NCBI GenBank assembly: GCA_043804695.1
Contig: JAZDIV010000121.1
Location: 1-21,599 of the forward strand
Reading direction: 5' to 3'
Source: PVC group bacterium
Lineage (GTDB): Bacteria; Auribacterota; Erginobacteria; Erginobacterales; Erginobacteraceae
Length of the DNA: 21,599 bases
The notes under the pieces are model-generated. The model had not been told where the DNA came from. It ran no database searches and worked only from the letters and a program-made list of their open reading frames with translations. The translations under genes and the position numbers were made by a program. How positions within the stretch are numbered: the stretch's first letter is position 1; each line of letters opens with the position of its first letter. This document shows positions 1 through 21,599 of this stretch, one piece after another.

Positions 1-47
1 AAAATTATTATTGTTCTTAACTGGCCATCATAAACATCAATATAAAA

Positions 48-209
48 TCAGAGCAGAAGCAAAACGTTATATATCTCTAACGAGAGGCATAACTTCTCCA
101 GGAAAATTTCCTGGTCCCGAGGATCAAAAAATATTTTTCTCTGCCCATTTCCCCGGCAGGTAACGTGATAGTACGCTCCGGGATATTGGATTCTCAGTGG
201 TCGGGCCAT
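48..209 (-). pseudogene. Truncated N-terminus of a REP-associated tyrosine transposase (RAYT, Y1/IS200-like HUH family)
   Basis: Manual translation from ATG at 209: MARPLRIQYPGAYYHVTCRGNGQRKIFFDPRDQEIFLEKLCLSLEIYNVLLLL* (53 aa). MARPLRIxYPGAxYHVTxRGN is the typical RAYT/Y1_Tnp start. The TGA at 50-48 comes before the expected 'LMxNHxH' HUH motif. Not in the ORF track. Confidence 0.85.
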
Positions 210-215
210 GATCTA

Positions 216-243
216 ACGATAACACCGCTACCCGTAATGTCAA
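216..243 (-). promoter_or_regulatory. Putative sigma70 promoter of the RAYT remnant, possibly giving a leaderless transcript
   Basis: Minus strand: TTGACA (243-238), 16-nt spacer ending in TGT, then TATCGT (221-216), then 6 nt to the ATG at 209. No Shine-Dalgarno. Confidence 0.5.
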
Positions 244-367
244 GAGGAAAGATTTGACCCCAATCCTTCCAATCCTTATTCAGGGTATTATTGAATGGTT
301 TGCATCCTTATGATATCTTTCTCCCCTGGATAAGGTCGTGGGATTTGGATATCCTGATTGTCGAATC

Positions 368-2839
368 ATGAAAAAGAAACTGACCTTGCTGCATCTCTGG
401 CCGGTTCTGATCATTATCGGTGTGATGGCGTTCATGTATCGGGATGCTATCTTCCCTCCCTATCCCTCCTGGGTGCTCTCCCGGGAGTCGGGTGACGTCG
501 CCTCCATTTACTACTACTGGCGGAGCTTCGGGTTCGGGTCGCTCCGGGCCGGGACCATCCCGCTCTGGAATCCGGACATCTTCTGCGGAACACCCTTCGC
601 CGCCTACCCGGAGTCGGCCCTCTTCTATCCCCTGAACCTGATCTTCCTCCTGCTTCCCCTCCCCGCGGCCTTGAACGGAAGCTTTGTCCTGCACCTGGCT
701 CTCCTGGCGGTCTTCCAGTTCTTCTGGCTCCGTTCCATCGGCTCCGGCCGTTGGCCGTCACTTCTGGGAAGCCTGGCCCTGGGATTCTCCGGCCCGGTCA
801 TCCTTCACCTGACCGCGGGCCATCTCTCCAATATCTGCACCTTTGCCTGGGTGCCGCTCCTCTTTTTATTGACCGAGGGATGCCTGAGAACCGGGCGGCT
901 GAGATGGGCGGCCGGGGCCGGTATCGTTCTTGGGCTCCAGCTCCTGGCCGGACACTGGCAGTATGCGTACTACACCGTTCTTTTGCTGGGGATATATGCG
1001 CTCTGCCGGACGGCGTTCGGACGAGTGAGCACTCACCGAAGATGGGTCTTCCTGCCGGCGGGGATCGTCCTCTGCCTGGCGGTCGCGGGGGGTTTGGCCG
1101 CGGTCCAGATCCTCCCGGCGCTGGGCGCCGCCGGGGAATCGTTCCGGCGGGACCTCGACATTACCTGGGCATCCGCCTTCTCCCTTCCTCCGGCAAATCT
1201 TCTCACATTCATCCTCCCCGGGTACCTGGGGGATACCGTCGGGAGCCTCTACCGGGGGGAGAATTACTTCTGGGAGATGTGCGGCTACCTCGGCTTCATC
1301 CCCCTGCTGCTGGCGATGCTGGCGCTCATCCTCCGGAAGGACCGGTTGACGCTCATCCTGGCCCTGGCCGCAGGGATGTCTCTTCTGATCGCCCTCGGTT
1401 CCTATACCCCCCTCTTCCGGGGACTCTACGCCCTCCTCCCCGGTTTCCGCTACTTCCGGGGAAGCGCCAAGCTGCTCTTCTTCGCCGCGTTTTTCCTCTC
1501 GACGCTCTCCGCCCGGGGGCTCGACTGTCTCCCCTCGCTGACAACCGGCGGATTTCTCCGCTTCCAAGCCATTGTTCGGCGGCGGGTGATCGGGATCACA
1601 GCCGGGGTCCTGCTGATCGTCGCGGCGGGGTCTTTTATTTTTCTCCGGACAGCGGACGAGGCGCCGCCCGGGTGGTGGCGGCAGAGGATTCAAGCCGACC
1701 TTCTCCGGGGAAGGCACTACGACATCGTCCCTCCCGGGCAACCGACCTGGTGGAAGATGGCGATGTGGGAGACCCCCCCGGAGCGGGACTACCCGGCTTA
1801 TGTCCGGCGGCTGGTGGAAGAGACCCCCTTCCCCCGGAACAGCTGGCAGACACTCAGGCTGGGCATCCGCCGCTTGGCCTGGACCTCGGCGGCGTGCGCC
1901 CTTCTTCTGGCGGGGGCACTTCTTTTCCGGCGGGGACGCTGGGCGATCGCGGCGGCGATTGCCGTCCTGGCCGCGGTAGAAGTCGCGGCCTGGGCGAGAC
2001 CGTATCTAACCGGCTTCGACAGCAGGACCTGCCTCTGGGATAAGAAGATCGCCGCTTTTTTCGAAGAACAGAGAGAGCCGTTCCGCTACCTCGCGATCGA
2101 CCCGGGGGACTACAACCGGGGGATGCTGAAAGGGTTCGCCTCCATCCTCGGCTACCAGGCGAACGCCGACCGCCGCTACCTGGAGTACATCAACGCCAGC
2201 CAGGGTCTCCCCCTCCGGGCGCGGGAACTGGTTCTGGCGGTCACTGCTTATTCCCCCCTGCTGGATCTGCTGAACACGCGGTTTGTCCTCGTTCCCTCCG
2301 GAATGGATGTGGAGACACCCTGGTTCAGAACGGTTCTCCCCACCACCGGAAATACTGTCTGGGAGAACACCCGGGCGAAACCCCGGGCGCTCGTCTCCCG
2401 GCGGGCCCGGGTCATCGCCTCCCGGGAAGAGATTCTGGCGGCACTGAACCGAACCGGGTACCGGCCGAAGGATGAGGTCATCCTGGAAGAACCGTTGCCG
2501 GAGATGTTTCTCACGGGAGAAGGCTCCGCGGGGGAAGCGCGGATAGAAAAAGATGAACCGGGCGAGGTGGTTATCCGGACAGTGCTGGAAAAGCCCGGCA
2601 TCCTGCTTCTCAACGACAGCTACGCTCCCGGCTGGCGAGCGGAGGTGGACGGTGTGGAGCGGAAAATCTACCGGGCCAATTACCTGATGCGGGCGGTCTG
2701 CCTGGAGGCGGGGCTTCACACCGTCCGTTTTGTCTACAGTCCCCTTCCTTTTACCATTGGAGCTTTGATCAGTGGCTTGATTTTATTTATTCTTGTTCTT
2801 TATTTTATGGTAATTCGCCTGCGCTCTCATTTTATGTGA
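368..2839 (+). CDS. YfhO-family polytopic membrane protein (putative GT-C glycosyltransferase)
   Basis: Long ORF with many TM segments. N-terminal 'GTIPLWNPDIFCGTPFAAYPESALFYP' and C-terminal 'LLLNDSYAPGWRAEVDG...YRANYLMRAVCLEAGLHTVRFVYSP' are YfhO-like. ATG 368 preferred over GTG 338. Confidence 0.8.
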   Translation: MKKKLTLLHLWPVLIIIGVMAFMYRDAIFPPYPSWVLSRESGDVASIYYYWRSFGFGSLRAGTIPLWNPDIFCGTPFAAYPESALFYPLNLIFLLLPLPAALNGSFVLHLALLAVFQFFWLRSIGSGRWPSLLGSLALGFSGPVILHLTAGHLSNICTFAWVPLLFLLTEGCLRTGRLRWAAGAGIVLGLQLLAGHWQYAYYTVLLLGIYALCRTAFGRVSTHRRWVFLPAGIVLCLAVAGGLAAVQILPALGAAGESFRRDLDITWASAFSLPPANLLTFILPGYLGDTVGSLYRGENYFWEMCGYLGFIPLLLAMLALILRKDRLTLILALAAGMSLLIALGSYTPLFRGLYALLPGFRYFRGSAKLLFFAAFFLSTLSARGLDCLPSLTTGGFLRFQAIVRRRVIGITAGVLLIVAAGSFIFLRTADEAPPGWWRQRIQADLLRGRHYDIVPPGQPTWWKMAMWETPPERDYPAYVRRLVEETPFPRNSWQTLRLGIRRLAWTSAACALLLAGALLFRRGRWAIAAAIAVLAAVEVAAWARPYLTGFDSRTCLWDKKIAAFFEEQREPFRYLAIDPGDYNRGMLKGFASILGYQANADRRYLEYINASQGLPLRARELVLAVTAYSPLLDLLNTRFVLVPSGMDVETPWFRTVLPTTGNTVWENTRAKPRALVSRRARVIASREEILAALNRTGYRPKDEVILEEPLPEMFLTGEGSAGEARIEKDEPGEVVIRTVLEKPGILLLNDSYAPGWRAEVDGVERKIYRANYLMRAVCLEAGLHTVRFVYSPLPFTIGALISGLILFILVLYFMVIRLRSHFM

Positions 2840-2849
2840 ACAAAATAAT

Positions 2850-3400
2850 TTGAGTGCTTTCTTTCATAATAAATGGCTTGATAATATTCCCGAACAAGAT
2901 AGGGAAGTAATAAAAAAACTTATAGTACGATTATTCCCAAAATTAGAAGCGATATTTGGAACAAGTCATTATGGCTTTAGTTGGGAGTCGACCTGGAGAA
3001 AGCAATTGAGAATATGTAGTCCCGATATTTTTCCTATCTTTTTCCGTTTGGGAGTCCCAAGAGGACAAATATCAAATATAGAAATGCAATCGGTTTTATC
3101 TCTGTCTGAAGACAGCAATGCGTTTGGCGATAAGTTGCTGGAGCTATCCAAACAACATCGTCCTGATGGTTCAACTCGGGTAAGTACTACTCTCGAGCGG
3201 ATGGAAGATTACACAGAAAAGGAAATTTCCAAGGAACATATTCCTAACATCCTGCAAGCTCTATTTAATGTGGGGGATCGATTGATAGTCCCGGAAGATG
3301 AAGGAAGGGGTTTTTTCTCGTGGGGTAATGATATGCGCATGGGGAGGCTGACGTTCCGATTATTGAAACGTTATGAAACAAAAGAAGATAGATATATTAA
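2850..3400 (+). pseudogene. C-terminal fragment of a KAP-family P-loop NTPase-like protein
   Basis: AT-rich island with a TTG start and no RBS. 'FHNKWL...RLFPKL...WRKQLRICSPDIFPIFFRLGVPRGQISNIE' resembles the C-terminal region of KAP NTPases; no Walker motifs are present. The ORF tail (to 3587) simply reads through a palindromic repeat. Confidence 0.55.
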
Positions 3401-3434
3401 TCCGACCGTTGTAGGATTTACATCAAGGGTCGCG

Positions 3435-3560
3435 GTCATTGCGAGCGTTAGCCGAAGCCGCGAGCAAAGCGTGGCGGGAAGCAATCTCTTGCTGTGCATA
3501 GAGTTGAGATTGCGTAGCCTGTCCCGAGCGATAGCGAAGGATCTCGCTCCTCGCAATGAC
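3435..3560. repeat. Nested palindromic REP/MITE-like element (GTCATTGCGAG...CTCGCAATGAC)
   Basis: Perfect 11-bp terminal inverted repeats at 3435-3445 and 3550-3560. Inner inverted pair GCAATCTC (3481-3488) / GAGATTGC (3506-3513). Confidence 0.85.
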
Positions 3561-3589
3561 ATGTCTATACAATTATGGACTGACTAATA

Positions 3590-3610
3590 ATTAGCGCCGC
3601 AGGCGCTAAT
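3590..3610. repeat. GCA-triloop mini-hairpin
   Basis: ATTAGCGCC-GCA-GGCGCTAAT, perfect 9-bp stem. Confidence 0.75.
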
Positions 3611-3643
3611 GCATGATGCATATATTGAGGAGGTAAAGGACAC

Positions 3644-4840
3644 ATGACAACCAGCAGTTATAAAAGCCCTGATCGGCGCCATCGAATTATCCGGCAGACG
3701 CTTCCCCTGATAGTGGTTGCCGCTCTGGCATTGACGGCGGGCTGCTCCAAAAAGCAGCCGCAGCAGGAGATCCCCCCCCGGCCGGTGAAAATCGCCGCGG
3801 CGATTGAGCAGGACATCCCCCTTTACATTGAAAATTTCGGGAACCTGGTCTCTCCCGACGACGTGAATATCGTCTCCCAGGTTACGGGCAAGATCCTGTC
3901 CGTTCATTTTAGGGAAGGAGATGAGGTGAAGAAGGGTGACCCCCTCTTCACCATCGATCCCCGGGAGTATCAGGCCGATCTTGACAAGAGCAAGGCATCC
4001 CTGGAAGCTTCCCGGGTCGACCTGAAGTTAAAGAATGAGACCTTCGAGCGGAACAAGCAGCTGATCGGGAAGAAGCTCATCTCCCAGCAGGATTATGATA
4101 CCTACCAGACTGACGCCGAGGGCGCCCGGGCCCAGGTGGCGCTCGATCAGGCTGCCGTCGAGCTGGCGGAGATCAATCTCGGGTACTGCTCCATCACCTC
4201 CCCGATCAACGGGGCCACCGGGAAGCGGCTGGTCGACCCCGGTAACGTCGTCGCCGCCAACAGCGGCACCGCGCTTGTTAACATAAAGTCGGTCGACCCT
4301 CTCTATGTCGATTTCACCATCCCCGAGAGCCGGTTCTCCTGGGTAAAAGAGGAGATGGCGAAGTCAACCCTGCAGGTCCAGATCTCGCCGGAGGGCGATA
4401 CGGGAGGCCCCTGCGACGGGACGCTGCAGCTGATCGATAATACCGTCGACCCGATGACCGGAACGGTGTCTCTCCGGGCCTCCGTTCCCAACCCGGACCG
4501 GAAGCTCTGGCCGGGGCAGTATGTGACCGTCAGGCTCATCGTCGCCAGCGCCCCGAATGCGGTCCTGGTCCCCGGCGCGGCCGTCCAGCTCGGTCCGAAG
4601 GGGGCGTACCTCTTTGTGGTCAAGGACGATAACACGGCGGAACTGCGGGACGACATCACGGTCGGACTGGCCGAGGAGGACTATGTCCAGATCAAGAAGG
4701 GCGTCAAAGTCGGGGAGAAAGTGGTGACCTACGGTCAGCTGGGCCTCGCCCCCGGCTCCAAAGTGCAGATCGTCGCGGATGATAGCAAGAAAGGGGGTAA
4801 AGAACAAACAACGCCGACATCCAAAAAGGGCGAGGAATGA
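3644..4840 (+). CDS. RND efflux periplasmic adaptor (membrane fusion protein, MdtA/AcrA-like), lipoprotein
   Basis: RBS GAGGAGG/AAGGA and lipobox 'LTAGC'. Motifs 'VSQVTGKILSVHFREGDEVKKGDPLFTIDPR', 'ITSPING...VDPGNVV', 'IDNTVDPMTGT' and 'LWPGQYV'. Confidence 0.93.
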   Translation: MTTSSYKSPDRRHRIIRQTLPLIVVAALALTAGCSKKQPQQEIPPRPVKIAAAIEQDIPLYIENFGNLVSPDDVNIVSQVTGKILSVHFREGDEVKKGDPLFTIDPREYQADLDKSKASLEASRVDLKLKNETFERNKQLIGKKLISQQDYDTYQTDAEGARAQVALDQAAVELAEINLGYCSITSPINGATGKRLVDPGNVVAANSGTALVNIKSVDPLYVDFTIPESRFSWVKEEMAKSTLQVQISPEGDTGGPCDGTLQLIDNTVDPMTGTVSLRASVPNPDRKLWPGQYVTVRLIVASAPNAVLVPGAAVQLGPKGAYLFVVKDDNTAELRDDITVGLAEEDYVQIKKGVKVGEKVVTYGQLGLAPGSKVQIVADDSKKGGKEQTTPTSKKGEE

Positions 4841-4842
4841 TA

Positions 4843-5444
4843 TTAAAAGACCGGGAATGGGTAAGGGTTACGATGCCCGTTTCGGTTAAGGTAAGGGTAA
4901 CGTGCGTTGTCAAAACATGCGTTGGTGCTTGAGTCTAACGTCATGAACAACCTGAATTTAAGGTTGCTATGATAGGGGCGCGAAAGATAACGAGTTTTCG
5001 GGATCTGGAGGTTTATCGAAATACATATCAGGCTATGCTCCTCGTCATGCGGGAGATTGTCCCGAAGTTGCCGGAGAAGGAAAAATATGATTTAACTGAC
5101 CAATCCAGCCGGGCTTGCAAAGCTATACCGCGGTTAATTGCCGAGGGGTACGCCAAGCGACACCAACGAGCGGGTTTTAAGAAGTATATCGATGATGCCA
5201 TGGCTGAATGCAACGAGATGATAGTCAATTTGTGCCAATGCAGGGATTTGTATGGCAAGTACATAGATACCGATAAATGCGAAACTTTGATCGACACCTA
5301 CGACAAATCAGGCAGACAGCTCTATAAACTAGGCCTGGCCTGGTCAAATTTCAAAATGCAAGGCTAATCATAGAGGCGTGAATCCGTAACCGTAACCGTC
5401 CACCGAAACGGGCTTCGTTACCGTTGCCCTGACCGAATTTAAAA
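4843..5444 (+). mobile_element. Candidate insertion element: inverted-repeat-flanked four-helix-bundle cassette
   Basis: Left arm ~4854-4902 and right arm ~5385-5434 are inverted, with a perfect core GCCCGTTTCGGT (4875-4886) / ACCGAAACGGGC (5402-5413). TTAAAA occurs at 4843-4848 and 5439-5444. The cassette separates adaptor and permease genes that are normally adjacent. Mobility is inferred. Confidence 0.6.
4969..5367 (+). CDS. Four helix bundle protein (23S rRNA intervening-sequence protein / TIGR02436-like)
   Basis: 132 aa with the family pattern 'SFRDLEVY...LPEKEKYDLTDQ..RA..AIPRLIAEGY.KR....F..Y...A..E..E'. More AT-rich than the flanking genes. Confidence 0.9.
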   Translation: MIGARKITSFRDLEVYRNTYQAMLLVMREIVPKLPEKEKYDLTDQSSRACKAIPRLIAEGYAKRHQRAGFKKYIDDAMAECNEMIVNLCQCRDLYGKYIDTDKCETLIDTYDKSGRQLYKLGLAWSNFKMQG

Positions 5445-8400
5445 TGGCCTTCTCGGAAAAATTTATCCGTCGCCCGATCATGACTATCCTGATCGTGGTG
5501 ACGCTTCTGCTGGGCGGCCTGGTCGCCTATACCCAGCTCCCGGTCAGCGATCTTCCCTCGGTCGATTACCCGGTGATCACCATCACGGCCACCTACCCGG
5601 GTGCCAGCCCGGAACTGATGGCTTCGTCCGTTGCTTCCCCCCTGGAAGACGAGTGCATGCAGATCCCGGGACTCCAGACCATCATCTCGGACAATCAAGC
5701 CGGGATAACGACCATCACCCTCAGTTTTGAACTGGACAAGAACGTTGACCTGGCCGCGCCCGATGTCCAGGCGGCGATCACTCGCGCCCAGGCCAATCTC
5801 CCGACTCTTCCCCAGCCGCCGACCTACGACAAGAACAACCCCGCCGACCAGCCGATCATCTATATCATGGTCGACTCCGAGACCATGACCGGCGGCGACC
5901 TCTATGACTATGCCCACAAGTCGATCGGACAGCGGATCAACATGATCGAGGGGATCTCCAAGGTCGACATCTACGGGGCCAAGCGGGCGATCCGGGTCCT
6001 GATCGATCCCGAGAAGCTGGCTTCTCTCGACCTCGGCCTGGACGAGGTCTATCAGGCGCTGAACAAGGGGACGGTGACCACCCCCGGCGGTGACCTGAAC
6101 GGGAAATACCGCACCTTCTCGATCTATCCGGAGGGTCAGTTGACCGAGCCGGAGCAGTACAAGGAACTGATCATCGCCTACCGGAACAACGCGCCCATCC
6201 GGGTCGGGGATGTAGGCAACGTGGTCGACAGCCTGGAGAGCGACGTGATCAACGTCATGTACGGGAATAAGGAGACCGGGATGAAGGCGGGCGCTGTCTG
6301 TATCGCCGCCACCCGGGCTTCCGGGGCCAATACCGTCGCTCTCTCCCGGGAGGTTCGGTCCCTGCTGAAAGAGATCAGGCCGACTCTCCCCGGGTCTCTC
6401 AACGGGAGGATCTTCTATGACAAGGCGATCCAGATCAAGGAGTCGATCAACGACGTGGAGACCACCATTCTCATCGCCCTGGTTCTGGTGGTTCTGATCA
6501 TCTTCCTTTTTTTGGGCCGGGTCTCCGATACCATGGTCCCGGCCGCCGTCCTCCCGGTGACACTCTTCGGCACCTTCCTGGTCATGATGTTCGCCGGGTT
6601 CAGTCTCGATAACCTTTCCCTGATGAGCCTCACTCTTTCGATCGGCTTCCTGGTCGATGACGCGATCGTTGTCCTGGAGAATACCGTTCGCCATATCCAG
6701 GCCGGTGAGAAACCGCTCTCCGCGGCCATCAAGAGTATGGAGGAGATCACCGGGACGGTCATCTCGACCAGCATCGCCCTGGTCGTGGTCTTCATTCCCC
6801 TGGTCTTCATGGCCGGCGTGGTGGGGAGGAACTTCAAGGAATTCGCCCTGACCGTCATCTTCGCCATCTCCGTCTCCACCGTCATTGCCCTGACGCTCTC
6901 CCCGATGATGTGCGCCCGGGTGTTGAAAGCGGGGAAAGCGAACAAGACCCGGCTGGAAAGATTTTCCGACCGGTTTATCGGGGGCATTATCAAAAATTAC
7001 GGCGTGGCTCTCAAATGGGTGCTGCAGCGCAAATACCTGACCATTCTGGGGGGTCTGGGTTGCCTGGCCGGGATCGTGTATTTCTTCGTCGCCCTCCCCA
7101 AGACCTTCATGCCGACCGGCGACAGCGGCTGCTTTTACGGGCAGTTCCAGGCGCTTCAGGGGGCCTCGACGGGACAGATCCGCCATTTCCAGGACCGGGT
7201 CAACGAGATCATCACCGCCAATCCCGCGGTTGAAAACCTCCTCACGGTCACCGGGAAACAGACCGGCGCCGACCAGAGCACCGGCATCGTCGTCTCCACC
7301 CTCAAACCGACCGGCGAACGGGAACCGATCGAGCAGGTGGTCGAGGAACTTAACCGGGCCCTTTACTCGATTTCCGATCTGGGGATGGTTTTTCTGATGC
7401 CGCTCCCCTCGCTGATCCTGAGTACCGGGGCGGAGAGTACCGCCACGGGAAGCCAGTATTCTTATGTTCTCTCCGGCCAGGATATGGACCAGGTCTACCA
7501 GGCAGCAGCGGAGATGGAGCAGCGGATGCGACAGCTGCCGTATTTTTCCGGCATTCAGACCAGCGTCAAGGTGAACCTTCCCCAGTTGAATATCGACCTT
7601 AAACGCGATCGGGCCTCGGCCCTGGGCATCGCGGCGGCGGATATCGAGGATGCTCTCGCCCTGGCTTACGCCAAGGGGAAAACCGCCACCTATCTGACCG
7701 ATATCGATCAGTACTGGGTGATCATGGAGGCCGAGGATAAAGACCGGCAGATTCCCAGTGATCTCTCCAAGATCTATGTCCGCTCGCCACAGACCGGCAA
7801 GCTGGTACCTCTGAGTTCGGTCGCCGATTGGATTCCGACGGTTGCTCCCCAGAATGTCCCCCACCACAATCAGCTCAATGCCGCCACGCTCTCCTACAAC
7901 CTGGCCCCCGGCGTCCCTCTCGGCGACGCCACCAAGGCCCTCAATCAGCTGGCCCGGGAGATCCTTCCTCCCGCCGTCGGCGGCGTGATGCAGGGGCAGG
8001 CCCAGGAGTTCGAGGAGGCGATCCAGAGCCTGGTGGTGCTGATGATAGTGGCCGTCTTCATCATGTACGTCATCCTGGGGATCCTCTATGAGAGCTATAT
8101 TCATCCCTTTACGGTCTTGACCACTCTCCCCCCCGCCGCTTTCGGGGGACTCCTCACTCTCTATATCTTCGGCTCGGAACTCTCCCTGTATGCCTATATT
8201 GGGATGTTCATGCTGCTGGGAATTGTTTCCAAGAACGGGATCATGATGGTCGACTTCGCCAAGCAGTACATGGAGGAGGGGCAGAACGCCTTCGACGCCA
8301 TCTACAATTCCTGCATTGTCCGGTTCCGCCCGATCCTGATGACCGGTGCTTCGACCATCATGGGGACACTCCCGATCGCGATCGGCCTGGGTGCGGACGC

Positions 8401-8608
8401 CTCCGCCCGCCGTCCCCTGGGATTGCTGATCGTCGGCGGCCTGGCCTTCGCCCAGGTGATTACCCTCTTCATCACCCCGGGACTCTTCCTCTACATGCAG
8501 GCTTTCCAGGAGAAGGTCCTCGACCGCTTCGAGCTGACCCGCTCCGACGCCTGCCGCCTGAAGATGGCGGCCGCGGAGGCGGGTCCCGCTCCGGAACCAC
8601 CCAGGTAA
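5444..8608 (+). CDS. RND efflux permease (AcrB/MdtB/MdtC-like, HAE1 family)
   Basis: 1054 aa. 'FIRRPI', 'YPGASPE', proton-relay 'VDDAIVVLEN', 'KNGIMMVDFA' and 'RFRPILMT'. Confidence 0.96.
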   Translation: MAFSEKFIRRPIMTILIVVTLLLGGLVAYTQLPVSDLPSVDYPVITITATYPGASPELMASSVASPLEDECMQIPGLQTIISDNQAGITTITLSFELDKNVDLAAPDVQAAITRAQANLPTLPQPPTYDKNNPADQPIIYIMVDSETMTGGDLYDYAHKSIGQRINMIEGISKVDIYGAKRAIRVLIDPEKLASLDLGLDEVYQALNKGTVTTPGGDLNGKYRTFSIYPEGQLTEPEQYKELIIAYRNNAPIRVGDVGNVVDSLESDVINVMYGNKETGMKAGAVCIAATRASGANTVALSREVRSLLKEIRPTLPGSLNGRIFYDKAIQIKESINDVETTILIALVLVVLIIFLFLGRVSDTMVPAAVLPVTLFGTFLVMMFAGFSLDNLSLMSLTLSIGFLVDDAIVVLENTVRHIQAGEKPLSAAIKSMEEITGTVISTSIALVVVFIPLVFMAGVVGRNFKEFALTVIFAISVSTVIALTLSPMMCARVLKAGKANKTRLERFSDRFIGGIIKNYGVALKWVLQRKYLTILGGLGCLAGIVYFFVALPKTFMPTGDSGCFYGQFQALQGASTGQIRHFQDRVNEIITANPAVENLLTVTGKQTGADQSTGIVVSTLKPTGEREPIEQVVEELNRALYSISDLGMVFLMPLPSLILSTGAESTATGSQYSYVLSGQDMDQVYQAAAEMEQRMRQLPYFSGIQTSVKVNLPQLNIDLKRDRASALGIAAADIEDALALAYAKGKTATYLTDIDQYWVIMEAEDKDRQIPSDLSKIYVRSPQTGKLVPLSSVADWIPTVAPQNVPHHNQLNAATLSYNLAPGVPLGDATKALNQLAREILPPAVGGVMQGQAQEFEEAIQSLVVLMIVAVFIMYVILGILYESYIHPFTVLTTLPPAAFGGLLTLYIFGSELSLYAYIGMFMLLGIVSKNGIMMVDFAKQYMEEGQNAFDAIYNSCIVRFRPILMTGASTIMGTLPIAIGLGADASARRPLGLLIVGGLAFAQVITLFITPGLFLYMQAFQEKVLDRFELTRSDACRLKMAAAEAGPAPEPPR

Positions 8609-8884
8609 TTATTCTTCCCGGATATCGCGGTTATCTCCTTCAACTACAATGACCGGAGATACGTGCTCGACCAGGACGAAGTTGACGGCGATTTAAAATT
8701 TCAGCAGGTCGCGAGGGTTCACAGGCTGGATCAGATTATGGGGGAGGTCGCCGAAGAACACGATGTTGAAATTGTTGACGCGGGCGCTGTTCTTGACGCC
8801 AGCCCGTCCGATTACAATGACTTCTGTCATTTTGACGCCAACGGGCGTCGGCGGGTCGTTCAACTTTTATATGATCACCTTTGA
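8609..8884 (+). pseudogene. SGNH/GDSL hydrolase fragment (blocks III and V only)
   Basis: The frame is open from 8609: LFFPDIAVISFNYNDRRY...DYNDFCHFDANGRRRVVQLLYDHL*. It has a 'PDIAVISFNYND' block-III-like motif and a DxxH block-V motif. There is no GDS block I and no RBS. Confidence 0.6.
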
Positions 8885-9004
8885 TGGCCCGCTCCCCACT
8901 CAGCGCGTAGCACGCGCGATGCGGCCCGACGCTGCCGGCACCGTTACCCGGCCATTGAGGAGGGTCGGGATGAGGATCCGGAACTCAACAGGAGGCACCA
9001 GAAG

Positions 9005-9517
9005 ATGAAGAAGATCGTCTTAACCGGGATTGCCGGGCTGATGCTCGTCGGCGGCTTTTCTTCGGCCGGTGATTTTAAACCCGGCTCCGAACCGGACGGC
9101 TTCCGGGGGATCTCCTGGGGGACGGAGATCGGCGAGTTGACCGGCCTGAACCTGCTCCGGCGGGAGCCCGATCATGGGGGGGTGGATGTGTATGCGCGGA
9201 CGGGAGAGACGATGGTGGTGGGGTCGGCGCCGGCGGCGGCCGTCGAGTATTTTTTCTGGCGCGGCCTCTTTTACCGGGGCGCTGTCTTAACGGCGGGCGC
9301 GGAAGATTACCAGCAGCTTCAGCAGGCCGTTTTCGCGGAATACGGGGTCGGGGAGATCGATCCCGCTCCGGTGCCCGGGGCGACCTCGTTTTCCTGGGAA
9401 GGAGACATCACTTCCATGAGGCTTCAGTATCAGGAAGCCTCCCGGAGCGGGTCTCTTGTCCTCGCCTCCCAGAAGATCTGGCTCCGGATGCAGCAGGATG
9501 GATCAGATACGCCCTGA
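9005..9517 (+). CDS. Exported hypothetical protein
   Basis: RBS AGGAGG and signal peptide MKKIVLTGIAGLMLVGGFSSA. Overlaps the start of the mlaE-like gene. Confidence 0.75.
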   Translation: MKKIVLTGIAGLMLVGGFSSAGDFKPGSEPDGFRGISWGTEIGELTGLNLLRREPDHGGVDVYARTGETMVVGSAPAAAVEYFFWRGLFYRGAVLTAGAEDYQQLQQAVFAEYGVGEIDPAPVPGATSFSWEGDITSMRLQYQEASRSGSLVLASQKIWLRMQQDGSDTP

Positions 9518-10610
9518 TAATTCAGGCAGCGGGCCGGTGACCGTCCATCTCGCGGACACTCTCTCCGATGGCCGGGGAGAACAGCTGCTCGACGACATCG
9601 TCCGGATGACCGCCCGGGGAAACCGGGATATCCGGATCGACCTGAAAGGGCTCGGCCGCATTGACAGCCGGGGCTGCGCCTGGCTGATCCGGGCGGTCCG
9701 GGCCGGGCGGGAGGCCGGCGCCCGGATCTCCCTCACCGGGGCGCAGGGGGGCGTGGCCGAATTCATCGAGCTGATGCGCGGCAATTTTGATCCCCCGCCG
9801 TGGCCGGCGCGTCCCCGTCCCGGCCTGCTGGAGCGGCTGGGTGACCAGGGCCTGACGGCTGTCGGGGAAGCCCGGGAGGCCGGGGCCCTGATCGTCGACG
9901 CCGTCTACTGGTCTTTCATCGCCCCGGCGGAGGGGCGGGGCATCAGGTGGAAGGGGCTTTTTACCGAGATCCAGGAGATGGGTTCGAGCGCGATCGGGAT
10001 CGTCTGCCTGATCAACTTTCTCCTCGGGCTGGTGATCGCCATGCTCTCCGCGGTCCAGCTCCGTCTTTTTAACATGCAGATTCTGGTCGCCAGCGGGGTG
10101 GTGATCGGCTTCGCCCGGGAGCTGGCGGCGGTGATGACCGGGATCGTGGTCTCGGCCCGGACGGGAGCCGCCATCACCGCCCAGATCGCGACCATGAAGA
10201 TCTCGGACGAGATCGACGCCCTCCGGGGGATGGGGTTGAACGTGACCCGGTTCCTGGTCGCCCCCAAGTTTCTGGCCATCCTGATCTCCCTTCCGATCCT
10301 GACGGCTTTCGGTTTTGTCTCCGGCGTGGCGGGAGGATTCGTCCTCGGCGTCTTCTCCCTGGGGTACACCTTCGACCGCTGGTGGTGGCAGACCCTGCAG
10401 GCCGTGAAAGTGGGCGACATCACCCAGGGTTTCGTCAAATCATTTTTCTTCGCCATGATCATCGTGATTGTGGGGTGCCACAACGGGCTCCGGGTGACCG
10501 GCGGGGCGAGCGAGGTCGGCCGGGCGACGACCAGGTCGGTCGTGATGGACATCTTCCTGATCATCGTGGCCGACATGCTCTTCGCGACGCTGTTCTATTT
10601 TACGACGTAA
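9498..10610 (+). CDS. mlaE: MlaE-family ABC permease with N-terminal STAS domain
   Basis: STAS motif 'IDLKGLGRIDSRG'. MlaE motifs 'RELAAVMTGIVVSARTGAAITAQIATMKISDEIDALRGMG' and 'VGRATTRSVV'. Start uncertain (9456 or 9498). Confidence 0.9.
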   Translation: MDQIRPDNSGSGPVTVHLADTLSDGRGEQLLDDIVRMTARGNRDIRIDLKGLGRIDSRGCAWLIRAVRAGREAGARISLTGAQGGVAEFIELMRGNFDPPPWPARPRPGLLERLGDQGLTAVGEAREAGALIVDAVYWSFIAPAEGRGIRWKGLFTEIQEMGSSAIGIVCLINFLLGLVIAMLSAVQLRLFNMQILVASGVVIGFARELAAVMTGIVVSARTGAAITAQIATMKISDEIDALRGMGLNVTRFLVAPKFLAILISLPILTAFGFVSGVAGGFVLGVFSLGYTFDRWWWQTLQAVKVGDITQGFVKSFFFAMIIVIVGCHNGLRVTGGASEVGRATTRSVVMDIFLIIVADMLFATLFYFTT

Positions 10611-10620
10611 ATAAACGATC

Positions 10621-10648
10621 GCCACCAAGGCACCAAGACACGAAGAAA
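10621..10648 (+). repeat. Orphan left arm of the 8-bp-period CACCAAGR repeat
   Basis: GCCACCAAGGCACCAAGACACGAAGAAA, nearly identical to 11654-11681. Confidence 0.8.
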
Positions 10649-10718
10649 AGAAAGAATAAAAAGGTAATTGTTGGTTTAGATCAGAACTAAAGTGTTATTA
10701 GAGGGTGAGGGGAGGGCA

Positions 10719-10760
10719 ACTTTAGGCACTTTAGATCACTTAAGGCACTTTAGGCACTTT
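10719..10760 (+). repeat. 9-bp-period tandem repeat (ACTTTAGGC)
   Basis: ACTTTAGGC ACTTTAGATC ACTTAAGGC ACTTTAGGC ACTTT, with a short inverted remnant CTAAAGTG at 10687-10694. Confidence 0.8.
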
Positions 10761-10817
10761 AACGTCCCGATTATTCCCGGGTAAGTATTAGCACCCGACC
10801 ATGAACTGGTAATTAAT

Positions 10818-11618
10818 ATGACCATGCAGCCCATTATTAAAGTACGGGACTTGATTGCCGGGTATGACAATATCGTGGTTTTGAACGATATCTCTTTCGA
10901 CGTGTACCCGGGCGAGATACTGATGGTGATCGGCGGCTCCGGCTGCGGCAAATCGACCCTCCTCCGGCAGCTGGTCGGCCTGCAAAGGCCCTTTTCCGGT
11001 TCGATCAGCTACTGGGAGAGAGACATCACCGGGATGGACGAGGATGAACTGGCTCATCTCCTTCACCGGGTGGGGCTGTCATTCCAGGAGGGCGCCCTTT
11101 TCAACTCCATGACCGTTGCCGAGAATGTGGCTCTCCCGATGGAGGAGTCCGGCGGCATGGACCGGGAGCTGATCCGGGTCCTGGTACGGATGAAGCTGAG
11201 CCTGGTGGGCCTCGGCGAATACGGGTATCTGATGCCGGAGGCGCTCTCGGGCGGGATGAAGAAGCGGGTCGGTTTCGCGCGGGCGATCGCCGTCGATCCC
11301 GAGATTGTTTTCTTCGACGAACCGTCCGCCGGCCTCGATCCGATCATCGGCGCCGGTCTCGACGAGATCATTCTCGATATCCGGCGGCTCATGAATCTGA
11401 CCATGGTCGTGGTTACCCATGAACTGGAATCCATAAAAACCGTGGCCGACCGGGTTCTGATGCTGGACGGGGGCAGGATTATCTTTATCGGGTCCCTGGA
11501 GGAGGCTGAAACTACCGATCAGCCCCGGGTCAGGCAGTTTTTTGACCGGAAACCGGATGCTTCTATCGGGGAACTCAATAACCGCAGCTTGTTAACCCCC
11601 GTGTTGCGAGCGCAGTGA
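10818..11618 (+). CDS. mlaF: MlaF-like ABC transporter ATP-binding protein
   Basis: Walker A GGSGCGKS, 'FQEGALFNSMTVAENVA', signature LSGGM, Walker B 'VFFDEPSAGLDP', H-loop 'VVTHEL'. Confidence 0.92.
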   Translation: MTMQPIIKVRDLIAGYDNIVVLNDISFDVYPGEILMVIGGSGCGKSTLLRQLVGLQRPFSGSISYWERDITGMDEDELAHLLHRVGLSFQEGALFNSMTVAENVALPMEESGGMDRELIRVLVRMKLSLVGLGEYGYLMPEALSGGMKKRVGFARAIAVDPEIVFFDEPSAGLDPIIGAGLDEIILDIRRLMNLTMVVVTHELESIKTVADRVLMLDGGRIIFIGSLEEAETTDQPRVRQFFDRKPDASIGELNNRSLLTPVLRAQ

Positions 11619-11653
11619 GCTAACCTGCTGCTTCGGAATTTCAATAATTATTA

Positions 11654-11741
11654 GCCACCAAGACACCAAGGCACCAAGAAAGAGGGAAGGTAAAATATCC
11701 ACCTTATGTGGTTTTTCTTGGTGTCGTAGTGTCTTAGTGGC
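11654..11741. repeat. Gene-less inverted-repeat element with 8-bp-period arms
   Basis: Arms 11654-11681 and 11714-11741 match at 24/28 positions as reverse complements, around a 32-nt spacer. Confidence 0.85.
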
Positions 11742-11788
11742 AAAAGTTGCGAGCGCAGCGAGCTAATTTATATTAAGGGAGGAGAACA

Positions 11789-12532
11789 GTGTCAACCAAA
11801 TCCCAGAAAATAAAAGTGGGGATTTTTATGCTGGTCGGTGTGGCCCTGACCGTGGCGGTTTTTGTCGTCATCGCGCTCAAGGACCGGACACCGACCGATT
11901 CCTATTTCATCATTTTCCAGGAAAGCGTGAGCGGTTTGAAGAGTGATTCCCCCGTCCTCTATAAAGGCGTCCAGGTGGGCAAGGTTCAGGATATTCGCGT
12001 CAAGGATAACAACGAGATTGTTGTTCAGATCGGCATCGAGAGAGGCAAGGTAACATTGCGGGAAGGAACCGTGGCCAAACTTGACCTGGCCAACCTGATG
12101 GGGGGCATGGTGGTCGAGCTTTCCGGGGGAAATATCCATTCCCCCTGCCTGGTGCCGGGGGCGCATATCACGTCGCAGACCTCCGTGCTGGAAAACCTGG
12201 CCAAGGATCTCCCGCAGATTCTTGATGATATCAAGAAGATACTGGGCAATCTGAACCGGGCGCTGGGGGAGGGAAACGCGGACAGGATAGGCTCACTGCT
12301 GGTTAACGCCGACCGGACGTTCATCTCCCTCAGCGAGACCCTGGATGTTTTAACGAAACTGCTCCATACAACCAGGAGCGACCTCGCCGATAGCGGCTAC
12401 GAACTGCGGAAAACCATGCTCAGCTTCCAGAGAGCCATGATCGAAGCCGCCCAGACCATGCACTTTCTGAAGAACGACCCCTCGTCAGTTATGTGGGGAC
12501 GGTCCAAACCGGAGAATCCATATGTTAAATAG
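11789..12532 (+). CDS. mlaD: MlaD/MCE-family protein
   Basis: RBS GGAGG and GTG start. N-terminal TM, MCE motif 'FQESVSGLKSDSPVLYKGVQVGKV', helical C-terminus ending 'NDPSSVMWG'. Confidence 0.9.
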   Translation: MSTKSQKIKVGIFMLVGVALTVAVFVVIALKDRTPTDSYFIIFQESVSGLKSDSPVLYKGVQVGKVQDIRVKDNNEIVVQIGIERGKVTLREGTVAKLDLANLMGGMVVELSGGNIHSPCLVPGAHITSQTSVLENLAKDLPQILDDIKKILGNLNRALGEGNADRIGSLLVNADRTFISLSETLDVLTKLLHTTRSDLADSGYELRKTMLSFQRAMIEAAQTMHFLKNDPSSVMWGRSKPENPYVK

Positions 12533-12534
12533 GG

Positions 12535-12599
12535 ACTGGTTACTGATTACTGGTTACTGGTTACTGATTACCGATCACTGATTACCGATTACTGATTAC
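12535..12599 (+). repeat. Heptamer tandem repeat ACYGRTY x9
   Basis: ACTGGTT ACTGATT ACTGGTT ACTGGTT ACTGATT ACCGATC ACTGATT ACCGATT ACTGATT AC. Confidence 0.92.
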
Positions 12600-12625
12600 A
12601 TTTTTTAAATACAAGGGGATTAGCC

Positions 12626-13267
12626 ATGAAACGAATCTATGTAGTTCTGCTGTCAGCAGTAGCACTGACCGGAGCAGTCTCCTGCGGTTCTCACCTGCCG
12701 ACCTATTATTATTTGATCGAAACCGGTCCGGAGGTGACGAAGGCGGAGGAAGTCATTTCGCTCAAGGTCGACGTTAATCCCGTCCGCGCGCCGGATCGAT
12801 ACCTGAATCGAATCGTCTTTCGCCGGGGACCGTTCGAGGTCGGTTTCTATGAGTACAGCCAGTGGGTGGAACTTCCCGCCGCCATGGTGCGAAGAGCCCT
12901 CATTAATGCCCTCAACGAATCGGAGCTTTTCGGCCAGGTCGATCTTATCGGCAGCGATCCGGCGGCCGATCTTGATCTGAACTCCGAGATCGAAAGCTTT
13001 GATCAGGTGATAGAGGAAGATGAATGGTACGCCGCCTTTGACCTGATCCTTGAATTCAACCGCCACGATACCGGAGCGCCGGTCTGGAGCTACCGTACCG
13101 GCGCCCGGGTGAAGCAGAAAGGGGAGGGAGAACTGGCGGCGGCAATGAGTGAAGCGGTGAGCCGGGCGCTCGTCCAGGCGGTATCGGAGATGGAGCAGTC
13201 GGAAGAACTGCGGAAACTGCCTGATACATTTGCCGAGGAAAAGATAAAATCAGAAACTCGTAATTAA
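12626..13267 (+). CDS. PqiC-like / ABC-type transport auxiliary lipoprotein
   Basis: Lipobox 'AVSC', 'TYYYL' and 'IVFR...FYEYSQWVELPA'. Follows the MCE gene, as is usual for this operon type. Confidence 0.82.
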   Translation: MKRIYVVLLSAVALTGAVSCGSHLPTYYYLIETGPEVTKAEEVISLKVDVNPVRAPDRYLNRIVFRRGPFEVGFYEYSQWVELPAAMVRRALINALNESELFGQVDLIGSDPAADLDLNSEIESFDQVIEEDEWYAAFDLILEFNRHDTGAPVWSYRTGARVKQKGEGELAAAMSEAVSRALVQAVSEMEQSEELRKLPDTFAEEKIKSETRN

Positions 13268-13288
13268 TTGCTTCGGAATTTCAAAAAC

Positions 13289-13405
13289 GGTAACGGCAAG
13301 GGTAACGAAGCCCGTATCGGTGAGGGGAACGGTAACGGCTGCCTCGCTGGGCGCACGTAACCGTAACCGGCAGACGAAACGGGCCTCGTTACCGTAGCCG
13401 TAACC
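13289..13405. mobile_element. Empty (gene-less) copy of the four-helix-bundle cassette arms, MITE-like
   Basis: By hand count, left arm 13289-13337 matches 4854-4902 at 38/49 ungapped and right arm 13356-13405 matches 5385-5434 at 42/50 ungapped. The spacer is only 18 nt. Confidence 0.75.
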
Positions 13406-13445
13406 AGTTGCGAACGAAGTGAGCTAACTAAAGGGAGTGCTTAAG

Positions 13446-14681
13446 ATGAGCGGGCTCAACCTTCTCAGCCTGGCCGGAATCGTGGTTCTTCTTCTGATCG
13501 CGTTCATCTTTTCCAACAATAAAAAGAAGATCCGCTGGAAGATCGTCCTGATCGCCCTGCTTTCGGAGTTTGTCTTCGCTTTTCTCATCCTCCACACGGG
13601 CCCGGGGATGGCGTTCTTTAATTTCATCAGCAACGCCATTGTCCGGGTGCTGAGCTTTGCCTATGACGGGATCGACTTTGTCTTCGGATGGCTTTACTCG
13701 GGGGATGGGATCAAGAACTTCCAGGTCCAGCACGCGTTCATCCTGGAGGCGCTGGTCCCGATCGTCTTTACCGGATCGATTATAGCCGTTCTTTACCATT
13801 ACAAGATCATGCAGGCGGTGGTGAGGTGGATATCCATCCTCTTCACCAAGGCGCTCGGCATCAGCAGCGCCGAGTCCCTGGCCACGGTCAGCAATGTTTT
13901 TTTGGGGCAGACCCAGGCTCCGCTCGTGATTGCCCCCTATGTACAGAAACTGACCGAGTCCGAGTTCTTCGTGCTCATGGTCAGCGGCATGGCCACGGTG
14001 GCCGGGAGCCTCTTTGTCGCCTACAACGCCATGGGGGCGCAGATGAGCTACGTGCTGGCCGCCAGCATCATGGCCGCCCCCGGTGCGATCATCATGGCCA
14101 AGATCATGATCCCGGAGATCGGGACACCGGAGACGGAGGGGGACAAGCCGGTCATCGAGGACGAGCCCAAGACCCTCAACTTCCTCGACGCCATCGCCCA
14201 GGGGGCGACCGACGGCTGGAAGGTGACGGTCGGGGTGGCCGTGATGCTGCTCTCGTTCGTCTCCGTCATCTACCTCCTTAATTACTGTGTTGGCCTGGTG
14301 CCCGGACTTCATCTTTCTCTCGACAGGATCCTGAGCTGGATCTTCACGCCGATCGCTTTTATTATCGGGGTTCCCGCGAAAGATATCCCCGCCGTGGCGA
14401 CCATGCTGGGGAAGAAGACGGTATTTAACGAGTTTATCGCCTACGCCGACCTGAAGGGATATGTGGCCGCCGGGCTCTCCCCGCGCGCCTACCTGATGAC
14501 CTGCTTCGCCCTGACCGGGTTTGCCAACTTCTCCTCGATCGCCATCCAGATCGGGGGGATCGGCGAGATCGCTCCCAGCCGCCGGAAGGACGTGGCCAAA
14601 CTGGGGTTCCGGGCGGTCCTGGCGGCGGTCCTGGCCAACCTGCTCAGCGCCGCCATTGCCGGCGTGATGTTCTTCAGCTAA
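13446..14681 (+). CDS. nupC: Concentrative nucleoside transporter (CNT, NupC-like)
   Basis: 'AESLATVSNVFLGQTQAPL', 'SGMATVAGS', 'KTVFNEFIAY', 'FALTGFANFSSIAIQIGG'. ATG 13446 lies 8 nt after GGGAG. Confidence 0.92.
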   Translation: MSGLNLLSLAGIVVLLLIAFIFSNNKKKIRWKIVLIALLSEFVFAFLILHTGPGMAFFNFISNAIVRVLSFAYDGIDFVFGWLYSGDGIKNFQVQHAFILEALVPIVFTGSIIAVLYHYKIMQAVVRWISILFTKALGISSAESLATVSNVFLGQTQAPLVIAPYVQKLTESEFFVLMVSGMATVAGSLFVAYNAMGAQMSYVLAASIMAAPGAIIMAKIMIPEIGTPETEGDKPVIEDEPKTLNFLDAIAQGATDGWKVTVGVAVMLLSFVSVIYLLNYCVGLVPGLHLSLDRILSWIFTPIAFIIGVPAKDIPAVATMLGKKTVFNEFIAYADLKGYVAAGLSPRAYLMTCFALTGFANFSSIAIQIGGIGEIAPSRRKDVAKLGFRAVLAAVLANLLSAAIAGVMFFS

Positions 14682-14711
14682 ACTGCAATTCGGCTTCGCC
14701 GAATTGCAGTT
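14681..14711. repeat. Perfect 14-bp hairpin directly after nupC (possible terminator or REP-like hairpin)
   Basis: AACTGCAATTCGGC-TTC-GCCGAATTGCAGTT. The minus strand contains GCGAAGC. No good U-tract follows. Confidence 0.75.
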
Positions 14712-14712
14712 G

Positions 14713-14765
14713 GTTGAACGTTGAGCGTTGGACGTTGGATGTTCGACGTTCGACGTTCGATGTTC
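14713..14765 (+). repeat. Heptamer tandem repeat GTTSRRY x7.5
   Basis: GTTGAAC GTTGAGC GTTGGAC GTTGGAT GTTCGAC GTTCGAC GTTCGAT GTTC, followed by degenerate CATC/CATT ~7-mers to ~14821. Confidence 0.88.
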
Positions 14766-14829
14766 ATTCTTTCATCCTCCATCTCGCATCCTGTCATCTC
14801 GCAACCCATTCCCCATTCCCCAAATTCTT

Positions 14830-14867
14830 TTCACGCATTTTTCACACCCGTTTCATTCTTTTTTCAC
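14830..14867 (+). promoter_or_regulatory. cre-tag-like response-regulator boxes (TTCAC-N6 x4)
   Basis: TTCAC 14830, TTCAC 14841, TTCAT 14852 and TTCAC 14863 have an exact 11-bp period. This matches the CreB 'cre tag' TTCACnnnnnnTTCAC and lies upstream of a creD remnant. Confidence 0.75.
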
Positions 14868-14934
14868 GCGCGTCTCCTATCTTCGGGGGCATAAATCGGA
14901 GAAAAGTTTCTCCGGCCAACCCGAGGAGGTGTGT

Positions 14935-15080
14935 ATGAAGGTGTGAATCCGATCAGAAGGTTTGTCGGCGCGGTGATCAACTCGGTCAGCTTCCGGCTCG
15001 CGGTTATCTGACTGCTGGTCATGCTGCTTCTGATCCCCGCTTTCATGGTCCGTTCTCTCATCCGGGAAAGAGAGAACCGG
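14935..15080 (+). pseudogene. creD: 5' remnant of creD (inner membrane protein CreD)
   Basis: RBS GAGGAGG and ATG 14935, then an apparent 1-nt frameshift. From 14943: VNPIRRFVGAVINSVSFRLAVI*LLVMLLLIPAFMVRSLIRERENR, matching the CreD N-terminal 'LLLLIP..I..LI.ER' pattern. Internal TGA at 15009-15011. Confidence 0.75.
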
Positions 15081-15726
15081 GGAGTATGAGAAGGCCGCTG
15101 AATCGCTCAGGGCCCTAATCGAAAAATTTCCTTACGCTTCCGGGCACCGCAGCGGAGATGCCCTGATGTCTATCAGAGCCAAACGCTGGTTTTACGACCA
15201 GCTCACGGAGAAGGGCATCGACCTTTCATTCCTGGACGCTCTCATCACCCGGCAGAAGGACCCGGCGAACTTCAATCGCCTCACGGCGAGGCAGCTGTAC
15301 CTCGTCGCCCACCCGCTCAAGGACGAAAACGAAGCAGCGGGGGCGATCGAGGCCTTCAAGCGGATTGTGTGGAAGTTCCCGAACGAGAGCTTCACTCCGG
15401 ACGCGTGTCTTTCCGCCTTCGAGCTGCAAGTCAAGCAGAAGCAGTATGACGGCGCCCTGGCGTTGGCGCGCGCGATGATCGAACGCTATCCCGACGCGGA
15501 GGTAGGCAAGGGGGGACCGCTGGGAGCTATCGGCTATTTCAGCGCCGGGGTGGTTCATTTTGCGCGGCAGGAATACCGGGAGGCGGCGGACGCGTTCGAG
15601 ACGGTCGCCCGCGACTACCCCGCTGCGGCCAACATCGGGGGCGTCTCGCTGCGTTCGCTGATCGCGGAACAGTATCTGGAAACCGTTGCCCGGAAGGACA
15701 TGAAGATTCAGGGTATCCATGATTAG
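15079..15726 (+). pseudogene. 5'-truncated tetratricopeptide-repeat protein
   Basis: Repeated 'Y.xA...F..I...FP/YP' TPR units. Coding character extends upstream of ATG 15166 (GEYEKAAESLRALIEKFPYAS from 15079), and no native start or RBS is present. Confidence 0.65.
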
Positions 15727-15902
15727 GCGTCGGCAGCCAGGTGCCCCCTGGCCGCCCGGGCACTAGTCGGTGAACATGAGTGGCGCCGGAAAGAGTCCAC
15801 CCCGCGTGCCGGGGTGGAGACATGGCGGGGAACTGAAAGGGAATCCCCCCATCCCTGCCCCACGGCTAACAAATGCTTCCCGATACCACGGGCTTGACGT
15901 TG

Positions 15903-15930
15903 GGCTCCGGAGGCCAGCGCTCTATCCAAT
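15903..15930 (-). other. Internal tRNA-Arg(CCG) fragment (possible att-site scar)
   Basis: The reverse complement ATTGGATAGAGCGCTGGCCTCCGGAGCC reads as D-loop, 3' D-stem and anticodon arm with loop CT-CCG-GA. No acceptor stem or T-arm. Confidence 0.7.
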
Positions 15931-16023
15931 CGTTGTGGAACATCTACTAAAATTATTCCTCCGGCTTTAAAAAAGGAGTAAGATTGGTGTTTGGAATCAG
16001 TAAACCGTCCAAAGGAAATCGTC

Positions 16024-16053
16024 TTAACCCGATTTATTCATAAATCGGGTTAA
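16024..16053. repeat. Palindrome of CCCGAT...ATCGGG type
   Basis: TTAACCCGATTTA-TTCA-TAAATCGGGTTAA, 13-bp arms. Confidence 0.8.
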
Positions 16054-16132
16054 CCTAAATACCCTGGTGACGCCGAGCTTCAAGATCGTCAAACCGGGGA
16101 TGATCTCTGTTGTTCAACAAGGGAGTGAGAAA

Positions 16133-17347
16133 ATGGCTGAAAAATTTGTTCGCAGCGCTACGCGGGTCCGGAGTTTTGAAAATCCCGAGTTCGATTTTCA
16201 GCTCCTGCGTTCCCTGGGAGTCGTTTTTGCCGGCGGCGGGTCGGTGGGCGAGGTTTTAACCGTCGCCGCCGCCATCGGAGAGCCCACCCCGGAAAAATGG
16301 GTGAAAGAGTTTTCGACCATGGCGGATAAGGTCGAACAGGAGGCCGCACGCTGTCGGAAGCTCGGTCGGAACGTCTCTGCCCGCTCGCTTTTTCTCCGCG
16401 CGAGCATGTACTACCGGGCAGCCGAATATTTCCTGGACCTCGATTCCCCGGAACACGACCCGATGGGCCTTAAGAGTCGCGACGCTTTCCGGTCCGCCTG
16501 TCCCCTCCTGGAACCGGAGGTGGAAGTGGTCGAAATCCCTTACGCCCCCATCCCCCTGCCCGGTTACTTCGCCCGCTCCCCCCGGGGAGAGGGCAAAAGC
16601 CTGATCATCTGCGGGGGCTTCGACTCCAGCGGAGAAGAGCTTTATTTCAACGCCCTGGGGGCGCTCGAGCGCGGTTTCAACGTCTTCTTCTTCGACGGCC
16701 CCGGCCAGACCGGGATGATGCGCCTCAAGCCGAGGCTCCCTTTCCGGCCCGACTACGAGGCCGTCATCGGACCGGTGTTCGACTACGTCCTCGGCCGGGA
16801 AGAAGTCGACCCCGAACGGGTGGGACTGCTCGGGATCAGTTTCGGGGGGTATCTCGCCCCCCGGGCGGCCGCTTTCGATGCCCGGATCAAAGCCTTGATC
16901 CCCGATTCGCCCATCACCGACTGGCGGGTATACCTTGGTGATGAGTTCGGCCCGGAGAAGGAAAAAATACCCGACTTCACCTCGGCGGATTTGCGGCAGG
17001 CGGGCGACGAGGAGGCGACACTGCTCCAGAAGCAGATGCTGATCCACATGATGCGCAAGTTTGGCGTGGACTCCTGGCACGCGCTTCTGGCGTCGCTATC
17101 CGAATTCCGGCTCTCGCCCGAAAACCAGGCTCGGATTATTTGCCCGGTCCTCGCCTGTATCGGCGAGGGAGAGGGTGAAGAGGCGAAACGGCAGAGCGAA
17201 GAACTCGTCGGAAACGTGAGCGGGACCGCCGCCTCTCACACATTTACTGTCACCTGGGGCGCCGACGCCCACTGCCAGGTCAACAATACCGCCCGCTTTT
17301 GGCAGGTGGCCTATGACTGGCTCGAGTCGCTCTTCGAAAAAAAATAA
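16133..17347 (+). CDS. Alpha/beta-fold hydrolase (FrsA/S9-like esterase type)
   Basis: 'ICGGFDS', 'FDGPGQ', nucleophile elbow GISFGG, catalytic His in 'ADAHCQ'. ATG 16133 follows GGGAG. Confidence 0.88.
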   Translation: MAEKFVRSATRVRSFENPEFDFQLLRSLGVVFAGGGSVGEVLTVAAAIGEPTPEKWVKEFSTMADKVEQEAARCRKLGRNVSARSLFLRASMYYRAAEYFLDLDSPEHDPMGLKSRDAFRSACPLLEPEVEVVEIPYAPIPLPGYFARSPRGEGKSLIICGGFDSSGEELYFNALGALERGFNVFFFDGPGQTGMMRLKPRLPFRPDYEAVIGPVFDYVLGREEVDPERVGLLGISFGGYLAPRAAAFDARIKALIPDSPITDWRVYLGDEFGPEKEKIPDFTSADLRQAGDEEATLLQKQMLIHMMRKFGVDSWHALLASLSEFRLSPENQARIICPVLACIGEGEGEEAKRQSEELVGNVSGTAASHTFTVTWGADAHCQVNNTARFWQVAYDWLESLFEKK

Positions 17348-17579
17348 AACAATTTCGCTTTATCGCCTCCAGCAGTCGTTTCGCCAGCTCGATCAACTCC
17401 GCCCGGCTCCCGAACCGCAACAACACCGTCTCCTTCTTCTTTCCCGTGCGGATGTTGATCTTCGATCGCCAATCCTTATCCTTCCCGAGATCGACCGGCA
17501 CCGTTGTTTCGCCCTGAAAGGCGGTACCGCCAGTAACTTCTTTGTACGGAATCCGCCGCGCGTATCCGTCCTTGCCCAC
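17280..17579 (-). CDS. Possible small hypothetical protein or gene fragment
   Basis: Fills an otherwise empty gap and has protein-like composition, but has a GTG start with no RBS and a 68-nt overlap with the hydrolase 3' end. Confidence 0.3.
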   Translation of the reverse strand: MGKDGYARRIPYKEVTGGTAFQGETTVPVDLGKDKDWRSKINIRTGKKKETVLLRFGSRAELIELAKRLLEAIKRNCFIFFRRATRASHRPPAKSGRYC

Positions 17580-17689
17580 AGCATTTTTTTATTGCCAGAG
17601 CGGGGTTCGCCGTCGGATAATGAATGCCTGCCCGGATTCCACCCGCCGTGGGCTGGAAGGCATGTGATTTATTTTCAGGAGGAAGAAGG

Positions 17690-18205
17690 ATGAAAAAAAG
17701 AAGTGTATTTTCGGTCATCGCGATAGCGGCGGTCATGCTCGTTGTCGCTCTGTCGGCGTGGTCACAATCCGGCGCTCCGGAGGCCGCGGCCGCTCCGGCG
17801 GCCGACATGCCGGAAGGCGATATGCCCGTGCCCGTCGCCCCCGCGGCTGCCGTGCCTGCAGATGCCACCCCCGCGGCCGTGTATGATCTTTATATCGTGG
17901 CCATGAAGGCGGGCGATCTCGACGGCATGGCCGCCTTTGTGACTAAGGCCAAGGTGGATCAGCTCCTGGCGATGCCCGATGATCAGAAAACCCAGATCGC
18001 CGAGATGATGAAGATGATGGCCCCGTCCGAGTACGCCGTGGTTACGGAGGACATCCAGGGAGACATTGCGACCCTGACCCTCACGGGGAAGGCGACGGAC
18101 TTTGCCGGCGGTTTCAACGAGCAGGAAGGCACCGCTACTTTCGTGAAGGAAGACGGGGTCTGGAAGCTGGTCGAAGACAGCTGGCAGATGGTCGCGTCGG
18201 AATAA
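17690..18205 (+). CDS. Exported hypothetical protein (Ala/Pro linker plus small NTF2/DUF4878-like domain)
   Basis: RBS AGGAGG and signal peptide. C-terminal 'GDIATLTL...FVKEDGVWKL' pattern. Confidence 0.75.
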   Translation: MKKRSVFSVIAIAAVMLVVALSAWSQSGAPEAAAAPAADMPEGDMPVPVAPAAAVPADATPAAVYDLYIVAMKAGDLDGMAAFVTKAKVDQLLAMPDDQKTQIAEMMKMMAPSEYAVVTEDIQGDIATLTLTGKATDFAGGFNEQEGTATFVKEDGVWKLVEDSWQMVASE

Positions 18206-18222
18206 GCTGTTCCGTCTCCGGT

Positions 18223-18252
18223 AAAAAAGGCTCCCCGCGGGGAGCCTTTTTT
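18223..18252. terminator. Bidirectional intrinsic terminator
   Basis: AAAAAAGGCTCCCCGCGGGGAGCCTTTTTT, a perfect palindrome with A and T tracts, 17 nt after the stop codon. Confidence 0.92.
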
Positions 18253-18424
18253 ATTAATATTACTTCCGCATTTCCCCGATAGCCATCGGAGTGCGCCTCT
18301 GGCGCATAATAAATATGATAATATAAATCGACAGATGAATTATATCCAGAGAGGCAAGTGCTGGCTGAAGTTATAAGGCATTTTTAAGTAGTGCCTCGAT
18401 GAAAATATTTTAGTTTAGCCAACA

Positions 18425-18455
18425 GCTCCCCCCGATTGATTCAATCGGGGGGAGC
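18425..18455. repeat. Palindrome of CCCGAT...ATCGGG type
   Basis: GCTCCCCCCGATTGA-T-TCAATCGGGGGGAGC, 15-bp arms. Confidence 0.8.
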
Positions 18456-18490
18456 CAGTATAAAGTAGCGGCGAAGCCGCTAATTTATTG

Positions 18491-21454
18491 ATGAACCCGC
18501 GCGTTCCCGGACAACTGCTCCCGGTCGGTAAAAAGCTGCACGGTTTTATGGTCGCCCGCGTCACCCCGCTGCCTGAAATCAGGGCCGTGGCCTACGAGGC
18601 CGACCATCTGCAGAGCGGGGCCCGGCTGCTTCATCTGCACTCTTCCGACCCCGAGAACCTCTTCGCGATCGGGTTCCGCACCCCTCCCCCCGACGACAGC
18701 GGACTGCCCCATATCCTGGAGCACACGGTGCTGTGCGGGTCGAAGAAATACCCGGTCAAGGACCCGTTCGCGGAGCTGCTGAAGACAAGCCTGGCGACCT
18801 TCCTCAACGCGATGACCTACCCGGATCGGACGATTTATCCCTGCGCCAGCATGAACGAGAAAGATTTCTTCAACCTGGTCGGCGTGTACTGCGACGCGGT
18901 CTTCTCCCCCCTGATCAGCCCCCGGCACTTCAAGCAGGAAGGGCACCATCTTGAGTTCGCCGATCCCCCCGACCCGGGCGGGTCTCTGGTGGTCAGGGGG
19001 GTCGTCTATAACGAGATGAAGGGGGTATACTCCGACCTGGACGGGATCATCGACCGGGAGGTAACGAAAAACCTCTTCCCCGACAATGCCTATGGCCGGG
19101 ACTACGGCGGCGACCCGGAAGCGATCACCTCCCTCACCTATGAGCGTTTCCGGGAGTATCACCGGACCCGCTATCACCCGTCCAACTCGCTGATCTTTCT
19201 CTACGGGGACATCCCGCCCGCGCGGCATTTACAGTATCTCGACCGGGCGTGCCTGTCCGAGTTCTTTCGGGAGGCGATCGACGCCTCCATCGCCGCCCAG
19301 CCGCTCTGGACGGCGCCCCGGCAAAGCACCCGCGCCTATCCGATCGGCCGGGACGAAAAGCCGGGAAGGAAGACGGCGGTGGTGGCGGCCTTCCGGGCCG
19401 GGCGGAATAACCGGCCGGTGGAGACGCTCTCTCTCCATCTTCTCTCCGAGTACCTTCTCGGGAATGCCGCCTCTCCCCTCCGCCAGGCCCTCATCGACTC
19501 CCGGCTGGGGGAGGAGATCACCGACTCCGGATACTCCTCTTCCCAGCGCGACACCTATTTCACGGTCGGCCTCAAGGGGACTGAGGTCGCCCGCGCCGGC
19601 AAGATTCTGGACCTGATCCTGGAGACCTGCGCCCGGGTCGTCAGAAGAGGGGTGGACCCGGGAAAGATGGAAGCCGCCTTCCACCACCTGGAGATGGCCT
19701 CGCGGGAGATCAAGAGCATGTATCCCCTCCGTCTGATGGACCGGGCCTTCGAGTCCTGGGCTTCCGCCGGCGATCCCCTCCTCTGGATGAGCATCAACCG
19801 CTACATCGAGGAGGCGCGCCGGGGATATCAGACGGAGACCGGGTTCTTTGAAGAACGGCTCCGCCGGCTGGTGATGACCAACCCGCACCGGGCCCTGCTG
19901 ACCTTCCGGCCGGACCCGTCGTATGCCGCCCGGAAAGAGAAGACGGACCGGCGCCGGATGGAGAAGATGAAGTCCCGTCTCAGCCGGGAGGAACAGGAGA
20001 AGATCGCCCGGGCGGCGGCCGAACTCGAACTCCTCCAGTCGGCGCCCAACCCACCCGAGGCGCTGGCGACTCTTCCCCGGCTCTCTCTCTCCGATGTCCC
20101 GCTGGAGCCGATCAAGCTGGACACCGCGGTCGAGGAAGTGGAGGGCTGCCCCTTCCTGGTGACCGACATGTTCAGCAACGGCCTCACCTATCTCGCCCTC
20201 TCCTGCGGCCTCGGCGGTCTTGACGAAACCGCCCGCGACTATCTTTCGCTCTTCTCCGACGCCCTGGGCGGGATGGGCGCCGCCGGGTTTGACTACGCGG
20301 AAATGGCCGAGCGGGAAGCCGCCTGCAGCGGCGGGGTGGAGACGGACCTCATGATCTCGGGGACGGCCGATGACCACCTGACCGTGGAGCCGCGGCTGCT
20401 GGTTTTCTGCAGCGCGCTCGACCGTAAGCTCCCGGAGATGCTGGAGATGCTCGGGCAGCGCCTGACGCTCTGCGACCTCAGCGACCGGGAGCGGCTGAAA
20501 GACGTGGTGCTCCAGGGGCGGATGGCCCGAAAGAGCCGGGTAATCCGGGCCGGGAACAGTTTTGCCGTCTCTTTCGCGTCCCGGGGGCTCAGCGAGAACT
20601 GCGCGCTCAGCGAGTCGATGAAGGGGGTGACCGCGGTCCGCTTCTTTGACCGGCAGGCCTTCCGGTTCGGCCGGGATCGCCGTCGGATCGAAGAGCGACT
20701 GTCGGCCGTCCGCGACTTCATCAGTGCCCGGAGCCGGCTGACGATCAGTGTCCTCGGTTCTCCGGAATCGGTCGCGGCCGTCCGGGAATGGTACCGGGGG
20801 ATGCCGGCCGGTCTGGGCGCCGGCTCCTCCCCGGCGGCGGGCGGGCGGTTTTCCCCGGGAATCGGGAGACGCGAGGGGATAGCCGCCCCGGCCGATATCG
20901 CCTTCGTGGCCCGGAGTCAGCCGGGGGTTGCCTTTACCCACCCCGCCGCCCCGGCTCTCCTCCTGGCCCAGCACATCAGTTACGGATACCTCTGGGAGAA
21001 GGTGAGGGTGAAAGGGGGGGCCTACGGCTGCGGCGCCTCCTATAACGCCCACCGGGGGACGTTCTCGCTATCCAGTTACCGGGATCCCCATGTCTCGGCG
21101 ACCCTTCGGGTGTATGCCGGCGTCTGCGATTATATTGAAAAGGAGATGGACCTCTCGCCCTCCGGCGTCGAACAGGCGATCATCGGGACCGTGAAATACC
21201 TGGACCGGCCGATCCGCCCGGAGCAGGCCGTGGAGCTGGCCCTGGTCCGCCATCTCGGGCAGATCACCGACGGGAAGATCCGGGCTTTTCGGGAGAGACT
21301 GTTCAGCCTGACCGGGAGCGATATCCGGCGCGCCTCCGCCGAGGTCCTGCGGCCCGCCTTCGCGAAGTCCTCGATCTGTGTCATTGCCGGCCGGGAGAAG
21401 CTGGAAGCCGTCAACCGTGCCGAGGACGGCGCGTTCGATATTTCAGATCTTTAA
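18491..21454 (+). CDS. M16C insulinase-family metallopeptidase (PreP/Cym1-like)
   Basis: Inverted zinc motif 'GLPHILEHTVLCGSKKYPVKDPF', plus 'FLNAMTYPDRT', 'GVVYNEMKG' and C-terminal 'LWEKVRVKGGAYG...SYRDP'. Confidence 0.95.
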   Translation: MNPRVPGQLLPVGKKLHGFMVARVTPLPEIRAVAYEADHLQSGARLLHLHSSDPENLFAIGFRTPPPDDSGLPHILEHTVLCGSKKYPVKDPFAELLKTSLATFLNAMTYPDRTIYPCASMNEKDFFNLVGVYCDAVFSPLISPRHFKQEGHHLEFADPPDPGGSLVVRGVVYNEMKGVYSDLDGIIDREVTKNLFPDNAYGRDYGGDPEAITSLTYERFREYHRTRYHPSNSLIFLYGDIPPARHLQYLDRACLSEFFREAIDASIAAQPLWTAPRQSTRAYPIGRDEKPGRKTAVVAAFRAGRNNRPVETLSLHLLSEYLLGNAASPLRQALIDSRLGEEITDSGYSSSQRDTYFTVGLKGTEVARAGKILDLILETCARVVRRGVDPGKMEAAFHHLEMASREIKSMYPLRLMDRAFESWASAGDPLLWMSINRYIEEARRGYQTETGFFEERLRRLVMTNPHRALLTFRPDPSYAARKEKTDRRRMEKMKSRLSREEQEKIARAAAELELLQSAPNPPEALATLPRLSLSDVPLEPIKLDTAVEEVEGCPFLVTDMFSNGLTYLALSCGLGGLDETARDYLSLFSDALGGMGAAGFDYAEMAEREAACSGGVETDLMISGTADDHLTVEPRLLVFCSALDRKLPEMLEMLGQRLTLCDLSDRERLKDVVLQGRMARKSRVIRAGNSFAVSFASRGLSENCALSESMKGVTAVRFFDRQAFRFGRDRRRIEERLSAVRDFISARSRLTISVLGSPESVAAVREWYRGMPAGLGAGSSPAAGGRFSPGIGRREGIAAPADIAFVARSQPGVAFTHPAAPALLLAQHISYGYLWEKVRVKGGAYGCGASYNAHRGTFSLSSYRDPHVSATLRVYAGVCDYIEKEMDLSPSGVEQAIIGTVKYLDRPIRPEQAVELALVRHLGQITDGKIRAFRERLFSLTGSDIRRASAEVLRPAFAKSSICVIAGREKLEAVNRAEDGAFDISDL

Positions 21455-21459
21455 TTTTC

Positions 21460-21599
21460 GTAACACTTTAGCTCTTTAAAAAATCAGGCAGCTTGTTTGT
21501 GCCAGGCCAATGATGGTTTTCTTGAAGCGATTGCATTTTCTGCTGCCTTCAGAACTGTTCCCACCGGGTTAGCGCCCTGAAGTTCTGCTGATCGAAACA
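21460..21599 (-). mobile_element. Probable right end of an IS66-family element (transposase C-terminus, runs off the window)
   Basis: Minus frame 21597-21484: FRSAELQGANPVGTVLKAAENAIASRKPSLAWHKQAA*, resembling the IS66 transposase C-terminal 'T..LQG.NP' motif. GTAACACTTTAGC at 21460 resembles GTAA-starting IS66 ends. Confidence 0.55.

Follow-up and report, generated by a model that had tools for sequence, protein, structure and literature searches.

In the stretch of DNA analyzed here (21,599 nucleotides; referred to as the window), a four-helix-bundle gene situated between an RND adaptor gene and an RND permease gene is enclosed by two inverted arms, and the motif carried by these arms belongs to the clade of the 132-aa protein that the gene encodes. 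Across homologous loci, two residues of this protein, D109 and K113, covary with the last base of the short units of which the motif is built, which suggests that the protein recognizes the ends of its own mobile cassette. The features of the locus are as follows.

3644..4840, + strand: RND periplasmic adaptor gene, the upstream host flank (TIGR01730, 279.8 bits; ORF list)
4859..4902, + strand: left arm, C-type, with the 21-nt clade motif (4865-4885) embedded in GGTNA(C/G) hexamers (matrix score, 32.0)
4943..4972, + strand: short upstream ORF of 9 codons, with its TGA overlapping the four-helix gene's ATG (read from the sequence)
4969..5367, + strand: four-helix-bundle gene, 132 aa, PF05635/TIGR02436 (profiles, predicted fold, and codon-position identity)
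5293..5307, + strand: codons of D109 (5293-5295) and K113 (5305-5307), candidate specificity residues at i/i+4 in the last helix
5385..5437, - strand: right arm, with the inverted copy of the motif at 5403-5423 (matrix score, 34.0)
5444..8608, + strand: RND permease gene, the downstream host flank (Pfam and NCBIfam profile matches)

The position of the 132-aa gene between adaptor and permease is as the earlier note had described it, and the gene is indeed more AT-rich than its neighbors, with a GC content of 0.461 against 0.602 in both. The adaptor-permease junction was recovered in 13 of the 40 relatives searched. In these 13, the two genes are separated by -4 to 260 nt, compared with 603 nt in the window, and the four-helix gene is absent from the junction in every case, so that none of them keeps the gene here without arms. 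The empty sites that the note had hoped to find in relatives were thus recovered as junctions lacking the gene, but not as a nucleotide-precise empty allele, because the spacers of the 13 relatives are too diverged. Furthermore, the window has no counterpart of the A/T-rich leader hairpin found ahead of the permease start in 7 of 8 family relatives, and several relatives possess other repeats at the junction. Only 2 of the 40 relatives yielded a close homolog of the four-helix gene, and not at this junction. These comparisons support the interpretation of gene plus arms as an insertion at the RND junction. Just upstream of the RND adaptor, the window also contains an AT-rich 245-aa ORF (2850-3587) without a Pfam or NCBIfam match, which has the look of a foreign fragment.

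Profile searches bore out the family assignment proposed for the 132-aa protein, which passes the cut-offs of both PF05635 (62.6 bits; cut-off, 33.8) and TIGR02436 (52 bits; cut-off, 24). A structure model (pLDDT, 92) shows four helices and the same fold as Avd (PDB 4DWL and 8UB7) and the pentamers Xcc0516 (2GSC) and BT_0352 (2RLD); the nearest structure is 2GSC (TM-score, 0.77), followed by 2RLD (0.69) and Avd (0.62-0.69), and sequence identity to Avd is 10-15%. By analogy with its five-chain relatives 2GSC and 2RLD, the window protein probably forms a pentameric ring. Identity to five relatives at first, second, and third codon positions is about 0.8, 0.85, and 0.4, respectively; third positions are therefore saturated while first and second positions are conserved, indicating that the protein has been maintained and, on this codon pattern, that purifying selection acts on the gene. 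The protein shows no evident catalytic motif, no nuclease family was matched among the Pfam and NCBIfam profiles, and no relatives were found in viral contigs. PF05635 proteins are widespread, and a 2024 preprint continues to describe them as lacking a characterized function (bioRxiv 10.1101/2024.02.27.582315). The 9-codon ORF at 4943..4972 may possibly couple translation to that of the four-helix gene.

Both inverted arms, of roughly 50 bp, and their perfect 12-bp core (4875-4886/5402-5413) are present as previously described, although the hexamers, earlier given as GGTAAS-like, are more accurately GGTNA(C/G), the fourth letter being variable. The right arm stops 6 nt before the permease ATG. 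The number of outer hexamers differs among homologs, as judged by eye, and fixed ends were not seen; the left arm of most relatives stops immediately ahead of the start codon. Nor are the arms confined to this locus, since 39 further copies without the gene are present in the genome, one of them inside the window.

To place the arms in the context of the protein clade, species genomes were scanned for relatives of the 132-aa protein. Of the 132 relatives obtained, the best 80, which span 19 named phyla and include 16 unassigned records, were kept as 79 loci (60-77% identity). A matrix trained solely on the gene-less arms of the source genome, applied at a threshold score of at least 10, detected the motif upstream of the gene at 63/79 loci and inverted downstream at 63/79 loci. 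Both arms are present at 56/79 homologous loci across the 19 named phyla, which supports an association of the arms with this protein clade, a co-occurrence that the earlier note had proposed to test. Control distal windows reached the threshold in 11/1133 and 9/1133 cases, and the motif was detected in the wrong orientations at 12 and 10 of the 79 loci. The seven other PF05635 matches of the source genome do not exceed an arm matrix score of 5.7. Five of these seven (L001, L002, L003, L005, and L006, on contigs C101, C27, C143, C83, and C120) are each boxed by inverted heptamer arrays of their own, built from GGGAATG, ATCAGTA, TGTAAAG, AAATCCT, and GACGAAT, respectively; the gene on C120 has an internal stop.

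By rough ORF calling, the 80 loci fall between 67 distinct pairs of neighboring genes, mostly on the same strand, with median distances of 22 nt between the upstream stop codon and the left motif and of 30 nt between the right motif and the start codon that follows. The clade is patchy, occurring in 8/301, 3/301, 6/401, and 1/25 genomes of four phylum samples, each count including the center genome, and in 3/41 genomes of the relatives set. Hairpins were found at 22/79 homologous loci. In some phyla (L063, L064, L099, L110, and L128), complete hairpins stand on both sides of the gene, in a hairpin-gene-hairpin arrangement comparable to that of RAYT genes between REP doublets. It is from distribution only that we infer movement of the cassette; no mobilizing enzyme is known for it, and its sole gene is the PF05635 gene.

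The 21-nt motif is composed of short units whose last bases lie at positions 7, 14, and 19; these bases are C in most loci (C-type) and not C in others (non-C). Both arms switch between the two states together (Fisher P values of 1e-6 to 1e-8; 60 distinct pairs). All protein columns were scanned for residues separating C-type from non-C loci. D109 together with K113 was found in 55/56 C-type loci and 0/22 non-C loci, with two intermediate loci, both D+K, left out of the 80, and with motif classes and residues chosen from the same 80 loci. Conversely, 22/22 loci with non-C units lack D109+K113. The best residue pair that does not use position 109 or 113 misplaces 16/78 loci. The same relationship extends to hexamers outside the scored core, which end in C in 94/191 cases at C-type loci versus 0/97 at non-C loci. 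The tree shows 7 changes in the motif and 8 in the joint state.

A fresh set of 24 loci, from which 6 identical ones were dropped, was then scored with site finding blind to positions 7, 14, and 19. Arms were called in 13 of the 18 loci, and 3 of the 5 loci without a call are D+K. Nine D+K loci have C-type arms, three non-D+K loci have non-C arms, and one D+K locus is intermediate; hence 12 of the 13 scorable loci fit the D109/K113 link (P value of 0.005 for the 12). A cause at the nucleotide level was rejected, since both synonymous codons are in use at position 109 as well as at position 113. Host CpG or GC content as the driver of the motif switch was likewise rejected (rho of -0.006 and 0.14).

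The covariation might reflect shared ancestry only, with a D109/K113 salt bridge lost in lineages whose repeats drifted to purine ends. The i/i+4 spacing of the two residues on one helix is what a salt bridge would require, and most non-C loci lie in one 21-row part of the tree. The tree was built by a quick search in which 10/77 inner branches are starred, and the test of independent pairs is not significant and cannot become so, because this weak tree leaves only one independent pair on starred branches. However, switches also occur outside the 21-row part (L042, L043, L094, and L105), C-type D+K loci occur inside it (L068, L072, and L096), two new non-C loci (L174 and L186) have C-type nearest relatives, and no other residue pair comes close. 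We therefore consider shared ancestry a very improbable explanation.

The earlier note had pictured the arms as a long stem in RNA or single-stranded DNA. Part of this picture stands: the predicted RNA duplex between the arms of the window reaches -62.8 kcal/mol against -34.3 ± 4.5 kcal/mol for shuffles, none of 500 being as good, and it is stronger on the sense strand than on the other (-62.8 versus -51.3 kcal/mol). The stem is, however, periodically mismatched, folding of the whole 616-nt region gives a z score of only -1.82 (20 shuffles), and an excess of compensatory changes was not found. Observed Watson-Crick pairing between the arms at variable positions is not above chance expectation in any comparison (5 observed/7.0 expected, 6/6.8, and 9/9.7; further counts, 19/22.5, 17/20.3, and 22/25.0). 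Selection on a base-paired stem is thus not supported, and agreement at or below chance, both at the unit-ending and at the wobble positions, means that the joint switching of the two arms is not stem compensation. The absence of compensation favors two separate sites. Mismatches of the G·U type outnumber those of the A·C type (40 versus 23; P value of 0.04, the loci not being independent), and the sense strand has an A bias (64% versus 55%); this mild excess and the bias lean toward RNA as the form in which the arms may be read.

These results bear on the possibility that the cassette is an mRNA version of the rRNA intervening sequences (IVS), in which the stem of the arms would be cut by RNase III or would loop the gene out, with the protein as a passenger. 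The stable predicted duplex, its sense-strand preference, and the G·U excess are all in line with this, and a precedent exists in Coxiella burnetii, where RNase III cleaves the 28-bp stem of an IVS that contains a member of this gene family, its ORF being reported to decay (PMC4990558). A passenger protein, on the other hand, is not expected to covary with the sequence of the arms, and the pairing counts above run against a selected stem. Furthermore, searches with PF00636 and PF14622 detected RNase III in none of five family genomes (G000, G001, G002, G005, and G006; control, 8/14), which are incomplete, three of them being 95-97% complete. This makes IVS-style excision unlikely here, including rRNA-style loop excision of the cassette, and we regard the mRNA reading as a whole as improbable.

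Instead, joint switching of the arms without compensation points to direct reading by an Avd-like ring. A single amino acid state setting every unit in both arms is expected from a ring of identical subunits. For Avd itself, a cis RNA stem-loop is reported to be contacted by all five protomers, each of which uses the same residues to read bases flipped out of the stem (bioRxiv 10.1101/2023.10.23.563531). The covariation opens PF05635 to a first concrete test, as it names a candidate ligand, the arm motif, and predicts that two specified residues, if exchanged, would switch the specificity. In the literature searched, which consisted largely of open-access main texts, no description of the gene-plus-arms layout or of the residue-base link was found; the main text of a report on TAACTGA repeats (PMC4679880) does not mention the PF05635 family.

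The source genome contains 40 motif-bearing elements, and only one of these, the window cassette, encloses the gene. The others comprise 34 gene-less arm pairs, 31 of which have an identical 55-nt core gap, and 5 partial copies. One of the 39 lies in the window, between two short modules.

13268..13284, + strand: module A of the gene-less copy, an IS91-type oriIS-like end
13288..13405, + strand: gene-less two-arm copy with an 18-nt loop
13406..13431, + strand: module B, a short palindrome ending in a target-like tetranucleotide, a terIS-like end

This copy is absent at the same junction in G001 and G004, and five distinct hairpin sites of G001 whose junctions could be aligned have no hairpin in the source genome. 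For the region 13268-13445 of the window, the matching G001 junction (C33:19903-20024) holds an A-like end, behind which lies another hairpin payload; this may represent either a shared hot spot or an exchange of payload. Among the gene-less copies with two called neighbors, 33/36 lie between same-strand genes (background, 905/1218; P value of 0.009), and the frame is oriented along transcription in 26/31 copies (P value of 0.0002).

At least one frame module accompanies 37/39 gene-less copies, and both modules accompany 24/39. Genome-wide, module B follows within 300 nt of 127 of 250 A motifs, compared with 88/3000 random windows, corresponding to about 127 IS91-type mini-elements in the source genome (G000), with varied palindromic payloads and head-to-tail stacking. 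The payloads between A and B are many and include the arms of another four-helix gene; the TGTAAAG arms mentioned above occur gene-less inside A-B frames as well. Read in reverse, module A has the geometry AAATTCC + 7 nt + GAAC/CAAG seen in annotated IS91-family ori ends. GTTC or CTTG, the published targets of IS91, which has as its ter end a palindrome adjoining a tetranucleotide of this type (PMC13181058), precedes module A at 49/167 sites, against 0.7% of genome 4-mers, although TTTA is commoner still (32). Miniature forms of IS801 have also been described (PMC3189936).

A truncated IS91-family transposase gene (L131; C70:20692-21123), followed by an ori-like end and GAAC, is the only Y2 hit in the assembly, which is 88% complete and in which no intact cognate transposase was found. 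An attempt to tie module A to intact cognate transposases did not succeed: 26 homologs at metagenome loci are only 30-52% identical, a loose ori-like match is present in 3 of the 21 examined, and distant homologs (35-47%) do not share this exact end. Because the metagenome homologs are so distant, the link between module A and IS91 rests on annotated IS91-family plasmid copies and the one truncated gene. In G001, integrase-IS91 transposase pairs on C16, C20, and C21 are unlike the elements of the host and are possibly contamination (8% is listed for G001).

Six gene-less copies (on C10, C48 [two copies], C77, C88, and C149 of G000) lie in reverse orientation within their A-B frame, which points to either a flip across the arms or a second round of capture. 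A CCCCGAT..ATCGGGG palindrome is inserted in the arm core at the same position in two copies of G000 (C48:41262 and C106:56548) and three of G001 (L113, L119, and L126). The scar aligns about equally well to the cassette in either orientation (54+68 versus 41+65).

The window cassette itself has neither an A nor a B module, and within 500 nt of the 79 gene loci only one A-like match, a weak one, was detected; IS91-type ends around gene-bearing cassettes were therefore rejected. The local amplification is best explained by carriage between IS91-type ends and not by an activity of the four-helix gene, so that the source genome would show how such arrays multiply once a gene-less scar is captured. 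Of the claim that the unit is selfish or mobile, insertion is upheld, and the 67 neighbor pairs among 80 loci place the unit in many unrelated gene junctions; autonomy is not supported, the gene-less copies riding between IS91-type ends.

In another phylum, the picture differs. An ori-like end was found at 0/30 motif loci, the scars are all different (median inter-core identity, 0.60 in G292 versus 0.80 in the source genome), and, as judged by eye, they are flush with gene borders, at times keeping bits of the ends of the four-helix gene. Diverse, flush, and ori-less scars are expected if whole cassettes were inserted and then lost their gene. In the sample of this phylum, 11 of 13 motif-bearing genomes lack the clade gene (overlap, 2; P value of 0.03), and gene-less hairpins in such genomes argue against their dependence on the gene.

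Several of these observations could be accommodated by a more passive role, in which the protein binds the arms solely for translational self-control or to prevent the insert from harming the operon, while unrelated vehicles (IS91-type minis, mini-transposons, integrons, or recombination) do the moving and the ends later decay. The IS91-type framing of the amplified copies with their many payloads, the position of the left arm just before the start codon in most relatives, and the persistence of hairpins in genomes without the gene would all fit. Self-repression, however, needs no conserved inverted right arm, the gene-bearing cassettes lack the A/B module, and the ori-less, diverse scars of the other phylum fit repeated insertion of the whole cassette. 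We consider this reading unlikely, although far from negligible.

Collectively, with somewhat better than even confidence, we favor a selfish cassette: its product would assemble into a ring, bind the ends of the cassette, and help it to move by means of borrowed enzymes. The 0.6-kb unit would be promoter-less and consist of one four-helix gene and two inverted binding sites for its own product. Each subunit of the ring would read one short unit of an arm using the same residues, such that a single D109/K113 change would alter the terminal base of all units in the two arms. Binding would mark the cassette ends and assist transfer to new gene junctions and hosts, with mobilization by borrowed enzymes of the host or of other elements. 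Cassettes landing between a stop codon and the start codon that follows would persist, transcribed by read-through. The gene would often be deleted, leaving hairpin scars, and in the source genome, IS91-type ends would have captured one such scar, giving rise to about 39 copies. More tentatively, the "23S-IVS protein" family could be the recognition subunit of an undescribed class of enzyme-less mobile elements, with a pentameric ring that reads the short repeated units at the cassette ends through a programmable code (D109/K113 selecting C), host machinery recruited for insertion at gene junctions, and, left behind, the hexamer and heptamer hairpin arrays found in many bacterial intergenic regions; we hold this to be possible but rather doubtful. 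If the covariation holds, the PF05635 family would be a sequence-reading ring with a simple code, and IVS elements, the Avd proteins of retroelements, and unexplained intergenic repeat arrays would become linked.

Among known systems, the 23S rRNA IVS resembles the cassette in carrying a PF05635 protein within terminal inverted repeats able to form a stem (PMC4990558), and also in being sporadic and horizontally acquired, with ORF-less beside ORF-bearing forms (PMC4990558; for insertions in CPR rRNA, bioRxiv 10.1101/2024.02.27.582315). Unlike the IVS, the cassette sits between protein-coding genes, the RND adaptor and permease, and not in an rRNA gene; its arms consist of a repeated clade-specific motif, its host family has no RNase III match, and its gene is under purifying selection, whereas decay is reported for the Coxiella IVS ORF (PMC4990558). 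In contrast to DGR/Avd systems, no reverse transcriptase lies beside the gene. The sole RVT_1 match of the genome (C23:30881-31513; 149 bits) has no long repeat pair within about 5 kb, and a reverse transcriptase partner is not supported, being present in 3/5 genomes and absent from the G292 listing despite 23 motif matches there. The IS91 family shares with the gene-less copies the ori-like end geometry, the GTTC/CTTG target, and the ter-like palindrome (PMC13181058; PMC3189936), but these copies are units of ~190 bp with a captured hairpin as payload, in a genome with only a truncated transposase gene. The window cassette, having no recognized transposase gene or ends, also falls outside the classical definition of an IS or MITE. 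In RAYT/REP/REPIN systems, likewise, cognate palindromes flank a single gene and gene-less doublets are scattered through intergenic DNA, but the RAYT is an HUH (Y1) nuclease (PMC3337134; PMC8266576), whereas the window protein is an all-helical bundle without a nuclease-family match. The cassette is thus RAYT-REPIN-like in layout and IVS-like in anatomy, while failing the defining features of both.

Follow-up and report, generated by a model that had tools for sequence, protein, structure and literature searches.

The two gene-less hairpins that occupy gaps in a lipid-transport operon of an Erginobacteraceae bacterium are units of one stackable intergenic repeat family found in a small set of uncultured bacteria, and this family is probably selfish. 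Both lie in the window, the whole stretch of 21,599 nucleotides that was analysed. Motif A (TGCTTCGGAATTTCAA), a 16-mer, is exact at 11629-11644 and 13269-13284, and no further match with up to three mismatches was found in the window, where 0.17 are expected by chance and where the A-like remnant of a third frame is too degenerate for a three-mismatch search. The 21-mer B (GTTGCGARCGMAGYGAGCTAA) occurs at 11603-11623, 11746-11766, and 13407-13427, against an expectation of 0.01. A first-pass annotation of this DNA had reported both copies of the 16-mer, the last two copies of the 21-mer, a gene-less inverted repeat between the motifs, and a ribosome-binding site (RBS) behind each downstream 21-mer. 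All of these were confirmed; the copy of B that it overlooked, at 11603-11623, ends 5 nt upstream of the first A.

The CACCAAG hairpin has 31-nt arms (11651-11681 and 11714-11744) built of CACCAAGR octamers and 84% complementary, and the GGTAAC hairpin has 40-nt arms (13280-13319 and 13375-13414) built of GGTAAC-type hexamers and 78% complementary. On the + strand both fold more strongly than shuffled sequence, with z of -4.2 and -6.9, respectively. Both consist of arms of short-period repeats, and they share no sequence. Each downstream 21-mer leads into a Shine-Dalgarno-like run and then into a gene start, that of mlaD (GTG at 11789) or that of a nucleoside transporter gene. The parts of the window are as follows.

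4850..5434, + strand: relative of the GGTAAC cassette that contains a gene, with GGTAAG/GGTAAC arms on either side of a four-helix-bundle gene for 132 aa (4969-5367)
10621..10782, + strand: modules of the mlaE-mlaF junction, read directly: a lone left CACCAAG arm (10621-10644), a 9-mer array of CTTTAGGCA (10720-10762), and a small hairpin
11603..11628, + strand: B0, a B-type hairpin (21-mer 11603-11623) plus the linker CCTGC, with the mlaF stop codon TGA (11616-11618) inside
11629..11644, + strand: motif A copy 1, the left frame module, to which the C at 11628 also belongs
11651..11744, + strand: CACCAAG cassette, gene-less, with octamer-repeat arms, from a family of 38-41 copies
11746..11771, + strand: B1, a B hairpin (GC GA GC - GCA - GC GA GC, with a bulged T) plus the tail TAATTTAT, directly before the RBS and start codon of mlaD
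12534..12600, + strand: heptamer array GGTTACT/GATTACT without a frame, at the mlaD-lipoprotein junction
13269..13284, + strand: motif A copy 2, one base past the stop codon of the MlaD-associated lipoprotein gene
13285..13406, + strand: GGTAAC cassette, gene-less, with hexamer-repeat arms and an inner hairpin
13407..13427, + strand: B2, the B hairpin variant GC GA AC - GAA - GT GA GC, in front of the nucleoside transporter RBS
18260..18488, + strand: third frame, read directly: an A-like remnant with two small nested hairpins, a cassette of about 150 nt, and a B hairpin (GTAGCGGCGAAGCCGCTAA, 18465-18483) with a tail that abuts the start of an M16 peptidase gene

Comparison with the same-genus ortholog shows that the mlaF reading frame extends into B0. 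The mlaD-lipoprotein junction of the same-genus genome holds a hairpin made of the same GGTTACT/GATTACT heptamers.

Architecture of the repeat unit

On its left a unit has module A, C-TGCTTCGGAATTTCAA-(T/A)AA; a variable hairpin cassette forms the middle, and module B stands on the right. B is a small GC hairpin with a C-GNA-G triloop, often with a bulged T and a tandem G.A step, and behind it comes a tail of the form TAA-N-TT-N'. Genome-wide there are 166 copies of A with up to two mismatches, 159 of them intergenic, and at least 356 de-duplicated copies of the B hairpin, at least 343 of which lie outside genes as called by a crude in-house caller; all B counts are lower bounds, given that B was searched with five typed variants. 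A same-strand B follows within 300 nt downstream of 94 of the 166 A copies, as against 6.6% of 3000 random intergenic positions, and a B ends within 30 nt upstream of 33 of the 166. A and B are thus not independent of each other, the possibility that the first-pass annotation had set against its own reading.

Units stack head to tail, with A placed after the tail of the previous B, and arrays of the type B-A-cassette-B-A-cassette-B were seen. In about three quarters of 165 copies, the 8 nt preceding A have the sequence TAAnTTvC. The tails fall into three types, complementarity between their positions -5 and -2 holds for 55 of 69, and the last base is C in 29 of the 30 cases where A comes next; the 20 commonest terminal tails finish with T in 191 copies and with C in 18.

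The loop-adjacent pair of B covaries, being G-C in 77 copies, C-G in 26, A-T in 12, and non-Watson-Crick in 5. A tandem GA/GA step, formable on one strand only, is present in 102 of 120 copies of B. Copies of B start with GTTG, TTTG, GTAG, ATTG, or TTAG, so that GTAG is one form of several. A is not the reverse complement of B. In minimum-energy folds the 5′ half of A pairs with the loop side of B; such pairing is not claimed here, because inspection finds A to be near-invariant whatever the loop base of B.

Cassettes and their gene-bearing relatives

At least 10 cassette families occur between A and B in the source genome, and at least 15 prefix families follow A, with 98 sockets catalogued. 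The sequences behind A were grouped by prefix clustering, since single-linkage clustering merged all of them through their shared modules. A fold stronger than the 5th percentile of coding controls was seen for only 28 of the 95 socket contents. Near-empty frames consist of A, 9 nt, and B (contig C87) or of A, 7 nt, and a hairpin (C23). Small hairpins are nested within A at a single point, between TTTYCA and CAATAA.

Several cassettes have counterparts that enclose or flank a gene. CACCAAG arms surround the only GxxExxY nuclease gene of the genome (C127:42541-42888), and the arms of the CACCAAG cassette in the window are 79-95% identical to them. The GGTAAC and GTGTAAAG cassettes have arms in common with four-helix-bundle (PF05635) genes, each of the six copies of which has arms of a different 6-8-nt repeat unit. 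One such gene lies in the window itself at 4969-5367 (PF05635, E 4.7e-17; TIGR02436, 52 bits); the arms of its element, at 4860-4902 and 5385-5434, are 81-84% identical to those of the GGTAAC cassette, and the whole element is missing from the orthologous site in the same-genus genome. A GTGGGAG cassette flanks a RAYT gene (NF047646, C62) on both sides. Neither A nor B accompanies any of the gene-bearing copies, whether four-helix-bundle, GxxExxY, or RAYT.

Judged by their arms, the cassettes appear related to hairpin elements with a four-helix-bundle, GxxExxY nuclease, or RAYT gene, of which they have the arms alone. The first-pass annotation had proposed cataloguing what lies between the two motifs: arms without genes are the rule, and the same arms elsewhere enclose a four-helix-bundle or GxxExxY gene. 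The link between short-period hairpins and small PF05635 and PDDEXK_3 genes offers a testable idea for the roles of these families.

Lineage distribution and turnover

Four genomes of the family hold 121, 127, 123, and 21 copies of A, and the other 37 relatives searched hold 0-4. Among the species genomes of the contig database, the extended A pattern has 68 exact matches, all in six assemblies, three of which are Candidatus Euphemobacter, Erginobacter, and Tritonobacter. Elsewhere the layout is retained around different contents: in another genus, all 30 exact-A loci, read by eye, show a tail, A, TAA or TAG, other cassettes, and then B, and four further assemblies have the same A...B layout in 7 of 7 loci. 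The suggestion in the first-pass annotation of a composite mosaic with a shared frame is therefore borne out by the pairing of A with B (94 of 166 against 6.6%), by the 10 or more cassette families, and by the other families in related genera.

Occupancy of the junctions turns over fast between sister species. When 18 A-bearing junctions were compared by eye with the same-genus genome, one had the same cassette type, seven had another cassette with A and/or B kept, nine had other filler, and one was cleanly empty; A itself was retained, with up to three mismatches, in only 3 of the 18. Genes of the same-genus genome are 80-90% identical; its orthologous junctions do not keep the units. In other genera of the family, the corresponding mla junctions are empty, at about 30 nt, or contain other filler. 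A metagenome scan for MlaD gave two distant loci, at 47% and 29% identity, too remote to compare the junction in detail.

At the cleanly empty site (C37, position 628), the source genome has B0-A-GGTAAC-B1 and the same-genus genome lacks frame and cassette together. TAA stands on both sides of this site and may reflect a short target duplication.

The GGTAAC family comprises 39 copies, of which six are inverted within the frame. The inverted copies fall on one side of a branch with 98% support, and the tree requires two changes of orientation, against a minimum of three in 300 label shuffles. The cassette trees, which are short, poorly resolved, and of low power, showed no association with either the class of B or the presence of A.

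Origin of the units

On balance, we lean towards reading both elements as units of a family of mosaic repeats that are polar, non-coding, and restricted to one lineage, the carrier mechanism proposed here included. A, acting as sequence, and B, acting as a structure of one strand, would be the cis-acting ends of a non-autonomous element, and a putative enzyme would copy the whole element (A, cassette, and B) as a unit. Insertion would take place directly after the TAA-N-TT-N' tail, with neither terminal inverted repeats nor a clear duplication of the target, in the manner of single-strand HUH systems. Hairpins of different origin would become nested into the carrier, and the exchange of a cassette at a site would combine the arrival of a new unit with the loss of the old one, the latter by deletion between direct copies of A or B. 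Copying as a unit is supported by the single clade of inverted GGTAAC copies and by the empty site that lacks frame and cassette alike.

The strongest competing explanation, which we consider unlikely but a genuine contender, is that the A...B frame is a resident docking site at whose preferred point hairpin elements of several kinds, namely RAYT repeats and hairpins with GxxExxY or four-helix-bundle arms, insert, so that cassettes move and the frame stays. Several observations fit it. Orthologous frames can hold different cassettes, as at C155 (position 9902), where A has diverged in both genomes and cassette and B differ, and the two junctions of the window itself have cassettes different from those of the same-genus genome. 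The seven of 18 junctions that keep A and/or B around a different cassette agree equally well with insertion into a resident frame. A and B are absent from the gene-bearing parents of three kinds of cassette, GGTAAC stands in both orientations within the frame, small hairpins are nested at one point inside A, and near-empty frames exist. A resident frame is harder to reconcile with the loss of A from most orthologous junctions, with the absence of the frame from the clean empty site, and with inverted GGTAAC copies that form one clade although each has its own frame. The frame itself also multiplies, as the exact 16-mer is found in several genera and in 68 exact copies in one genome, and empty frames are rare, two having been seen in the source genome. 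Of the landing pad or exchangeable cassette envisaged by the first-pass annotation, the part that stands is the retention of A and/or B around a different cassette at seven of 18 junctions; against the rest speak the junctions that lose the frame, which are the majority, the empty site that lacks frame and cassette, and the common origin of the inverted GGTAAC copies.

A bolder form of the carrier reading appears rather unlikely to hold in full. It takes the A...B frame to be the end pair of an undescribed carrier with its own putative enzyme, confined to a few Auribacterota genera, which would capture hairpins from at least three unrelated selfish-gene systems, namely RAYT repeats and the arms of GxxExxY nuclease and Avd-like four-helix-bundle genes, and spread them as polar cassettes that dock at start codons; it would amount to a platform for hairpin cassettes without genes. 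If the frame is a carrier, it would illustrate the collection and amplification, by a single non-coding end pair, of hairpins from different selfish systems, and it would account for the repeats in nearly every operon junction of these small genomes (about 3 Mb, with about 20% non-coding by in-house calls).

Genomic placement and host signals

Units lie between genes, within operons, and mostly point towards the start codon that follows. Copies of A with a co-oriented gene downstream number 95 against 30, and those of B 259 against 69. Divergent genes have four times as many copies of B between them as convergent ones (56 against 14), and B has a median distance of 14 nt to the start codon. 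Where genes lie on the minority strand of their contig, the orientation goes with the genes by 9 to 6 for B and by 9 to 4 for A, counts in which gene direction and replication direction are not separable.

This polarity, the divergent-gene bias, the short distance from B to the start codon, and the location within operons would suit a host regulatory module in which A and B are RNA signals selected because they benefit the operon, for example a site of intercistronic processing and a 5′ hairpin that stabilises or insulates ahead of the RBS, with incidental cassettes. We regard such a module as improbable, since a genome with 80-90% identical genes does not keep the units at its orthologous junctions and since other genera have empty junctions or other filler. 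Further results speak against it: G.U pairs show no sense-strand bias (CACC 101 against 102; GGTAAC 38 against 85), Rfam 15 at gathering scores matched only rRNA and tRNA genes in the window and L028 and nothing on the repeats, and a promoter and terminator scan of 10550-13500 found no more sites than in shuffles. The repeats break assemblies and mimic leaders, riboswitches, and terminators, and a grammar for them prevents false regulatory calls in this phylum.

Search for a mobilising enzyme

The search linked no enzyme to A and B. The Y1 transposase genes (PF01797) were rejected as mobilisers of A and B. None of the six in the source genome has A or B within 1.5 kb, eight Y1 loci in G003, an A-rich genome, contain no A and have no DNA repeat in common, and Y1 counts do not follow A, with 14 Y1 matches and no A in G009. 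The IS91-type Y2 gene was likewise set aside, as its two full copies in the sister genome G001 lack A and B at their ends. No IS91-type gene was found in the G003 contigs. The source genome has only a Y2 remnant, which lies between a palindromic A and a B, on the other strand.

Integron integrases above the curated cut-off number two in G001 and one in G003, and none was found in the source genome (88% complete). The attC sites of the array beside intI in G001:C7 (ctaac...gcgctccacccgac...gcgggtgagc...gttag) differ from both A and B, and neither motif lies inside that array. An attC site, with its paired R''(RYYYAAC) and R'(GTTRRRY) boxes, has the order AAC...GTT, and B reads GTT...AAC, the reverse. 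An identity of A or B with integron attC sites is excluded, and a broader integron-type scheme, in which the hairpins or B are attC-like sites recombined by an integron integrase in the way of scattered attC clusters, is highly improbable for want of an integrase above the cut-off here and of cassette genes, despite the integrases of G001 and G003 and the cassette-like look of the frame.

Comparison with known repeat systems

Among the closest known systems are the REP sequences and bacterial interspersed mosaic elements (BIMEs) of Enterobacteria and Pseudomonas, with REPINs and RAYT transposases (PMC3479197, PMC3116915, PMC3337134). Common to both are short extragenic palindromes (20-40 nt) in hundreds of copies between operon genes, the combination of palindromes with conserved non-palindromic linkers in mosaics, and a family, here GTGGGAG, that flanks a true RAYT gene. 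Unlike REP/BIME, where the repeats flank the RAYT (Y1) gene that presumably spreads them, A and B flank no Y1 gene, the constant GTAG/CGTC tag at the foot of the palindrome is absent, the units are strongly polar and end at start codons, and one frame bears many unrelated hairpins, including the arms of four-helix-bundle and GxxExxY elements.

BOX elements of Streptococcus pneumoniae have the form boxA - boxB(n) - boxC. They resemble the units described here in their constant left and right modules, variable middle, non-coding nature, and intergenic location, and differ in that the middle here is one of many unrelated hairpin families, not a variable number of one module; we know of no enzyme for BOX. 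Small dispersed repeats of Nostocaceae reportedly nest cleanly in other repeats (Elhai et al. 2008), much as the tiny hairpin modules do here, although phylum and sequences differ and, to our knowledge, no two-module frame is shared among them.

IS200/IS605 and IS91/Helitron elements have unlike ends, no terminal inverted repeats, a subterminal hairpin, strand polarity, and insertion directly 3′ of a short defined sequence. Unlike ends and strand polarity recur in the units, as does the subterminal hairpin, here a GC hairpin with an unpaired base near the 3′ end, and the way the units insert may match as well; the unit tails GTTC and CTTG equal what we take to be the IS91 target tetranucleotides. 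Differences are that A and B bound neither a Y1 nor a Y2 gene and that no left-end hairpin is conserved. The relation of IS200/IS605 to REPs is taken from PMC3479197 (see also PMC6006769).

Intervening sequences of 23S rRNA genes that carry an S23p or four-helix-bundle (Avd-like) gene lie within inverted repeats and are considered selfish (PMC4990558, PMC10053308). The elements with a small PF05635 gene inside inverted repeats are like them, and differ in being sited between protein-coding genes rather than in rRNA and in having arm-only derivatives that reach about 40 copies with the A/B frame.

Two hairpins in a common frame

The genome comprises 2.97 Mb in 155 contigs at 57.8% G+C, and the window is one entire contig (C121). 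Two hairpins within it were proposed by the first-pass annotation to share one flanking frame, a left 16-mer, TGCTTCGGAATTTCAA (module A), and a right 21-mer (module B). B is itself a small hairpin followed by a tail. Both pairs are present as described, with one B copy more:

11603-11623, additional B (B0), five bases upstream of the first A and containing the mlaF stop codon
11629, start of the first A, exact match
11746-11766, B of the first element (B1)
13269, start of the second A, exact match
13285-13406, hairpin (cassette) of the second element
13407-13427, B of the second element (B2)

No third match to A occurs in the window at up to three mismatches, and the additional B means that the first element reads B0-A-hairpin-B1. 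Its hairpin arms span 31 nt at 84% complementarity and those of the second 40 nt at 78%; the two folds score z = -4.2 and -6.9, respectively. The elements occupy the mlaF-mlaD and lipoprotein-nucleoside transporter junctions of a co-directional gene row. The mlaF frame continues into B0 and terminates at an internal TGA (11586-11623); in a same-genus genome, G001, mlaF ends earlier, at a TGA that is TTA in the window. At 12534-12600, heptamers (GGTTACT/GATTACT) form an array on one side only, with neither A nor B; at the orthologous G001 junction these heptamers make up a hairpin with two arms enclosing a small hairpin.

Genome-wide order of A and B

Genome-wide there are 166 copies of A (up to two mismatches), and a search with five B variants read off the genome gave 356 copies after de-duplication. 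A same-strand B lies within 300 nt downstream of 94 of the 166 A copies, compared with 6.6% for 3000 intergenic positions drawn at random with random strand, so the modules do not occur independently of one another. In about three-quarters of 165 A copies, the eight upstream nucleotides match TAAnTTvC; roughly half of the copies have GC belonging to a B hairpin immediately ahead of this motif, and a recognized B ends within 30 nt upstream of 33. This proximity gives the repeating order B-tail, A, cassette, B-tail, A, cassette, B-tail.

Three B tail types occur (TAATTTA, TAAGTTC, and TAACTTG), with positions -5 and -2 complementary in 55 of 69. The base after the tail is C in 29 of 30 cases when A follows; in terminal B copies it is T, and the 20 commonest tails comprise 191 ending in T and 18 in C. 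The B triloop is C-GNA-G, and its adjacent pair in 120 long-form copies is G-C (77), C-G (26), A-T (12), or non-Watson-Crick (5). The next step of the stem is a tandem GA/GA in 102 of these 120, a structure possible on the given strand only.

Contents of the frame

Clustering of the first 28 nt 3′ of A gave at least 15 families. The sharing of one frame by different hairpins is real and general. A census of A-to-B sockets up to 1 kb long found 98.

Contents of 98 sockets in the genome of the window
GGTAAC cassette, either orientation: 22
CACCAAG cassette: about 12
232-nt element starting with a palindromic A: about 14
tRNA gene, after A and before the following B (C100, about 13300-13600): one
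GTGTAAAG, GTGGGAG, GATTAAAC, several longer modules, and combinations: also present

Strong hairpins are the main families, yet not every socket content is one, as only 28 of 95 contents folded beyond the 5th percentile of length-matched coding controls. The CACCAAG family has 38 copies, 29 with B and 16 with A, in constant orientation to the frame (33 of 33), and the GGTAAC family has 39, 34 with B and 25 with A (30 in the same orientation, six inverted). Nested small hairpins enter A at a single point, between TTTYCA and CAATAA.

The 232-nt repeat, found at about 35 places (e.g., C48:33354-33584), opens with A and an inverted A forming a perfect hairpin and has B at its end; it had no Rfam match where tested. 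Many contigs terminate inside it, indicating that it breaks the assembly. Also on C48, a 23S rRNA match (locus L028, 4464-7532) spans 3069 nt against 2925 model positions, and the gene may contain an intervening sequence.

Gene-bearing relatives of the cassettes

At 4850-5434 of the window, between HlyD-type and AcrB-type efflux genes, GGTAAG/GGTAAC arms enclose a gene for a 132-aa four-helix-bundle protein (PF05635/TIGR02436; on PF05635 and Avd, see PMC10053308), and these arms share 81-84% identity with the 13285-13406 cassette. The orthologous G001 junction lacks the element and has a small hairpin only. Each of the six PF05635 genes inspected lies between inverted arrays of a short repeat, with a different unit for each copy, and each protein may match its own unit. 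The other five genes are at C101:154-468, C27:7680-8000, C143:7265-7579, C83:1916-2212, and C120:13417-13638, and the units seen are GGGGAAT, GATCAGT, GTGTAAAG, AAATCCTA, and one like GACGAATG.

The genome has a single PDDEXK_3 (GxxExxY) gene, at C127:42541-42888, from a family listed with function 'Unknown' in a table of PMC3424549. It lies inside CACCAAG arms (whole region 42514-43103), of which the right one is duplicated. One such gene with about 40 dispersed gene-less CACCAAG hairpins parallels one REP-associated tyrosine transposase (RAYT) gene with many REPINs, and GTGGGAG hairpins flank a gene scoring 134 bits on the RAYT model. No A or B lies beside the gene-bearing copies (PF05635, GxxExxY, or RAYT) in this genome; the frame accompanies the dispersed, gene-less ones.

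Turnover at orthologous junctions

Seven regions (about 130 kb) were aligned with G001, with coding DNA about 75-93% identical, defining 59 junctions. Eighteen carry A in the genome of the window, and their counterparts were classified by eye.

G001 counterparts of 18 junctions carrying A
Same cassette type: 1
Other cassette, with A and/or B or remnants retained, including both window junctions: 7
Neither A nor B, with different filler or no alignable sequence: 9
Clean empty site: 1

In G001, the mlaF-mlaD junction holds a degenerate A, a GTGTAAAG hairpin, and B, and the lipoprotein-transporter junction combines a GATTAAAC hairpin with an A-like 16-mer but has no B core. Elsewhere in the family, other genera have neither A nor B at these mla junctions, which contain other short-period arrays or just about 30 nt. 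The cleanly empty site reads ...AAAGATATAATATTATG... where the genome of the window has B0-A-GGTAAC-B1 with TAA on either side. Larger differences include an extra 1.87 kb in the window (15713-17583) with an alpha/beta-hydrolase gene (16067-17347), and an extra 2.7 kb in G001 at the point matching window position ~15080 (15075-15084).

Possible copying of units and insertion into resident frames

The frame had been suggested to be a landing pad for exchangeable cassettes, a reading that is only partly supported: seven of the 18 junctions retain it around a different cassette, but the cleanly empty site lacks the frame as well. Insertion of hairpins into resident frames is further favored by near-empty frames, the insertion hot spot within A, and the frameless gene-bearing parents. 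Copying of frame and cassette together as whole units is favored by that same empty site, by multiplication of the frame itself (68 exact A 16-mers in G003, an A-rich genome of another genus), and by a GGTAAC tree (35 rows, at least 80% coverage) in which the five inverted copies fall on one side of a 98% branch. This tree requires two orientation changes, one from a frameless long-branch row; the minimum among 300 shuffles was three, none reaching the observed value. The cassette trees, which are weak, showed linkage with neither B class nor A. As evidence exists for both processes, the favored model is a carrier, formed by A and B, into which hairpins insert and which is copied together with them as a composite. 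Replacement of a cassette would proceed by addition of a new unit after a B tail and deletion of an older one between direct copies of A or B.

Distribution across relatives

Counts of A at up to one mismatch are 121, 127, 123, and 21 in four genomes from three genera of the family, 0-1 in five genomes of a fourth genus, and 0-4 in 32 more distant relatives, with a reversed-pattern control of 0-2. An extended exact A pattern occurs in 68 stretches among the species genomes of the genome_contigs database, all within six assemblies: Candidatus Euphemobacter frigidus, Ca. Erginobacter occultus, Ca. Tritonobacter lacicola, and three named 'uncultured bacterium'. Among the exact-A loci of G003, all 30 viewed by eye follow the order tail, A, TAA or TAG, then cassette and B, with cassette families other than the common ones of the genome of the window, and seven loci from four other assemblies have the same tail-A-cassette-B order. 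The conserved part is the frame, and the cargo varies by genome.

Polarity and possible roles

The 148 non-palindromic A copies include 142 in intergenic DNA; the downstream gene is co-oriented in 95 cases and opposed in 30. The corresponding numbers for B are 259 and 69; B lies between divergent genes in 56 cases and between convergent genes in 14, at a median of 14 nt from the start codon. This polarity may follow either the direction of the genes or that of replication. The cassettes have no excess of G.U pairs on the sense strand, which, with the lack of orthologous conservation, argues against a purpose-built RNA element; B may have a secondary influence on the downstream gene.

Relation to known mobile systems

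The system is classed as a variant of REP/BIME-type mosaic repeats (on REP, BIME, and RAYT, see PMC3479197). Among the titles and abstracts listed for Auribacterota genera or for GxxExxY/PDDEXK_3, none concerns these repeats; Auribacterota full texts or supplements may contain remarks. New here are the frame census, the conservation across genera with different cargo, the orthologous-junction comparison, and the link from each of the two cassettes in the window back to hairpin elements that carry genes.

The frame resembles the ends of single-strand HUH elements, without this implying membership: A and B are unlike each other and lack terminal inverted repeats, B is a GC hairpin that forms on one strand, with a bulged T close to its 3′ end (a few bases away), and the unit would land directly after a short specific tail. 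No enzyme was found linked to A/B. Neither module lies near Y1 (HUH transposase) genes or at the ends of the IS91-type genes of G001, and no IS91-type gene was found in G003. A 5963-nt G001 contig (L071, C21) consists of two tandem IS91-family (Y2) transposase genes, each with a tyrosine-recombinase-like gene; the genome of the window retains a 28-residue IS91-family remnant only (C70:20689-20772).

An integron origin was rejected, as the true attC sites of the relatives' integrons are unlike A and B; integron integrases are present in G001 and G003, with none above the cut-off in the genome of the window. One complete G001 integron (L153, C7:233073-241624) encodes a 470-aa integrase followed by about eight small ORFs with attC-like hairpins between them, and a typical A-cassette-B unit lies just beyond the integrase stop codon.

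Follow-up and report, generated by a model that had tools for sequence, protein, structure and literature searches.

The source genome of the window (the whole stretch of 21,599 nucleotides analysed here) carries a dispersed, fast-moving family of intergenic hairpins that is tied by sequence to a single conserved clade of four-helix-bundle proteins. In the genomes tested, the gene-less (empty) copies match the arms of the gene resident in the same genome, and each gene lineage has its own arm variant. With a probability of roughly one half, we read gene and hairpin as a cognate pair, in which the protein would be the specificity factor for copying its own stem in trans and an outside enzyme would cut and join. 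That the protein mobilises the empty copies is something we only infer. The present analysis contributes the specificity in both directions between gene and hairpin, the swarms that match arm variants, the geometry at the stop codon, the inverted interiors and the cases that speak against the pairing.

Architecture of the full and the empty copy

The arms, outer modules and four-helix gene of the two copies and their four host genes lie on the forward strand. The full cassette (4854-5434) is located between the genes of an RND membrane-fusion protein (3644-4840) and an AcrB-family permease (5444-8608). It comprises a left arm (4854-4902, with the similarity strongest from 4860), a gene for a four-helix-bundle protein of 132 amino acids (4969-5367; PF05635/TIGR02436, Xcc0516/Avd fold) and a right arm (5385-5434) that ends 9 nt ahead of the acrB-like start codon. 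Minimum-energy and centroid folds both show the two arms paired across the gene. The gene is the sole member of its own clade found in the genome.

The empty copy (13289-13405) measures 117 bases and is intergenic between a PqiC-like lipoprotein gene (12626-13267; PF03886) and a nupC-type nucleoside transporter gene (13437-14681, with the ATG at 13446 as the likelier start). Its left arm (13289-13337) is a hexamer lattice with a conserved 19-nt core at 13301-13319, and its right arm (13356-13405) has the core at 13375-13393. The 18-nt spacer between them (13338-13355) forms the hairpin tip that replaces the gene and is the most variable part of the family. Two outer modules frame this copy and are lacking from the full copy, namely module A (13269-13288), which is AT-rich, polar and has 166 genome matches, and module B (13406-13427), a short hairpin of repeat family D13 adjoining the nupC start region. 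Both are common to other hairpin families, and a module A-type sequence also occurs in the window at 11629-11647.

The earlier note had counted by hand 38 of 49 identities between the left arms and 42 of 50 between the right arms, and an exact ungapped recount (13289-13337 vs. 4854-4902; 13356-13405 vs. 5385-5434) returned the same figures, while the next unrelated matches within the window reach 25-27 identities at best. Its statement that a short spacer replaces the gene-containing interior holds as well (18 nt vs. 482 nt). In 10,000 shuffles that kept 6-nt blocks, the identity of the left arm was reached in 11 and that of the right arm in none. Positions 13270-13435 fold into a single long hairpin (z = -6.7) and none of 200 shuffles was as stable. 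No terminator or promoter-like site was found inside the empty element, and an Rfam scan of the window yielded four weak matches, all under gathering scores and none on the element.

The full copy of the window is rather drifted, with a long branch in the protein tree, a stop codon 17 nt before the arm and extra sequence ahead of the start. Its right arm occupies the place of the A-rich initiation region that relatives share before acrB (5435-5446). No Shine-Dalgarno motif is visible there before the acrB-like start; among the homologue loci, 14 of 45 downstream genes have one, a raw count taken without a baseline. Ahead of the four-helix gene, a reading frame of nine codons (4943-4972) has a stop that overlaps the start of the gene and a beginning that resembles the N-terminus of one homologue (L064); judged from the sequence, it may be either a coupling device or an old frameshift. 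Three open reading frames of the window have no Pfam match (2850-3587, 9005-9517 and 17624-18205).

The empty copies in the source genome

An ungapped scan of the genome with at least 33 matches per arm gave 38 left-arm and 40 right-arm hits. These include 35 empty pairs, with spacers of 15-18 nt, and one full pair, which is that of the window; a genome-wide count of full versus empty copies had been proposed in the earlier note, and it thus stands at 1 to 35. The same note had presented the empty copy of the window as the particular twin of the full copy. The arms are indeed shared, but the special relation is not: because 35 empties exist and others match the full copy at up to 79 of 93 positions against its 77 of 93, it is an ordinary member of the swarm. 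The empties of the genome resemble one another more than they resemble the full copy.

No two of the 26 forward-type empties that have an 18-nt spacer are identical, and their median identity is 87%. Mean non-consensus in the empties is 0.04-0.05 in the cores, 0.07-0.08 in the flanks and 0.19 in the spacer, and in the 26 copies variation is 0.03 at paired arm positions compared to 0.12 at unpaired ones. The compensatory stem substitutions for which the earlier note proposed to look are few (7 cells in 26 copies), and arm-to-arm covariation within the genome is no higher than in shuffles. Three columns of the arm-to-arm stem are usually unpaired, most often with A opposite A. Stems show no bias for G-U over A-C (35 vs. 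28; in empties 3 vs. 20), so the pairing neither tells RNA from DNA nor marks the sense RNA as the folded strand. Core variability in this genome does not correlate significantly with that in other phyla (rho 0.40, p 0.09).

Between co-oriented genes (n = 29), 24 empties lie in one orientation and five in the opposite one, a count that rests on home-made gene calls by which the four-helix gene itself was missed. The cores are situated at a median of 22 nt past the upstream stop and 33 nt ahead of the downstream start.

In the homologue loci (n = 79), the distance from the stop codon to the start of the right core is 8 nt in 18 and 14 nt in 11, and the core contains the stop in six. While 29 of the 79 loci thus stop at one of these two offsets, a TAA at each of them is retained by 31 of the 35 empties, including that of the window, whose right arm has TAA triplets 14 and 8 nt ahead of the core. 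By this geometry, the empties resemble cassettes that have lost their reading frame as far as the stop region.

One or both outer modules are present on 34 of the 35 empties. Because the full copy lacks them, the outer frame could be what is mobilised in this genome, where it also encloses unrelated hairpins. Inside the frame, the interior is inverted in five copies (on contigs C10, C48:44773, C77:2426, C88:22405 and C149, with C48:41247 listed alongside), and the switch point falls within the outermost hexamers. As the five have a common spacer type, a single inversion followed by spread is likely. The inverted interiors show recombination between the arms, and they show that an interior can spread along with its frame.

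At C48:41247 and C106:56529, the conserved core is interrupted by a palindromic insert of about 21 nt, and the same holds for loci L240-L242, L244 and L245. The genome holds 27 similar palindromes, and the insert may be a third, smaller element. One copy (L255) in a genome of another family (G055, contig C145) has the complete outer frame of the source genome, which may reflect either transfer or a mis-binned contig.

Association of gene and arms across genomes

A search of species genomes returned 132 relatives of the four-helix protein, and the best 80 of these 132 gave 79 loci with 60-77% identity. A matrix (threshold 10) that draws on nothing but the empties of the source genome detects both arms, correctly oriented and no more than 150 nt from the gene, in 53 of the 79 loci; two sets of distant control windows (75 and 71) gave none. 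With a broader matrix, 46 of 79 loci show the plain left arm-gene-right arm layout, most others are stacks with adjacent empties and three have no arm. Protein distance and arm distance are correlated (Mantel r 0.39, p 0.0005). None of the seven further PF05635 matches in the source genome has these arms, and five of the seven have other inverted simple repeats. Motif-free duplex folding of the homologue flanks was uninformative, with 68 of 79 controls under the same energy cut.

The neighbouring genes are diverse, with 50 clusters among 68 upstream genes and 47 clusters among 59 downstream genes, and co-oriented genes flank the cassette on both sides in 55 of the 79 loci. The junctions that were hit include hisH|hisF, ruvA|ruvB, gltB|gltD-type, trkH|trkA and deaminase|nrdR (50 neighbours scanned, named from Pfam domains). 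The clade is spread over about 19 labelled phyla. The protein tree, which is weakly supported (8 of 77 branches starred by a quick method), needs 33 phylum changes against a minimum of 18, and this scatter suggests horizontal transfer.

The association also appears when the search starts from the DNA. A core-pattern search of metagenomes gave at least 125 loci. Among those listed, 91 are empty pairs, three pairs enclose a gene of this clade, three more have the gene beside an arm but cut off, and two longer pairs (124-126 nt) lack a match to the four-helix protein; in 45 of those listed, the flank is only 300 nt. Among 16 unpaired metagenome arms inspected, two fall within protein-coding regions, and a Y1 transposase fragment adjoins another. 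Viral contigs gave no exact match to the core pattern. One locus (L178, 665-940) is a chimera of two cassette types: behind its left arm come a Y1 transposase fragment of 67 aa and a hairpin of another kind.

Pairing within genomes was assessed in 44 carriers, chosen from the 79 loci for canonical arms; they are not independent of each other, and because of kinship a Fisher test overstates the contrast that follows. At least four cores occur in 34 of the 44, compared to one of 75 genomes of the source genome's own phylum without a hit to the gene, while 10 of the 44 have two cores or fewer. The swarm also follows the arm variant of the gene. The source genome (G000) has 71 canonical cores and variant cores at background level, whereas the genome G011, with a variant-armed gene, has 78 matches to its own variant and no canonical core. 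G123 likewise has 25 variant cores and one canonical core and G124 has 47 and none; G125 and G126 have merely four and five variant cores. Counter-cases exist. G013 (92% complete) has 61 variant-repeat matches and G001 (89% complete) has 10 cores, and in neither was the cognate gene found; G055 has 11 canonical cores, but the arms of its gene are of another type. Such cases could reflect recent gene loss, incomplete assembly or gene-independent spread.

Site turnover among relatives

The pqiC-nupC junction is preserved in only two of eight relatives. A comparison of presence and absence at this junction, as the earlier note had suggested, finds the empty element in neither: in G001 an A-like module is followed by a hairpin of another kind, and in G004 the spacer measures 10 nt. 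The junction of the membrane-fusion and acrB genes is kept in all eight relatives, and none has the four-helix gene there. Of 14 loci examined in G001 and G006, both flanks allowed seven to be mapped; these represent six distinct junctions, and the source genome has the element at none of them. No target-site duplication was seen, with no close empty allele available for comparison, as orthologous junctions are too diverged or hold other inserts. The proposal that the arms define a propagating unit rather than a local promoter or terminator is borne out by the 35 empties, the turnover of sites and the lack of terminator or promoter-like sites inside the element.

The four-helix-bundle protein

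The predicted structure of the 4969-5367 product is all-helical with four helices (pLDDT 92.6). By fold, it comes nearest to Xcc0516 (Z 17.5; rmsd 1.7 over 113), BT_0352 (14.8) and Avd (14.6 and 13.5), none of which is called an enzyme in the entry titles; unrelated helical bundles score 12.6 or below. Profile matches are limited to the PF05635/TIGR02436 type, and the Avd family profile scores 13.8 bits against a cut-off of 80. The earlier note likened the gene to an autonomous partner, and in this respect it does not hold up: Pfam and TIGR profiles and fold matches recognise no transposase in the product. The protein evolves under purifying selection (median dN/dS 0.09, from 45 unsaturated pairs of 2926), and an internal stop occurs in 3 of 79 homologues.

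The family motif GxxRxxxSxxxNxxE (PMC3936711) is altered in this clade, where S and N are replaced. The residues K51, R55, K63, H65 and Q66 are invariant within the clade, as are Tyr, His, Asp and Glu residues. Judged from the alignment, K51 and R55 are candidates for specificity. PF05635 four-helix-bundle proteins are described in PMC4990558 as having solved structures and no known function. Their likeness to Avd is already in the literature (PMC10053308), as are four-helix genes inside cas loci (PMC3936711), which are listed in gene tables too. Avd is an RNA-binding pentamer that binds an RNA stem-loop through flipped-out bases (10.1101/2023.10.23.563531). In the literature on four-helix, PF05635, intervening-sequence and GxxExxY proteins, as covered by main texts and mostly outside subscription journals, there is no account of gene-less cognate copies.

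Candidate partner enzymes

RNase III has no match in any of the nine genomes of the host family (G000-G008; 75-97% complete, four at least 94%) and is present in 32 of the 44 other carriers, so that neither dependence nor avoidance gives a pattern. A reverse transcriptase was rejected as a consistent partner, being present in 8 of 22 high-copy carriers. The 21,599-nt window contains none, and the genome has a single match on another contig, which we take from its flanks to be a truncated group II intron. Y1 transposases occur in 21 of the 22 high-copy carriers, and also in 6 of 14 control genomes. The source genome has six Y1 matches, none with these arms in the flanks examined. For an integron-like reading, the genome offers three tyrosine recombinase matches, none of them on this contig. 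One RAYT-like Y1 gene (G000:C62:5765-6076) is flanked by stacks of its own palindromic repeats, which are unrelated to these arms.

Candidate mechanism and alternative explanations

The cognate-pair reading can be worded as a series of steps. The full unit would be an intervening-sequence-type cassette, in which the layout of a four-helix gene between two inverted arms at co-transcribed gene junctions is directly visible. The empties would be deletion derivatives that lost the reading frame from behind the left arm up to the stop region within the right arm, as their geometry suggests, and that spread to dozens of junctions with the quick turnover seen among relatives. An Avd-like oligomer would bind the folded stem of the two arms, in which unpaired bases recur at regular intervals, as RNA or single-stranded DNA, and the stem-bound protein would act as the specificity factor for copying in trans. 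Cutting and joining would fall to a separate host or mobile-element protein. Since the stem would loop the insert out and bring the upstream stop near the downstream start, the cost to the operon would probably be low.

The most serious alternative makes the gene a passenger: a Y1/HUH transposase, host recombination or template switching spreads any such hairpin, and the empties match the gene because they were deleted from it. Indeed, should the empties descend from the full copy of their own genome, linkage would by itself account for the match of the arms. This explanation accommodates the empties without a cognate gene in G001, G013 and G055, the near-universal Y1 transposases of high-copy carriers (with six matches in the source genome), the unrelated hairpins in the same outer frame and the five inverted interiors as a sign of arm recombination. 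It also fits the recurrence of the gene-between-repeats layout with unrelated cargo (a GxxExxY nuclease and the RAYT-like gene). However, it leaves unexplained why one 19-nt core is tied to one clade over about 19 labelled phyla, why the five other four-helix genes of the source genome each have different arms and why dN/dS is low. Moreover, the six Y1 genes lack these arms in the flanks examined, and Y1 genes are common in controls anyway. We regard the passenger explanation as possible, though doubtful.

A bolder version of the cognate-pair reading sees here a new class of bacterial mobile element. A small Avd-like protein that binds nucleic acid and lacks a known catalytic fold would act in trans to copy its own hairpin family to gene junctions, with each clade reading its own arm code and 23S rRNA intervening sequences as rare landings in rRNA. 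We put this forward tentatively, as a proposal that is less likely than not.

Alternatively, the protein could bind the hairpins in operon mRNA and lessen their cost, by translation coupling, stem shielding or processing, with no role in copying. Such an antidote or regulator would suit the skewed orientation of the empties (24 vs. 5) relative to co-oriented neighbours, the position of the cores shortly after a stop and before a start, the purifying selection and the RNA-binding pentamer of Avd. A regulon would, however, be expected to keep its sites, and these are not conserved in relatives (0 of 6). Many empties reside in genomes without the gene, and nothing indicates selection on the sense-strand RNA fold in particular, which makes this explanation unlikely.

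The earlier note had compared the two copies to an autonomous element and its MITE, or to a RAYT and its REPIN. The full/empty relation is real and specific across phyla, but the partner is no known transposase and the arms are individually not conserved palindromes. Taken literally, the comparison would make the four-helix protein itself a transposase or recombinase of an undescribed catalytic type. One gene with many empties per genome, cognate specificity, invariant Tyr, His, Asp and Glu residues and inverted interiors are compatible with a catalyst. Yet a product of 132 aa that is all-helical, matches PF05635/TIGR02436-type profiles only and has fold relatives not described as enzymes is hard to reconcile with it, and no target-site duplication was seen, though again with no close empty allele for comparison. 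We consider this highly improbable. Finally, hexamer repeats might be alike by chance, as the partly low-complexity arms and the few block shuffles reaching the left-arm identity bring to mind, or a segment might have been duplicated locally. This explanation is refuted by 35 differently flanked copies, a conserved non-repeat core and the cross-phylum association.

Relation to known systems

In structure, the element is like an ORF-bearing rRNA intervening sequence, and in its behaviour within the genome it is like a RAYT-REPIN pair, but it fails defining tests of both. As in 23S rRNA intervening sequences with an ORF, a PF05635 ORF lies in the loop of a terminal-inverted-repeat stem and the distribution is patchy (PMC4990558). 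Unlike in those, the cassette lies between protein-coding genes, here and in the homologue loci examined, and the window has no rRNA match; gene-less copies number in the dozens per genome; purifying selection acts on the ORF, while PMC4990558 reports reductive evolution for its example; and RNase III was not found in the nine host-family genomes.

With RAYT-REPIN systems, the element shares one gene with many extragenic inverted doublets that fold to hairpins, a gene-specific repeat type and fast turnover (PMC3337134; 10.1101/2022.05.22.493013). It differs in that the gene is no Y1/HUH transposase and sits inside the doublet, in that the clade is scattered over many phyla, and in its single arms, where the within-arm pairs occur in 49, 55, 78 and 34 of 87 distinct cores, without complementary covariation.

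MITEs keep the terminal inverted repeats of autonomous insertion sequences, have lost the interior and reach a high copy number. The empties likewise are many internal-deletion derivatives with both terminal inverted repeats, but there is no recognised transposase and the copies are confined to gene junctions. To Avd of diversity-generating retroelements (4DWL, 8UB7) the likeness is one of fold (Z 14.6 and 13.5); Avd binds a structured RNA that belongs to its element (10.1101/2023.10.23.563531). In contrast to such retroelements, the protein stays under the Avd cut-off and the window has no reverse transcriptase.

One PF05635 clade hereby gains a defined candidate ligand: an imperfect stem with a 19-nt core, of which natural variants exist that go along with changes in the protein. 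Binding and mobilisation thereby become directly testable. The pairing also offers a possible origin for the class of intergenic hairpin repeats that have no RAYT partner.

Other full and empty hairpin systems in the genome

The same outer frame holds a CACCAAG hairpin (11650-11745 and 10620-10650 in the window), which recurs in the genome as about 45 short pairs. At G000:C127:42541-42888, CACCAAG arms enclose a gene for a GxxExxY (PF13366) nuclease, and longer CACCAAG pairs are located on contigs C1, C70 and C114. Five other four-helix genes (on C27, C101, C143, C83 and C120, the last with an internal stop) each have their own inverted heptamer arms, and each is accompanied by 1 to 12 gene-less short pairs. 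This count is a rough one, as 12 and 21 arrays were returned for two of eight random control units; it also overlooked the CACCAAG family, for which the figure above comes from a recount. An array in the window (12521-12599) has the heptamer unit of the C27 four-helix gene.
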